A stretch of 64,000 nt of DNA from an uncultured Acidobacteriota bacterium. Lineage in GTDB: Bacteria; Acidobacteriota; Thermoanaerobaculia; UBA5066; Gp7-AA6. Below the pieces are notes generated by a model that ran no database searches, was not told where the DNA came from, and saw nothing but the letters and a program-made list of their open reading frames with translations. Made by a program: the position numbers and the translations under genes. Where the stretch lies: positions 128,001 to 192,000 of the forward strand of contig CAVXTP010000010.1 in assembly GCA_963764715.1 (NCBI GenBank), given 5' to 3'. Position 1 is the stretch's first letter; each line of letters starts with the position of its first letter. Shown here piece by piece: positions 1 to 64,000 of the stretch.

Positions 1-79
1 TGCCGGCCGCGTCGACGACGAGCGTCTTGATGCCGCTCCCGCCGATGTCGACGCAGAGCGTCCGGCGTCCTCGAGCCAC
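1..79 (-). CDS. ROK-family sugar kinase (polyphosphate glucokinase-like), 5' end only; runs off the window
   Basis: Hand translation from GTG at 79: MARGRRTLCVDIGGSGIKTLVVDAAG; DIGGSGIK is the ROK/PpgK phosphate-1 loop; lies directly downstream of gnd. Confidence 0.75.
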   Translation of the reverse strand, partial: MARGRRTLCVDIGGSGIKTLVVDAAG

Positions 80-83
80 GGGG

Positions 84-1097
84 TCAGCCCTTCTTCTCGA
101 CGTGGCCGCCGAACTCGTACCGCATCGCCGACATCAACTTGCTGGCGAAGTCGGCCTCGCCGCGCGAGGCGAAGCGTTCGTAGAGCGAAGCGGTCAGGAC
201 CTCGGCCGGCACTCCTTCGTCGATGGCCGCGAGGATCGTCCAGCGCCCCTCGCCCGAGTCCGAGACCCGACCCGAGAAGTTGGCCAGGTCCGGAGACTTC
301 AGGAGCGCGATCGCCGTCAGGTCCAGCAGCCAGGATGCGATGACGCTGCCCCGGCGCCATACCTCGGCGATGTCCGGCAGGTGGAGGTCGTACTGGTAGT
401 GCTCGGGGTTGCGCAGCGGCGTCGTCTCGGCGTCCACCTCGCGCTGGCCTTTGCCGACGTTGGCGTGCTTGAGGATGTTCAGGCCCTCGGCGTAGGCCGC
501 CATGATCCCGTACTCGATCCCGTTGTGGACCATCTTGACGAAGTGGCCGGCCCCCGTCGGGCCGCAGTGGAGATAGCCGTCCTCGGCTGTGCCGCCCGTC
601 TTCTCGCGGCCGGGCGTGCGGTCGATGTTGCCGCGCCCCGGAGCGAGCGTCTTGAAGATCGGGTCGAGGCGCCGGACGGCGTCGTCATCGCCCCCGATCA
701 TCATGCAGTAGCCGCGCTCGAGGCCCCAGACGCCGCCGGAGGTCCCGACGTCGACGTAGTGGATGCCCCTGGGCCGCAGCTCCTTCTGCCGGCGGATGTC
801 GTCGATGTAGTAGGAGTTGCCCCCGTCGATCAGGACGTCGTCCTTCTGGAGCTTGTCGGCGAGCTCGGCGACGGAGGCGTCGACGACCGCGGCCGGCACC
901 ATGAGCCAGACGGCCCGCGGCGGCTTGAGCCGGGAGATGAACTCGTCGACGGAGCCTGCCCCGGCGGCTCCTTCACCCGCGAGCTCCCGGACGCTCGCGG
1001 CATTGCGGTCCCACACGACGCACTCGTGCCCGGCCTTCATGAGGCGGCGAACCATGTTCGCGCCCATGCGACCGAGGCCGATCATTCCGAGCTGCAT
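84..1097 (-). CDS. gnd: 6-phosphogluconate dehydrogenase (decarboxylating), short YqeC-like type
   Basis: [58 protein letters not shown] motifs. Confidence 0.95.
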
Positions 1098-1247
1098 GAC
1101 GCCCTCCGCGCAAATGTGACGCGAGTTTTATCACGCGGGCGCGCGCCGGCGCCTTCTCGGTGACGAAGGGAAGCCGGCAGGTCCTCGGCGTGGCGATGCG
1201 ATCGGCCCGGACCGTTCCGACGGCGGGCTGACGGACCGTCAGCCAGG

Positions 1248-1277
1248 AAAAAGCCCCCGGGCCTCGCAGCCCGGGGG
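1248..1277 (-). terminator. Rho-independent terminator
   Basis: Minus strand GCCCCCGG-loop-CCGGGGGC followed by TTTTT, just after the stop of 1301..1879. Confidence 0.75.
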
Positions 1278-1300
1278 CGAAGAGACATTTCGACGTTTGG

Positions 1301-1879
1301 CTAGTATCTGGCGCCGACGAAGGTGATGTCGTCCGTCTTGGCGTTGATGATCGCCACGCCGCAGGCCGTTGCGGCGCCCGTCCCGTCGAACTTGCACCCG
1401 ACGAGACCCCCGGCCTGGGCCTTGCACTCGTCCTTGTCGACCTCGGCCACCCACCAGCCCGAGTTCGCCGGCATCTTGTAGACGTTGCCCTCGGCGTAGA
1501 CGGCGACGAGCATCGCGCCGGACCCGGTCCCGCCGTTCGAGCACGTGAACGTGCCGTCCTTCGAGTAGTAGAGGACCTTGTCCTCGTCGTCCCAGAGCGC
1601 CTGCACGTCGTCCACGTTGCCGTCGCCGTCGATGTCGATCTTCTCGGCCCAGATCGAATCCGTGTCGCCGGCCGAGTTGGCCGTGTTGACCGAGGCCTTG
1701 CCCTTGCCGATCGACGTTCCCTTGGTGGCGTTCGCGGGCGGAGGCGCGCCGGCCTTGCCCTTGGTCGCCGACGGATTGACCTTCACCGGAGCCTGAGCCG
1801 CGCCCTGAGCGAGAAGCGACGACGCGCCGACGATGGCGCACACCGAAAGGACCGCCAGGATTCGAAGCGCTCGAGTCAT
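1301..1879 (-). CDS. Secreted hypothetical protein with a DxDGDG Ca-binding-like loop and several Cys
   Basis: GAGGAACACACG-ATG start, signal peptide MTRALRILAVLSVCAIVGASSLLAQ, KIDIDGDGNVDD. Confidence 0.7.
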   Translation of the reverse strand: MTRALRILAVLSVCAIVGASSLLAQGAAQAPVKVNPSATKGKAGAPPPANATKGTSIGKGKASVNTANSAGDTDSIWAEKIDIDGDGNVDDVQALWDDEDKVLYYSKDGTFTCSNGGTGSGAMLVAVYAEGNVYKMPANSGWWVAEVDKDECKAQAGGLVGCKFDGTGAATACGVAIINAKTDDITFVGARY

Positions 1880-2057
1880 CGTGTGTTCCTCCTTGTTTTT
1901 CCGGCGAAGCCTATCGCAGGTGGCGCAGTCGCCGCCTGTCCGCCGGTCAGGGAGGTTGAGCAGAGGTTTCGTGGCCGCGTTGAGTGTCGGGTTCGCGGCG
2001 GGGAGAAGGGCGAGGCCGCCGCCCCCGGGATGCCGGGGCGCGGCGGCGACACGCAAG

Positions 2058-2498
2058 CTACTTCTCGACGGTCAGCTTGAGGCCTGACGCGGCGACCTTG
2101 ATGTTGGCGCCTTTCGTCTCGCTCTTGAGGTTGATCACGACGCCCTTCCCGTTGCGCAACGACGACACGCCCGCGCCCTTGCCCGCGGTCCCTTCGGCGC
2201 CCGCCGCGGCATAGACGCCGTCGAAGTCGTCGATGCTCTTCAGGTTGTACACGGTCCCGGTGGCCTCGGCCCTGGTGATGCCCACCTCGGCCACGGACAC
2301 GCCCTCGATCTTCACGTCGTAGCTCCGGCCCATGTATTCGAGCTTGCCCCGGCCCCAGTTCCAGCCGATGCCCGCGGCGACCGATCCCTCGGAGAGCCGA
2401 AGCGTGGCATCCGGGGCCTTGTCGTCGGCCAGGAGACCCCCCGCCATCAGCACGAGAGCGGCGGCCAACGCCATGGAGACGATCCGTCGGTGGTTCAT
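2058..2498 (-). CDS. Secreted DUF1134/EipA-like beta protein
   Basis: Signal peptide; GSVAAGIGWNWGRGKL, ATGTVYNLKSIDDFDGVYAAAGA, LRNGKGVVINL pattern. Confidence 0.7.
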   Translation of the reverse strand: MNHRRIVSMALAAALVLMAGGLLADDKAPDATLRLSEGSVAAGIGWNWGRGKLEYMGRSYDVKIEGVSVAEVGITRAEATGTVYNLKSIDDFDGVYAAAGAEGTAGKGAGVSSLRNGKGVVINLKSETKGANIKVAASGLKLTVEK

Positions 2499-2616
2499 TG
2501 CGACCTCCTCATCGGGACGCGCCCCGGGCGACCGGGTCATTCCGGCGAAACGAGGCCGTCCATCCCGGGGATCCTGCAAATTCGACGCCCGCTTTTTCGA
2601 GCGCCTTCCGGTCGCC

Positions 2617-3357
2617 CTAGCGGCCCAGCCGGGAGACGACGTCGCGCAGGGGGGCGTCCGAGATCTGGATGAGCCCCTCGAAGGGCCGATCCATCTCGAG
2701 GATCAGGAAGATCGCCGCCGCGACCGAGAGCGCGCAGACGAAGAGCGCGACGCGCGAGGTCGCGTTGGGCCGGGCGTAAACGGCGAAGCCGACGAAGAGG
2801 ATCGTCAGCCAGAAGACGACGATCACGAGGAGCGGCGTCGAGATGGCGCTGTTGCGCTGCGCGTGCATGAGCCAGCGGATCCGGCCGAGGCCCATCGCGA
2901 GCTGCGCCACGGTCGCCTTGATCTCCTGCTGCTGCCCCGTGGAGGGCTGCAGCCGGTCGATGGCGTCGTAGAGGGCCTCTCCGGCGGGCGACGGCGGGAC
3001 CACGCCGTGCGTCCAGAGCTGAGCAAAGGCCGCTTCCACCGTGCTCTTCAGCTGCGCCCGCGCGGCCGCAGCCTCGGGGCCGTAGTGCGCGAGCCCCCGG
3101 TCGAGCAGCGCGACGTCGGCCGAGATCTGGATCAGCTCGTCCCGCTGCGCGTCGTAGGAGCTCTTGGCCGAGGCGACGAGGAGGCCGAGGACAAGGGCCG
3201 CCATCGTTCCGACGAGGCCCGTGCCGACCTTGAGGACGTCGCGGGAGTCCGAGTCCCGGTGATGCTCGGGCACATGCAGCGCGAAGCCGACGAGCGCGCC
3301 CCCGTACACGCAGGCGAACACGATCACGGTGACGAGCCACGGGCTCACCGCGTTCAT
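2617..3357 (-). CDS. DUF4239/bestrophin-like 4-TM membrane protein
   Basis: GLVGTMAALVLGLLVASAKSSYD and C-terminal ILEMDRPFEGLIQIS; GAGGA RBS before ATG at 3357. Confidence 0.75.
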   Translation of the reverse strand: MNAVSPWLVTVIVFACVYGGALVGFALHVPEHHRDSDSRDVLKVGTGLVGTMAALVLGLLVASAKSSYDAQRDELIQISADVALLDRGLAHYGPEAAAARAQLKSTVEAAFAQLWTHGVVPPSPAGEALYDAIDRLQPSTGQQQEIKATVAQLAMGLGRIRWLMHAQRNSAISTPLLVIVVFWLTILFVGFAVYARPNATSRVALFVCALSVAAAIFLILEMDRPFEGLIQISDAPLRDVVSRLGR

Positions 3358-3476
3358 GAACGTTTCCTCCGTCGTCGAGAGCCGGCCCGGAATTTCGTGG
3401 GGCGAGTAGATCATCCGGCGGTTCGCGGCGTCAACGTGATGCGGAGCGAAGTCTGCTACGCTGAACCGACCTCACC

Positions 3477-4226
3477 GTGAGCTCGCCCATGACCGCCCCC
3501 CCGGCCGCCCGCCGGCCGGAGCGCAAGTTTCCGCGGCGCGCCGGGCTCCTAGCCCTCGTCGTGGCGTTCGCGCTCGCGTCGATCGCGGCGGCACAGGACA
3601 TCAGCACGCAGTTCTGGCCGGAGATCGACACGTTCGTCCGGCTGAACGACCACATGCGGATCTACGTTCCGCTGAGCAGGACCCGGGTGGGGACGGACGG
3701 CTCGGATCAGGACGGCACGGTCGGGATGTACCTCGACTACTACGTCCTGCCGCTGGCGAGGTTCGGCGTCGAGGATCCGTCGAAAGTGGTGCGTACCCGT
3801 CGGATCCTCCTCCGTGCCGGCTACAGCTACACGGTCGGAGACGATGGCCAGCCCGCCACGAACGCCTTCACCGCCGAGGGGACGGCGCGGCTGACTCTAC
3901 CGTGGGGCCTCCTGCTGAGCGATCGCAGTCGCTTCGATCTGTTGTTCTCGGGCGGCGACTTCGATCCGCGCTACCGGAACCGCATCCGGTTGGACGGCAC
4001 CGTCGACTTCGGGAAATGGTCGCTCAACCCCTACGCCTACGGCGAGTTCTTCTACGACTTCGACCAGGGGGATTGGCTGAAGACCCGCGCGACGGCCGGC
4101 CTGGAGGTGCACGTCTGGGAGCGGGTCGTGCCAGAGCTCTACTTCCAGCGCGACTTCGGGAGCCAGTCGGGGTCGACAGGCGACGTCAAGGGCTTCGGCC
4201 TCGTCGTGAGCATTTACCTGAGGTAG
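3477..4226 (+). CDS. DUF2490-like outer-membrane beta-barrel protein
   Basis: Signal peptide, QFWPEID, RYRNRIRL, PYAYGEFFYD, amphipathic C-terminal strand; resembles 42335..43042. Confidence 0.7.
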   Translation: MSSPMTAPPAARRPERKFPRRAGLLALVVAFALASIAAAQDISTQFWPEIDTFVRLNDHMRIYVPLSRTRVGTDGSDQDGTVGMYLDYYVLPLARFGVEDPSKVVRTRRILLRAGYSYTVGDDGQPATNAFTAEGTARLTLPWGLLLSDRSRFDLLFSGGDFDPRYRNRIRLDGTVDFGKWSLNPYAYGEFFYDFDQGDWLKTRATAGLEVHVWERVVPELYFQRDFGSQSGSTGDVKGFGLVVSIYLR

Positions 4227-4236
4227 CGCGTCGGGT

Positions 4237-5465
4237 CTAAGGCGGCTTCTCGGGTCCCTCTCCCGAAACTAGGATCGGCGGCCTTTTCGCCCAGGAATAG
4301 CCCTTCTCGGCCATTGCGTACGCGAAATCGAAGAGCTGGCTCATGTAGCTCGGATCGAACTCCGCGGTGTGGGGGACGCGGAAGGTCTCGGGGATGTAGG
4401 CGAGGTTGTACTCGACCTGGTCGCGCTGTGTGATCGAGAAGATGCGGTAGAGGTCCCCGATGCCCTGGTACTGGATCAGGCAGGCGATGGCCCGCATGGC
4501 GATCGGCAGCGTCCGGCGGTCGACCTCGGCCCATTCGGGGTCCAGGCGCGCGTTGCGGATGACGTAGAGCTTGCGTTCCCGCTCGACGCCGCTCTCCTCC
4601 GAGACTTCGTTCAGCTTCATGCCCGCGGGGTAGACGAAGACCTGCGACGCCGTGCCCCCGTCGACGTGCATCTCGTCGTAGGGCCGCCCCCGGCCTCGAC
4701 GTCGATCATGACGGGCGGAAACGTGCCCGGGATGGCGGCCGACGCCAGCAGGATCTTCCGGACCAGGTCGAGGGCGCCGGCGCGGCGGCTCGCCGCGATC
4801 TTCGTGACATTCCAAATGACCGGGCGCCGCGCGTCGAGGTTCGCCGTCCCGACGAGGAGGATGCGCCCTTTCTCGTGCTCCTGCGCGATGGCCTCGAGCA
4901 TCTCCGGCGTCACGGACTTTTTCAGCAGGTTCCAGAGCGGAGTCGTGTCGGCCATCGAGTCGCCGTAGATCACGGAGAGGATAGACCGCTGGACGGCGAT
5001 GTCCTTCATCGACACGGCGGTGTACATGGCCTTGAGCTGGTCGTCCCAGGCGGAGCCCAGGAACGCGAACGGCGAGATGAGGGCGCCGGTGCTCACGCCC
5101 GTGACGAGCTTGAACTCCGGCCGCGTCCCGGCCTTCGTCCAGCCGGCGAGCAGCCCCGCCCCGAAGGCGCCGTTGTCGCCGCCGCCGGAAATCGCGAGGT
5201 AGGCCGCGGGCGGCAGGGGACCCGAATGACCCCGGGCGGCGAGATTGGCTTTTTCGCGAGCCCAGGATTCCACGAAGTCCTCGCGGAAGAGCTCGAGTCG
5301 GGCGGTGTCGCGGGGAAAATACCGGATCCCGTACGGGAAGCCCACGACGGTCGCCTCGGTCTGCAGGCTCGAGGGGACGGCCTGCCGCCGCGTCGCCGTG
5401 GCGCAGCCCTGGGCCAGCAAGGCGGCGAGGAGAGCGAGCGGCGCGAACCGGATGCGGGTGTTCAT
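4237..5465 (-). CDS. Patatin-like phospholipase lipoprotein, frameshifted near 4685
   Basis: Lipobox LAQGC, SGGGDNGAFGAG, GVSTG and ASAAIPG in one frame; catalytic DEMHVDGG continues in the adjacent frame to the stop at 4237. Confidence 0.85.
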
Positions 5466-5515
5466 GAGGAGGCCTCCTCGTCGGGACGGCGAAGCATACA
5501 ACCCGCCGGCGCCTG

Positions 5516-6055
5516 TCAGCGCAGGGACCAGCCGAGCATGAAGAGCGCGGCGGCCGCGATCCAGCTTCCCGCCACGCGGACGGCGATGCGAGCCGGCGGA
5601 GACTTCAACGTGGCGACCAGGGCGGTGAGAATCGCGACGACGACGAACACGGCGCAGGCGATGCCGAGAGCGTTGCCGAGGACGGCCGCGTGCGCTCGAC
5701 CGAGCTCGATCCCGTTCCAGGCGCCGTTCCAGAGACCGAGCGCCATCGCAAGAATGGCCACGGCGGTACTCGAAAGCGGCCGGTCCGCCGCGGCGAGTGC
5801 GCCGAGGACGATCGTCAGGACCGCGGCGAAGACGGGCCAGACCCAGTGCGGATGGAAGAACCGTCCCGCGACGATTCCGACGAGCCAGGCCGGAGGCAGC
5901 GCGAAGAGAGCGGTCCGACCGCCCTGGGGGCCGCGCAGTCCCGAAAGGAGGGACAGGGCGAGGACCGGCAGCAGGTCCTCGGGCGTCGTGAAGAGGTGCG
6001 CGAGCCCGTCGTAGAACGGCCCGAGCCCCGTGTTCATGAGATGCGCGAGGAGCAT
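5516..6055 (-). CDS. HupE/UreJ-family membrane protein (divergent)
   Basis: AHLMNTGLGPFYDGLAHLF, hydrophobic helices, RIAVRVAGSWIAA tail. Confidence 0.75.
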   Translation of the reverse strand: MLLAHLMNTGLGPFYDGLAHLFTTPEDLLPVLALSLLSGLRGPQGGRTALFALPPAWLVGIVAGRFFHPHWVWPVFAAVLTIVLGALAAADRPLSSTAVAILAMALGLWNGAWNGIELGRAHAAVLGNALGIACAVFVVVAILTALVATLKSPPARIAVRVAGSWIAAAALFMLGWSLR

Positions 6056-6060
6056 CGTTC

Positions 6061-6669
6061 TTACGTCAGCGCCCGCCAGAGGAAGGCGAGCCCCGCGAGC
6101 GCCACGATGGCGCCGGCCCAGCGCAGGACGGTGCGGCCGATCGGCCAGCGGTGGATGAGACCGATCCCGATGCCGGTGGCGTGGAGCAGGCCCGTCGCGA
6201 TCACGAACCCGATGCTGTAGAGGAGGCCGTTTGCTCCCGCTGGCAGCTCCGTTCCGTGGGCGTGCCCGTGGAAGATCGCGAAGAACCCGACGAGGGCTGC
6301 CGCGATTCCGAGCTTCGGCCGCGCCTCGAAGAGGACCGCCGCGCCGAGCCCGATCGCCGAGAGGGCGATGCCGACCTCGATGCCCGGGATCCGTACGCCG
6401 AGGAGTCCCAGCGTCCCGCCGAAGGCCATGACCATCGGAAACGTCACCGGGAGCAGCCAGACGGCCGGCGGCCCGAGCTGGGCTCCCCAGAGGCCGACCG
6501 CGATCATCGCCAGGACGTGATCGAGCCCCGACACGGGGTGCGCGAGCCCCGCGAGAAGCCCGGTCGCCTCGCCGCCCCGCGTATGGGCGAAGGCCCGGAC
6601 GGGGAAGAGCAGCCACGCCAGCAGCAGGAGCGAACCGGCCCGGAAGGCGCGCCGCAGGTCGTCGCTCAC
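6061..6669 (-). CDS. HupE/UreJ Ni/Co-type transporter
   Basis: AFAH, GLAHPVSGLDHVLAMIAVGLWG, FHGHAHGTELP, GFVIATGLLHATG signatures. Confidence 0.9.
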   Translation of the reverse strand: MSDDLRRAFRAGSLLLLAWLLFPVRAFAHTRGGEATGLLAGLAHPVSGLDHVLAMIAVGLWGAQLGPPAVWLLPVTFPMVMAFGGTLGLLGVRIPGIEVGIALSAIGLGAAVLFEARPKLGIAAALVGFFAIFHGHAHGTELPAGANGLLYSIGFVIATGLLHATGIGIGLIHRWPIGRTVLRWAGAIVALAGLAFLWRALT

Positions 6670-7670
6670 GAAGTCCACCCCAGGAGGATCGCCGTGCGCT
6701 GGATCGTCCAGAACGCCCCGAGCGTTCCGATGGCGTAACCCGGCAGGGCCTCGACCCAGCGCGGCCACCGGATCTCGAGGAGGCGGAACGAGCGCTCGAG
6801 CAGGAGAACGAGGAGAACGAACCCGACCTGCCCGATCTCGACTCCGACGTTGAAGCCGAGGAGCGCCAGCGGCAGATCCGCGCGAGGCAGGCCGGCGCTC
6901 GTCAGCGCGCTCGCGAAGCCGAAGCCGTGGATCAGGCCGAAAACGAACGCCACGACCCAGGGATGCTCGATCGTGAAGCTCGTCTCGCCCCGCCACACCC
7001 GGACGATCTCGGGCCCGAGGAAGAAGATCGAGAGGGCGATGGCCGCGTTCAGGGGCAGGATCGGGGCTTCGGCCCAGCCGAGGGTCGCGATCCCGAGCGT
7101 GATCGAGTGCGCCACGGTGAAGGCCGTGATGGTCTTGACGAGCGTCCAGCGGTCCTTGACGATCAGGAGCAGGCCCAGCACGAAGAGAAGGTGGTCGGCG
7201 CCGAAGGCGATGTGCCGAATCCCGTGAACGACGTACGAGCCGACGACAGAGAGTTTGCCCTGCGCCGCGGTGATCTCGACCCAGGGCTGCGACGGGCGGA
7301 CGATGGTCGACCACTTCCGGCCGTCGGCGAGCTCGACCCGCACCAGCACGTCGGTGATCGTCGCCTGCAGCCCGGGAAACTCGATCCGTTTCCCCGCGAG
7401 CCCGGCCGGCCCCGCGTCGATCGTCCGCCGCTCGAGGAGCGAGTCGGTGAGCTCCTGGATCGTCGGCTCGTGGACGTTCCGCACGCCGGCGGGCAGCCGG
7501 AGGCCGATGGGCAGGCGCATCCCGGCGAGGACCGGCGTGCGCCACAGCAGCTCGTAGCGGCCGGGCGCGGTTTCGCGGACTTCGAGATACGCGGGCCGCG
7601 CTTCGTGGGCCTCGGCGCGCGCTGCAAACGCCAAAAGCAGCGCTCCGAGAATCGCCGGGCGGCGTCTCAC
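6666..7670 (-). CDS. HupE/UreJ_2-family protein with a periplasmic N-terminal domain
   Basis: AEAHEARPAYL, GIRHIAFGADHLLFV, TAFTVAHSITL, FGLIHGFGFA, FNVGVEIGQ. Confidence 0.9.
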   Translation of the reverse strand: MRRRPAILGALLLAFAARAEAHEARPAYLEVRETAPGRYELLWRTPVLAGMRLPIGLRLPAGVRNVHEPTIQELTDSLLERRTIDAGPAGLAGKRIEFPGLQATITDVLVRVELADGRKWSTIVRPSQPWVEITAAQGKLSVVGSYVVHGIRHIAFGADHLLFVLGLLLIVKDRWTLVKTITAFTVAHSITLGIATLGWAEAPILPLNAAIALSIFFLGPEIVRVWRGETSFTIEHPWVVAFVFGLIHGFGFASALTSAGLPRADLPLALLGFNVGVEIGQVGFVLLVLLLERSFRLLEIRWPRWVEALPGYAIGTLGAFWTIQRTAILLGWTS

Positions 7671-8542
7671 CGGGGCGCCTTCGTCGGGGGCGGGGCTTCC
7701 GGCGGCCCGGGCAGCACGAGCTCGTACTTCGCCCGCATCGCCTTGTAGGCCTTGTCCCACGCTTCGGCCTTGCGTGTCGCGAGCCACGCCGTCTTGACGT
7801 CCGGCTCGACTTCCTCGAACGCGGCGGCGCGCTCCGGCGTCAGCGAATCCACGAAGACGAGGTGCCAGCCGTAGCCCGACTCGATCGGACCCGACCAGGC
7901 GCCCGGCTTCTGGACGAAGAGCGCCCTGGCGAACAGGGGGCCGAAGTCCTTGGCGATCTGGTCGGGCGTGCGGTCGGCGAGGTAGTCCTGGAACATGAAG
8001 GGATCGCCGAGGGCTGCCGCGCCCGGGAAGCTCGCCGGCTTGCCCGCGAGCTTGCCGAGGGCGGCCGTCGCATCCGACCATGCGCTCTTTCCGCGCCGGT
8101 CGGGAGAGAAATAAAGGTGCCGGAACGTGACGCGCGCCGGCTGCGTGAAGAGCTTCGTGTTCTTCCCGAACCACGCCTTCAGCTCCTCGGTCGTCGGCTC
8201 GTGGGAGGCGGAGACGTCCTCGGCGAGGAATTCCATCTTCTGCGCCATGCGACGCCGGACGATGGTGTCGTCCTTGTCGAGGCCCATGGCGAGGGCCTCG
8301 CGATAGAGGATCTCCTCCTTGATCCGGCTCTCGAGCAGGCCCAGCATCTCCTGCTCGTTCGGCGGCCGCTGCCACTGCGCGGCGAAGCCGATCTGGAGCT
8401 GGCGCAGGTCGTCGAGGGTGAGGACGATCTGGCGCGGCGGGGCGGCCGCGCCCGTCGAGGGGTTGACGACGCGCGAGATCGCAAACAACGCGCCGCCGAG
8501 CAGCAGGAAGTGAAGCAGCGGCTCGCGGAGCAGGCGTTTCAT
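7667..8542 (-). CDS. Membrane-anchored PpiC/parvulin-type peptidyl-prolyl isomerase
   Basis: REPLLHFLLLG anchor, EEILYREALAMGLDKDDTIVRRRMAQK, WSGPIESGYGWHLV. Confidence 0.85.
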   Translation of the reverse strand: MKRLLREPLLHFLLLGGALFAISRVVNPSTGAAAPPRQIVLTLDDLRQLQIGFAAQWQRPPNEQEMLGLLESRIKEEILYREALAMGLDKDDTIVRRRMAQKMEFLAEDVSASHEPTTEELKAWFGKNTKLFTQPARVTFRHLYFSPDRRGKSAWSDATAALGKLAGKPASFPGAAALGDPFMFQDYLADRTPDQIAKDFGPLFARALFVQKPGAWSGPIESGYGWHLVFVDSLTPERAAAFEEVEPDVKTAWLATRKAEAWDKAYKAMRAKYELVLPGPPEAPPPTKAPR

Positions 8543-8642
8543 GCGGCGCACATCATAAGTCCCGCCGACGGACTGACCGCGCCGTCGCTCCCGACGGACG
8601 GCTCGCCCCGACTCCGTGCCGGGGCGAACCGCCTCCCGCGGG

Positions 8643-10958
8643 TCAGCGAATCGGGGCCAGCTCCGCCACCGCGGGAATGATCTCGTAGTTGGCGTACCCG
8701 AATTCGTTCGAGCGCGCACCAATGTACTTGTCGCCGACCTTGTAGACGCTGATCTCGATCGGGGTGCCGACGATGTCCGTGACGATCTTTCCGCCTGCGA
8801 TGCTGTAGTTCCTCGAGGTCCCCAGGTAGCTGGCCCGGATCGAGTCGCCGGCGAGACTCGGCAGGACCTTCTGACTGACGTAGCGGACCTGGAACTGACC
8901 CTGGTTGGCCGGGAACTGCTGCGTGACGTAGTCGGCCTCGGAAGGCGTCAGGGGTTTCGTGTCGGCGCCTTTGCCGAGCGCCCCGTAGACGACCATGTAC
9001 TTGTCGCCCGTGACGGTGTTCTGAAGCCAGACGGACTTCTGCTCGATCAAGGCCTTGATCTGATCGTCGTTGAGCGCCAAGGCGCCCTTGCTCGTCAGGT
9101 CGGCGACGGTGAGGCCGGGCTTGGCGCTCCGGCGGGCCTCGACGCTCGGCGTGTACCAGATCGGCGAGCCCCAGGCACGCTCCTGAATCGTTGCGGCCAC
9201 GACTTCGGGCGGCGCCATGCCGAGCTTCTTGGCCTGGATGGTCGTCCAGCGCGGCGTCGGAATCTCGAGCACCCGGGCGTAATAGAAAGCGTGGAGGCTC
9301 GGGTCGAACTCGGGGTCGGTCCACAAGGTCTTCAGCTCGACGGAGCCGATCGTGTTGGTGTACGTCGCATTCTCGATGTCCACGGTGCTGCCGATCGGCG
9401 GCACGACGCCGGTCCACTTGTTCGGCTTGCGGTCGCCGGACCAGGCCACGTCGTAGATCTTTTCGAAGCTCTGACCGTTCCTGGCCCAGCCTTTGACAAT
9501 CTGGATCCGGTCGAGGTTGCCGGAGGTGGGGTCCTTCACGGCCCAGACCATGAACGTGGGCGCCTTTCCGGCGGCCGGCGGGAGGTCGCCGCCCATCGGG
9601 ACGCCCTTCGCGTAGCCGGCCTTGACCCAGTCTTTGTCGGCCAGCATCGCGGCCGTGTACTCCCACCCGCCGAAGAGCCTCACCTTGATGTGCGGTCCGG
9701 ACACCGCGAAGGTCTCCTTGCGTTTGATGGCCTCGAAGATCGAGGCGCGGGTGTTTTCTTCGGCCCACGCGCCGGTCAGGCCGGCCGTGCTTTCGGTGCG
9801 CGCATCGAAGAACCCGCCGACGAGGTTGCCGGCCATCCGCACTTCGGGCGTGCCGTCGGTGAACGAGTGCCCGCCGAAGAAGTTGTCCCCGCGGTACGGA
9901 ACCGCCGTGTTGTGCGAGTCGGCGGCGGCTCCGAAGCCAAACTTGTAGGGGTTGAACCCCTTCGTGTCCGCGAGGGCGACCCCGTCCTTCAGCGCCTGGC
10001 GGGCATAGCTGCCGACGAGGTGGGGGACGCGCCCGGGAGGGTTGCCGAGGAGCACCGACATGATTTCGTAGCTCGAGTACTCGTCGTTGGGCGAGAGGAT
10101 CGGGTGCGTCTCGGAGGTGCCCTTCAACTGCTTGATCTCGATGATCGGCTCGTTTCGGGTCCGCGAGGCGGCATACGCGGCGTCGATCGGGCGGCCCTCC
10201 GTATCGACGTCCGTCGGGTACATGCGGCCATCGGAGAGGTTGGCGTTATGCGAAATGGCGAGCAGCTCGTTGCCGGCCTTGCGCTGACCGTCCATCCAGT
10301 TCCAGAGGTCGACCGGATGGTAGGAGTCGAGCGCGCTGAAGGGCGCCACCGGCACGTGCGAGCACTCCTTGAAGAAGACGTTGCGGTGGAGATTCATGCT
10401 GTTCGGCATCGAGGTCCACTCGTACGAGCAGAAGGCGGTGAACTTCCCGGGCTGGTTCGCCTGGTTGGCGAGCTCGATGTTCTTCTTCCAGACGGCGCCG
10501 GCGATTTCCGGGGACATGAGCGACTTGACCGGCGGGCCCGGAACGAGCGTTTGGATCGCGTACAGTGCGACCCTTTCCATCTCCTCCTTCGTCCTCGCCT
10601 TCAGAATGAGGGGCTTCGCCTCGGGGATCTTGCTGACCGGAGACTTGGGGTCGTTGGCGAGCTGGACCACTCCGGCGTATTCGGAGTGATCCGTGACCCC
10701 GGCCCAGTCGAGCGGCGTGTCGATCTTGACGTCGTAGCCGAGCGGATGCTTGATCGCCTCGCCCTTGAAGTACTTGTACGCGTCGCCCGGCGTGGTCAGG
10801 GTGTTGCCGATGGCAAACGCGTCGAGCGACCAGCTCGTGTGGACGTGCGTCTCGCCGAAGTAGGCGTTCTTGTCGGGATTGGGTTGGGCCGAGGCAGTCG
10901 ACCCGACGAGAGCCAGGATGGCGAAACCGAGGGTGAGCACCGAGCGCTTCGAGCGCAT
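8643..10958 (-). CDS. Secreted DUF3604 PHP-fold putative metallohydrolase with a C-terminal extension
   Basis: Signal peptide; [65 protein letters not shown]. Confidence 0.9.
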
Positions 10959-11071
10959 GGGACGACCTCCTTCGTTTTCAGGGACGCGCACCTCAAGCAG
11001 ATCATTCCGGAGGGCGGGGGTCAACGTCGGTGCCACGATCGGCCATCGCGGCCCGTCTTCGTGTCCTCCGG

Positions 11072-13579
11072 TCATTCACTGGCCTTGTTGTTGCGCTGTG
11101 CCTCTTCGAGCTTCTGGATGTCCTCGGGCGAGAGCTGCGGTCGATCGACCTTGATCGTCAGCTTGTGAAGCTTGGCCGTGAGGGCGAACGGAGGCTGGTA
11201 ATCCGCGTCGTTCACGCCGGTCAGGGTGTCCGAGCCGACATCGAAGCTCTCGTCCCACTGCAGAATCATCGGCAGCGTCTTTGCCATCGGCTTCGTGTCG
11301 ACCGCCTTGCCATCGACCTTGAGCGTGCCGGTGCCCGGCCGGCCGACGCCGCTGAAGTTGTTGAACGCCAGCGTGCCGGCGCCCAGGCCGTCGTACTTGA
11401 AGTCGAACTCGACCGTGTGCCGCCCCGGCGGCAGCGCGTCGGGGGCTTCCCACTTCAGGCGCTCGAGATCGACCATGTTCCACAGGAACACCGGCTTGCC
11501 CTTCAGCAGGTAGAAGCCGTAACCGCCGAAGCGCCCGCCCGATGTCAGGATCATTCCCTCGGCGCCGCCCTGCGGCACCTCGATGTCGGCGCTGACCGTA
11601 TAGGAAGTATTCAGCAGCAGAGGCGAGTCGCCCTGCGGCAGGCCGACCATCGGCCGCATGTAGACGAACTCGCTGCGGCCCGCGGTGATGTTCGGACGCG
11701 GTGCGACGATGCGGGCCGCCACCGACGCGTCCATCGGGAACACCTGGTACTTTTTCGCCTCGGCGATGAACGAGTCCTTCATCTCCTTGACCTTCTGCGG
11801 GTTCTTCGCCGCGAGGTCGGCGGTCTGGCTGAAGTCCGTATTCAGGTCGAAGAGCTGGAGGACCTGGTTGTTGAGCGGGTCCGGATTCGCCGGGCCGAAC
11901 GCCTCCCACGGCGCGCGGTTGACCTTGGTGCTCAGGAACCAGCCGTTCTCGTACAGCGCCCACTGTCCCATCATCTCGAAGTACTGCTTCGAGTGCCTCG
12001 ACGGCAATTTCGCATTCTTCGCGTCGAAGGTGTAGGCGAAGCTGGTGCCTTCGATCGGCGCTTGCTTGATGCCGTCGACCATCTCGGGCGCGCGGATGCC
12101 GGCTGCTTCGAGGATCGTCGGCACGACGTCGATGACATGCACGAACTGCTCGCGCAGGGTCCCCTTGTCCTGTATGCGCGCGGGCCAGGACACCACCATG
12201 TTCTGGTTGACGCCGCCCAGCTGCGAGGCGTTCTGCTTGAACCAGGAGAACGGCGTATCGAACGCCCACGACCAGCCGGCCGACATGTGGTTGTAGGTCC
12301 GTTCGGTGCCCCAGACGTCATAGAACTTGAGCTGGACCGCGGCGGGCAGTTTGTTGAGGCCGTTGAAGAACGCCACTTCGTTGGGCGTACCAAGCGGCCC
12401 GCCCTCGGCGGACGTGCCGTTGTCGCCGTTGATGTAGATGATCAGGGTGTTGTCGAGCCTGCCCAGGTTCTCGAAGGTCTGGACCACGCGGCCGATCTCG
12501 TAGTCGCTGTACGCGGCGTAGGCGGCAAAGACCTCGACCTGGCGGATGAAGAGCTTCTTCTCGTCGGCGGTCAGCTCCCCCCACGGCTTCAGGACGTCCT
12601 TCGGCCACGGCGCGAGCCGGGTGTCCTTCGGGATGACTCCCAGACGCTTCTGATTCTCGAAGATGGTCTGGCGCAGCTTCTCGTATCCGCCGCCGAAGAG
12701 CTTCATCGCGTGGATCCGGTCCACCCACTCCTGCGTCGGGTGGTGCGGCGCGTGCGTGGCGCCGGGCGCGTACTTGACGAAGAGGGGCTTCGACGGGGCG
12801 ATCTGGTGCATCCGCGACACGTAGTCGATGGCGTCGTCGGCCATCGCCGTGACCAGGTTCCAGGTGCCCGAAGGCTTGCCCTGGAACGGGTAGATCTGCG
12901 TCGTGTTGCGGAACAGGTTCGGCTCCCACTGGTTGGCGTCGCCGCCGACGAAGCCGTAGAAGTATTCGAAGCCCATTCCGGTCGGCCACTGGTCGAAGGG
13001 GCCGGCCTGGCTGGCAGCGAACGCCGGCACGTTGTGGTCCTTTCCGAACCACGCGGTGGCGTAACCGTTGTCGACGAGGATACGGCCCACGGTGGCCTTG
13101 TCCTTGCCGATGATGCTGTTGTAGCCGGGAAAGCCCGTGGACTGCTCGGAGATCACGCCGAAGCCGGCCGAGTGGTGGTTTCGCCCGGTGATCAGCGCGG
13201 CGCGCGTGGGCGAGCACAGCGCGGTCGAGAACATGCGGTTGTAGCGCAGGCCCTCCCGGGCGATGCGGTCCATCGTTGGCGTCGGGATCACGCCTCCGAA
13301 GGTGCTCGGAACGCCGAACCCCGCGTCGTCAGTGATGATCAGGAGCACGTTGGGCGCGCCCTTCGGCGGCACGACGCGGGGCGCCCACCACGGCTTCGAC
13401 TGGAGGGCGTCGTCTTTGATGACGCCGCCGAACGGCGGATCGGGCGGCGGCAGCTGCTTGCCGTCGATCGAGGTCGTCGCTCCGGGAGCGCCCGGCGGGG
13501 GGGGCTGCTGCGCGAAAACCGGAAGTGCAACCCCCAGAGCGAGAAAGAACAGGCCGAAGCGGAGCCCCTTGGACGGCAT
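11072..13579 (-). CDS. Secreted arylsulfatase (Cys-type, formylglycine-dependent)
   Basis: [28 protein letters not shown] sulfatase signature, [16 protein letters not shown]. Confidence 0.95.
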
Positions 13580-13715
13580 TCGAGAGCCTCCTTGCGTCAC
13601 TACGGTCGGAAAGTGCTTTGCGGGCCTCCGACCCGGTCGTCGGTGTTGCCCGGATCGTCCTGCGTGATGTTGGTCGTGTCCGGCATGAAGACCAGATCCT
13701 GCAAAAGCTCGGTCG

Positions 13716-14039
13716 TCAACGCGGGTGGTTGCCCACGGCTCCGGGTTGGTTCACCCCGGGATCCCGGCCCGCGTTCCCGGCCGCCCCCGGCTGGTTGAGG
13801 CCGGGATCCCGGCCGACGTTGCCCGCGGCTCCCGGCTGGTTGAAGCCGGGGTCCGACGCCGCGCGGACCTGCCTCGCCGAGCCCCCGTAGCCGGTCGCCG
13901 TTGCGCCGGGACGATTGCCGGCGGCGCCGGGCTGGTTGATGCCGCGGTCGCGCTGCGCCTCGGCGGCCGGGGGCGCCCCCATGACGGCCACCGTGACGGC
14001 GAGTGTTGCGATCCAGGCCGAGCGTCTTTTCGCTGTCAT
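13716..14039 (-). CDS. Small secreted repeat peptide (DPGxNQPGAAGN x4)
   Basis: GGAGGAGGAGAG-ATG; signal peptide ending AEA; four near-identical repeats. Confidence 0.8.
   Translation of the reverse strand: MTAKRRSAWIATLAVTVAVMGAPPAAEAQRDRGINQPGAAGNRPGATATGYGGSARQVRAASDPGFNQPGAAGNVGRDPGLNQPGAAGNAGRDPGVNQPGAVGNHPR
13719..13853 (-). repeat. Three tandem 45-bp coding repeats (fourth partial copy at 13914..13949)
   Basis: Units encode DPGFNQPGAAGNVGR, DPGLNQPGAAGNAGR and DPGVNQPGAVGNHPR. Confidence 0.9.
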
Positions 14040-14073
14040 CTCTCCTCCTCCAACCCGGTCCTCGTCATGGCTG

Positions 14074-14919
14074 CTACGGGGCGCCGGGCGTCGGTGGGCC
14101 TGGGGCCGCGGGGCTCGTCGGGTCGCCCGTCGCGAGCAACGCGGCCGTGAACTTCTCGAATGCGAACTCCTTCCCGGCCTCGCCCGGCGGGAAGGTGAAC
14201 GTGCCGTCGGCGATCTGTGGGGCGAGATCCCAGCTCTTGAAATCGATGCGAGCCCTGGGCGCTCCCGGGACCTGCTTGTAGCCGAGCTCCACTCTTCGGG
14301 GCAGCGGCTGACCCGCCGATGGGATCCAGACTCCCACGTCCACGAAGGCGTCGGCGTACGCCAGATGCACGCACTCGACGCCGTCGATCGTCTCGCGTCC
14401 GACCAGCCCGCCTTTCGTGGTCGGGCCGATGAAAGCGTCGTACGGCTTGCTGTAGACGACGTCGGCGATCGGCACCGGGAGCGAGTACCGCCGGGCGACG
14501 TCATCCAGCATTTCGTCGAGCGTTCCGAGCGTCGTCGTCTGCGTCCAGGCCCCGTGCCGGTTGTCGCGAAGCGATACGGTCGAACGGTCGTACCAGGCGG
14601 AAACGTCGGCCGGCGTGTCGCCCGAGCCTTTCACTTGAAATGCCATCGCGCCTGGTCGGCGGACCGTGACCGCCCGGGAGAAGTTCATGACGTGCCCGCC
14701 CGTGCCGGCGACCGGCTCGAGGCTCTCGACTGTCGTGAACCGGAACGCCGAGGCCTTCGCGAGTGTGTCGCTCATCGCGCGCATGAGGCGCTCGCCTTCG
14801 GCGGCCGCCGCCGGCGTGCCCGGACGGGGATCGCGCGAGCACGCCAGGGCGCACACGGCCACGAGAGCCGACGCCGCGGCCGTTCGCCGGAGGGCGGTCG
14901 CCTTCCTCCGGGCCGGCAC
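14074..14919 (-). CDS. DUF2092-family periplasmic/lipoprotein
   Basis: ALACS lipobox, LMRAMSDTLA, VRRPG, GVECVHLAY, VWIPSAGQPLPRR, FTFPP. Confidence 0.8.
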   Translation of the reverse strand: MPARRKATALRRTAAASALVAVCALACSRDPRPGTPAAAAEGERLMRAMSDTLAKASAFRFTTVESLEPVAGTGGHVMNFSRAVTVRRPGAMAFQVKGSGDTPADVSAWYDRSTVSLRDNRHGAWTQTTTLGTLDEMLDDVARRYSLPVPIADVVYSKPYDAFIGPTTKGGLVGRETIDGVECVHLAYADAFVDVGVWIPSAGQPLPRRVELGYKQVPGAPRARIDFKSWDLAPQIADGTFTFPPGEAGKEFAFEKFTAALLATGDPTSPAAPGPPTPGAP

Positions 14920-15480
14920 TTAGCGGACGCCGGGGCCGCGCCCGCCGACGCCGACGCCGTGGAAGCCGGCCCCGACGCCGCCGCCGGCACCGACCCAGTC
15001 GATGAAGAGCGCGGTCTGCCCGCCGGAAGCCGGGAGCTTTCCCTTGATGAGTTTGTAGTTGTAGACCATGTCCGCGCCGTCGACCTTCGGGTGGCTGATC
15101 TCGACGACCACGAGCGTGCTGTCGGCTTGTCCCGGTTCATAGACGGAGAGCACGGCATTCGGCGGGTCCGCTCCGAAATTGTCCTTTCCCGCCTTCGAGG
15201 TCCACTCGTCGAGAAACTCGGACATCTTGAGGTGTCCGGCGATCCGGACGGGCCGGTCCGAAAAGTACAGCGTCTGCTGGCCGATCTTGACCAGTCGAAG
15301 AGTCTGCGCGGCGGCGTCCACCTTCATGTCCTCGGCGACCTGAACGAACATGAGCTGCGCCTTCGGGGCCTCGTCCTTGGGAGCGGGTGTCCATCCCAGC
15401 GAGCCGAGAGCCAGGACGGCGCCCGCGACCAGGGCGGGGCTGTACTTGAGAAACCTGCAGAGATTCTGGGGCGTATGCAT
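14920..15480 (-). CDS. Secreted hypothetical protein with a Gly/Val-rich C-terminal tail
   Basis: LMFVQVA, TLYFSDRPVRIAGH, NFGADPPNAVLS, ALFID; ends GAGGGVGAGFHGVGVGGRGPGVR. Confidence 0.75.
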   Translation of the reverse strand: MHTPQNLCRFLKYSPALVAGAVLALGSLGWTPAPKDEAPKAQLMFVQVAEDMKVDAAAQTLRLVKIGQQTLYFSDRPVRIAGHLKMSEFLDEWTSKAGKDNFGADPPNAVLSVYEPGQADSTLVVVEISHPKVDGADMVYNYKLIKGKLPASGGQTALFIDWVGAGGGVGAGFHGVGVGGRGPGVR

Positions 15481-15521
15481 TTTGCTTTCCTTCGATTTCA
15501 GGAGCCGATGAGCCGTCTTCG

Positions 15522-15959
15522 TCACTGCGTTATCTGCGCCAGGATTTTCGCCTTCGCGGCGTTGTAGTCGCTTTCGCTGATCAGTCCCTGCTTGTAGAGA
15601 GATTCGAGCTCCCCGAGCTTCTGCTGGGGAGTCTTCTGGGCCGTCGTCGCGGGCGCGGCCGCCGCGTGCGCCGCGGCTTGGGCGGCCGCCGCCGAAGCCT
15701 GGGATGCGGCCGCCGCGGACTGCGCCGCCGCCGTCTCGGCCGCCGCGGTCTGCTGGGCCGCCGCCGACTGTTTGGCCGCTGCCGATTCACTGGCCGCCGC
15801 GCTCGACACCGCGACGCTCGTTCCCACGACCGCCCATCGGCGGGCATGCCGGCGCCAGACGCCGAAGATGGCAAAACCCTGCGTCGCGCAGAGGAGCAGC
15901 GCGACTGTCCCCATCACGACCTTCGTCCGGAAGCTGTGTCGGGTGGATTCGGATGTCAT
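15522..15959 (-). CDS. Secreted Ala-rich protein with a C-terminal SHOCT domain (paralog A)
   Basis: KLGELESLYKQGLISESDYNAAKAKIL; N-terminal hydrophobic segment then GVWRRHARR. Confidence 0.85.
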   Translation of the reverse strand: MTSESTRHSFRTKVVMGTVALLLCATQGFAIFGVWRRHARRWAVVGTSVAVSSAAASESAAAKQSAAAQQTAAAETAAAQSAAAASQASAAAAQAAAHAAAAPATTAQKTPQQKLGELESLYKQGLISESDYNAAKAKILAQITQ

Positions 15960-15984
15960 CCTTGCCTCCTGGTTCCTCGACCGA

Positions 15985-16416
15985 TCACTGCGAAAGCTGG
16001 GCGAGGATCTTCGCTTTCGCGGCGTTGTAGTCGCTCTCGCTGATCAATCCCTGCTTGTAGAGTCCCTGAAGCTCTTGGAGCTGCTGTTGCGGGGTCTTCT
16101 GGGAGGCCGCCGGGGCCGGCGCCTTGGCCGCCGCCGCGGCCGACTGAGCCGCCGCCGCGGAGGCCTGGGATGCCGCCGCGGCCGACTGCGCCGCCGCCGT
16201 CTCGGCAGCCGCGGACTGCTGGGCGGCGGCCGACTGCTGCGCCGCGGCCGCGGAGCTCGAGGCGGCCGCTTCCGTGCTGGCGGTCGTGGCCACCACGGCC
16301 GTGGTTCTCCGGGCCGTCCGACGCCAGACGCCGGCGATGCCGAAGCCCTGCGAAGCGCAGAGCAGAAGGGCCATGGTTCCGAGCGCGACGGTCGTCCCGA
16401 GACGTCGGGCGTTCAC
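15985..16416 (-). CDS. Secreted Ala-rich protein with a C-terminal SHOCT domain (paralog B)
   Basis: GTG start overlapping the upstream stop; GVWRRTARR; LQELQGLYKQGLISESDYNAAKAKIL. Confidence 0.85.
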   Translation of the reverse strand: MNARRLGTTVALGTMALLLCASQGFGIAGVWRRTARRTTAVVATTASTEAAASSSAAAAQQSAAAQQSAAAETAAAQSAAAASQASAAAAQSAAAAAKAPAPAASQKTPQQQLQELQGLYKQGLISESDYNAAKAKILAQLSQ

Positions 16417-17009
16417 TTCGCCCTCTTGGTGTAGCTGAACTCCATCATCTTGAACATCTTGTCGCCGAGCCCGTTGCCCCAGAGCTCCGTGACGTGGTTG
16501 CCGGCGGCGTCGAGGGTGAGGCGCAACTCGAGGGGAGAGGGCTTGCCGGTCACCGGGTTGGCCATCGAGCCTTTGAGGGTCGCCTTCTTGCCGCTCGCGT
16601 CGAATCCGCCCTCGTACCACTCCATGCCCGTGCTGCCGGAGTCCATGAACGTCGCCATGTACTTCTTCGCCGTGTTGTCGAATCCCGCGTAGCCGATGCC
16701 GTTGTACGGCTCGCCCGCCACGGTCCCGGCCAGCATCATCTGGACGTAGCGGCCGCCCAGAACCCACTGGCCGACCATCACGCCGATATCCTCGGACGGA
16801 GGATCGGTCGGCGCGACCCAGGTCCGGAACTTCACGTCGAACGTGCCCACCATGAAATCGAGCTTTTTCTGGCCCTCGCCCGGGGTCATGGACTTTTCGA
16901 AGGCCGCAGAGATCGCCGCGTCTTTCGTCGACTTCTCCTGGCCGACGGCCGAAACCGCCAGTCCGAGGACCACGGCCGCGACCGCCGCGATGCGATAGAA
17001 ACCTCTCAT
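16413..17009 (-). CDS. DUF1579-family secreted protein
   Basis: Signal peptide, TPGEGQKKLDFMVGTF, WVLGGRYV, GYAGFDN, FMDSGSTG, MEFSYTK. Confidence 0.8.
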   Translation of the reverse strand: MRGFYRIAAVAAVVLGLAVSAVGQEKSTKDAAISAAFEKSMTPGEGQKKLDFMVGTFDVKFRTWVAPTDPPSEDIGVMVGQWVLGGRYVQMMLAGTVAGEPYNGIGYAGFDNTAKKYMATFMDSGSTGMEWYEGGFDASGKKATLKGSMANPVTGKPSPLELRLTLDAAGNHVTELWGNGLGDKMFKMMEFSYTKRAK

Positions 17010-17118
17010 CGATAGCCTCCTTGCGTGCCCGGGAATCGCTTCTCCGGCAGCTGTTGCGAACGAATCGATTCGCGTCATGCGTTCACTTTCGTTCGCACGA
17101 GCGTGTGAATCCTATGTT

Positions 17119-17652
17119 TTACGTTTCTTCGCCTTCTTGATGCATTCGCATCAGGCGCTCCGAGGCGGTTGGCGCGACCACCGTATCACCTGCCGCGGTG
17201 CGTACCATCGGCGGGGCCGCCGCGAGAACGCCAACGCCCTCCACGCGCGGCGAGCAGTAGCGTCCGCCGGCGAAGACGATCTCGGCCGCCGGAAGCAGGT
17301 CGTCCGCGATCGACTGCTTGAGAACGTAGCCGTTGGCCCCGGAGCGGAAGGCCGCCTCGGCGGCGGCCCGGGCGCCGTGGGGGGAGAGAAGGATGATCCT
17401 CTGCTCCGGGCGGAGCTCGCGCAGACGGCGAATGGCGCCCAGGCCGTCGGGAGAGAGGCCGAGATCGAGGACCGCCATCGCCGGCTGGAGAAGCCGGACG
17501 CCCTCGACGAGCGACGCTTCGTTGGTCACCGTGACGACGGTCGCGAACATGGATCCCAGAAGCCCCTGGATGCCTTCGAGCAGACCAAGGTGCCTGTCGG
17601 CGAGCAGCAGGCAGTTCGGCGAAGCCGACGCCGGGTCCGGGTCTGAGGCCAT
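17119..17652 (-). CDS. Stand-alone receiver-domain protein (atypical ADRH pocket)
   Basis: LLLADRH, AVLDLGL, GANGYVLKQ; no HTH. Confidence 0.75.
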   Translation of the reverse strand: MASDPDPASASPNCLLLADRHLGLLEGIQGLLGSMFATVVTVTNEASLVEGVRLLQPAMAVLDLGLSPDGLGAIRRLRELRPEQRIILLSPHGARAAAEAAFRSGANGYVLKQSIADDLLPAAEIVFAGGRYCSPRVEGVGVLAAAPPMVRTAAGDTVVAPTASERLMRMHQEGEET

Positions 17653-17712
17653 GGTCACAGTCTTGACCCCGCGAGCCTCGCCCGCACCTCGCAAATCTAC
17701 GTGGTTTGGAAG

Positions 17713-18354
17713 TTAGAGGACCGCGATGCCGTGCTCGAAAGCGAAGCGGACGAGCTCGGCGCCGGTGCGCAGTCCCAGGGCTTCCATCATCTTGTACTTG
17801 TGGAACTCGACCGTACGCGTCGACACGCCGAGCAGGGCCGCGATCTCCTTGGCGGCCTTTCCCGCCGCGAGGAGCTGAAGGATCTCGCGCTGGCGCGGAG
17901 TCAGCGACGCGGCGGCGTCGCCCGCGGGATGACGGGATCGACCATCGGGCGCGACCGCATCGGCGGCGATCTCCGGAGTCACGAACGTCCGGCCGGCCAG
18001 GGCGGCGTGGATCGCCTCGATGAGCTCGGCCGGAGCCGAGGACTTCAGGACGAACCCCGAAGCTCCCGCCGCGAGGGCCCGCCGCGCATAGGCGGTTTCG
18101 CGATGCATGGTGATGACGACGACGCGCGCGTCCGGGTTGTCCTTCTTCAGGAGCGGGATCGCGTCGAGTCCGTTCAGCCGGGGCATCGTGATGTCGGCGA
18201 CGATGACGTCGGGCTTGAGCCGGGCCGCGGCCTCGACCAGGGCCCGGCCGTCCTCGACGAGTCCGACGAGCTCGAACTCGGGGTCGAGGAGGCGCTTGAG
18301 GCCCTCGGCCATCATGCGGTGATCGTCGGCGAGGAGCACGCGGGCGCGCTTCAC
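17713..18354 (-). CDS. NarL/LuxR-family DNA-binding response regulator
   Basis: VLLADDH, VADITMP, GFVLKSSA, LTPRQREILQLLAAGKAAKEIA, RTVEFHKY. Confidence 0.95.
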   Translation of the reverse strand: MKRARVLLADDHRMMAEGLKRLLDPEFELVGLVEDGRALVEAAARLKPDVIVADITMPRLNGLDAIPLLKKDNPDARVVVITMHRETAYARRALAAGASGFVLKSSAPAELIEAIHAALAGRTFVTPEIAADAVAPDGRSRHPAGDAAASLTPRQREILQLLAAGKAAKEIAALLGVSTRTVEFHKYKMMEALGLRTGAELVRFAFEHGIAVL

Positions 18355-20129
18355 GAAGCCCTCGTCTCGGACGGCGCCCAGACCTCGATGGTGGTGCCTC
18401 GCCCGGCGGCGCTCCGGATACCGATCCGCCCGCCGAGCAGCTCTGCCCGTTCCCGCATGCTCGCGAGGCCGAGGCCGGGGCGCAGTCGCTCGGCCAGCGG
18501 ATCGAAGCCCTCGCCGTCGTCGCGGATCGAGAGGCGGACGCCGCCCGACTCCGCCTCCAGGACGAGGTCGACCGCGCTCGCCCGGGCATGGCGCGCCGCG
18601 TTGCGCAGGGCCTCCTGGGCGATCCGGAAGAGTCCGAGCGCGGCGTCGCGCGAGAGGTCGGGGACGGACTCGGGCGCGTGGAGCCGGACCGGGAGCGACT
18701 CGAGGCTCTCCAGGCGTTCGCATTCGATGCGGAGGGCCTCCGTCAGGCCGAGGTCGTCGAGCGTCGAGGGGTGGAGGTGGTAGGCCAGCCGGTGCACGTC
18801 CTCGGAGATCTTCGTCAGCTCGCCGCGCATCTCGGCCGCGGTCCCGGCCTCGTCGCGGGAACTCGAATGGCGCTCGAGCTGCGCCGCGTCGATCGAGAGC
18901 CGGGCCAGACGCTGGCTCAGGTCGTCGTGGAGCTCCCGGGCGATCGACTTGCGCTCGTCCTCCTGGGCCGTGATCAGGAGCCGGTTCAGCGCCCGCACAC
19001 GCTCCTCGGCGCCTTGGCGGCGCCGGCGCTGGGCGAGAAGGCCGGCGATCAGAAGCGTCTCGACCGCGACGACCGCGACTCCGGTCAGGGCCTGGCGGCG
19101 GTAAGCCGCCCAGAGCGACGGCGGGCGGTTGCGCACCTCGCTGCCGGGGGGCAGCCGCCTCTCGTCGATGCTCCAGCGGTGGAGCTCGCGCCAGTCGTAC
19201 AGGTCGCGAAAGGGCTCGACGGGCGGGATCGCGATCTCCGCCGGCGGCTCGCCCCGCAGGAGCGCGAGAGCGACGCCCGCGCTGCGCCGCGCCTCCCGGT
19301 CGATGTCGACGAGCGGCCCGCCCACGATGCCCCGGCCGAGCTGGGTTTCGAAGATGCCGAACACGGGCGAATTGGACGCCGCGCGGATCGCAGCGAGGCC
19401 TTCGTGCTCTTCGTAGGGAACCCCGGCGGCGTCCACGTTGAGCGTCCCGTAGAAGACCGCCGAACGGGGGGGCAGCGCCGCGACCGCGCGGCGCATCCCT
19501 TCGAGCGGCAGCGTGTCGAGCCACTGGAACTCGACGCGCCCCGCGAAGCGCGCGAACTCGCGCTCGGCCTGGACCCGCCAGAACCTCTCGAGCGGCGAAT
19601 TTCCGATCACCATCGCCACCCGGTTCGTTCCCGGGAGCAGGCGGAGAATGTTCTCGACGATGCCCGGCGGGTCGATGTGGATCGGCACGATGACCTGGAT
19701 CGGCGACGGGGGCATCTCCCCGAGCCGTCGAACGTCGAGCCCGGTCGCGAGCACCGGGACGGACTCGAAGAGGGAGAAGCGGTTGCGGGCCACGAAGCTC
19801 GCGGCCGGAGCGCCCACGCTGATCACGAGGTCGAGCTGCCGGTCGCGAACCAGGGCCCGGAGGTAGTCGACGAACGGGCCTTCTTCGCCGGGCTGCGCGA
19901 AGCGCGCCAGCTCCAGGGGCGTCTCGAGGAACTCGACCGGTCCGGGCCACCGGCGGGCGATCTCGGTGCGGATCGAGGCCGTGAACCCGTCCCAGGGCGC
20001 GAAGCGATTGCCGAACGTGCTGACGAGCAGAATCCGGCGGACCTCGGTGTCCGCCGCGGCGAGGTCGTGCGGCCCGCCCAGGACGAGGAGCGCCGCGGAT
20101 GCCGCCAGCGCCCGGGTCAGAAGCCGCAC
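18351..20129 (-). CDS. HisKA_3 sensor histidine kinase with a periplasmic ABC-type binding domain
   Basis: Signal peptide, large periplasmic domain, TM, QEDERKSIARELHDD, QEALRNAARHA, DDGEGFD, GLGLASMRER. Confidence 0.92.
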   Translation of the reverse strand: MRLLTRALAASAALLVLGGPHDLAAADTEVRRILLVSTFGNRFAPWDGFTASIRTEIARRWPGPVEFLETPLELARFAQPGEEGPFVDYLRALVRDRQLDLVISVGAPAASFVARNRFSLFESVPVLATGLDVRRLGEMPPSPIQVIVPIHIDPPGIVENILRLLPGTNRVAMVIGNSPLERFWRVQAEREFARFAGRVEFQWLDTLPLEGMRRAVAALPPRSAVFYGTLNVDAAGVPYEEHEGLAAIRAASNSPVFGIFETQLGRGIVGGPLVDIDREARRSAGVALALLRGEPPAEIAIPPVEPFRDLYDWRELHRWSIDERRLPPGSEVRNRPPSLWAAYRRQALTGVAVVAVETLLIAGLLAQRRRRQGAEERVRALNRLLITAQEDERKSIARELHDDLSQRLARLSIDAAQLERHSSSRDEAGTAAEMRGELTKISEDVHRLAYHLHPSTLDDLGLTEALRIECERLESLESLPVRLHAPESVPDLSRDAALGLFRIAQEALRNAARHARASAVDLVLEAESGGVRLSIRDDGEGFDPLAERLRPGLGLASMRERAELLGGRIGIRSAAGRGTTIEVWAPSETRAS

Positions 20130-20154
20130 GACGTCACCCGGCCGGGCCCCGGCC

Positions 20155-21093
20155 TCAGAAGGGCAGGGGCATGGCGAACTGGACGTAGAGCCCCTGGCCG
20201 CGGGTCGTGAACTTGCCGCCGAACTCCCAGAAGTACCGGACGGTCAGCGCCCCTTGCAGCGTCGTGAACTCGGGGCCGACGCTGTTGATCTGGGACTTGT
20301 TCTCGCGCATCAGGAGCGGAGCGTCGATGCCCTTCGTCGAGGTCACCTGCCACTGGGCGTAGCCCACCGCGCCGAAATACCCGGAGAAGAGGCTGCCCTT
20401 CTCGCCGTAGTCCCGGCCGAGGCCCCACATGTACGTGAAGGGGTTGCCCGTCGTCCAGTCCTGGCCTTCTTTCTTGGAGTTGAAGTCGTAGAAGAGCGAG
20501 GCCGAGCCGTGCCACAGCCGGGCCTTGTCGAAGTAGCCCGTGATCCGGAACGACAGCTCGTTGGTCCACATGCCGAGCCCGGTGTTGTTCGGCGCTCCCG
20601 GCTCGTACCGGCCCGTCGGCGCGTAGAAGGCGTAGTGGAAGATGATGTCCGTGCCGCCGGCCGCCAGGGGCATCGGCTTGTCGCTGTGCCAGCCGAGCAT
20701 CACGGGAACGACCCAGAGCTGGGAGGCCGCGATCCCCGTGGATCCCCCGATGTCGAGGCGGGGAGACTCGAGCCGGACGTTCGCGAACGGCATCGCGACC
20801 ATCGCGCCGTAGTTGGCGCCGAAGAGACAGAACTTCGACACGTACTGGACGAGGGGCCCGAACAGCTCCTGCGTCACCTGCGGGCCGTCGATGGCGTTCT
20901 TGTCCGGCCCGACGAGCTGGTCGGCCCACGTAATGTCGCCGAACATCCCGGCGTAGAGGCCGGGCGGAGGCATCACGCCGGCCTTGTTGCCGAACTCGCC
21001 CTTGATGATCAACTGTTGCGCGGAAGCTCCGGCCGCGAGGCCGAGGGTGAGCACCGCCGCGACGAAAACGTGCCGTAGGGCCTGAAGTCTCAT
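20155..21093 (-). CDS. SphA/Phenol_MetA_deg-like outer-membrane channel
   Basis: Signal peptide, AGVMPPPGLY, YAPTGRY, NTGLGMWT, terminal Phe. Confidence 0.75.
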   Translation of the reverse strand: MRLQALRHVFVAAVLTLGLAAGASAQQLIIKGEFGNKAGVMPPPGLYAGMFGDITWADQLVGPDKNAIDGPQVTQELFGPLVQYVSKFCLFGANYGAMVAMPFANVRLESPRLDIGGSTGIAASQLWVVPVMLGWHSDKPMPLAAGGTDIIFHYAFYAPTGRYEPGAPNNTGLGMWTNELSFRITGYFDKARLWHGSASLFYDFNSKKEGQDWTTGNPFTYMWGLGRDYGEKGSLFSGYFGAVGYAQWQVTSTKGIDAPLLMRENKSQINSVGPEFTTLQGALTVRYFWEFGGKFTTRGQGLYVQFAMPLPF

Positions 21094-21120
21094 GTCTCTC
21101 CCGCGCCGTGAGGCTCAATG

Positions 21121-21149
21121 AAAAGGGCGGCCGGACTTCCCGGCCGCCC
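21121..21149 (-). terminator. Rho-independent terminator
   Basis: Minus strand GGGCGGCCGG-GAAGT-CCGGCCGCCC-TTTT after the DUF4136 gene. Confidence 0.75.
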
Positions 21150-21176
21150 AGGAAATTCGAGTGCGCTTCCCCGAGG

Positions 21177-21707
21177 CTAGCTCTTGCCCGTGCCCGGGGG
21201 GAAGTTCGCGAAGAGCTTCTGCATGGCCTCGGTGATCGTCTCCGCGCTCTCGCCGTTGGGCTTGACCTGATCCTGCGCGGTGCCGCGCCAGACCATCTCG
21301 TGGGTGCTCGGGTCGACGAGGTCGATGATCAGCGTCCCGATCGGGATGTTCTGCTGAGTCGTGGTCGCCATCCCGCCGCCCATCCCGCCCCAGCCCCGGT
21401 AACCGAAGCCGCCCATGCTCGTCGTCGTGAACTGCTTCTCCTGCGACAGAACCACGTGCGGGTAGACGAGGACGGTCGGGTTGGTCGTGGTGGGCTGCCA
21501 TCCCTTGGACGTCAGGGTCTGGGTGATGCCGTCTTCGATGCGCTTCTGGGTGAAGGACGTCGGAGCCTTGGTCCCCTCCATGATCTGGAACGTGCTGTAC
21601 TTGGACCAGTTGACCGAGTGGTCGTAGTCGACCGATGTCGTCATCGTGGAACAGGCCAGGGTCGCCGCGCCCGCGAGCACTGCCAGGACGGAAGCTGCCT
21701 TTCTCAT
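21177..21707 (-). CDS. DUF4136 lipoprotein
   Basis: TLACS lipobox, VDYDHS, GTLIIDLVD, VWRGTA, FANFPP. Confidence 0.85.
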   Translation of the reverse strand: MRKAASVLAVLAGAATLACSTMTTSVDYDHSVNWSKYSTFQIMEGTKAPTSFTQKRIEDGITQTLTSKGWQPTTTNPTVLVYPHVVLSQEKQFTTTSMGGFGYRGWGGMGGGMATTTQQNIPIGTLIIDLVDPSTHEMVWRGTAQDQVKPNGESAETITEAMQKLFANFPPGTGKS

Positions 21708-21766
21708 GATCTCTCCTCTGTGAGTCGGTTTGTTTGTCGGCGCCATCCTATTTCAAGTCGCGGCTG

Positions 21767-24301
21767 TCAGCGACGGCCGCCGCCCCGGAAGCCGCCGCCT
21801 CCGCCCCATCCGCCAGACCGGCCGCCCCATCCGCCTCCTCCGCCTCCCCAGGAGTGGTCGCCTCCGCCCCAGCTTCCGCTGCCGCCCCAGCTCTTGTTGC
21901 CCCAGTCGCTCGAGCTGAAGTTGCTCCAGTTCTTGTCGCCGGTCGAGCGGGCGTTCGACCAGTTGTCGAGGTTCTTGGATTCTTCCGCGGACGCTCCCTG
22001 CCAGGTGCTGCCGTTTCCGCCGAGGTTTTTCTGCCAGCCGTTGCCGGTGTTCGTGTAGACGTTGCCGTCGTGGTCGGCGTAGTAGTTCCCGTTGACCTTG
22101 GCGACGCCGCCCTGGTCACCGTGGATGGCACCGCCCGAATACGTGTTGCCTCCCGCGCCCGTGACCGTGCCGTGGGACGCCGTGACCTGGTTGCCCGTGT
22201 ACGCGTTGCCGACCGTCGCGCGTCCGCCGGCGGCCGAGGCGCCGGTCGTCGGGTTGTACGCGGCCCCGCGGCCGCCCGAGGCGTAGTTTCCGGTGTAGGC
22301 GTTGTAGGCCTGGCCCCGCTGGCCCCAGCCCTGAGCCCCGGTCGTCGAGTTGTAGAACGAGCCTTCCTGGCCGTGCCATGCGTTGCCCGTCCACGCGTTG
22401 TAGCCGCCGCCGCTTCGCGTCACGGCGGAGGTCGAGCCCCACTGGCTGTAGACGTTGCCCGAGGAGTAGCGCGCGTAGCCCGGTCCCCAGACTGCGCCGC
22501 CGCCGTAGCCCCAGGCGGCCGCGCCGTAGTGGCCGTACCAGCCGCCGCAGGCCGCGCCCCAGCCCCATCCGCAGTAGCCCCAGCCGTAGCCGCACATCGC
22601 CGCGCCCATCGCGAAGCCGCAGCCGACGCCGAAGGCGAAGGCCCAGCCCGTGTAGGGCGTGTACGCGAGGTTGACGCCGTAGCCGTAGGTGACGGGCGGC
22701 CCGTACCAGACGGTCCCGATCCACGGCGTGTAGTAGTAGCCGGTACCGTAGACGACGACGCCGTTGGAGACGATGACGCCGGTGTAGCCGGGCGTGTAAC
22801 CGACGTACACGACGGTCGGCGTCGAGCCGTAGACCTGGACGTACGTCAGGTTGTAGAGCGGCGAGGACGGCGGGATCGCGTAGATCGAGGACGGGAGCCA
22901 CGCCGCCACGACCCAGGGGCCGGTGACGGCCGTCGACGTGAACCAGATGCCGCTCTGGCAGGCGTAGAAGGAGTTGGGGCCGGTCATGATGATCGGCGTC
23001 GAGGCGTTCCAGACGTACTGGAGCGTGGTGTCCGGGACCGGCTTGAACTCGGGCGCGCCGTCGAAGGTGATCGGCTTGATCTGTGCGGTGCGCTGGACGG
23101 TCGCCGTCTGCGGGATCGAGTTCGCGACGACCGCCGCCTGGGCCTGCTTGGTCCCCGGGACGGAGGCTTTGACGTTCTCCATCGGGCTCTCGTCGGGGAT
23201 GTTCTTGAAATCGGGCGGCAGGCTCGCGACCGGCACGTAGGTCCACGGACCGGTGGTGTCGGGCGCGCTGAACCAGCGTCCGGCGATCAGGACGTACGTG
23301 TTCTGGTTCGCAATGTCCTTGAAGACGCGGCCGGTGGTGTTTTTGATGTAAAGAAGCTGCGTGCCCGGGATCGACTCGTAGTTCGGCTCGCCGCCGACGA
23401 CGATGAGCTCGGTCGGCTGCGTCTCCATGTAGACGACCGGCACCGGCTTGTTCTTGAGTGACGGCTTCTGCGCGCTCGGGTCCGAGGCCGAGCCGCCCGT
23501 CATCGGGTCGCCGTTCTTGGCGGCGAGGATGGCTTTCAGGGCCTTGTCGAGGTTGTCCTTCCGGCCGAAGTGGGGATCCGACACCTTCCACGGTCCGGCG
23601 ATCGAGGAGGCCTCCATCCAGCCGTCGAAGAGGTGAAGGTAGAGCTCGCCCGAGTCCGCCTTCAGCACGATCGAGCTCGTGTTGATCAGGCGCTGGAGAT
23701 CCGTGCCCGACTGCGCGCGGAAGGCTGGTGGACCGGCGACGAGGACGAGGACGGCCGGGACGTTGGAGAAGATGACGTGGGGCGGGGTGTTGTCGAGCGG
23801 CCGCGATTCGCCTTCGGCCTTCGCGGCGACGATGCCGAGGTCGGCCTCGAGACGGTCGAGGGAGATCGCCTTGGATCGCTTGGCCGGCTCGAGCTCGTGG
23901 AGGGCCGCTGTCCACGCCGCCGCGTTCTGCGGAGCCGAGGGGAAGCTCGAACGCGTGATGTTGAGCTCCTCGAGATAGACGAGCCGGTTGACCTTGTCGA
24001 CCTCGGTCCGGGCCGTGAACCAGATGACGCCGAAGGTCGGGTCCTTGCTCCCAGAGGCTTGCACCGACACGGCCGCGTGGGCGTCGAGCTGGTTGTTCTT
24101 CCAGCTGTCGAGCTGCGGTTGGTAGATGAGAAACGTGTTGGTCCCCTGTACCAGCCGCCGCGGCCACGGGTCGCTCGGGGCGGGCGCCGCGGCCGCCGCG
24201 GTTGTCGACGGCGTGGACTGCTGCGCCTGCGCCACCGGTACGGCGGCGACCCAGGCGGAGATCAGGCCGGCGATCGCGGATCGAATGAGCTGTCGGACCA
24301 T
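21767..24301 (-). CDS. 844-aa secreted protein with a Gly/Tyr/Trp-rich low-complexity C-terminus
   Basis: Signal peptide, DPWPR, IYQPQLDSW, repeated YVLIAGRWF/GPW units, WGGGG tail ending GGGRR. Confidence 0.85.
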   Translation of the reverse strand: MVRQLIRSAIAGLISAWVAAVPVAQAQQSTPSTTAAAAAPAPSDPWPRRLVQGTNTFLIYQPQLDSWKNNQLDAHAAVSVQASGSKDPTFGVIWFTARTEVDKVNRLVYLEELNITRSSFPSAPQNAAAWTAALHELEPAKRSKAISLDRLEADLGIVAAKAEGESRPLDNTPPHVIFSNVPAVLVLVAGPPAFRAQSGTDLQRLINTSSIVLKADSGELYLHLFDGWMEASSIAGPWKVSDPHFGRKDNLDKALKAILAAKNGDPMTGGSASDPSAQKPSLKNKPVPVVYMETQPTELIVVGGEPNYESIPGTQLLYIKNTTGRVFKDIANQNTYVLIAGRWFSAPDTTGPWTYVPVASLPPDFKNIPDESPMENVKASVPGTKQAQAAVVANSIPQTATVQRTAQIKPITFDGAPEFKPVPDTTLQYVWNASTPIIMTGPNSFYACQSGIWFTSTAVTGPWVVAAWLPSSIYAIPPSSPLYNLTYVQVYGSTPTVVYVGYTPGYTGVIVSNGVVVYGTGYYYTPWIGTVWYGPPVTYGYGVNLAYTPYTGWAFAFGVGCGFAMGAAMCGYGWGYCGWGWGAACGGWYGHYGAAAWGYGGGAVWGPGYARYSSGNVYSQWGSTSAVTRSGGGYNAWTGNAWHGQEGSFYNSTTGAQGWGQRGQAYNAYTGNYASGGRGAAYNPTTGASAAGGRATVGNAYTGNQVTASHGTVTGAGGNTYSGGAIHGDQGGVAKVNGNYYADHDGNVYTNTGNGWQKNLGGNGSTWQGASAEESKNLDNWSNARSTGDKNWSNFSSSDWGNKSWGGSGSWGGGDHSWGGGGGGWGGRSGGWGGGGGFRGGGRR

Positions 24302-24367
24302 GGGAACCTCCGAATAGCCGGGGAATATACACTTGCGGCCGAATTTCCGGATACGTCAGGGAGGACC

Positions 24368-25144
24368 ATGCACGTCACGTCGTTCGGCTACTTCCTCTCG
24401 GGAGGACTCTTCGTCGGGATGCTGATCCTGCTCGAGGTCGGGCGGCGCTTCGGCGCGCGTCGGCTGGCGCGCGATCCGGAAGGCGCGCGCACGGGAGTGT
24501 CCGCCGTGGAGGGCGCTCTCTTCGGCCTCCTCGGACTGCTCATCGCCTTCACGTTCTCGGGCGCGGCGGGCCGGCTCGACGCCCGTCGCAAGCTCGTCAC
24601 CGAGGAGGCCAACAACATCGGCACGGCCTGGCTGCGGCTCGAGCTGCTGCCGGCCGACGCCCAGCCCGCCCTGCGGGACCTCTTCCGGCAGTACCTCGAC
24701 TCGCGGCTCCTGACCTACAAGAAGATCCCCGACCTCCCGGCCGTCGAGGCCGAGCTCGCGCATTCGAGCCGGATCCAGGGAGAGATCTGGAAGCAGGCCG
24801 TCGCGGCCGTCCGGGCGGCTCCGCCCGGCCCGAGCGGCACGGCCCTCCTGACGTCGCTCAACGCGATGTTCGACATCATGACCACGCGGACGATGGCCGC
24901 GCGGACGCACCCGCCCGGGATCATCTACGTCATGCTCGTCGTCCTGGCGCTCGCCGCGTCGCTCTTCGCGGGCGACGCTATGGCGGGCGCGAAGAGCCGG
25001 AGCTGGATCCACGTCGTCGGCTTCGCGATGGTGCTGTCGCTGACGGTCTACGTGACCCTCGATCTCGAGTACCCGCGGGTCGGGTTCATCCGCATCGACG
25101 CGACCGACCGCGTGCTCACGGACCTGCGCGAGAGCATGAAGTGA
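24368..25144 (+). CDS. DUF4239/bestrophin-like membrane protein
   Basis: GGAGG RBS; GALFGLLGLLIAFTFSGA, EEANNIGTAWLR, LDLEYPRVGFI. Confidence 0.85.
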   Translation: MHVTSFGYFLSGGLFVGMLILLEVGRRFGARRLARDPEGARTGVSAVEGALFGLLGLLIAFTFSGAAGRLDARRKLVTEEANNIGTAWLRLELLPADAQPALRDLFRQYLDSRLLTYKKIPDLPAVEAELAHSSRIQGEIWKQAVAAVRAAPPGPSGTALLTSLNAMFDIMTTRTMAARTHPPGIIYVMLVVLALAASLFAGDAMAGAKSRSWIHVVGFAMVLSLTVYVTLDLEYPRVGFIRIDATDRVLTDLRESMK

Positions 25145-25170
25145 CTGAGCGGCATGAGAGGATGCGGGCC

Positions 25171-25707
25171 ATGAAACGCAACGCCGTCTTCGCGTCGCTC
25201 CTCGCCCTGGTTTCGCTCGCCTGCGCCTCGGCTCCCAAGATCAAGGTCGGGTGGGACCAGCACGCCGACTTCAAGAAGTACAAGACCTGGGCCTGGAAGC
25301 CGGACGGCTCGATCAAGGACCCGGTCTGGGAGAAGCGCTTCCGGGACGTCCTCTCCGACCAGCTCGAGAAGGACGGCCTGAGACGGGTCGACGTCGGCGC
25401 CGGCCCCGATCTCTGGGCGGTCGTTCACGCGCGTCTGTCGGCCGAGACCCAGGTCGTCTCGTACGATCCGGGCTGGGGCTACGGCTGGGGCGCCTGGGGA
25501 CCGAGCTACACGGAGATCTACCAGATCCCGGTGGGGACGATCCTCGTCGACCTCGTGGACGCGAAGCACAAGGAGGCGGTCTGGCAGGGCCGGGTGAACG
25601 GCTACATCGCGCAGAACAAGACGAACGAGGAGCGCGAGGAGAAGCTGATCGCGATCATCGCCGAGATGTTCGCGGGTTATCCGCCGGCGACGACCCCGGC
25701 GAACTGA
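25171..25707 (+). CDS. DUF4136 lipoprotein
   Basis: SLACA lipobox, DFKKYKTWAW, GTILVDLVDAK, VWQG, MFAGYPP. Confidence 0.85.
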   Translation: MKRNAVFASLLALVSLACASAPKIKVGWDQHADFKKYKTWAWKPDGSIKDPVWEKRFRDVLSDQLEKDGLRRVDVGAGPDLWAVVHARLSAETQVVSYDPGWGYGWGAWGPSYTEIYQIPVGTILVDLVDAKHKEAVWQGRVNGYIAQNKTNEEREEKLIAIIAEMFAGYPPATTPAN

Positions 25708-25796
25708 AGGTCTTTTCCTCCCCGGCGGGAGGAGAGGGTGGTCGCCGGGCCCGCTCGCGTCGTGAAGCGAGCCCTGAAACTGCCGCGTCCCCGTAC

Positions 25797-25894
25797 GTAG
25801 GGGCGCCCCTTGCGGGCGCCCCCTGCTGTGCCCGTTGAGAGGCGGCACGCGAATCGTCAGCGGGTCAGCGGGCGGCCACAAGGGCCGCCCCTAC
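25797..25894. repeat. Inverted pair of GTAG-family REP palindromes (REPIN-like)
   Basis: GTAGGGGCGCCCCTTGCGGGCGCCC starting at 25797 (+) and GTAGGGGCGGCCCTTGTGGCCGCCC at 25894..25870 (-), between convergent genes. Confidence 0.8.
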
Positions 25895-25929
25895 GGCCCG
25901 GGTCTTAACGACCTGTTGAAAAACGAGAG

Positions 25930-29092
<3,163 letters not shown>

Positions 29093-29149
29093 TCACGAAC
29101 TCCCTCGGCGAGCCGCGGTGGCTCGCCGAGGGAAAGGGGTTGCTTTCCG

Positions 29150-30310
29150 CTACCCGAGCCGCAACTCGGACGGGGAGGGAAGCTTTTCGGTGGTGACCTT
29201 CTTCCAGCGTTCCTCCAGCAGCTCTCTCGCCGCCTGTTCGAGGAACTCGGGCGCGGCCCACTGTTTCACGTCGAAGTCGTTCTTGATGTAGCCGTGGCCG
29301 AGCATGAAGTCCTTGCCGATCTCGATCGCGGTCAGGTTCTGCGGCGACAGGTTGGGCACGAGGTCGAGGTTCTTGATGCTCCGGTACGTGTCCTCGACGT
29401 CCAGGTAGAAGGTCTGCTTGTCGAGGATCGCCGCCGCGGCGTGCTTGTGCTCGTTGCCCCAGCGTCCCACCTTGATCATGCCCTTCATGAACGTGACGAC
29501 TAGGTCGGGGTGCTTCTCGGCCATCTCCTGGGTGCACGTGATGACGGCGGGGACGTTGGCCACCTGGAGCGTCCAGTCCGGATACCGTGCCAGGTCCTCG
29601 ATCGCCTTGAACTTGCCCGTCGCCTCCTGGAGATGCTGGAAGGGACCGGTCTGGGTATAGATCGCGTCGACGACGCCCTTCTCCAGAGCAGTCTCCAGGG
29701 GTCGGAACGCGAGGTCGCGCTTGTGGTCCCGCTTGAGCCACAGCTCGGACGGGTTCTCCATGGGATCCAGCATCTCGGGCTTGTCGTACCAGTCGTCCGG
29801 GTAGGGGAACTCCACGATCTCGACGTCCTTGCGGGACATGTCGTTCAACATGAGCATCAGCTCGATGCCCTGCTCCTCCTGGATGCGCCACCAGTCGGTC
29901 TTGATGGTGTTCAGGCTCTTGGTGAGACCGATCTTCTTGCCCTTGAGATCCTTCATCCGGAAGATCCTGTCCCTGGACCGCACCATGATGCAGCCGCCCT
30001 CGTAGACCTGCGTCGCCCCGAGCAGGCGAGTCCGGCGCATGTCGGCATGAACGTGGATGGGCGGAAACAGGCCGCCGAAGCGAATCAGGTTGTCGAGGTT
30101 GTGGATGTAGTGGGGGTACCAGTTGTTCTCGCGGCGGGAGCGGAGGAAGGCGTACTGGACTCCGATCTTCTTGAACTCCTCCTTGGTCCAGCCGAGCTCC
30201 TGGTCGATGTTGCTGGCGGACACGAGGGGACAGTTGGTGTAGTACACCTCACTCCAGTCCAGCGGGACCGTGTCAGATTTCCTCTCGAGGTCCATCGTTA
30301 CCGTCGTCAT
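29150..30310 (-). CDS. DszB-like (2'-hydroxybiphenyl-2-sulfinate desulfinase) protein, SsuA/periplasmic-binding fold
   Basis: YTNCP, H-x9-[15 protein letters not shown]; no signal peptide. Confidence 0.75.
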
Positions 30311-30386
30311 TTGCGGCTCCTTTCTACCGATTCATCGAGGCCGAGCCTTTGCTCGGTTCGCTGTTTCTTGCTTGTTTCGATTGCCA

Positions 30387-30458
30387 TCAAACGAAGGGTC
30401 GGGCATTGAAGACGACGCTCCCGAGCATCAGGATGTCCAGGAGCGCGATGATGAAGGC
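30387..30458 (-). pseudogene. Remnant of the 3' end of a DUF202 gene
   Basis: Encodes AFIIALLDILMLGSVVFNARPFV*, versus AFIVGCLIALLGILMLASVVYNAGPFD* at the end of 34056..34448. Confidence 0.75.
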
Positions 30459-30606
30459 ATGACGACTGTTTCACCGGGCTTCCGCTTGCTGCTGTCTCGG
30501 GACGGGAGAAATCGTCGAGTCCGGTGTCCACATCGCGAGGCTACGTCCCGGGAACCGCCAGGCCATGATTCATTGGAACCATACGGTCGCTCACTCGCGG
30601 CGGGTT

Positions 30607-32007
30607 TCACGGCGCGCTGGTCGGCTCAGCGCTGCCCGCCTCCAGAACGGCCTTCGCGACGAGGCCGCGGATCACGTCGGTGACGGGGCGCGTGAAGAAT
30701 CCGCTGTGGCCGCTGATCACGTCGTTCGACGTGCGGACGACCCAGAGCGGCGTCGGATGGTCCGCCACGCAGTCGAGCATCACGCTTCCCATCTGCTCGA
30801 CGCCCGGGCACCGCTCGGGGGGGAGCGACGCGTCTCCGCTCAGTGTCTTCGTGAGGAGACTCACGAGCTGGTCGACCGATTCCTGCGACGGCTCGGGCAT
30901 CGGCAGCCGGCACTCGCAGTTCTCGACGGTGCCCATCAGCGTGCTCCGCGGCGCCTCTTTCACTCCCTCGGCCAGGTCGGCCCGATGCGTCACGAACGGG
31001 TCGTAGTTGCCGACCGTCGTTACGAGCATCCGGTGCGACGATCGCGGCCCCGTCCTCTGGAAGAGGGTGCCGATCCACCGCCCGATCCTGAACAGGACAC
31101 GCGTCGTGGTATCGCTCTCGGAGGCGAGGATCACGAGCACCGGCCGCTGCGTCGGAACGAACTGCGGATACTGCACGATCAGCTCGTTGAGCGGAGCATA
31201 GAGCGAGGCCTCGAACGCCGGGTTCGCGAGGATGACGACGTCGCCGAAGCCCGCGATCCGCGCCGGCTCGCCGCCGAGCACGGAGCGGACCTTCGCGTCG
31301 ACGATTCGGTTCTTCAGGACGTTGGCGATGGCGGAATAGACCATCGCCCCGCCGAAGCTGTGGCCGAGGATCACGAGACGGCAGCGGCTCGGATCCCCCT
31401 CGTTCAGGTGCTTCTGGTACGCGTCCAGGAACGAGAGCACCTCGACGAGCTCGCCCTGGCCGACCGCGTGCGCGGCCCGCTTGCGCGGGTAGAAGGACAG
31501 ACCGCGAAACGGAGGAACGGTCGCCGAGAGTCCTCGCCAGCCGACGAAGATCCCGATCGTCCGCGACGGACGGATCACGCCGTTCGACCGGGCTTCCGCC
31601 TGTTTCGCGTCACTGGCGATCCTGGCGAGGAGCGATCGGAAACAGCACGCGTTGTCGTTGCAGAGCCGCGCGTCGTTCTGCCAGCCGTGGGCGAAGAGCA
31701 CGAGCGTGAGCCGCTCCCGCTCCGGCCGCGCGGCCTCGGCTTGGAGTGTCCGGATCAGGAGCTCGAGCGGCGCCCTCGAGAAGAGGTTTCCCTGGTCGTC
31801 GAATTCGAGGAATGCGAGCTCGTAGGTGTCGTGGACCTCGAGCGAGCTCGTCGCGAGCTTCTCCCGTCCCTCCTTCGTCGCGAGCTCGCCTTCCTGAACG
31901 GGCATCGCAAGCGCGCGGCCCTGTGCGTCCACGCGGTGCGGCGCATTCGCCGTGCAGGACACGGAGAGCAGCACGGCGGCGAGAAGCGCGGGCGCGGGCC
32001 TCGTCAT
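30607..32007 (-). CDS. Alpha/beta-hydrolase-fold lipoprotein
   Basis: LSVSC lipobox, FLEFDDQG, FAHGWQND, GHSFGG nucleophile elbow, NPAFEA, DVISGH. Confidence 0.8.
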   Translation of the reverse strand: MTRPAPALLAAVLLSVSCTANAPHRVDAQGRALAMPVQEGELATKEGREKLATSSLEVHDTYELAFLEFDDQGNLFSRAPLELLIRTLQAEAARPERERLTLVLFAHGWQNDARLCNDNACCFRSLLARIASDAKQAEARSNGVIRPSRTIGIFVGWRGLSATVPPFRGLSFYPRKRAAHAVGQGELVEVLSFLDAYQKHLNEGDPSRCRLVILGHSFGGAMVYSAIANVLKNRIVDAKVRSVLGGEPARIAGFGDVVILANPAFEASLYAPLNELIVQYPQFVPTQRPVLVILASESDTTTRVLFRIGRWIGTLFQRTGPRSSHRMLVTTVGNYDPFVTHRADLAEGVKEAPRSTLMGTVENCECRLPMPEPSQESVDQLVSLLTKTLSGDASLPPERCPGVEQMGSVMLDCVADHPTPLWVVRTSNDVISGHSGFFTRPVTDVIRGLVAKAVLEAGSAEPTSAP

Positions 32008-32057
32008 GCGGCTTGAGTTCCTGTCTCTTCGTGACTCAACGAACCAGCGGCGCGGGT

Positions 32058-32393
32058 CTACTTGCTTTCCAGGATCTTTCGGATCGCCTTGTAGCCGCCG
32101 CCGTTCGCCGCTTTGAAACCGTTCGCTTCGAGAATTTCCTTTGCCTTGCCTGCGCGCCCCCCGGTGCCGCAATAAGTCACGATCGTCCGATCACTCGGCA
32201 ACTCATTCAGGCGACTCTTCAATTTCAAGAACGGGATGTTGGTGGCGCCGGGAGCCATGCCCCTCTTCGCCTCGAGCGTCGATCGCACGTCAACGACGAA
32301 TGCTCCCTGGTCGATCAGTGTCGCCACGGCTTCTGGCGGCAGCTTTGTGTTCGCCAGCGCGTCGTGTTTTGCCTTCAGTTTCTTGATCAACAT
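32058..32393 (-). CDS. Single-domain rhodanese
   Basis: VVDVRS, GATNIP, YCGTGGRA active loop. Confidence 0.9.
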   Translation of the reverse strand: MLIKKLKAKHDALANTKLPPEAVATLIDQGAFVVDVRSTLEAKRGMAPGATNIPFLKLKSRLNELPSDRTIVTYCGTGGRAGKAKEILEANGFKAANGGGYKAIRKILESK

Positions 32394-32420
32394 TTGGCTC
32401 TCCCTCTTAGCAGACGGCTG

Positions 32421-33125
32421 TTACACCTGCGCGCGGTGCCGTGCGGCCCGCCTCTTGTCCGTTCCAACGAGCTTTCCCAGCTTCACCAGCAAGAGCAGGA
32501 CGAGCAGGATCGGGGCGAGAAGGGTTCCCACGACACCCTCGAAGACGGTGATCGGGCGACCCTTACCGCGAATTCGGTCGAGAAGGACGTCCACCGTGTT
32601 GCCGCTGAGATTCGTGAACGTAATGAAGAACACGTACCCGACGATCTCCCGCACCTGTGCCTGGCTGAAATGGTTGCGAAGAGTCTTCACCGATTCCGGA
32701 TCGATCTCGTTGAGATGCTCGGCATAGTGCTGGCCAAACAGAATGGCCGCCGCTTCGGCGGAATCGCTCGCCTTGAGTGAGTCGTCCTGACTGCCGAGTA
32801 TCCGGTTGACCTCTTCCAGCGGGATGCCCTGGGATGTCGCCCAGTGGGAATGACCCCACGCGCAGTATCGGCAATCGTTGATCGCGGTGACCCCGAGCAT
32901 GACCTTTTCGCGAAGCGCCTTGGATGTTTTCGGCCGAAATATCGACCGGATGATGACGGGAAGCGAAATTGCCATGTTGGCGACCGTTTTCAGGATGTTA
33001 CTCGGCGTAAACGTTCGTTTCGCCACACCTCGGAGGCCTCCGGCGCCGACAGGGTTATCAACGGCTGGCGCCGTGGCGTTCGAGCCCGTCTCCGTTTTGA
33101 CCGGACCGCCAGTTGAGTTCACCAT
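32421..33125 (-). CDS. AhpD/carboxymuconolactone decarboxylase-family protein
   Basis: REKVMLGVTAINDCRYCAWGH (CxxC), GNTVD, C-terminal hydrophobic helix. Confidence 0.85.
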   Translation of the reverse strand: MVNSTGGPVKTETGSNATAPAVDNPVGAGGLRGVAKRTFTPSNILKTVANMAISLPVIIRSIFRPKTSKALREKVMLGVTAINDCRYCAWGHSHWATSQGIPLEEVNRILGSQDDSLKASDSAEAAAILFGQHYAEHLNEIDPESVKTLRNHFSQAQVREIVGYVFFITFTNLSGNTVDVLLDRIRGKGRPITVFEGVVGTLLAPILLVLLLLVKLGKLVGTDKRRAARHRAQV

Positions 33126-33159
33126 GAGATTGCCTCCGTGGCTCGATGGCCGCCTCGCC

Positions 33160-34023
33160 TCACTCGAAGAGCACGCCCTTGATGAGCTTGGGAAGCACCG
33201 GAGTCAGCGAGAGCTGGATGTTCCAACGCTGTCCCACGGGATCCGGCTGCGTGACCATGTACTGTCCTGCGAGCGAGATCTTCACGGGAAGCCGTCCGAA
33301 CTTCACGACCTTGCCGACGCCGACGCCGATCGGAACGGTCCAGCGGTCGCTCCCGGAGGCCTCCCAGTTGGCCAGGATGTTGCCCGAGTAACCCACGTTC
33401 CAACCGCCGTCGAAGAACAGGTTCGCGATCGGCTGGATGTTCATCTGACTCGTGTCCGCGCGGCTGGGATCGCCCGCGTAGGACCACCACTGCTGAGGGA
33501 ATACGCCTAGGATGAACTTCTTGGTCATGTAGGCGACGACCGCGGCGGGGCCGACCTGCCATTTGCCCTGCCCCGTGTAGATGGAGCCCGCCGTCGGGAA
33601 GATGAACGTGGGTCCCCCGCCGAGCAGCCAATTCCCGCTCTCGGCCGGCGACAGGAGCTCGAGCTGCGTCCAGTCGCCGAAGTTGGTCGTGCGAGCGTCG
33701 GCCCCCGTGGACGTCTGATAGGGCGCGCTGTTGTAGACCTGGATGACGGGACGCGTGATGAGGTTCCAGTCTTTCGTCAGGCTGACCGGCATGACGGGCT
33801 GGAAGTTCAGGTTGTTGTTCCAGCGGTCGTTCGTGAGCTGAAAGTTGTTGAACTGAAACTGCAGGGACCAGAGATTCGCGACCGGGTTGGCGAGCATTTG
33901 TGCGAGAGCGTTCTCCCTTTCCTTCTGCTCGGCCGGGGTCAACCCCTCCTGGCCCCGGCCGACGGCGCCGACCGCGAGGGCAACGAGGACAATCGACGCG
34001 AATCGCTGGAGCCTGGCCTTCAC
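33160..34023 (-). CDS. Outer-membrane beta-barrel/transporter ('neuromedin U'-annotated family)
   Basis: Signal peptide, LAQMLANPVANL, NFQPVMP, WNLITR, GPTFIFPTA, GKWQVGP, WTVPIG. Confidence 0.75.
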   Translation of the reverse strand: MKARLQRFASIVLVALAVGAVGRGQEGLTPAEQKERENALAQMLANPVANLWSLQFQFNNFQLTNDRWNNNLNFQPVMPVSLTKDWNLITRPVIQVYNSAPYQTSTGADARTTNFGDWTQLELLSPAESGNWLLGGGPTFIFPTAGSIYTGQGKWQVGPAAVVAYMTKKFILGVFPQQWWSYAGDPSRADTSQMNIQPIANLFFDGGWNVGYSGNILANWEASGSDRWTVPIGVGVGKVVKFGRLPVKISLAGQYMVTQPDPVGQRWNIQLSLTPVLPKLIKGVLFE

Positions 34024-34055
34024 ACGTGACCTCTTGGTAGAAAAAAAATAAGGCG

Positions 34056-34448
34056 TCAATCGAAGGGTCCGGCGTTGTAGACGACGCTCGCGAGCATCAG
34101 GATGCCAAGGAGCGCAATGAGGCAGCCGACGATGAAAGCGAGGCCCCAGGGCTTGTAGGCCCGCACGGGGCTCAATCTTCTGACGTATGTCCAGTACTGC
34201 GTGCACGCGACGACGAGTGCGAAGGTCCCGATGCTAATGAGGGCGATCGCCAGGTTGCGGGGCGCCTGCGGCCGCATGATGAGCACCTTGCTCTGCTCTT
34301 GAACGACCTGCAGGAACTTGTAGATCGTGAACCCGAAGGTGATCATGGCGAGGGAGGTTCGAACCCAGGCCATAAGCGTGCGCTCGGCGGCCATGCGCGT
34401 GCGATCCAGCGCCAGGATGTCGTTGGGTTTCAGCTCCGTGTCACTCAT
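34056..34448 (-). CDS. DUF202/YidH-family membrane protein
   Basis: LALDRTRMAAERTLMAWVRTSLAMITFGF. Confidence 0.9.
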   Translation of the reverse strand: MSDTELKPNDILALDRTRMAAERTLMAWVRTSLAMITFGFTIYKFLQVVQEQSKVLIMRPQAPRNLAIALISIGTFALVVACTQYWTYVRRLSPVRAYKPWGLAFIVGCLIALLGILMLASVVYNAGPFD

Positions 34449-34506
34449 AGGGCCTCCATAGCCGGCGCTCTCTTCAGTCCGCTTTGGATCGGCTTGGCGT
34501 CGTCAG

Positions 34507-35277
34507 TCACGGAGCAGTCTCCAGGTGCGACAAAGCCAGGAGCAGGGCGGTGTACGACACGGCGCCAATCACGAAGGACCCGTACCGGCTTTCGCTTTCC
34601 TTCGGGAGCTCGGCGATCGCGGCGTTGACGACCACGCCGCCCATCACGAAAGCCACCAGGTTGAACAACCACAGAATCGGAATCTCCAGCGTTGCGGCCG
34701 CTCCCCAGCCGGCCAGGGAGGCTGAGGCCAGCAACAGCGCACCCCGAGGGTGATAGGTCTCACGATAGTGGCTGCTCAGGTTGCTCGAAATCGTGAAGAG
34801 GTGCAGGCCCATGGCCACCGCGAACAGAGCCAGGGTCAGTCCATTCTTCCCGGTCCACACCATCGTGTAGGCGAGGATCCACGCATAGAGGGCGAAACCG
34901 CTCATCTGCAGCCAGGGGCGCCACGATGTTTGACGGCCCCCATGAGCCCCGTGCGCCTGCGGCGCCTGTGGCGTATTGGCCATCTTCTCGAGCCCGAAGA
35001 AGACGAGGAAGCCAACCATGGTCCACAGGTAGACGCCATGCTCCGGGAACACCATGGATTTGCTCAGGGAGCGTGTCTGGATCTCCCGGATCGTGTGCAG
35101 CGCTGGCAGCACATGGACGAACGTGTAGGCCACCGACACGCCGGCCGCGAAGGAAAGGAACCGTCGGTGGCCGATCCGGCCCGGCCCGGGAGCTGCCCGG
35201 CCGCCGAACAGAAAGACGCCGGCGAACAGCAGCGCAACTCCGAGTGTCGGCAGCAGATGTAACTCAGACGTCGCCAT
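34507..35277 (-). CDS. Multi-pass membrane protein, ZIP-like
   Basis: SFAAGVSVAYTFVHVLP, His-containing loop, AMGLH, AELP. Confidence 0.7.
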   Translation of the reverse strand: MATSELHLLPTLGVALLFAGVFLFGGRAAPGPGRIGHRRFLSFAAGVSVAYTFVHVLPALHTIREIQTRSLSKSMVFPEHGVYLWTMVGFLVFFGLEKMANTPQAPQAHGAHGGRQTSWRPWLQMSGFALYAWILAYTMVWTGKNGLTLALFAVAMGLHLFTISSNLSSHYRETYHPRGALLLASASLAGWGAAATLEIPILWLFNLVAFVMGGVVVNAAIAELPKESESRYGSFVIGAVSYTALLLALSHLETAP

Positions 35278-35344
35278 GTTCCTCGCAATTCTTCGCCGTG
35301 GCGGGGCCTGCCCGTTCGGGCAGGCCCCATCCCGTCATCAACAC

Positions 35345-35740
35345 TTACTTCTTCATCTTCGCGAAATGCTCCTGAATTATCTTGGCTTGCGAAGCCAACC
35401 CGCCAGCGGTGCTGAACTGGATGATCTCGGCCCCTTCCTCCGAGATGAAGTTGTGCGGAGCTGGCCAGTAGCACGCTTCCCCGGCACGACAAATCTCAAC
35501 GGTCCCGTCGAGGTAAATGACCTTCAACGAACCCTTCAAGACGTAAGCCCAATGTTCAACCCCGCACAGATCGTGCGCCAGTCCCTTCCCAGCCAGAATC
35601 TGTGTGAAATCAGTACCCGGGGCAAAGACGTGGTAGGCGCACTGCATGCCGTTCCAGTTCTCCTCCCAGATTTTGAGGCCCGGGGTGTTCTGGGTGACGA
35701 TGTCGTCGACCGGGCGCATGTCCGTCAATTTCTTTCTCAT
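35345..35740 (-). CDS. Cupin-domain protein
   Basis: GTDFT, CGVEHWAYVLKG, YWPAPHN, IQFS. Confidence 0.8.
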   Translation of the reverse strand: MRKKLTDMRPVDDIVTQNTPGLKIWEENWNGMQCAYHVFAPGTDFTQILAGKGLAHDLCGVEHWAYVLKGSLKVIYLDGTVEICRAGEACYWPAPHNFISEEGAEIIQFSTAGGLASQAKIIQEHFAKMKK

Positions 35741-35941
35741 GGTTTGCTCCTTCTTGTGCCTCACCGGACCGGCGGTGACGGCGATCTTTCAAAGCCAGAC
35801 CCGGTCGCCTGGATCGCGATGCCGCGCTGTTCCATCGGGTTCTTCAGATCGAATTTCCCCTCCCTGTTGGTCGTAGAGTCACTGGGCCCAGGCTCGGCGC
35901 CCCAGGTCAGCATCGGCACACGGCGAAGAAGGGACATGGGA

Positions 35942-36352
35942 TCAACCCTCATGGCGGGCCTTGCGGTAGAGCAGGCGGGCGGTGCGAGTTATAGGCCCGC
36001 GAACCAGAACGTAGGGCACGACGGCGCAGAGGACCGCCACGATCAGCACCTGCACGGGGTAGACAAAGCGGAAGACCATCACCTGGTACACGGTGTCGAG
36101 CGCGACGGCCATGATGAAGACCTTGCCGATGTCCTTGAGCGCGCTGCGGAAGAGCCGGTTCCGCTCGACGGGGTCCTTGATGAACGCCCCCAGGAACGCG
36201 GGCCGCCCTTCCCGGGCATCCTCCCAGTCGGCGCGCAAGGCGAGGACGGTGACGACGATGGGCATGACCACCAGCCGGAAGTTCAGCGGTCCTCTCAGCC
36301 GATCGATGAGCTGCCCGAAACCGCGCGCCACCATTTCCAGAAAGTTGTTCAT
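35942..36352 (-). CDS. Small membrane hypothetical protein
   Basis: GPLNFRLVVMP, DAREGR, DIGKVFIMAVALDTVYQ, VPYVLVRGP; RBS present. Confidence 0.75.
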   Translation of the reverse strand: MNNFLEMVARGFGQLIDRLRGPLNFRLVVMPIVVTVLALRADWEDAREGRPAFLGAFIKDPVERNRLFRSALKDIGKVFIMAVALDTVYQVMVFRFVYPVQVLIVAVLCAVVPYVLVRGPITRTARLLYRKARHEG

Positions 36353-36367
36353 CTCACCTGCCTCGTC

Positions 36368-38064
36368 TTACCTCTCCAGGACCATCGCCCGCGACAGCAT
36401 GCCGCCGGAGAGAACCCGGGCCTTGAAGCCGTTCTGGAGCAGGATCCGCGCCGCGAAATAGGCGCGGCCCGCGGAGCGGCAAATGGTCAGGATCTCCCGG
36501 TCCTTCGGGAGTTCGCCGAGTCGCGCGCGGAGCTGGGGCAGCGGGATGTTGACCGCGCCCGGTACGGTCTCGACGACGAGCTCGACCGGCATGCGCACGT
36601 CGAGGAGGAAGGCGCCATCCGTCTCGCCCCAGTGGGCGAGCGGCATGTCGCCGTGGAGGACGTCGCCCGGGACCATCCCGGCGAAGTTGACCGCGTCCTT
36701 CGCGCTGCCGAACTGCGGCGCATAGCAGAGCTCGGCCTCTTCGAGGTCCTTCACCGTCGCCTTCATCTGGAGGGCCATCGCGAGGGCGCTGATTCGCTTG
36801 TCCACTCCCGGCCCGTCCTCGCCCAGGCACTGCGCCCCGAGGAGACGGCCGTCGGATTTCCGGAAGAGGACCTTCAGCCCGAGCATCTTCGCGCCCGGGT
36901 AGTAGCCGGCGTGAGCGTTCGGGAAGATGTAGGCCTTCTCGTAGTCGGTGTCGCCGTTGCGCTTGAGCGTCTTCTCGTTGACGCCGGTCCAGGCGACGGC
37001 GGCGCCGAAGAGCCCGATGATCGAGGTCCCCTGGGTGCCGCGGAAGCGGGAGTCGCGCCCCGCGATGACGTCGGCCGCGATCCGCCCCTGGCGGTTCGCC
37101 GGCCCGGCCAGCGCGACGAGGCTCCATTGCCCGGTGACCCAGTCCTTCACCTCGACCACGTCGCCGACGGCGAAGATGTCCGGATCGCTCGTGCGCATGT
37201 GCTCGTCGACGCGGATTCCTCCGCGCTCGCCGATCTCGAGGCCGGCGGCCTTCGCCAGCGTCGTGTCGGGACGCACGCCGAGGGCGAGGATCACGACGTC
37301 GGCCGGGATAGCCCTTGCCGGATTTCGTCTTCACCTCGATCGCGCCGCCTTCGAGCTGCGTGAACTCCGCGACGCCGTCGGCGAGCGCGAGCCGGACGCC
37401 GTGGCGCTTCAGGTGCTCCTCGACGAGCCGGGCGAACTCCCGGTCGAGAGGAGCGAGGACCTGGTCGAGCATCTCGACGAGCGTCACCTCGAAGCCCGCG
37501 TGGACGAGGTTCTCGGCCGTCTCGAGGCCGATGAAGCCGCCGCCGATGACGACGGCCCGTCTTCGGCGGCTTGACGAACTGGATGCCCGAGTAGTTGAAC
37601 ACGCCGGCGAGAAAGGCGGTCCCCTTCTCGATCCACTCCTTGACCGCGTGGGCGTCCGGAACGGTCCGGACCTGGAAGATGCCGGGCAGGTCGATGCCCG
37701 GCAGCGGGGGCCGGATCGAGGCGGCGCCGGGCGACAGGACGAGCTTGTCGTAGCTCTCGGTCGTCGTCTCGCCGGTCGAGACGTTCTTCAGCTCGACGGT
37801 CTTCTGCTTCCGGTCGATCGAGACCGCCTCGCAGCGCGTCCTGACGTCGATGTTGAAGAACCCCTTGAAGAACTGTTCGTTTGCGAGGAGGAGGCTGGAC
37901 TCCTTCGGGATCACGCCGGAGATGTGGTACGGGAGGCCGCAGTTGGCGTACGAGACGTACGGTCCGCGCTCCACCATCAGGATCTCGGCCTTCTCGTCCA
38001 GCCGCCGCAGGCGCGCCGCGCAGGAGGCGCCTCCCGCCACGCCGCCGACGATGATGACTTTCAT
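36368..38064 (-). CDS. CoA-disulfide/persulfide reductase with C-terminal rhodanese domain, frameshifted near 37560 and 37305
   Basis: IVGGVAGGASCAARLRR, SYANCGLPY redox Cys, GGGFIG, ELCYAPQF, rhodanese ICRSAGRA. Confidence 0.9.
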
Positions 38065-38113
38065 GCCGCCTCCTCCTCGCGTCGCGCAGATCCGGTGGAC
38101 ATCGCGACTTCGG

Positions 38114-38699
38114 TCATGACACCGGCGCGGGTGCCGGCGATCTCATCTGCTGGGAGGCGCCTTCTTCGATGATGATCTTTTCGGGATCGACGTCGTAGAC
38201 CCAGGGCGCCGAGTTCTTCCAGCCGTTCTTCATCCGCTTGCCGTGGAAGACGCTCTCGGGATCGTCCACGGTGTCTCCTTCGATCCCGTCGACGATGTTG
38301 TAGGCGGTGGTGAATCCGGCCGCCGCGAGCTGGTTCACGCCCATGGCGCCCCGGCCGCCGGACCGGCACGTGACGAGCAGGACGTCGGACGGCTTCGCGA
38401 TCTCCTTGACCTGCGCGACGAATGCCGTGTTCATCTGCGGCGCGTACGTGAACTTGTCGTCCTTTCTCTGGTAGCTCACGAAGGCGACCGGGATGTTCCA
38501 GGCCATCTGCGGGTGACCGACGAAGGCCCACTCTTCCGGGGTCCGCACGTCGATGATCTTCACCTCGTCTGGCGCGGCCTTCCACATGTCGTAGGCCTGC
38601 GCGGCGGTCACATAGAGACCGAGCGTCGTCTGTTTCATCTTCGGAAGCTGGGCGCCCGTCACCGTGGTCGACGGGCTCCTGAGCTCGAGTCGTTGCCAT
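38114..38699 (-). CDS. Rhodanese-like sulfurtransferase (probable frameshift just after the start)
   Basis: KQTTLGLYVTA, IIDVRTPEEW, TCRSGGRG; the GGAGG-preceded ATG at 38699 is one base out of frame. Confidence 0.8.
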
Positions 38700-38774
38700 G
38701 AGCAACCTCCCATTCGTTCCGTCAGGAGCGGGAGCCGGGGGGCGCCGCGGCCCCCCGGGTCGATGGATTCCTCG

Positions 38775-39452
38775 TCACGGCACGTAGTTGGCGCTGGTGT
38801 CCGCGCCATAGCCGCAGCCCTGGTACGTGCAGTGGAGATCGTCGCGCAGGATGGCGGCCCATCCGCCGGCGCGGCCCGTATCCAGCGAAAGGTTCTCCGT
38901 GAGCACCTTGGTCTCGAACGTCCAGCCCTTGGGCAGGTTCTTCAGCTTGCTCCCCACCGTGTCGAGGTTGTCGGGGGTCAGGCTCGAATCGACCGCCTTG
39001 GTGTATTCCTGCAGGACCCAGACGGGACCGCCCGGCTCGCGCAGCAGATGCACGGGCTTGCCCTTGTGCCAGGTCCAGATCGTGTTGCGCTGGATCAACG
39101 AGGGCACGTAAGCGCTCTGGAACTGGGTCATCATTTCGGCCCCGGTCATGTCGCCCGCCCAATTCATCTTGACGCCATGGAAATCGACGCTGTCGCCGCC
39201 GGCGTAATCCACTTCGTCCATCATCCAGAAGCGGCCGCTGTTGACCGCGCACTGGTCCACTCCGAGCTCCCGCGCCAGCTTCTCCGGATCGATCTTCTTG
39301 TAGTCGTCCGGGCCGACCGGAAGGGAGGCCGCCGTATAGACGTGAGCCCGCTGTGTCTTGCCGATGCCGACGAAGGCGCCCATTCCGCAGAACGCGGCAC
39401 CGCGGGTGTTGTTGGCGTGGACCCTGCGGGTGGGACCGGGCTTGAGTTTCAT
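38775..39452 (-). CDS. Hypothetical protein
   Basis: RFWMMDE, WVLQEY, LKNLPKGWTF; AGGAGG before ATG; may start at 39499 with a frameshift. Confidence 0.7.
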   Translation of the reverse strand: MKLKPGPTRRVHANNTRGAAFCGMGAFVGIGKTQRAHVYTAASLPVGPDDYKKIDPEKLARELGVDQCAVNSGRFWMMDEVDYAGGDSVDFHGVKMNWAGDMTGAEMMTQFQSAYVPSLIQRNTIWTWHKGKPVHLLREPGGPVWVLQEYTKAVDSSLTPDNLDTVGSKLKNLPKGWTFETKVLTENLSLDTGRAGGWAAILRDDLHCTYQGCGYGADTSANYVP

Positions 39453-39539
39453 GTCGTGGACCTCCTTCTTGGATTCCTCGAGGTTGCGCTCGTTGTCATG
39501 ACTGTGTTTCTCCTTTCGGTCTTCGGTTTCGTTGCGTGA

Positions 39540-40325
39540 CTAGAATCTGAAGCCGCCCGCGAGCAGCGGCCCCTGAGTCAGGACGTCCCATCGGAAATAG
39601 TCGACTCCCGAGCCCGTCTCGAAGTCCTGGTCGAGCCATCGGTAGCCGATTCCCAGGCTGACGACGCGCGACACCTGCCAGTTCACCCGGGCGATGGCCT
39701 GCCAGGTGAAGTTGGAGCCGACGTGGAAGCCGCCGACGTCGCCGCGCATCTGCAGCTGGAAGGCCTTCGAAAGGGGCAGGAAGGCCTGGGCGCCGACGAT
39801 CGGGTCGAACCAGTCCTCCTCGATCTTCGCCTCGCTGGTGCTCCCGGGAGTCGTCAGCGTGACCGTCGTCCGGAGGTGCGTGTAGCGCCCGCCGGCGAGC
39901 AGCTCGAAGGACTTCGAGATCCTCCAGGCGCCGTCGAGCTCGGCGATGAACTCCTTGACGTCGACCTCCGCCGTGCTGAGCTCCTGGGTGCCCGTGCCGT
40001 CGCCTCCGACGTTCATGTAGATGACGTCGGCCAGCACGGCCCACTTCCGGGCCTCGCCGCGATAGTCGGCGAGCGCCGCGAACTTCAGGTTCCCGAGGAC
40101 GTCCGAGGCGTTCACGTCGATCTGCGTTTGGAGCCGGGCGACGTCGACCGTTCCCGAGATCCAGGGCAGCAGCAGGTAGAGCTCGACGTAGTTGCAGAAC
40201 TCGTTGCTCGTCGAGGCAGCCGGACTCTCCTGCGCGACGGCGCAGGGCGCGAGGAGCGCGATCGAGAGGACGGCAGCCACAATGGCGGGCAAGACTCGGC
40301 CTTTCGACCGCAAGACTCTCGTCAT
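39540..40325 (-). CDS. Outer-membrane beta-barrel protein
   Basis: Signal peptide, YLLLPWISG, WFDPIVG, RGDVGGF, GYRWL, terminal GFRF. Confidence 0.8.
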   Translation of the reverse strand: MTRVLRSKGRVLPAIVAAVLSIALLAPCAVAQESPAASTSNEFCNYVELYLLLPWISGTVDVARLQTQIDVNASDVLGNLKFAALADYRGEARKWAVLADVIYMNVGGDGTGTQELSTAEVDVKEFIAELDGAWRISKSFELLAGGRYTHLRTTVTLTTPGSTSEAKIEEDWFDPIVGAQAFLPLSKAFQLQMRGDVGGFHVGSNFTWQAIARVNWQVSRVVSLGIGYRWLDQDFETGSGVDYFRWDVLTQGPLLAGGFRF

Positions 40326-40735
40326 CGTGTCTCCTTCGTCGCGGCCGCTTCCGGTGCCGCTCCGATCCCGCGAAGCTTGTCCACCGCCGGGAGCAGGTCC
40401 GTCACGATCGCGCGCTTGAGTACGAAGGCGTCGGCACCGGCCTCGAGGGCCGCGCGGCGGACGCTCGGCTCGTCGTGGACGCTCAGAACGATCACACCGA
40501 GCCCGGGGGAACGCTGGCGCAGCGTGCGCAGCCACCCGAGCCCGCTGCCCTGCGCCAGCGAGAGATCCACGACCGCGACGTCGGGCTTGATCCGGGCCGC
40601 GGCCTCGAGCAGCGACGTCTCCTCGGCCACCATGACGACCGTTCCGAACGCCGTTTCGAGGAGACCGCGCACGGCCTCGGTGAGACCGTGATGCCGATCC
40701 GCCAGGAGCACGCAGCTTGGAGATGTTTCGGGCAT
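40322..40735 (-). CDS. Stand-alone receiver-domain protein (atypical ADRH pocket)
   Basis: CVLLADRH, VVDLSL, LSVHDE, GADAFVLKR; paralog of 17119..17652. Confidence 0.8.
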   Translation of the reverse strand: MPETSPSCVLLADRHHGLTEAVRGLLETAFGTVVMVAEETSLLEAAARIKPDVAVVDLSLAQGSGLGWLRTLRQRSPGLGVIVLSVHDEPSVRRAALEAGADAFVLKRAIVTDLLPAVDKLRGIGAAPEAAATKETR

Positions 40736-40772
40736 CGAGGTCTCCTGTTCCGCGGCTGATCGCCGCGATTGA

Positions 40773-40842
40773 AAGCTACGCGACCGCGGAAGCGTTGTGA
40801 CCTCGGGAAATCCCGGGTAACCGCCCGCGGGAAATTGCGAGG
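40773..40842 (-). promoter_or_regulatory. Promoter with tandem 18-bp palindromic operator, copy 1
   Basis: Minus strand: two CCNCG-N8-CGNGG-like sites, then GTCACA-17 bp-TAGCTT; closely similar to 42219..42288. Confidence 0.7.
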
Positions 40843-40987
40843 GAGCCGGAGTCGCGAACGGCGGTTTCTCCGCCGAGGCTCGGCTATGCAACGAGCGGCG
40901 CCTCGCTGCCGAGGGCGCCGCTCGACCCAAGAGTCACTTTGGCTGGATCCGATCTTTCGGGTCCCGGCCCCGTCGGCCTCTAACCGC

Positions 40988-41284
40988 TCAGTCGACGTTG
41001 ACGACGACGTATTGCGAGCCGGACGCCTGGTAGTAGGTCCCGCCGCATTGGTGCAGGCTGACGTTCTCGACGACGACGGTGGTGCATGCCGGCGGCAGGG
41101 TGGCCACGAGGATCGCCGTCCGGCGGATGACGCGACGTGTCGTCCGGCGGGCGACACCGGCCACCGGCCTTCCGGGTGCTCCGACTCCGACGCCGCGCGG
41201 GGGCACGCGCCCATCAATGGTCAGCGAGGCGCCGAGCAGGGCGGAGACCAGGAGGGCCCGGCGCAGGGATTGTTTCGTGCTCAT
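40988..41284 (-). CDS. Small secreted peptide with GVGVGAPG/VAGVARRTTRR motifs and a Cys pair
   Basis: GGAGAGGAG RBS, signal-like N-terminus, LPPAC...QCGGTYYQ..YVVV. Confidence 0.8.
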   Translation of the reverse strand: MSTKQSLRRALLVSALLGASLTIDGRVPPRGVGVGAPGRPVAGVARRTTRRVIRRTAILVATLPPACTTVVVENVSLHQCGGTYYQASGSQYVVVNVD

Positions 41285-42129
41285 GGTTTCTCCTCTCCGA
41301 TCTCGACTTCACCGGTCCCGGTGAGCCGAAGCGACGTGATCCGTTTGGCGCCCGCGGGCGGCGTGAAATCGAAGCGGCCGGCCGGGATCTTCGGCTGAAT
41401 GTCCCAGTCCCGGAGGAGCACCGTGAACTCCGGCGCCGAGGTCATCCACTTCGTGGTGATGACGTACTTCATGGGAAGCGGCTTGTCGCCGGTCTGGATC
41501 CAGATCTGCCAGTCGACCTTCGACGCCCGGAACGCCAGATGATGACATTCCACTCCGTTCACCGAGGTCGTGCCGATGTACTGGCCGCTCGTCACGTCGG
41601 TGAGAAGGCCGGGCAACGGGTCGGAGTACAGCAGATCCGCGCCTGCAAGCTCGAAACCGGTCTCTTCGCCCAGAGCGGTGATGGCGTGATCGAGCGACCC
41701 GGGCGCCGCCATCTGGTAGTAGGCGCCCCGCGACGTGGAGGAGATCGTCACGGTCTTGCCGTCGATGAAGAGCTCGAAGCTTCCGTACGGCGTCCGGCGC
41801 TGCGAGTAGAAGCTTCCGGGCCGGCTGAGCACGAAGTTTCCGGAGCTCGCGAGCTGCAGTTTCTGCCCGTTCATGTCGACGACCTCGGTGTCGACCTCGG
41901 CCTGTGCGCTGTAGGCCGAGAGACGCCCCATGTATTTCGACATCGCCCGCAGGACCTCATCGGCGTCCGGGTCGATGCCGCTGGCGCCGCTCATGGCCGG
42001 CGCGCCGGCGAGACCCAGCGCCGCGACGAGAGCCGCCATGGAGAGGATGCCTCGGATCCTGGTGAATCGACCCTTCATCTTGCCCGTCGCCGCACCGGCC
42101 GCCGCGGCCCAGGTCTTCGGTCTGTTCAT
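41281..42129 (-). CDS. DUF2092-family periplasmic protein
   Basis: VLRAMSKY, GQKLQ, LSRPG, GVECHHLAFR, DWQIWIQTGDKPLPMKYVITTKW, FTPPAGA. Confidence 0.9.
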   Translation of the reverse strand: MNRPKTWAAAAGAATGKMKGRFTRIRGILSMAALVAALGLAGAPAMSGASGIDPDADEVLRAMSKYMGRLSAYSAQAEVDTEVVDMNGQKLQLASSGNFVLSRPGSFYSQRRTPYGSFELFIDGKTVTISSTSRGAYYQMAAPGSLDHAITALGEETGFELAGADLLYSDPLPGLLTDVTSGQYIGTTSVNGVECHHLAFRASKVDWQIWIQTGDKPLPMKYVITTKWMTSAPEFTVLLRDWDIQPKIPAGRFDFTPPAGAKRITSLRLTGTGEVEIGEEKP

Positions 42130-42218
42130 CGTGCTTCCTCCTTGTTCAGTCCCGGAGCGATCGATCGTTTGAACCGGCGAGGAGCTTCGTCTTCACGAAG
42201 CGGCTGGCCTCGATTCCG

Positions 42219-42288
42219 AAGCTACCCGAGCGCCGGACGGCTGTGACCTCGGGAAATCCCGGGTATCCGGCCGCGGGAAATTGCGAGG
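42219..42288 (-). promoter_or_regulatory. Promoter with tandem 18-bp palindromic operator, copy 2
   Basis: TGTGACCTCGGGAAATCCCGGGTA...CCGCGGGAAATTGCGAGG shared with 40796..40842; GTCACA-17-TAGCTT on the minus strand. Confidence 0.7.
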
Positions 42289-42334
42289 TCTGCGGCGGAA
42301 GGTCTCGAGAATCGGGGCCGAATGCCCGAGAGTC

Positions 42335-43042
42335 TCAGTAGTACCACTTGGCCACGAGGCCCACGGCATTCACGCCGGAGTTCTCGGGGAGGACGTCGGA
42401 CATCCGCGACACCTTCAGCTCGAATCGGAAATGCTTGTCGACCGTGACCTCCGCGCCGGCCTCGTAGAGGAAGCGGGACCAGCCGTCGTAACGCGTGTCG
42501 TAGAACGCCTCGGCGTTCAGGAAGGGAACGACCGGGTGACCCTTCACGATGAACTCACGGGTGGCTTCGAGTCGCAGCCGGTAGCGCGTCGAGTAGACCC
42601 CGTCGATCCAGCGGAAGTCGACCCGGGCTCGTCCCTCCAGCCAGACCTCCGCCGGCAGCGGGAGCTTCCCGTAGGCCGAGACGACCGCCCGGTTCTCCGT
42701 GAGGTCGCGCGTGCCGCTCGTGATCTCGAGGACGCGGGTATAGCCGATCCGCGCCCAGAAGTACCGACTCCGCTGCCAGTCCAGGCCGGCGCGCGAGGAG
42801 GACAGGATGGGCTTGATCGAGATGTCCAGGAAGGCCGAGGCGTCGAGTGTCCGGTGCTCCGTGTCGTCTTCCCTCGCATAGGACGCGTCCAGGTAGGCTC
42901 TCGTGACGGGGCCCAGGGTCAGGAAGGCGCTGGCCTCGGGCCAAAGCTCCCAGGGGTCTGCGCCCCGCGCCGTGCCGCGCAGGAGACAGGCGGCACAGGC
43001 GGCAATGGACAGGTGCCTGACCCACCGAGTGGCGTTCCCCAC
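42335..43042 (-). CDS. DUF2490-like outer-membrane beta-barrel protein
   Basis: ELWPEAS, ENRAV, RYRLRL, PFLNAEAFYD, terminal WYY; start uncertain. Confidence 0.75.
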   Translation of the reverse strand: MGNATRWVRHLSIAACAACLLRGTARGADPWELWPEASAFLTLGPVTRAYLDASYAREDDTEHRTLDASAFLDISIKPILSSSRAGLDWQRSRYFWARIGYTRVLEITSGTRDLTENRAVVSAYGKLPLPAEVWLEGRARVDFRWIDGVYSTRYRLRLEATREFIVKGHPVVPFLNAEAFYDTRYDGWSRFLYEAGAEVTVDKHFRFELKVSRMSDVLPENSGVNAVGLVAKWYY

Positions 43043-43080
43043 GACCTCGTCCCCGGGCGATCGCAGCGCGGGCTGCGGCG

Positions 43081-43731
43081 TCAGAGCTCCACGACACCGT
43101 GCTTGATGGCGAAGTGGACGAGCTCGGCGTTGGTGTGCAGGCCCAGGGTCTCCAGAATCTGGTACTTGTGGAACTCCACGGTGCGGGCCGAGATCGCGAG
43201 GTCCGACGCGATCTCCTTCGCCGAGCGGCCTTCCGCCAGGAGATGGAGCACTTCCTTCTGACGCGGGGTCAGGGATTCGACCGGATTGACGGCCTTGTCC
43301 GGTCCCAGCTTCATGGCGCCCAGGACTTCTCCCGCCAGCTGCGGGGTGAGGTAGGTTTTTCCGTCGAGTGCGGCGCGGATCGCCGAGACCAGCTCGGTCG
43401 GAGCCGAGTGCTTGAGCACGAATCCCGATGCCCCGGCATCGAGCGCTCGGCGCGCGTAAGTCGCGTCCCGGTGCATCGTGAGGAAGACCACGGGGACGCG
43501 ATCTCCGCCCTTCCTCATCTGGACCAGGGCTTCGATACCGTTCAGGTGAGGCATCGTGACGTCGGCGACGACCACGTCCGGCCGCAGCGTTCGGGACGCC
43601 TCGACCAGCGCGCGCCCGTCTTCCACCACGCCGACCAGGTCGAACTCGGCCGCGAGCAGGCTCTTCAGCGCCTCGGCGACCAGGAGATGGTCGTCGGCGA
43701 TCAGGACGCGGGGCCGTCGGCGAAGGCTCAT
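43081..43731 (-). CDS. NarL/LuxR-family response regulator
   Basis: VLIADDH, VADVTMP, LTPRQKEVL, RTVEFHKY; paralog of 17713..18354. Confidence 0.95.
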   Translation of the reverse strand: MSLRRRPRVLIADDHLLVAEALKSLLAAEFDLVGVVEDGRALVEASRTLRPDVVVADVTMPHLNGIEALVQMRKGGDRVPVVFLTMHRDATYARRALDAGASGFVLKHSAPTELVSAIRAALDGKTYLTPQLAGEVLGAMKLGPDKAVNPVESLTPRQKEVLHLLAEGRSAKEIASDLAISARTVEFHKYQILETLGLHTNAELVHFAIKHGVVEL

Positions 43732-44987
43732 CGCGCCACTCCTTCCGCGGGGACCCAGGCGACGACCGAGGTGCCGTGGCCGGGCGCGCTTTCGACGTCG
43801 AGCGTGCCGTGGACGAGCTCCACCCGCTCGCGCATGCTGGCGAGGCCGAGGCTCCGTCCGTTTCCGTTTCTTGCGCGGTCGAATCCGACGCCGTCGTCGC
43901 GGACCGAGAGGAGCAGGCCCTCGTCCAACGGACGCAGGTCGAGAGTTGCGGTCCGCGCCCGAGAGTGCCGGACGACGTTGGTCAGCGCCTCCTGGGCCAC
44001 GCGGAAAAGACAGAGGGCCGCGTCGCGGGAGACGGTGGCGGGCACCGGAGCCAGTCTGGCCGAAAAGTCGACGCGCGTTCGGCGGCCAAGCCGCTCGCAT
44101 TCCGCGTTGAGCGCGGCGGCCAGGCCCAGCTCCTCCAGGACCGACGGGTGGAGCTGGTACGCGAGGGAGTGGACGTCCTCGCTCAAGGTCACGAGACTCT
44201 CGCGCACGGCGCGCATCGCGTCGGCCTGCGTGCCGGCGGGCGCGGCGAGCTCCGCCTTGCCGACGTCGATCGCCAGGACCGCCAGCCGCTGGGTCAGATC
44301 GTCGTGGAGCTCGCGCGCCAGGAGCGCGCGCTCCTTCTCCTGCGCCTGGATCAGGCGGCGGCTCAGGTTTCGGAGCTCAGCCTCGCGACCGCGCAGGGTC
44401 TGGTCGGCGCGTCTCCGGGCCAGGGCATTGCAGAAGACCTGAGCGACGAGTTGCAGCCGATTCACCAACATGTCCGGCCAGTCGCGGCACTCATGCACGG
44501 TGTTGAAGGCGAGGCAGCCGATGGGCGGCTCGCCGCCTGGCAGGAGAGGGAGGCAGAGGCACGACTTCAGGCTCATCTGGAGCGCGTTCTCGCGGTCGAC
44601 GGCCGCGTCCGCCGGCATCTCCGCGATCGCCGGAATCACCACCGTTTTGCCGGCGATGATCTGCTCGAGGACCCAGGGAAACTGATCCTGCCGCAGCGGC
44701 TCGGTCGGTCGCAGGCCCTCCTGGACCCAGTACGCGTGGGTGGGCGTGATGACCATCGGCTCCGTGTCGGACCACTGCCAGAGCACCGAGAGATCGACTC
44801 CGAGAGGCTTGCATACCCGGCCCAGTGCCTTCTCGATCTCGCCGTCCACCGCGGCGGGAGGGAGGTTGATGAATCTCGATGACAGATCGGCCAGGAGCAT
44901 CTCGAACTCGAGCCGGTCCTCCAGCCGATCCTCCAGCCGATCCGGAATGGGCACGGCATCCTCCCCGGTGGAAACGGCACTTTCCAT
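43728..44987 (-). CDS. Cytoplasmic GAF-domain HisKA_3 histidine kinase
   Basis: No TM; GAF (KSCLCLPL..IGCLAF); QEKERALLARELHDD, QEALTNVVRHS, DDGVGFD. Confidence 0.9.
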   Translation of the reverse strand: MESAVSTGEDAVPIPDRLEDRLEDRLEFEMLLADLSSRFINLPPAAVDGEIEKALGRVCKPLGVDLSVLWQWSDTEPMVITPTHAYWVQEGLRPTEPLRQDQFPWVLEQIIAGKTVVIPAIAEMPADAAVDRENALQMSLKSCLCLPLLPGGEPPIGCLAFNTVHECRDWPDMLVNRLQLVAQVFCNALARRRADQTLRGREAELRNLSRRLIQAQEKERALLARELHDDLTQRLAVLAIDVGKAELAAPAGTQADAMRAVRESLVTLSEDVHSLAYQLHPSVLEELGLAAALNAECERLGRRTRVDFSARLAPVPATVSRDAALCLFRVAQEALTNVVRHSRARTATLDLRPLDEGLLLSVRDDGVGFDRARNGNGRSLGLASMRERVELVHGTLDVESAPGHGTSVVAWVPAEGVAR

Positions 44988-45147
44988 GCATCGAGACTAA
45001 TCACGGCGAACCGGCGGCCGATGATGCGTTTACATCAGATCGTCGACATCGGGCGGCTGCCATTTGGATGCCGTCCGCCGCGATACGCTACAGCCCTTCG
45101 ACTACGCGAACCGCTCGACGTTGAGAGACAAGCGAGGCTGACGACCT

Positions 45148-45954
45148 ATGCGCTTCGATTCGATACCCATCTTGGCGATTTTCGCCGCAACGTTTCTTGT
45201 CGTGATGGCGGCCATCGAAGCCGGGTACAGGCTGGGGCGTTCTGCGCACCGGCGGTCCGAGGAAGTCAAGGAATCGCCGGTTTCGGCGATTGCCGGCGCC
45301 GTCCTCGGGCTCGCGGCGTTCATGCTGGCGTTCACATTCGGAATCGTCTGGGAGCTCCGGGGCACACGGAAGGAGCTGGTTCGTCAGGAAGCGGTTGCCC
45401 TCCGCGCAGCCTGGCAACGATCGGACTTTCTGCCGGAAGGCGATCGCGCCAGGGCCGCCGCTTTACTCCACCAGTACGTCGATTTGCGCGTGGCCTTCGC
45501 GGAGGCGGGCCGCCTCGAGCCGTCCGGCGTCAAGCGTTTCCTGTCCGAGACTCAGCGGCTAGAAGACGGCCTTTGGAGCATGGCCGTCGCGAATGCGCGG
45601 AAGGACATGAACTCGGACGTGGCCGCGCTGTATATCGAGTCCCTGAACGAGGTCAGCGGGATTCATGCGACGAGATTGGCCCTCGGGATGCAAGAGCGGC
45701 TTCCCAGCGAGATATGGATCGTGCTCTATGGCGTCACCATTCTCGGCATGATGGCCGTGGGCTATCAGACCGGAATCGCGGCATCCAAACGGTCCATGGG
45801 GCGGCTGAATATGGCCGCGTCCTTCGCCCTGGTGTTCGGTCTGATCGCCTCGCTCGATCGCCCCGACAGCGGCATCCTGAGCGTCAGCCAGCGCCCGTTG
45901 GCCGACCTTCGCGACGCGATGGCCGCCGCCGCCGTCCGGGCCCCGAGCGACTAG
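45148..45954 (+). CDS. DUF4239/bestrophin-like membrane protein
   Basis: AVLGLAAFMLAFTFG, SLNEV, LDRPDSGILSVSQRPL. Confidence 0.8.
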   Translation: MRFDSIPILAIFAATFLVVMAAIEAGYRLGRSAHRRSEEVKESPVSAIAGAVLGLAAFMLAFTFGIVWELRGTRKELVRQEAVALRAAWQRSDFLPEGDRARAAALLHQYVDLRVAFAEAGRLEPSGVKRFLSETQRLEDGLWSMAVANARKDMNSDVAALYIESLNEVSGIHATRLALGMQERLPSEIWIVLYGVTILGMMAVGYQTGIAASKRSMGRLNMAASFALVFGLIASLDRPDSGILSVSQRPLADLRDAMAAAAVRAPSD

Positions 45955-46065
45955 GGCCACCTCGACACGGCCGAAGACGCCCCGGAGACCCCGAGGGAGA
46001 AGCTCGAGGCGCGCCTCGTCCGCGAGCAAGTGGGGGCGGTGAGCCGTCGCCGTCCCGCAACGCCA

Positions 46066-46089
46066 ACGGCCGGCCCGAAGGCCGGCCGT
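46066..46089. terminator. Perfect GC hairpin between convergent genes
   Basis: ACGGCCGGCC-CGAA-GGCCGGCCGT; C(UUCG)G tetraloop on the minus strand; no U-tract. Confidence 0.5.
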
Positions 46090-46112
46090 GGATGGACTCG
46101 AGGACCGGGAGC

Positions 46113-46877
46113 TCAGTTCGCCCAGTAAAGACCGACCAGCTTGCTCAGGAAGACCGCCATCTGTCCGCGCGTGAGCGGATTGCTCGGACAGTAGTTCCCG
46201 CCGCCGCAGCCGGCCGTGACGCCGGAGGCGACGAGGGCCTCGATGAACTGGAACTGGGGGTGTCCGGTCGGCACGTCGCCGAACGTCGCGGTCAGCGGAG
46301 CCGGGCTGACCTGGAGGTGGTAGTAGACCAGCACCCGGCGCAGCTTGTGCAGCCCGGCGTTGGTGTACAGGTTGACCTGGATGAAGTAGGCATTGTTGAG
46401 GTTGTCGACGGTGGTGTTGATGTTCGGGTTGGTGACGTACGTCCAGCCCGGAACGCCGAAGGTGTTGGCGGCGTTGACGAAGTTGGCGTTGGTCCCGGCG
46501 GCGGTGCCGACGTGGATACCGAGCCAGCTCGAAATCTCGTATGCCGGATCGTTGTCGTAAACCTCGATGGCAACGCCGTCGATGCGGGCTCCCGACGGGA
46601 GGTTGACGGGAGCGTCGAACCACCCCGACACGCCCCCGGTCCGATAGCGGGCGAAGCTCGAGACGTCGAAGTTCCACGATGTGGCCGAGTCCACCGGAGA
46701 AAAAGCGTCGACCGGGATCGACAGGACGGCCGTGTTCGGCCCGAACGAGCTCGGGGCCAACGGGGCCGTCGTCACCGACATCGGGCCGACCGGTGCATCC
46801 TGGGCGAGCGCGAGCCCGGCCACGAGCACGAGCGCCGCCGCCAATCCGATCCGCGAGAGACAACTCCGCTGCTTCAC
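46113..46877 (-). CDS. Secreted protein with a C-terminal S-layer homology (SLH) domain
   Basis: FGDVPTGHPQFQFIEALVASGVTAGCGGGNYCPSNPLTRGQMAVFL; AGGAGG before GTG. Confidence 0.9.
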   Translation of the reverse strand: MKQRSCLSRIGLAAALVLVAGLALAQDAPVGPMSVTTAPLAPSSFGPNTAVLSIPVDAFSPVDSATSWNFDVSSFARYRTGGVSGWFDAPVNLPSGARIDGVAIEVYDNDPAYEISSWLGIHVGTAAGTNANFVNAANTFGVPGWTYVTNPNINTTVDNLNNAYFIQVNLYTNAGLHKLRRVLVYYHLQVSPAPLTATFGDVPTGHPQFQFIEALVASGVTAGCGGGNYCPSNPLTRGQMAVFLSKLVGLYWAN

Positions 46878-47027
46878 AATTTCCTCCTTCACTTGTCGGG
46901 AACGTTCGGAATGTAGCACGGCGAATTGCGCGGCCTCACCTCTTGTCGAGGCACCTCGGCCGACGACGTTCCGCCGGATCGATTCGATTTGGTTCGTATG
47001 CGCGGATTCGGCCGACCGAACCGTCCG

Positions 47028-47675
47028 CTAGAAGCTGACGGCGACCGAGGTGACGACCGTCGGCGTCTCCCATCCGGGGTTGAACACGTAGACGGTCAGG
47101 CTCAGGTTCTCGCGCGTGAAGCCGACGAGGAACCCGCGCTGCACGTCGAGGCCCGTTTCGTACGTCCGCGTTCGCTGCGAGACGAGCCCCACGGAGAGCC
47201 AGTCGAGGGGGGAGTAGGAAAGCTGGGCCCAGTTGTAGAAGAAGTTGTTGTCCGAGTCCTCGACGTCGACGACGTACTCGCCTTCGCTGTAGAGCTCGAA
47301 CGAGCCCAGGGAGACCGTCAATTCGTAGCCCGGGGCGACTCCCTTCGTTTCGCCGAAGACGCCTCCGGCCATGAGAGTCGCATCGAGCCGCAGCTTCTCG
47401 CCGACGCCGACGTTCCAGCCGACCCATGCGGAGCCGGTGTCGATTCCCTCGTAGTTGTAGCGGGTTTCGAGATGGAGCGACCCGCGGTCGGCCATGATCG
47501 TCGGCTGGCCGTAGTTCGTGTCCTCCGGCGGGAAGTAGCCGAACACACTGGCGTTGAACTCCCAGGCGAGCTTCTCTTCGGCGGCCGGCGGCGCGGCGAC
47601 GGCCCGTTCCTGGGCTGATACCGGGACGGGTAGCGCGGTGACGATCGCGAGCGCGAGGAGGCGAGCGGCCGTCAT
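47028..47675 (-). CDS. Small outer-membrane beta-barrel hypothetical protein
   Basis: Signal peptide, LHLETRYNYE, GVAPG, GLVSQRTR, terminal Phe. Confidence 0.7.
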   Translation of the reverse strand: MTAARLLALAIVTALPVPVSAQERAVAAPPAAEEKLAWEFNASVFGYFPPEDTNYGQPTIMADRGSLHLETRYNYEGIDTGSAWVGWNVGVGEKLRLDATLMAGGVFGETKGVAPGYELTVSLGSFELYSEGEYVVDVEDSDNNFFYNWAQLSYSPLDWLSVGLVSQRTRTYETGLDVQRGFLVGFTRENLSLTVYVFNPGWETPTVVTSVAVSF

Positions 47676-48325
47676 CCGCCGAGCGCGATCGTCAGCGCGA
47701 CGAGAACGAGGCCGACGGCGACCATGACGAGGGCCGTAAGCCACGGACGGTACCCGGAGTATTTTCCGAGCTTGTAGCCGCCGTAGAACAGCAGAGCAAT
47801 CGCCACGGCGTTGGAGACGCGCAGAGCGGGCATCGCATCGCGTATGAAGAAGAAGGGAACGACGACCGGGAAGGTCGAAAGGAAGACGAGCAGAAAGACC
47901 CCGAGGGCGCCCCGGAAATCGTCGCGCTCGAGCGATGCCCGCCGGCGAGGCTCGGGCAGGGCGAGAAGACGCTGTCGTATGGAGCCGAGTTCCTCCGGGC
48001 GCAGGACCGAGGCGACGAGCGGCGGCAGAGCCTCGGCGATCAGGGCGTTGCCCTCGTCGGGCCCGGCCGTTTCGCGCAGGCGCAGGTAGGACACGAGGAT
48101 GTGCCCGCGGCGGCTGATCGCGTTCATGAGGTAGAAGGCCGCGTCGACGATGCCCCATGCGAGATTGCAGCCGATCGCGCCGATGAGCATCGTGCGTACT
48201 TCGCTGCGGCCGCTCTCAGCCGCCGAAAGCGCGCCCGTGAAAGTGAGGACCATGATGAGGCCGAACAGGATCTCGGAGAACCGTTCGGTCGGCTCGAGGA
48301 CCCGGCGGCGCTTCTCCTCGGGCAT
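47672..48325 (-). CDS. VIT1/CCC1-like membrane protein
   Basis: LEPTERFSEILFGLIMVLTFT, GCNLAWGIVDA, STFPVVVPF. Confidence 0.8.
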   Translation of the reverse strand: MPEEKRRRVLEPTERFSEILFGLIMVLTFTGALSAAESGRSEVRTMLIGAIGCNLAWGIVDAAFYLMNAISRRGHILVSYLRLRETAGPDEGNALIAEALPPLVASVLRPEELGSIRQRLLALPEPRRRASLERDDFRGALGVFLLVFLSTFPVVVPFFFIRDAMPALRVSNAVAIALLFYGGYKLGKYSGYRPWLTALVMVAVGLVLVALTIALGG

Positions 48326-48351
48326 CGTGTGCTCCTTCGGCCGCCGCGGCC

Positions 48352-49437
48352 CTAGTTCGGCATCAGGTAGAGCGTCGCCGCAAAGACCGCGTAGACCGCG
48401 ATGAGCTGAACGCCCGAGTACCAGGCCGAGCTGCCGGTCGCAACGACCATGCTCACCGTCAGGGTGGTCAGGAGCACCATGAGCACCTGGCCGCCGGCGA
48501 AGGTGAGATCCATGGGCGACGGAGCGACGGCATAGCTCAGAAGGACGAGCACCGGAGCGACGAACAGAGCGATCTGGACGGAGCTTCCCATGGCGATCCC
48601 GACGGAGAGGTCGAGCCGGTTCTTGCGCGCCGCCGAGAAGGCGGCCGTCATCTCCGCCGCGGCGCCGACGAGAGAGACGACGACGAAGCCCACGAACGCC
48701 TGCGACAGGCCGAGGGACCTGGCCGCCTCCGTGACGGAGCCGACGAAGATCTCGCTGACGAGGGCGATCAACACCGTCACGGCCGCGAGCGTTCCGAGGG
48801 CGGCCGGCAGCGGCCAGGGGGTCTCGCCGTGCTCTCCGCCTTCCGTGCTCGTGAAGAACTCGCGGTGGGTCTTGAGCGAAAAGAGAAGGCTCAGGGCGTA
48901 GGTTGCGAGAAGGATGAACGAGATCGTGAGGCCGAGGGGCAACCGGAAGGAGGCCACGTTGAGCTGGTCGACGCGGGTAGTGGCCGCCGAAACGACCAGG
49001 GCGATCGTGGCGAGCAGCAGCATTCCCGCCTGGACCCGCGCGTTTCGCGGGTTGAACTCCTGCACGCGGTGCCGGAGACCTCCGAGGAGAAACGCTCCCC
49101 CGAGCATGAAGAGGCCGTTGGTCACGATCGCGCCGGCCAGCGACGCCTTGACGAGGTCGAACATGCCGGCCGAGAGCGCCGTGATGGCGATGACGAGCTC
49201 CGTCAGGTTGCCGAGCGTGGCGTTCAGGAGCCCGCCGATCGCGTCCCCGGTCTTCGCCGCGACGCTCTCGGTCGCGCGGGCGAGCAGCCCGGCGAGGGGG
49301 ACGATGGCCACGACCGAAAGGAGGAACACGAGCGTGTAGCTCTCGGGCCGTAGCTTCTCCGCGGCGAAGACCACCGGGACGAAGACGACCAGCCAGTAGA
49401 GCGGGGTCCGGCGGAAGTCCGTCAGGACGCCGCTCAT
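48352..49437 (-). CDS. cax: Ca2+/H+ antiporter (CAX/ChaA family)
   Basis: GGLLNATLGNLTELVIA alpha-1 repeat, VGAAAE alpha-2 repeat, GSSVQIALFVAP. Confidence 0.9.
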   Translation of the reverse strand: MSGVLTDFRRTPLYWLVVFVPVVFAAEKLRPESYTLVFLLSVVAIVPLAGLLARATESVAAKTGDAIGGLLNATLGNLTELVIAITALSAGMFDLVKASLAGAIVTNGLFMLGGAFLLGGLRHRVQEFNPRNARVQAGMLLLATIALVVSAATTRVDQLNVASFRLPLGLTISFILLATYALSLLFSLKTHREFFTSTEGGEHGETPWPLPAALGTLAAVTVLIALVSEIFVGSVTEAARSLGLSQAFVGFVVVSLVGAAAEMTAAFSAARKNRLDLSVGIAMGSSVQIALFVAPVLVLLSYAVAPSPMDLTFAGGQVLMVLLTTLTVSMVVATGSSAWYSGVQLIAVYAVFAATLYLMPN

Positions 49438-49507
49438 GGAGCCGTCCGTGCCGACCCGCCGGGGGTAGCCCCGCTCACGCTCCGCATGTCGGCTCCCTTC
49501 GACGCCG

Positions 49508-50465
49508 CTATTGCGCGTCGTCGGTGACGGTCCAGGTCTTGTCCGGGTTGTAGGCCTTGATCTTCGGGGCGAGCTTCGCCGTGTCCGGGCCGAGGTCCTT
49601 CTGGTAGACGACGCCGTCGTTGTTGACGACGAAGGTCTGGACGCCCGTGACGCCGTAGTTGGCGGGCCAGGCGATCGCGGCGAAGCCGCCGATCATCATT
49701 CCCTTGAAGACGTAGTCGCGGGCGCCCAGCCTCGCCGACGGGACCCTGGGCCGTCAGCGTGCGGAAGTAGTAGCCGTTGTACGGCTCGCTCTTCTTGGTG
49801 TAGCCGGCGGCGAGGGCCTTGGCGATCTCGTCGCCCATCGGACCCGCCGGATTGCCGGTCGTGTCTCGCCACGAGAGCCCGTCCTGGGTGCCGGGAGTGC
49901 TCACCCACTTCTGCGCGTACTGGCGAACGCCGCTGCCATCGCGCGGCTCCGAGGCGTACTCCCACTGCGCATCGACGTAGCCGCGCAGGAGCGCGATCGC
50001 GTCGAGCTCGTTGCCGCCGATGCGGCGAGCGAGAAGCTCCTGGCGCCCCATTTTCGCGTTGAAGCGCCACTTGCCGTTTTTCTCGACGATCGGAACCGGC
50101 ATCGGCCAGTCTTCGCTTCCGACGACCACGATCGCCAGCTTCGGGTCGGCGACGTCGAAGGTCACGTCCATCTTCTGGCGGGCGTGCTCGGCGAACTTCG
50201 CGAGGCTGTTCTTGTCGGCGACGGGGTCGCCGGAAGAGACGATGCCTTTGCCTTCGGCGCCGAAGATGGCGTCGACGGCCGCCATGTCGCCCGCCTCGGC
50301 CGCCTTGACCAGGGCATCGGCGGCCTGCTGCGGCGTGTCGAAGGCGCGCGGCGCCGCGGGCGGGTTGGCGGCACGGGCCGGAATGGCCCAGAACGCGCAG
50401 GCGATCGCCAGCGAAGCCGAGAGCCGAAAAGCGCGGTGAGAGTGACGCAGTTTGTTCATGTTCAT
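49508..50465 (-). CDS. DUF2950 periplasmic protein, frameshifted near 49740
   Basis: FDTPQQAADAL, DWPMPVPIV, RRIGGNEL, PYNGYYFR; MIGGFAAIAWPANYGVTGVQTF in the next frame. Confidence 0.9.
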
Positions 50466-50480
50466 TTTCGTTCCTCGCCG

Positions 50481-51743
50481 TTACCGCCGCCGCCCGCCGC
50501 CACCGCCGCCGCGCGACATTCCGCCCATGCTCGACGAGCCGCGCGAGCTCGACGACCGCGCGCTGCTCCCGCTGTAGGATCCTCCTCCTCCGCCGAACGC
50601 GGACGAGCCCCGGGAGCTCGAGGACGGCACGTTGCGGCTGCCGACCTGGCTCGACTTGCTTCCGCCGCGGTCGAAGCTGCGGAGCCGCCGCGGTCGAAGC
50701 TGCTCGCGCCCGCGCCCGAGCGGCTGCTCGCACCGCCGCGATCCATGCTCTGGGACTGGCGCTGGCTCGCCCCGGCCTGCCGGCTCGACGCCGAGTCGCC
50801 GCGCGCGTTGCCGCCGTACTTGCTGGCGGTCGCCTTGTCCTTGTACGGGCGCGCCGCCGCGCTGCTGCGAGTTGTGCTGCCAGTTGCTGTTGCCGCTGCG
50901 GTTGCTGACGTTGTTCTGACGGTTGCTGTTGTTGACGAAGTTGTTGCTGTTGTTGATGTTGATGGTGTTTCCGCCGCCGCCGTGCCAGCCGCAGCCCCAG
51001 CCCCAGCCGCCGCTGATTCCGACTCCGATGGCGACGCCCACACCGAACCCGATGAGCCCGGCGCCGGGCACGTAGGGCGGGTAGTACATCGGGTAATACG
51101 GGTAGACCGGCGGTCCCCAGATCACCGTCGGGTTGTAGGACGGAACGTAGACGACCTCGGTCGACGTGGGCTGGATCTCGATGACGGTCTTCGACTCCAC
51201 CGTAGTCGTTTCGACCTTCTGCTGTTCGGACGACGCGAGTTTGCCCGCGTCTTTCGCCTTCGCCCGCATGCGCTGGACGGCGTCCATCACTTCGCTCTGC
51301 TGCGCGAGGAACGCGTCGCCGAGATCCTGCGTCCACTTGATGTTCTCGGACAGGACCTTGAGCGCATCGGGCAGCACCACCAGGGCCTGGACGCTCGGGT
51401 CCCAGGGCTCCTTCTCGGCCGCCTTGACGAGCTCATCGCCCTTGAGTGTGCCGTTCTTGGCCAGCCACTGCTGCGCGGCGACGACGTCGATCGGGTACGT
51501 CGCGGCCACGAGGCACTGGGCGAGCAGAGGATCGGGGTAGAGCGCGATCGGCGCGACCAGCGAGTCGAGCTGGTCGGGCGTGAGTTTCGCGGATTCCGGC
51601 GCCTCCGTGGCGGGAGCGGCAGCCTGCGCATCCTGAGTCGGGACCGCGCCGGCCGGCGCGGCCATCAGCGCGCTGAGCGTTGCGACGAGCGCCACGCCGA
51701 AGGCGCCCGACAGCCTGGCCCGAAGCGACTGGAGAGTTGTCAC
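50481..51743 (-). CDS. DUF3300 protein (compensating frameshifts near 50850 and 50690 in the tail)
   Basis: QLDSLVAPIALYPDPLLAQ, WDPSVQAL, LGDAFLAQQ, VVYVPSYNP, WQHN..QRGG, RGG-rich tail. Confidence 0.92.
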   Translation of the reverse strand: MTTLQSLRARLSGAFGVALVATLSALMAAPAGAVPTQDAQAAAPATEAPESAKLTPDQLDSLVAPIALYPDPLLAQCLVAATYPIDVVAAQQWLAKNGTLKGDELVKAAEKEPWDPSVQALVVLPDALKVLSENIKWTQDLGDAFLAQQSEVMDAVQRMRAKAKDAGKLASSEQQKVETTTVESKTVIEIQPTSTEVVYVPSYNPTVIWGPPVYPYYPMYYPPYVPGAGLIGFGVGVAIGVGISGGWGWGCGWHGGGGNTININNSNNFVNNSNRQNNVSNRSGNSNWQHNSQQRGGAPVQGQGDRQQVRRQRARRLGVEPAGRGEPAPVPEHGSRRCEQPLGRGREQLRPRRLRSFDRGGSKSSQVGSRNVPSSSSRGSSAFGGGGGSYSGSSARSSSSRGSSSMGGMSRGGGGGGRRR

Positions 51744-51802
51744 CGTGTCCTCCTCGTTTCCTGAACGCCTCATCCTATTCCGGGGACCGGTGGCGGCGCC
51801 AA

Positions 51803-51818
51803 TTGGACCAAGGTCTTA
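51803..51818. promoter_or_regulatory. Putative response-regulator operator, copy 1
   Basis: TTGGACCAAGGTCTTA imperfect palindrome upstream of DUF3300; core GGACCAAGGTC recurs at 54503. Confidence 0.5.
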
Positions 51819-52007
51819 GCGGACGGCCAGCCCTGCCTCCGACACGGCTCTTCGGCCATCCAGGGGAGTCGGACGGGGGCCTGCCCGAGACCCCCGTTCC
51901 CGACGCGAGGCCATGGCGCGAGAGCTCTGCCTTACCATCTCCACGATGCGAGCTCGAGACCTGCCGCCGTCGTGGCGGCCCCCGGCGGCCTGGCTCCGGG
52001 AGGCCTC

Positions 52008-53858
52008 GTGACGAGCTGGGTCACGGTCGTCTGGTCCGCCATCGCGTCGTCGTGCCTGACGCTCGCGCTCGTGCATGCCCTGATCGGTGTGCGGCAGCGG
52101 CAGCGGGCCAATTTCCTCTTCGCCGTCAACAGCCTCTCCGTCACGGCCATCGCGGCCGTCGAGCTCGCGCTGATGCGGGCGGCCAACCCGGTCGAGTTCG
52201 GCTTGCTCATGCGGTGGATGCACGTTCCCATCTTCGTTCTCGTCACGTCGCTCGTCCTCTTCGTGCGCGCGTTCTTTCGGGCGGGCTCCGCGGGGCTCGC
52301 TGCGGCGGCCATCGCCTCGAGGGCGGCGGCTCTCCTCGTCAACTTTCTCCGCCAGCCCAACCTGAACTTCGTCGAGATCACGAGCCTGCGCCGCGTCGCG
52401 TTCCTGGGAGAAGACGTCTCGGTGGCCGTGGGGACCGTCAGCCGCTGGACGCGGCTGGGCGAGCTCTCCTCGATCCTGCTGCTCGCCTTCCTGCTTTCGG
52501 CGGCGCTTTCGGTCTGGCGGCGCGGCGAGCGCGGACGGGCGGCGATCGTCGGCGGCAGCATGGTGCTGTTCGTTCTCGGGGCCGCAGGCCACGCGGCACT
52601 GGTCCATGCCGGGGTTGTGGTCTTCCCGTACATGTTCAGCGTCGCGTACCTCGGCGTCGTCGCGGCGATGGGACTACGAGTTGACGTCCGACGTCCTTCG
52701 CGCGACCGCCCTGGCGCGCGCGCTCCGCGAGAGCCAGGACGCCCTGCAAGAGAGCGACCGACAGCTGGCCGTGGCGGCCGACGCGGCGAAGCTGGGTTTC
52801 TGGGCGTGGGACCCGGGAACGGACGAACTGTGGATGACGGCCACGGGGCGGGTCGCTTCGCGGCTACTCTCCGAACGAGCGCCTCGACCTGTCCCGCCTT
52901 CTCTCCTCGGTCCACCCGGGGGATCGGGAGGACATCCGGCGATCCATCGAGTCCGCGGTCGACGATCGAAGGTCCTTCGAGCGTGAGTATCGGATCGTGC
53001 GCCCCGACGGGGAGATTCGCTGGGTCGCGTTCCGCGGCGCCGGCGAGCGCGACCCCGGGGACGGGCGGGCCCGCGTGCGGGGCGTCTCGATCGACGTCAC
53101 GTGGCAGAAGATGGCGGAGCTCGAATCGCAGAGGCGGCAGAACGAGGTCGCCCATCTCTCGCGGGTGACCGTGCTCGGCGAGCTGTCGGGATCGCTCGCC
53201 CACGAGATCAATCAGCCGCTGACGGCGATCCTGAGCAACACGGAAACCCTGCAGAACCTGCTGGGGCAGGAGGGGGCGTCTCTCCCCGAAGTCCAGGAGA
53301 TCCTGGCCGACATCGTCCACGAGGGCAGGCACGCGGCCGAGGTAATCCAACGACTCCGACTCCTCCTGAAGAAAGGCGACGTCCGCCCCGAGGCTCTCGC
53401 TCTGCCCGACCTCGTCGACGACGTCGTCCGCCTGGTCCGGGGCGACCTCGCCCACCAGGGCGTGACGTTCTCGGCGGAGCTCCCGGCCGACTTGCCCCGG
53501 GTTCGCGGAGACCGCGTCCAGATCGAACAGGTTCTCCTGAACCTCCTGACGAACGCCTGCGACGCCCTGGCGGACGCCGACCCGCGAGACCGGCGTCTCG
53601 TCCTCGGCGCGGCGGTCGCGGAAGGCGGCGAGGTTCGCGTCTCCGTCCGCGATCGGGGCCACGGGGATCGCGCCTTCGGACCTCGAGCGCGTCTTCGAGC
53701 CGTTCGTGACGACGAAGAGCCGCGGCATGGGCCTGGGACTGTCCGTCTGCCGCACGATCGTCACCGCCCACGGGGGAAGGCTGTGGGCGGTCAACAACGA
53801 CGACCGCGGTGCGACGTTTCATTTCACGCTTCCCGTCGCCGGCACAGCGCCACGATGA
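52008..53858 (+). CDS. Membrane PAS-domain HisKA sensor kinase (FixL-like), frameshifted near 52670, 52865 and 53665
   Basis: Multi-TM N-terminus; PAS (YRIVRPDGEIRW); GELSGSLAHEINQPL, QVLLNLLTNA, GMGLGLSVCR, FHFTLP. Confidence 0.85.
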
Positions 53859-54469
53859 CCGCGGAGCGCGTGTACGTGGTCGACGACGAGCCCGCCGTGC
53901 GCAAGGCCCTCTGGCGACTGCTTCGCTCCGCCGGAATCGAGGTCGAGGCTTTCGGGTCCGCGGAGGATTTCCTCGGCGCCCTGGAAGCGGAGCCTGCGGG
54001 CTGCGCGATCCTCGACGTCGCGATGCCGGGGCTGGACGGCCTCGCGCTGCAGGCGGCGCTCGCCTCCCGCGGCATCGACCTGCCGGTCCTGTTCCTGACC
54101 GGACGGGGCGACATCCCGATGTCCGTGCGGGCCATGAAGGCGGGGGCGGCCGACTTTCTGACGAAGCCCGTCGACGGCAAGGCCCTCGTCGCCGCGGTTC
54201 GGCGGGCGCTGGAAAAGGGCCGGTCTGCCGGGCAGGCGCGGCGGGAAGCCTCGGAGATCCGCCGGCGCCTCGCCTCCCTCACCCCGCGGCAGCGCGAAGT
54301 CCTGGAGGGGGTCGTCGCCGGGAAGCTCAACAAGCAGATTGCGGCCGATCTCGGGATCGCGGAGAAGACCGTCAAGATCCATCGCGGCGAGGTCATGTCG
54401 AAGATGGCGGCGGGCTCCGTCGCCGAGCTCGTTCGCTTCGCGCATCGGGCCAGCATCCGGCGCCCGTAG
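53855..54469 (+). CDS. FixJ-like response regulator (receiver + LuxR HTH)
   Basis: VYVVDDE, LDVAMPG, GDIPMSVRAMKAGAADFLTKP, LTPRQREV, KTVKIHRG. Confidence 0.92.
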   Translation: MTAERVYVVDDEPAVRKALWRLLRSAGIEVEAFGSAEDFLGALEAEPAGCAILDVAMPGLDGLALQAALASRGIDLPVLFLTGRGDIPMSVRAMKAGAADFLTKPVDGKALVAAVRRALEKGRSAGQARREASEIRRRLASLTPRQREVLEGVVAGKLNKQIAADLGIAEKTVKIHRGEVMSKMAAGSVAELVRFAHRASIRRP

Positions 54470-54500
54470 CTTCGGGTCGCGGCCCGACCCGGAATTCCGT

Positions 54501-54516
54501 TAGGACCAAGGTCCGA
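54501..54516. promoter_or_regulatory. Putative response-regulator operator, copy 2
   Basis: TAGGACCAAGGTCCGA imperfect palindrome upstream of the receiver/porin/aspA operon. Confidence 0.5.
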
Positions 54517-54552
54517 TCGCGCGCCTTCCGAGCGCCTGCTAGCGTCGGGAGC

Positions 54553-54960
54553 GTGAACCCGAGAAGCTGGGAGTGCTTCGTCGCGGTCGTGGATGACGAC
54601 GACGCGGTGCGCCGCGCCCTCTCGCGCCTGGTTCGCTCGCTCGGGTTCGAGGCCGAAGCGTTCCCGTCGGGCAAGGAATTCCTGGCCGCGCTCGCGACGC
54701 GGCGCCCCGATTGCGTCGTGCTCGATCTGCACATGCCGGAAGTCAACGGCTTCGACGTTCAGGCGAGGATGGCCGAGGCGGGCCTGCACGTCCCGGTCAT
54801 CGTGATCACGGGCCACGATTCTCCCGAAGCGCGGGCGAGGGCGCTCGCCGGGGGGGCCTCGGCCTATCTGTGCAAACCGTTGGACGGGTTGGCGCTCCGG
54901 GAGGCGATTCGCGCCGCCGTCGTGGGCAGCGCGACGACGAACGGGAGCGCAAAACAATGA
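54553..54960 (+). CDS. Stand-alone receiver-domain protein (FixT-like)
   Basis: VAVVDDD, VLDLHMP, ITGHD, YLCKP. Confidence 0.88.
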   Translation: MNPRSWECFVAVVDDDDAVRRALSRLVRSLGFEAEAFPSGKEFLAALATRRPDCVVLDLHMPEVNGFDVQARMAEAGLHVPVIVITGHDSPEARARALAGGASAYLCKPLDGLALREAIRAAVVGSATTNGSAKQ

Positions 54961-54973
54961 GGAGGAGACCGTC

Positions 54974-56524
54974 ATGATCGCTCGTGGGGAATCCTGGCGC
55001 CGCCGGTTGGCGGCGGCATCGCTGGCGGCGACGATCGTGGGGGCGGCGGCGTCCGGCGCGCTCGGCCAGGAGCTCAAGGGCGCGATCTCGGGGCGCGTCG
55101 TGGACGAAGTCGGCGCGGCCGTCGCCGGCGCCACGGTGACGGCCCGAAACCTCGCGACCGGGTTTCGCCAGTCGGCGGTCTCGGACGCGTCGGGCGCCTT
55201 CCGCATCGAGGCGCTTCCGGCGGGCTCCTACGACGTCACTTCCGAGGCCTCGGGGTTCAGGACCGGGCTGTCGACGGGCGTGGTCGTCCACGCCTCCGAG
55301 TTCACGAACGTGGCCTTCGCTCTGAAGGCCGTCGCCTTCGTGGCGCAGGAGCCGCAGGGACAGGCCGGCGCGCCGCCCCCGGATCCCATGAAGCAGGGGC
55401 CGCGCATGCAGATCTACGGCTTCGCGATGACGGACCTGATCTACGACATCGACCAGGTGAATCCGGACTGGTTCGACGTCGAGCGCCCGTCGAAGCTCCC
55501 GTCGTTTCCGAACGAGTTCGGCGACAACGGCAACTTCTGGGCGAGCGTGCGGCAGACGCGCTTCGGCGTCCGCGGCTGGCTGCCGACGTCGATGGGAGAA
55601 GTGAAGACGGAGTTCGAGTTCGACCTCTTCGGCGTCGGCTCCGACGCCGGCCAGACGACGATCCGACTGCGCCAGGCCTGGGGCGAGCTCGACGCGTTCC
55701 TCATCGGCCAGACGAACAGCGTCTTCATGGACGGGGACGTCTTCCCGAACACGGTCGAGTACTGGGGGCCCGACGGGATGGTGTTCTTCCGCAACGTCCA
55801 GCTGCGATGGGCGCCCATCCAGGGCGACACGCGCCTGTACATCGCACTCGAGCGGCCCGGGGCCACGGGCGATCAGGGAAAGTACTCCGACCGCATCGAG
55901 CTCTCGGGCATCAAGCCGCACTTCCCGTACCCGGACTTCACGGCCCAGTTCCGGACCGGGAGCGACTGGGGGCACGTGCAGCTCGCGGGGATCGTCCGCT
56001 ACATCGGCTGGACCGACACCCTGGCCGACGAGGTCGATCTTTCGGACCACGCCATCGGCTGGGGCCTCAGCGCGAGCTCCGTCATCAAGTTCGGGAAGAC
56101 GGGGAGCCTGCGCCTCCAGGCCACCTACGGCGAGGGCATCGAGAACTACATGAACGACGCGCCCGTCGACGTCGGGATCCAGGCCAACCCGGGCAATCCG
56201 CTTCAGCCGGTCACCGGCAAGGCGCTGCCGATCTTCGGGATGATGGCTTACTACGATTTCAACTGGAGCGACTGCTTCTCGACGGCGATCGGCTATTCCC
56301 GTCTCGACATCGACAACAGCAACGGACAGCTTCCGACCGCCTTCAAGAGCGGGCAGTACGCATCGACCAACATCCTCTATTACCCCGTCCAGAACGTCAT
56401 GACCGGGCTCGAGTTCCAGTGGGGCCGCCGGCAGAACTTCGGCGACGACTTCGCCGTGAACGACTTCCGGATCCAGTTCTCGGCGCAGTACAAGTTCTCG
56501 TTCGATCTGGGAGGGAAGAAGTGA
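54974..56524 (+). CDS. DcaP-like porin with an N-terminal carboxypeptidase-regulatory-like domain
   Basis: GAISGRVVD..GATVTARN..G.YDV..EASGF, then IYGFAMTD, SVRQTRFG, FEFDLFG, LRQAWGE, GQTNSVFMD. Confidence 0.8.
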   Translation: MIARGESWRRRLAAASLAATIVGAAASGALGQELKGAISGRVVDEVGAAVAGATVTARNLATGFRQSAVSDASGAFRIEALPAGSYDVTSEASGFRTGLSTGVVVHASEFTNVAFALKAVAFVAQEPQGQAGAPPPDPMKQGPRMQIYGFAMTDLIYDIDQVNPDWFDVERPSKLPSFPNEFGDNGNFWASVRQTRFGVRGWLPTSMGEVKTEFEFDLFGVGSDAGQTTIRLRQAWGELDAFLIGQTNSVFMDGDVFPNTVEYWGPDGMVFFRNVQLRWAPIQGDTRLYIALERPGATGDQGKYSDRIELSGIKPHFPYPDFTAQFRTGSDWGHVQLAGIVRYIGWTDTLADEVDLSDHAIGWGLSASSVIKFGKTGSLRLQATYGEGIENYMNDAPVDVGIQANPGNPLQPVTGKALPIFGMMAYYDFNWSDCFSTAIGYSRLDIDNSNGQLPTAFKSGQYASTNILYYPVQNVMTGLEFQWGRRQNFGDDFAVNDFRIQFSAQYKFSFDLGGKK

Positions 56525-56571
56525 AGCGAGCCATTCCGACACCCGATGTCATTCCGATGGGGAGGTAACCC

Positions 56572-57987
56572 GTGAGCACCGTATCCAAGACCAAGACCCG
56601 TACCGAGCACGACCTGCTCGGAGACCTCGCCGTTCCCGCCGACGCCTACTACGGCGTCCAGACCGCGCGGGCCCTCGAGAATTTCCACATCTCGGGTGTC
56701 GAGCTGCGTCTCTATCCCAACCTGATCAAGGCCTTCGCCATGGTCAAGCTCGCCGCCGCGCGAGCCAACTACGACTGCAAGCAATTCTCCAGGGAGATCC
56801 TGAAGGGGATGGAGGGCGCCTGCAAGGAGCTGATCGACGGCAAGCTCCACGACGAGTTCCGTCTCGACGTCTTCCAGGGCGGCGCGGGCACCTCGACCAA
56901 CATGAACGCCAACGAGGTCATCGCCAACCGGGCGCTGGAATTGATGGGCCACAAGAAGGGCGAGTACAAGTATTGCGACCCGCACGACCACGTCAACGGC
57001 TCCCAGTCCACCAACGACGCCTACCCGACGTCGCTCCACATCGGCATGGCCCTCGGCAACATCGAGCTCGTCGCAGCGATGAAGGAGCTCATCGCGTCCT
57101 TCCGCCGCAAGGGGAAGGAATTCTCGAAGATCCTCAAGATGGGGCGCACGCAGCTCCAGGACGCCGTGCCGATGACGCTCGGCCAGGAGTTCGAGGCCTT
57201 CGCCGCGACGCTTTCGGGCGAGGTCCTGGCCCTCGAGCGCATTCAAAACGTGCTCTGCAAGACCAACATGGGGGCGACCGCGATCGGGACGGGCCTGAAC
57301 GCCCCGGCAGGCTACGCCGAGAAGTGCACGGAGCACCTGGCGAAGATCACGGGGCTGCCGATCCACCTGGCCGAAGACCTGATCGAGGCCACGCAGGACA
57401 CGCAACCTTTCGTCCTCTACTCGTCCTGCATGAAGAGCCTGGCGATCAAGCTCTCGAAGGTCTGCAACGACCTCCGGCTCCTCTCCTCGGGACCGCGCTG
57501 CGGACTCCGCGAGATCAATCTCCCGGCCAAGCAGCCGGGCTCCTCGATCATGCCCGGGAAGGTCAATCCCGTGATCCCGGAGGTCGTCAACATGGTCTGC
57601 TTCCGGGTCATCGGCAGCGACCTGACGGTGTCGATGTCCGCCGAGGCCGGCCAGCTCCAGTTGAACGTCTTCGAGCCGGTCATCGCCGCGTGCATCTTCG
57701 AAGCACAGACGATGTTCATCAACGCGGCGCGCACCCTGCGCGTGCACTGCGTGGACGGCATCACCGCCAACCCCGATGTCTGCAAGCACTACGTCGAGTA
57801 CTCGATCGGCACGGTCACGGCCCTGAACCCGGTCATCGGGTACGACCGCTCGACCGAGCTCGCGGCGGAGGCGATGAAGACGGGACGGGGCATTCTCGAG
57901 CTGATCCGGGAGAAGAAGGTCCTGACGGAGGATCAGATCGCGAAGGTCTTCAACCCGGCGGCGATGGCGGGGGCACACCGGAAGTGA
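56572..57987 (+). CDS. aspA: Aspartate ammonia-lyase
   Basis: QGGAGTSTNMNANEV, QSTNDAYPT, KMGRTQLQDAVP, GSSIMPGKVNPVIPE. Confidence 0.95.
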   Translation: MSTVSKTKTRTEHDLLGDLAVPADAYYGVQTARALENFHISGVELRLYPNLIKAFAMVKLAAARANYDCKQFSREILKGMEGACKELIDGKLHDEFRLDVFQGGAGTSTNMNANEVIANRALELMGHKKGEYKYCDPHDHVNGSQSTNDAYPTSLHIGMALGNIELVAAMKELIASFRRKGKEFSKILKMGRTQLQDAVPMTLGQEFEAFAATLSGEVLALERIQNVLCKTNMGATAIGTGLNAPAGYAEKCTEHLAKITGLPIHLAEDLIEATQDTQPFVLYSSCMKSLAIKLSKVCNDLRLLSSGPRCGLREINLPAKQPGSSIMPGKVNPVIPEVVNMVCFRVIGSDLTVSMSAEAGQLQLNVFEPVIAACIFEAQTMFINAARTLRVHCVDGITANPDVCKHYVEYSIGTVTALNPVIGYDRSTELAAEAMKTGRGILELIREKKVLTEDQIAKVFNPAAMAGAHRK

Positions 57988-58514
57988 AGTCCGTTGCGCC
58001 TCTTCGCGCGGTCCTGCTGGCATCGGCCATCGGCGTGCTCGCCCTGCCGGCGCGGGGCCAGCAGGCGGCGTCCGACTGGCGTCCGTTCGCGGCGACGTGG
58101 ACCCTCTCGGGGCAGAGGTTCCTCCTGCCGACGGAGGGCGAGCGCCCCGCCTCCATCGTCACCCTTTCGGGTCCCCTGACCATCACGAAGGGGGAGGGGC
58201 TCGGCCGCGGGCTGCTCAGCCAGGTGATCGGCTTCGACGACGGCGGGGCGGTTCTCGCCGGCCGGGCCGTCTTCACGGACGAGCGCGGCGACAGGATCTT
58301 CTGCACCATCCAGGCCGAGCCGATCGGGACCGGCCGCCGGGCCACGGCGACGATCACCGGCGGCACGGGGCGCTTCGCGGGGCTGGAAGGGAGCTTCTCG
58401 TTTGCCTGGCTGTACGTCGTGGACCAGGAGAGCGGCGAGGTCAGCCTGCGCTCCGTCGACATCGAGGGGCGAACCAGACGCGGAGCCTCGGCGCGCGGCG
58501 GGAGCGGGCCATGA
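57984..58514 (+). CDS. Secreted beta-rich hypothetical protein
   Basis: GTG overlapping the aspA stop, signal peptide, DERGDRIF, ITGGTGRFAGLEG. Confidence 0.7.
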   Translation: MKSVAPLRAVLLASAIGVLALPARGQQAASDWRPFAATWTLSGQRFLLPTEGERPASIVTLSGPLTITKGEGLGRGLLSQVIGFDDGGAVLAGRAVFTDERGDRIFCTIQAEPIGTGRRATATITGGTGRFAGLEGSFSFAWLYVVDQESGEVSLRSVDIEGRTRRGASARGGSGP

Positions 58515-59918
58515 CGGCGGGTCCGAAGACGCTCCTCGCCCGCCTCGGGGTGGTCGCCCTCGGCGTGGTCATCTGGTTCTGGCCGGTGCCCGAGGGGCTC
58601 ACCCCTCCGGCCTGGCACCTCTTCGCGATCTTCGCCGCCACGATCGCCTCCGTCATCGCCGGCGCATTCCCCATCCTGACGGCCTCGGTCCTCGCGGTCG
58701 CGATCTCCGTTCTTTCCGGGCTCCTGACCCCCGCGAAGGCGTATGCGGGGTTTGCGAACGGGACGATCCTGCTCATCGTGGTCGCTTTTCTCGTGGCGCG
58801 GGCGATCGTGAAGTGCGGCCTCGGCCAGCGCCTCGGCCACCTGGTCGTGCGGCTCTTCGGGCGCTCGACGCTCGGCCTCGGCTACAGCATCTTCTTCTTC
58901 GACGCCGTGATCGCGCCCGCGTTTCCGAGCGACACGGCGCGCTCCGGCGTGATCTACCCCCTCGCCCTCTCGCTCGCGGAAGGCGGCGGCTCGAAGCCCG
59001 ACGAGGCCACGCGCAAGAAGATGGGGGCCTACCTTATGTTCTGCGGGATGGCGACCCTGTCCCTCTCCTCGGCGCTGTGGCTGACCGCGATGGCGGGCAA
59101 TCCGCTCGGAGCCGAGATCGGCAAGACGATGGGCTTCCAGGTCTCGTTCGGCTCGTGGCTGCTGGCCGCCTCGGTGCCGACCCTCCTCGCGCTCGCGCTG
59201 CTGCCGCTGCTCATCTACAAGGTCTTCCCGCCCGAGGTGAAGGCGACGCCCGAGGCTCCCGCCGCGGCGCGCAAGGCGCTGGCCGCGATGGGCCCGCTGA
59301 GCCTGCAGGAGAAGATCGTGGCGGCGACCTTCGTCGTGATGGTCGTCCTGTGGGGGCTCGCCGGGACGCTGAAACTCGACCTGACGGCGGTGGCGTTTCT
59401 CGGTCTCGGAGTGCTCCTCGCGACGGGCGCCCTGACGTTGAAGGACATCGGACAGCAGGGCGACGTGCTCGGGACCTTCATCTGGTTCTCGATCCTGTAC
59501 ACCCTGAGCGGCCAGCTGAACGCCATGGGCTTCATGGGCTATCTCGGGCAGAGACTCGGCGGCGCGCTCGGCGGGCTGCCGGTTCCCGCGGCCTACGCCA
59601 TTCTCGTGGTCGCCTACGTCCTTCTCCACTACCTGTTCGTCAGCCAGACGGCGCACGTTCTCGCTCTCTTCGGCGTGTTCCTCGGAATCGGCTCCCAGCT
59701 CGGCATCCCGCTGCCGGTGCTCGGCTTACGCCCTGCTCTTCTCCACGAGCTACTTGTCGACGATGACGCCGCAGGCCTCGAGCGCGAACGTGCTCGTCGT
59801 CGGGAGCGGCTACCTCACGCAGGGCGAGCTGTATCGCCTCGGCACGATCACGACGGCCTTCAACATCCTGCTGCTCCTTCTCGTGGGGACGCCCTGGCTG
59901 ATGTTCGTGGCGCGGTGA
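58511..59918 (+). CDS. DASS-family dicarboxylate/anion transporter, frameshifted near 59725
   Basis: PVPEGL..AWHLFAIF, PAFPSDTARSG, LTAMAGNP, HYLFVSQTAH; TPQASSAN..GSGYL in the shifted frame. Confidence 0.88.
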
Positions 59919-59931
59919 CGGTGGAGGCGGC

Positions 59932-61608
59932 ATGACGTACCTGACGAATGCCCTTCGCAACAACCCCGAGCTCGCCATCTTCCTGACGCTCGCCGTGGGT
60001 TTCGTGTTCGGGCGCCTGCGGATCGGCAGCTTCCGGCTCGGCAACGTCGTCGGGACGCTGCTCGCCGGCGTGCTCATCGGACAGCTCGACATCCACGTCG
60101 ATCCGATCGTCAAGCTCGTCTTCTTCGACCTCTTCCTCTTCGCGACCGGCTACAAGGTGGGCCCGCAGTTCTTCCGTGGGCTCGGCAAGAGCGCCCTGCC
60201 GCAGGTCGCCGTGACGTTGGTCCTGTGCATCACGAGCCTCGTGGTCACGGTCGCGGCGGCGAAGCTCTTCCACTACGACTGCGGGACCGCGGCGGGACTG
60301 ATGGCCGGCGCCTTCACGGAGTCGACCGTCATCGGCACGGCGGGAGAGACGATCAACCATCTCGACCTGCCGGCGGAGGAGAAGGCCCGGCTTCTGAACA
60401 ACATCCCCGTGGCCTACGCGGTCTCGTACCTCGTCGGCACCGGGTTCGTCGTGTGGTTCCTGTCGAGCCTCGCGCCGAAGCTCCTCAAGGTGGACCTGAA
60501 GGCCGAGAGCCGCAAGCTCGAGAAGGAGCTCTCGGGCGAATCGGAGTCGAGGTCCTCCAAGGAGTCCGCCTATCGCGAGTGGGACCTGCGCACCTACCGG
60601 ATCGACGACGCGGCCTGGGCGGATCGCACCGTGGCCGATCTCGAGAAGTCGTTCTCGCCCGCGCGGGCCTTCGTCGAGCGGATCCGCCGCGGGGCGGAGA
60701 TCCTCGACGCCTCGCCGGAGATGGCGCTGGCCCGCGGCGATTCGGTCGCGATCGCCGCCCCCAGGAGGGTGCTCGCGGGCGGGGTCTCGATCGGCGTGGA
60801 GATCGAGGACAAGGCGCTGCTCGACTTTCCGCTCGTCGCGCTGGACATCGTCCTGACCAATCGGAGCCTGGTCGACCTCAGCCTCAGGGAGCTCGCCTCA
60901 CTCCACGGGCGCGGCGTGGCGCTGATGCAACTCGTGCGCGGGGGAGAGGAGATCCCGTTCGTGCCGTCGACCGTGGTCAACCGGGGTGACATCCTGCGGC
61001 TCTCCGGCGCGACCCGCGACGTCGAGCGCGTCGGCGCGGCCCTGGGCTACATCGAGCGGCCCTCGCACGAGACCGACGTCGTCTTCGTCGGCCTCGGCAT
61101 CCTCGTGGGCGGGCTCGTCGGGCTCCTCTCGGTCTCGGTGGGCGGGTTACCGCTTTCCCTGACGGCGAGCGGCGGCGCCCTCATCATGGGGCTCGTCTTC
61201 GGGTGGCTGCGCTCGGTGCGCCCGACCTTCGGCCGGATCCCGGAGCCGGCGCTCTGGGTGTTCGACACGGTCGGCCTGGCCGTCTTCATCGGCGTGGTCG
61301 GCCTGACCGCGGGCCCGAGCTTCGTCGCGGGCCTGAAGCAGACCGGGCTGAGCCTGCTCTTCGTCGGCTTCGTCGTCGCGGTCACGCCGCACATGGCGGC
61401 GCTCGTCTTCGGGCACAAGGTCCTCAAGATGAATCCGGTCATTCTGCTGGGGGCCTCGGCCGGGGCCGGGACGGTCACGGCCGCCCTGCGCTCGATCCAG
61501 GACGAGGCTCACAGCAAGCTCCCCGTGCTCGGTTACACGGTGCCCTACGCCATCGGGAACATCCTCCTGACGGCCTGGGGCCCGGTCATCGTTTTTCTGA
61601 CGAAGTAG
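59932..61608 (+). CDS. aspT: Aspartate:alanine antiporter (AAE family, TrkA-C domains)
   Basis: PELAIFLTLAVG, FLFATGYKVGPQFF, VAYAVSY, LGYTVPYAIGNILLTAWGP. Confidence 0.88.
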   Translation: MTYLTNALRNNPELAIFLTLAVGFVFGRLRIGSFRLGNVVGTLLAGVLIGQLDIHVDPIVKLVFFDLFLFATGYKVGPQFFRGLGKSALPQVAVTLVLCITSLVVTVAAAKLFHYDCGTAAGLMAGAFTESTVIGTAGETINHLDLPAEEKARLLNNIPVAYAVSYLVGTGFVVWFLSSLAPKLLKVDLKAESRKLEKELSGESESRSSKESAYREWDLRTYRIDDAAWADRTVADLEKSFSPARAFVERIRRGAEILDASPEMALARGDSVAIAAPRRVLAGGVSIGVEIEDKALLDFPLVALDIVLTNRSLVDLSLRELASLHGRGVALMQLVRGGEEIPFVPSTVVNRGDILRLSGATRDVERVGAALGYIERPSHETDVVFVGLGILVGGLVGLLSVSVGGLPLSLTASGGALIMGLVFGWLRSVRPTFGRIPEPALWVFDTVGLAVFIGVVGLTAGPSFVAGLKQTGLSLLFVGFVVAVTPHMAALVFGHKVLKMNPVILLGASAGAGTVTAALRSIQDEAHSKLPVLGYTVPYAIGNILLTAWGPVIVFLTK

Positions 61609-61617
61609 GAGGTTTCC

Positions 61618-62704
61618 ATGTTCCACCGCAAGACGTTTCTTCCCGCCCTGGTGACTGCATTGTCGTTGGCGGCAACGGCGACGGCGCAGACCGGCGCGAC
61701 CGCGGCGAAAGGCCCTCTTCCCGAACATCGTGGTCCTGGCGACCGGCGGCACGATCGCCGGAGCCGCCGCGAGCGACGTCCAGGCCGGCTATACGTCGGG
61801 CCAGGTCGGCGTCGAGCAGCTCCTGGCCGCCGTGCCGCAGGCGAAGAAGCTCGCGAACCTCCGCGGCGAGCAGATCTCGAACATCGGCTCGCAGGACATG
61901 AACGACGAGGTCTGGTTCAAGCTCGCGCGGCGAATCAACGAGCTCACCGCGATGAAGGACGTGGACGGAATCGTCATCACGCACGGAACCGACACGATCG
62001 AGGAGACGGCCTACTTTCTCAATCTCGTGACCAGGTCGCGCAAACCGGTTGTGCTGACGGCGGCGATGCGGCCGTCCACCGCCCTGTCGGCCGACGGCCC
62101 GCTCAACTTCTACAACGCCGTGGCGGTGGCCGCGAACAAGGACGCGGCGGGCCGCGGCGTGCTCGTGGTCGTCAACGACTGGATCCACGGCGCCTCTTCG
62201 CTCACCAAGGCGAGCACGACCGCGGTGCAGACCTTCCTTTCGCCGCTGCGCGGCTTGATCGGCACCGTGGCGTACGGGGAGGCCGAGTTCTACCGCGGCC
62301 CGGTCGGCCGCAACACGGTCGACTCGGAGTTCTCGCTCGATGGCCTGACGAGCCTGCCGCGCGTGGACATCGTCATGGCGTACGAGAACATGGACGGGGC
62401 CCTGATCGATTGCTCGGCGGCGGCGGGAGCGAAAGGCATCGTGATCGCGGGGGTGGGCAACGGGAACATGACGGCGGTCGCGCTGAACGCCCTCGGTGCC
62501 CAGGCGAAGAAGGGGATCGTCTGTGTGCGCTCCTCGCGGGTGGCGACGGGACGGGTGGGGCGCAACGTCGAGGTCGACGACGACAAGTACGGGTTCGTCG
62601 CCTCCCTGGAGCTGAATCCCCAGAAATCGCGGGTTCTCCTCCGGCTGGCGCTGACGAAGACGAAGGACCCCAAACAGATTCAGCGGTATTTCGACCAGTA
62701 CTGA
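61618..62704 (+). CDS. ansB: Periplasmic type II L-asparaginase, frameshifted near 61715
   Basis: AGGAGG-ATG signal peptide at 61618; ATGGTIAG, NIGSQDM, THGTDTIEET, GVGNGN, LNPQKSR one base out of frame. Confidence 0.9.
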
Positions 62705-64000
62705 TGCGGCCCTGGACCCCGGCGGTCGTCGCGGCCCTCTCGTGGGCCCTCGGGCCGGCGTCGGTGCCGGCGCAAGCCCGTGCCGGCGTGTTGGAGGGAC
62801 GCGTGCTCGATGAGCGCCGGGCCCCTGTGGCCAACGCGACGATCGCCGCTCGCCATCTCGCGACCGGATTTCGCCAGTCGGCGGTTTCCGATGCGTCGGG
62901 CCTCTTCCGTGTCGGCCCTCTTCCGGAGGGTTTGTACGACGTCACGGCCGAGGCGCCGGGGTACGGCACGGGCCTGGCGAGCGGCGTCGCCACGGCGGCC
63001 GCCGGGAGCGTGCGCGTCGACTTCGTGCTGAAGGCGTCGCTTCCGGAAGGCCGCGTGGCGCCCGCAGCGGCGCCTTCCGAAAAGCCGGCGCCGAGGCGGG
63101 GGCCCCGGCTCCAGATCTACGGATACGCCGCCCTCAACCTGATCAACGACTTCGACCAGATGAACCCGGACTGGTACGACATGGAGAGGCCCTCGAAGCT
63201 TCCGGCCTTTCCAAACGAGTTCGGCGAAAACGGCAACTTCTGGGCGAGCGTGCGCCAGACGCGCTTCGGCGTCCGTTCGTGGATCCCGACGGGGCTCGGC
63301 GAGGTCAGGACGGAGTTCGAGTTCGACCTTTCCGGTGTCGCCCCCGACGCCGGGGAGACGACGTTTCACCTGCGTCAGGCCTGGGGCGAGCTCGGCCCGT
63401 TTCTCGCCGGCCAGACCGTCAGCGTCTTCATGGACATGGACATCTTTCCGAGAATCGTGGAGTACTTCGGCCCCGACGGGATGGTCTTCTATCGCAACGT
63501 TCAGCTGCGCTGGACGCCCATCCGGGGGGAGAAGCGCCTGATCTTCGCCCTCGAACGCCCCGGAGCCAACGGCGACACCGGCGAGTTTGCGGGCCGGGTC
63601 GAGCTCGAGGGAGTCCAGAGCCGCTTCCCGTATCCGGACCTCACGGCGCAATACCACTACGGCGACGACTGGGGGCACGTCCAGCTCGCCGGGATCGTGC
63701 GCTACATCGGGTGGACCGACTCCGTCCGCGACCAGTACGACCTGGCGGGGCACGCCATCGGCTGGGGCTTCAACCTGAGCTCCGTCCTCAAGGTGTCGCA
63801 GACCGGCAATCTCCGGCTCGAGGCCTCGTACGGGGAAGGGATCGAGACTTACATGCGGGACGCGCCCGTGGACGTCGCGGCGCAGGCCAATCCGGGTCAC
63901 CCGAGCCAGCCGGTCGTCGGAAAGGCGCTGCCGGTCTTTGGCATGGCCGCGTTCTACGATTTCAACTGGAGCGAGAAATTCTCGAGCGCGATCGGCTACT
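62704..64000 (+). CDS. Second carboxypeptidase-regulatory-like + DcaP-like porin, runs off the window
   Basis: Hand translation MRPWTPAVVAALSW...LEGRVLD..TGFRQSAVSDASG..SVRQTRFG..LRQAWGE; colinear with 54974..56524; absent from the ORF track because no stop lies inside the window. Confidence 0.85.
   Translation, partial: MRPWTPAVVAALSWALGPASVPAQARAGVLEGRVLDERRAPVANATIAARHLATGFRQSAVSDASGLFRVGPLPEGLYDVTAEAPGYGTGLASGVATAAAGSVRVDFVLKASLPEGRVAPAAAPSEKPAPRRGPRLQIYGYAALNLINDFDQMNPDWYDMERPSKLPAFPNEFGENGNFWASVRQTRFGVRSWIPTGLGEVRTEFEFDLSGVAPDAGETTFHLRQAWGELGPFLAGQTVSVFMDMDIFPRIVEYFGPDGMVFYRNVQLRWTPIRGEKRLIFALERPGANGDTGEFAGRVELEGVQSRFPYPDLTAQYHYGDDWGHVQLAGIVRYIGWTDSVRDQYDLAGHAIGWGFNLSSVLKVSQTGNLRLEASYGEGIETYMRDAPVDVAAQANPGHPSQPVVGKALPVFGMAAFYDFNWSEKFSSAIGY

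Follow-up and report, generated by a model that had tools for sequence, protein, structure and literature searches.

A family of exported NQPG-repeat proteins often encoded beside DUF2092 genes, with a putative multivalent periplasmic member in an acidobacterial envelope operon

Multi-core precursors of RiPPs and signalling peptides, for example those of the cyanobactin type, are small proteins that contain several near-identical short cores, the number of which differs among relatives. The protein described here, P0001, is encoded in the window (the whole 64 kb stretch of DNA that was analysed) and resembles such precursors in having several conserved cores, four in its own case. Unlike them, it begins with a Sec signal peptide where they have a leader, its family lacks conserved cleavage or recognition sites beside the cores, and genes for a cognate protease, maturase or exporter were not found nearby. 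A different kind of relationship is known from RseB and MucB. Their LolA-like N-terminal domains bind a largely unstructured periplasmic polypeptide (RseA or MucA), whose gene is a neighbour of theirs, as well as a lipid, which is a competitor for the hydrophobic cavity (PMC7400510, in the available part of the text). DUF2092 has itself been placed in the LolA fold (PMC4520260, likewise from a part of the text). Like RseA and MucA, P0001 is a predicted disordered, periplasmic protein, and its gene lies beside that of the putatively LolA-like DUF2092 in an envelope operon. It differs from RseA and MucA in its cleavable-looking signal peptide, its tandem repeats and its lack of a membrane-anchored anti-sigma domain, and its putative partner belongs to DUF2092 and not to the MucB_RseB family. 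Anti-sigma domains, sigma domains and ECF sigma factors were absent from P0001, its neighbours and the recurrent neighbour clusters.

Small exported proteins with a DUF6515-like domain (labelled "type C") are, like P0001, encoded directly after a DUF2092 gene, in their case a paralogue. They carry a G-V-A-R-R-x-x-R-R basic element, and their "type B" relatives combine the Cys domain with 1-3 NQPG repeats. P0001, unlike the DUF6515-like proteins, has no Cys domain. The string NQPGA is shared with the VK247 repeats of P. vivax CSP, which were its sole context in the searched literature and have a very similar G/P/N/Q-rich composition. In CD and MD work these repeats (ANGAGNQPG) proved highly disordered and spring-like, with transient beta-turns, and their G (22-33%) and P (7-11%) contents put them in a transition zone that separates amyloid from elastomer (PMC8809896, in the available part of the text). 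Unlike P0001, PvCSP VK247 is an antigen on the surface of a eukaryote, and its units are 9 residues long. We treated the likeness as convergent low complexity, without evidence of common descent, which bears on physics and not on function.

P0001 is a genuine protein-coding gene. The NQPG-repeat pre-protein of 107 aa, recognised from its ORF and translation, is encoded on the minus strand at 13716..14039, stop included, with the ATG at 14039 and the stop codon at 13716-13718. A Shine-Dalgarno-like purine run read from the sequence, GGAGGAGGAGAG (14040..14051, minus strand), abuts the ATG. The ORF, strong RBS, AEA-ending signal peptide and four cores described in an earlier note, which was made from the sequence alone, were all confirmed, on the minus strand. 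On both strands, several long ORFs run across the region, a common situation at 68% GC, and P0001 might on that account be a chance ORF in GC-rich DNA or an opposite-strand shadow. However, its GC3 was 0.86, compared with 0.84-0.91 in the neighbouring genes and 0.69-0.78 in the overlapping plus-strand ORFs, and its dN/dS against six acidobacterial orthologues was 0.13-0.24, so that both measures point to coding in the P0001 frame. The start, signal peptide and stop are common to hundreds of homologues, a strong RBS precedes the ATG, and Rfam and tRNA searches of the region gave no match. The six-frame translation of the 64 kb contained NQPG five times, four of them inside P0001, and the best homologues matched at E = 2.7e-58; this concentration and these homologues rule out chance. 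The non-gene reading is effectively refuted. The earlier claim of protein-level selection, which had been drawn from synonymous differences between the repeat units, was also borne out, since dS between cores of P0001 was 0.7 to >2 and dN only 0.04-0.14.

The first 28 residues form a Sec-type signal peptide (13956..14039, minus strand) with the presequence MTAKRRSAWIATLAVTVAVMGAPPAAEA, followed by QRD. Its layout is a KRR n-region, the hydrophobic core AWIATLAVTVAVMGA and then AEA, with the predicted cut before Q29, and it lacks a lipobox Cys. Judged by our own heuristic and not by SignalP, 216 of 223 family members had a presequence of at least 18 aa. The same heuristic predicted a cut in 207 members, with A (178), G (21) or S (8) at -1 and V, A or L at -3 in 181 of them. 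The median of the highest 12-residue hydropathy in the family presequences was 2.39. From these sequence features, P0001 is most likely cut by signal peptidase I after AEA, following Sec export. Tat export was rejected; an RR pair is present in the n-region of P0001, yet it is unconserved across the family.

Translation placed the four cores on the minus strand at 13914..13949 (DRGINQPGAAGN, aa 31-42), 13818..13853 (DPGFNQPGAAGN, aa 63-74), 13773..13808 (DPGLNQPGAAGN, aa 78-89) and 13728..13763 (DPGVNQPGAVGN, aa 93-104), the last being followed by the basic end HPR. Their turn-rich 12-residue consensus is D(P/R)G-x-NQPGA(A/V)GN, in which x is a hydrophobic residue (I, F, L or V), one per copy. 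Cores 1 and 2 are separated by a family-conserved spacer of 20 aa, RPGATATGYGGSARQVRAAS (aa 43-62, 13854..13913, minus strand). Within it lies the basic element GGSARQVRAA (aa 52-61, 13857..13886, minus strand), also conserved in the family: GGSA[RA]Q was found in 115 of the 223 members, and a related regular expression matched 95 of 223, against 0.25 expected in shuffles. C-terminal tails across the family end mostly in RR or RRR. Tandem Repeats Finder reported a period of 45 nt in P0001, with 2.2 copies and 85% matches. The description of the cores as a tandem joined by GR before D therefore holds for cores 2-4, which have xGR-D junctions, but not for core 1, which is set off by the spacer. 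A looser basic motif, G[VS][AW]R[RQ]..R[RA], occurred in four real genes of the window and also in two non-coding frames. It was set aside as a marker of the gene set, because its presence in non-coding frames makes it too weak for Arg-rich, GC-rich DNA.

The NQPG-repeat family is large and is undescribed in curated databases or the searched literature. It comprised 485 homologous clusters at 90% identity (E<=0.01), all of 58-188 aa, and 117 representatives at 50% identity (33-199 aa). Members came from Acidobacteriota, Pseudomonadota, Thermodesulfobacteriota and Methylomirabilota, and named carriers included Beta- and Gammaproteobacteria (among them Accumulibacter, Thiobacillus and Thiocapsa), Desulfobacterales and NC10. 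Two of the carriers, Thiocapsa roseopersicina DSM 217 and Uliginosibacterium aquaticum IMCC34675, are in culture. P0001 had no match in Pfam, NCBIfam, PADLOC or PHROGs, its profile had no relative in the PDB (best E = 0.35), and tblastn gave no plasmid matches. Matches in the ESM Atlas were to "hypothetical" clusters only, every score being below 0.9, and full-text motif searches of the literature returned no description of the family. Four longer relatives looked like fusions but were dismissed, since each had either a mis-called start or a probable frameshift that made it a chimera; in P0124, encoded on a contig of 1368 bp, an NQPG peptide is joined to the N-terminal half of a DUF2092 protein.

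The number of cores per protein was 2-5 among the 223 members and reached 7 in one locus (L053). The N, Q, P and G of the core were fixed by how members were picked, and around them the conservation of the core suggested by the earlier note was evident in the homologues (D 99%, G 99%, A 85%, G 99%, N 96%). Eight of the 12 core positions were 96-100% invariant across four phyla. The 99% conservation of D, G and G across phyla could equally mark a recognition or processing site of an enzyme, which counts against the reading of P0001 as a docking partner that we prefer below.

After removal of the signal peptide P0001 would have 79 residues and 7.7 kDa, with a pI of about 11.5, a net charge of +4 and neither Cys nor Met. 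Family medians were similar (pI 11.7, net charge +5), and mature members contain 23% G, 11% P, 10% N and 7% Q. The mature protein is predicted to be intrinsically disordered. An AlphaFold2 model built with 98 aligned sequences had a mean pLDDT of 54.7, the only confident segment was the signal-peptide helix (residues 3-21), and almost the entire mature part fell below 50. The proposal that the peptide is an amyloid fared poorly, as the prediction for the mature part was coil (pLDDT <50) and its Gly and Pro contents are 23% and 11%. In proteobacterial members the cores are separated by long GVGAPGVGV-type linkers, which look elastin-like. The G and P contents of the family are in the range of the PvCSP repeats, that is, in the transition zone by the criterion given in the available part of PMC8809896. 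Readings of the core as a Ca-binding site (EF-hand- or RTX-like) or as a glycosylation sequon were rejected by eye, because spacing and residues do not fit and the protein is basic. A role as a sulfur-globule protein, prompted by members in Thiocapsa and other Chromatiaceae, was dropped because the family is widespread in Acidobacteriota that do not store sulfur.

The operon of P0001 encodes a NarL-type sensor kinase (18351-20129) and regulator, a DUF1579 protein, two SHOCT proteins, a 201-aa protein, DUF2092, P0001, a sulfatase and a DUF3604 protein. The 201-aa protein (14920..15525, minus strand) is exported, has a Gly-rich basic tail and matched no Pfam or NCBIfam family; homologues with 61-64% identity were found near an NQPG gene in 6 loci. 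The DUF2092 gene (14074..14919, minus strand; Pfam DUF2092, E = 3.8e-42) encodes a lipobox-like N-terminus (...ALAC, then S). Pfam also identified the 842-aa sulfatase (11072-13600) and the DUF3604 protein (8643-11075), both on the minus strand. The order given by the earlier note, with P0001 after the DUF2092 gene and before the sulfatase gene, is correct: DUF2092 ends 34 nt upstream of P0001 and the sulfatase gene begins about 115 nt downstream of it, and the gap between P0001 and the sulfatase gene contains no terminator-like site. Sulfatases were the commonest enzyme neighbours, occurring near an NQPG gene in 16 loci. The envelope gene set that travels with the family consists of DUF2092, DUF6515-like, DUF1579, DUF1254/DUF1214, sulfatase, MetA-like and FadL porin, and patatin genes, and mechanosensitive channel, patatin, MlaD/PqiA and FadL genes recurred near NQPG loci.

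A DUF2092 gene on the same strand lay within 800 bp in 44 of 78 NQPG loci (37 upstream, 7 downstream). By phylum these were 15 of 16 loci in Acidobacteriota, 22 of 52 in Pseudomonadota, 2 of 3 in Thermodesulfobacteriota, 1 of 1 in Methylomirabilota and 3 of 5 unassigned loci, plus the window locus. The neighbours of the remaining 34 loci were heterogeneous among the 38 of their 60 flanking ORFs that were scanned. Several of these loci had ample flanking sequence and lay beside housekeeping genes (RNR, LpxC and thiolase, for instance), so an NQPG protein can occur where no DUF2092 gene is adjacent. A tree of 52 DUF2092 sequences placed the window copy in an acidobacterial clade of 14 (SH-aLRT 98), and all 14 were followed by an NQPG peptide gene. 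The likeness of DUF2092 to LolA is suggested by the literature cited above and by weak matches, namely to LolA (4 of 31 members) and LolB (2 of 31), all at E >= 0.03 with the best, to LolA, at 0.03, and to the PDB LolA entry 8orn (E = 0.27).

The window contains a second, paralogous two-gene module (40988..42129, minus strand), in which a DUF2092 gene (41281-42129, minus strand) is followed by the gene for a type C protein (40988-41284, minus strand). The latter, of 98 aa, has a signal peptide, the segment GVGVGAPGRPVAGVARRTTRR and a two-Cys DUF6515-like domain, assigned with Pfam (PF20125; 26.8 bits, cut-off 24.9); P0001 itself did not match PF20125. The second DUF2092 grouped across phyla with copies from Thiobacillus (5 rows, SH-aLRT 96), and there, too, the gene of a Cys-domain protein follows. 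Among relatives of the L067 C-terminal domain, 26 of 45 carried 1-3 NQPG repeats before GVARRTTRR and the two-Cys domain, and the repeats form an N-terminal arm of the DUF6515-like domain in these proteins. Homology between the NQPG repeats and the repeat-less Cys-domain proteins is not claimed, because a profile-profile comparison of the two (A2 against A6) gave a probability of 3.7%. The link between the two groups is made by the chimeric type B architectures and not by detectable homology.

The earlier note had read P0001 as a possible multi-core precursor. Once exported, the protein would be cleaved between its cores by a protease, yielding several near-identical signal or bioactive peptides of 12-15 residues, which might address, for example, the sensor kinase at 18351-20129. 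Such a reading is consistent with cores that are repeated and highly conserved beside variable linkers and copy number, with selection on cores whose synonymous sites are near saturation, with the xGR-D junctions of P0001, found at about half of all family junctions, and with the histidine kinase and response regulator at the head of the operon. However, the residue before the core D was R in just 276 of 558 junctions (V in 104, G in 52, A in 48, S in 32), and V, G or A replaced Arg in whole lineages (...GIGVDPG in Thiocapsa, ...VGADPG in an NC10 member), which speaks against cleavage after Arg into 15-mers. Nor was the tandem spacing regular, with 15 residues from core to core in only 267 of 558 junctions and a range of 13-54. 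The note had named loss of the conserved core or junction in homologues as one refutation; the core was conserved and the junction was not. Genes for processing did not recur near NQPG loci: peptidases, ABC/PCAT exporters, radical-SAM, YcaO or similar proteins were absent among 60 neighbour clusters (each in at least 4 of 74 loci), and no maturase, protease or dedicated exporter was seen in 38/60 ORFs flanking the DUF2092-less loci or in the window. The note had likewise recognised no modifying enzyme nearby, in agreement with Pfam results for the window and the recurrent neighbours. Kinase and regulator genes were near a minority of loci only. The same mix of I, V, L and F occurred at the hydrophobic position inside single proteins, so this position is unlike a specificity code. 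Finally, 26 of 45 sister proteins have the repeats fused to a folded-looking two-Cys domain, an arrangement more in keeping with a flexible arm than with a free-standing precursor. The precursor reading is weak, and we consider it quite unlikely; P0001 probably works whole and is not cut into peptides.

A possible but doubtful alternative is that P0001 is an autonomous envelope "material", an exported, basic, Gly/Pro/Asn-rich entropic spring or space-filler that has no specific protein partner and acts by elasticity, by coacervation or by coating anionic LPS, glucans or peptidoglycan with its Arg-rich tail. The adjacency of DUF2092 would then reflect mere co-regulation in an envelope regulon, in keeping with the 34 of 78 loci where no such gene is adjacent and with the mechanosensitive channel, patatin, MlaD/PqiA and FadL genes recurring nearby. 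The predicted disorder, the high pI and charge of the family, the long linkers of proteobacterial members and a copy number free to vary also suit this alternative, as does a G/P content resembling that of the spring-like CSP repeats, although this content is in the transition zone and not in the true elastomer range (both points from the available part of PMC8809896). At 79 aa the chain is also very short for a material. Bulk-property proteins usually tolerate sequence drift. The 8 near-invariant core positions therefore argue for specific recognition and against a bulk-property role. Extreme invariance of a core inside an otherwise disordered chain could instead indicate that P0001 is the substrate or handle of an enzyme, with the core as a site of modification or cross-linking (e.g. 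attachment to an envelope polymer) and the repeats multiplying the attachment points. Recurrent periplasmic enzyme-like neighbours (sulfatase, DUF3604, DUF1254/DUF1214 and the clusters c13 and c41) and an L,D-transpeptidase neighbour in one locus are in line with this. No enzyme family co-occurred consistently, however, even the sulfatases being limited to 16 loci, and the core lacks the Lys, Cys, Ser and Thr usual for known cross-links and glycosylation. We regard a substrate role as improbable.

Our preferred explanation, which we hold tentatively, is that P0001 is an intact, multivalent, disordered periplasmic protein and a putative partner of DUF2092 in an envelope operon. The pre-protein would be exported by Sec and cut by signal peptidase I after AEA to give a chain of 79 residues. 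This chain would act whole as a flexible, multivalent partner in the envelope, above all of the DUF2092 (lipo)protein. Every NQPG repeat may be an equivalent short docking motif in which two turns flank and present a single hydrophobic side chain. The basic element or the tail may make an additional contact, with DUF2092 or with an anionic component of the envelope.

A broader and unlikely extension of this explanation is that the NQPG protein and DUF2092 together make up a periplasmic device of two parts that has so far gone unrecognised: a (lipo)protein of the LolA fold would read a multivalent, disordered peptide. Occupation of the DUF2092 cavity by a lipid or another hydrophobic ligand would drive the repeats out, or vice versa, and the pair might serve as a switch or buffer for the lipid status of the envelope, an analogue of RseB-RseA built from unrelated parts. 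The small partner would be interchangeable, consisting of NQPG repeats, of a DUF6515-like Cys domain or of both, and the device would have spread horizontally across four or more phyla of bacteria that live in soil, wetlands and activated sludge.

To our knowledge, a near letter-perfect 12-residue motif that is retained across phyla is rare in disordered proteins. A motif so conserved in a disordered protein usually marks a specific molecular interaction. Identifying the binding target of the NQPG repeat would open a first route to understanding DUF2092 and the whole envelope gene set, and would provide a bacterial example of a periplasmic multivalent short-linear-motif protein. Should P0001 be a cut precursor after all, a Sec-exported multi-core peptide system without a known maturase would also be new. 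The carriers of NQPG proteins are relevant to soil carbon cycling and to phosphorus removal from wastewater.

The NQPG-repeat ORF of 107 aa lies on the minus strand of the window (ATG at 14039, stop codon at 13716-13718), with a purine run, GGAGGAGGAGAG, directly against its start codon. Its GC3 was 0.86, compared with 0.84-0.91 in the flanking genes and 0.69-0.78 in the overlapping plus-strand ORFs, and dN/dS against six acidobacterial orthologues was 0.13-0.24. Between the four cores, dS ranged from 0.7 to >2 and dN from 0.04 to 0.14. As these differences were almost only synonymous, the cores appear to be held by protein-level selection and not by recent DNA duplication. The NQPG string occurred five times across the six frames of the window, four of them inside this ORF, and Rfam and tRNA searches found no RNA family or tRNA overlapping the region. 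The minus-strand frame is the coding frame and the feature is real, in agreement with the selection on the protein suggested in the earlier note. That the ORF is not a gene is practically out of the question, being contradicted by GC3, dN/dS and hundreds of homologues.

The four D(P/R)GxNQPGA(A/V)GN copies start at residues 31, 63, 78 and 93 of the product. A GR|D joint had been proposed for the tandem cores; it was found at copies 2-4 (as xGR|D) but not at copy 1, which is set off from copy 2 by a 20-residue spacer, RPGATATGYGGSARQVRAAS. We tabulated 223 family members, each with at least two NQPG strings and shorter than 200 aa, and scored core conservation outside NQPG, since that string had served to pick the members. 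Two copies were present in 37 members, three in 69, four in 85 and five in 32. In order along the core, D was conserved in 99%, followed by P (78%) or R (19%), G (99%), the variable position (I 32%, V 30%, L 20%, F 12%) and, after NQPG, A (85%), A (64%) or V (24%), G (99%) and N (96%). The core motif is exceptionally invariant for a disordered chain. In contrast, the junction is not conserved. Among 558 junctions the residue preceding D was R in 276, V in 104, G in 52, A in 48 and S in 32, and the core spacing was 15 in 267 and between 13 and 54 in the remainder. Linkers ranged from a single R up to GVGAPGVGV-type stretches in proteobacteria. Homologues thus retained the core that the earlier note had described, but not its arginine junction. 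A second conserved element, GGSARQ(V/T)RA, was found in 115 of the 223 members, the others ending in RR(G)xRR-type tails. The highest copy number among the fetched loci was seven, in L053, from an uncultured lake gammaproteobacterium. A five-copy protein of near-identical design was found in a record titled as a Klebsiella pneumoniae MAG (L050, 7953-8405), the species label of which looks doubtful.

The signal peptide previously noted on the ORF was recovered, with KRR, a 15-residue hydrophobic core and AEA (classical type), and 216 of the 223 members had a presequence of at least 18 aa. According to a signal-peptide heuristic devised for this analysis, A stood at the predicted -1 position in 178 members and one of V, A and L at -3 in 181, and the predicted cut fell 0-4 residues ahead of the first repeat, so the mature protein would be essentially the repeats alone. 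On average this mature part consisted of G (23%), A (13%), R (11%), P (11%), N (10%), V (9%), Q (7%) and D (5%), with a median pI of 11.7 and a median net charge of +5. For the window, the mature product is 79 aa long (7.7 kDa), with a pI of 11.5 and a GRAVY of -0.97. In the AlphaFold2 model (98 aligned sequences) only the signal-peptide helix was confident, and almost the whole mature part had pLDDT <50. The product is therefore predicted to be a disordered, basic tandem-repeat mini-protein.

A word-indexed search returned 485 matches at E<=0.01 out of 590 candidates (58-188 aa), the best being 97% identical (E = 2.7e-58). Among the best 120 of these 485 no precomputed Pfam domain was recorded, and the sole source name was "hypothetical protein". 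An exhaustive phmmer search of 1.84 billion representatives yielded 117 clusters at E<=0.001 (33-199 aa), 45 of which reached 1e-10. The protein matched no family in Pfam, NCBIfam, PADLOC or PHROGs, the family profile found no relative in the PDB, and the ESM Atlas returned unnamed clusters only, with scores <0.9. Full-text literature searches found no paper with NQPGAAGN, DPGINQPG or DPGVNQPG, and thus the family is seemingly undescribed in print, as far as the literature searched extends. For the shorter NQPGA, the only papers found concern the VK247 repeat of Plasmodium vivax CSP. Scanning one genome per species confirmed 133 relatives, from which 80 loci were fetched. They belonged to Acidobacteriota, Beta- and Gammaproteobacteria (Accumulibacter, Dechloromonas, Propionivibrio, Thiobacillus, Thiocapsa, Lamprocystis, Methylococcaceae and Uliginosibacterium), Desulfobacterales and one Methylomirabilota (NC10) MAG. 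The closest relatives of the window protein were from uncultured Acidobacteriota (82% identity).

In the window, the peptide gene sits within a minus-strand run of overlapping or short-gapped genes. The run opens with a sensor kinase (18351-20129), followed by a NarL-type regulator, a receiver protein, DUF1579, two tandem SHOCT proteins (about 15985-16400 and 15522-15959), a 201-aa exported protein of no known family (14920-15525) and the first DUF2092 copy (14074-14919). After the peptide gene come an 842-aa sulfatase (11072-13600) and, last, DUF3604. This order matches the placement between DUF2092 and the sulfatase reported earlier, and no terminator-like site was found between these three genes. 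In each SHOCT protein a single hydrophobic segment is followed by GVWRR(H/T)ARR and then by a long low-complexity region rich in Ala and Gln, with the SHOCT domain at the C-terminus; the basic motif resembles the GVARRTTRR of Cys-domain proteins (small exported proteins with a two-cysteine, DUF6515-like domain), a pattern that also matches two non-coding frames. The 201-aa protein has counterparts of 61-64% identity in Accumulibacter, Propionivibrio, Lamprocystis and Acidobacteriaceae loci (L041, 7381-7923; L022, L036, L023, L008 and L051), and its Gly-rich basic tail (GVGVG.RG.G.R) recalls the linkers and tails of the NQPG family. The order DUF1579, SHOCT, 201-aa protein, peptide is common to the window and L041. 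The sulfatase shares 85-87% protein identity with those that adjoin NQPG genes in two MAGs of Betaproteobacteria (L060, 3777-6320; L021, 3777-6581), whereas the DUF2092 adjoining the peptide gene shares only about 25% identity with proteobacterial DUF2092. Judged from these identities, this looks like a recent cross-phylum transfer of part of the gene set. The window is also rich in families that are exported or lack a known function and that neighbour NQPG genes in other phyla, including two bestrophin-like genes, two DUF4136, two DUF2490, a patatin, a rhodanese, DUF3300, a MetA-like porin, a pyridine-nucleotide-disulfide oxidoreductase-rhodanese fusion, a gene of the unnamed family c13 (38775-39452) and an outer-membrane barrel (39540-40535).

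Synteny was surveyed in 78 loci with at least two NQPG in one frame (77 fetched loci and the window; L048, L068 and L075, without two motifs, were excluded). In 44 of them a co-oriented DUF2092 gene was located no more than 800 bp away, upstream of the peptide gene in 37 and downstream in 7. By phylum, and leaving aside the window, it was adjacent in 15 of 16 loci of Acidobacteriota (the upstream flank of the remaining one is just 41 bp long), 22 of 52 of Pseudomonadota, 2 of 3 of Thermodesulfobacteriota, the single Methylomirabilota locus and 3 of 5 loci without phylum assignment. Hence the peptide gene is co-located and co-oriented with DUF2092 in every acidobacterial locus that was sampled adequately, and in a good share of the remaining loci. 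The lipobox-like N-terminus of the acidobacterial DUF2092 proteins, ...(A/T)AC|S(R/S)DP, makes them probable lipoproteins; ordinary signal peptides are found on their proteobacterial counterparts. The 34 loci without adjacent DUF2092 had heterogeneous neighbours, part recurring gene set and part housekeeping (38/60 flanking ORFs scanned).

ORFs within 5 kb of the peptide gene were called and clustered by BLAST in 74 loci, a length filter having omitted the window and three others. Same-strand neighbours recurred as sulfatase (16 loci), outer-membrane beta-barrel (16), small Cys-domain protein (16), DUF1254/DUF1214 (10), c13 (9), DUF1579 (8), MetA-like porin (8) and homologues of the 201-aa protein (6), along with patatin, MscK-type channel, MlaD/PqiA, FadL, SulP, rhodanese, DUF3313 and LuxR- or sigma-54-type regulators. 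Among the 60 clusters present in at least four loci there was no peptidase, no peptide exporter and no enzyme known to modify peptides, which extends to the family the lack of a modifying enzyme remarked on for the window. In two Methylococcaceae loci the peptide gene is preceded by a sigma-54 activator and followed by a UbiE-type methyltransferase (L073, 8352-9098; L080, 8353-9099), and in a Pseudomonadota MAG it is likewise followed by a methyltransferase of related class (L058, 1131-1907); none of these three enzymes has an evident export signal.

A second DUF2092 gene (41281-42129, minus strand) is directly followed by a gene for a 98-aa exported protein (40988-41284, minus strand). This protein contains GVGVGAPGRPVAGVARRTTRR and has a Gly-rich stretch, the basic motif AGVARRTTRRVIRR and a two-cysteine C-terminal domain matching Pfam DUF6515 just over the cut-off. 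The region 40988-42129 is a two-gene module paralogous to DUF2092 and the NQPG peptide. In locus L067, a protein carries three NQPG repeats ahead of a two-cysteine domain. Searching with that domain alone recovered 45 proteins, 26 with one to three NQPG repeats before GGVARR(T/A)(T/A)RR and the Cys domain and 19 with the Cys domain but no repeats. They consequently form a series of three architectures, each with a signal peptide: type A, the window NQPG protein (repeats, basic element); type B (repeats, basic element, Cys domain); and type C (short linker, basic element, Cys domain). Homology between types A and C was not found by profile-profile comparison (probability 3.7%); their link is architectural, through type B. 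Thiobacillus-type loci hold the modules in tandem, as DUF2092a, peptide, DUF2092b and Cys-domain protein. A maximum-likelihood tree was built from 52 DUF2092 sequences, after exclusion of one wrong-frame row. The window's first copy belonged to a 14-member acidobacterial clade (SH-aLRT 98) in which a peptide gene comes after every DUF2092 gene, and the window's second copy clustered with four betaproteobacterial copies (SH-aLRT 96), each of which precedes a Cys-domain protein. Labels for the neighbouring gene group together on the tree, which is label clustering only and does not show co-evolution. An apparent fusion of the N-terminal half of DUF2092 with an NQPG peptide (P0124, 199 aa, on a 1368-bp contig) is most likely a frameshift or assembly artefact across adjacent genes.

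Three results weaken the reading of the ORF as a multi-core precursor cut after Arg: the junctions are not conserved, processing genes are absent, and type B proteins have the repeats fused to another domain. We consider this reading improbable. Two features that define multi-core RiPP precursors, cognate enzymes and conserved sites beside each core, are lacking for the NQPG-repeat protein. Physically, its closest published analogue is ANGAGNQPG, the VK247 repeat of PvCSP, of the same G/P range and reported as highly disordered by CD and MD, with transient beta-turns and harmonic-spring behaviour, and placed by its authors in the transition zone from amyloid-prone to elastomeric sequences (PMC8809896); we treat this likeness as convergence, not kinship. 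An autonomous spring, coat or space-filler without a specific partner would agree with the composition and with the 34 loci lacking adjacent DUF2092, but the near-perfect motif conservation does not fit, and such a role seems rather unlikely. A recognition handle for an envelope enzyme is decidedly improbable, as no enzyme family consistently co-occurs.

We tentatively favour an intact protein working as a multivalent docking chain for DUF2092, although the whole chain of reasoning has a little less than an even chance of being correct. The protein would function uncut, each repeat being one of several equivalent short docking motifs that would present one hydrophobic side chain between the DPG and NQPG turns, with a second contact made through the basic element or tail. 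DUF2092 is proposed as the partner; the precedent is RseB/MucB, in which a LolA-like N-terminal domain is reported to bind the periplasmic polypeptide of RseA/MucA and lipid to displace it (PMC7400510). The literature places DUF2092 in the LolA fold and gives it a conserved hydrophobic cavity (PMC4520260); our own checks of this fold gave weak hits only. The anti-sigma anchor and ECF sigma factor of the RseA/RseB system are missing here; by analogy, the NQPG-repeat protein and DUF2092 may nevertheless work like it. NQPG-repeat proteins are a new protein family of small, exported repeat proteins, predicted to be disordered and putatively paired with a LolA-like protein.
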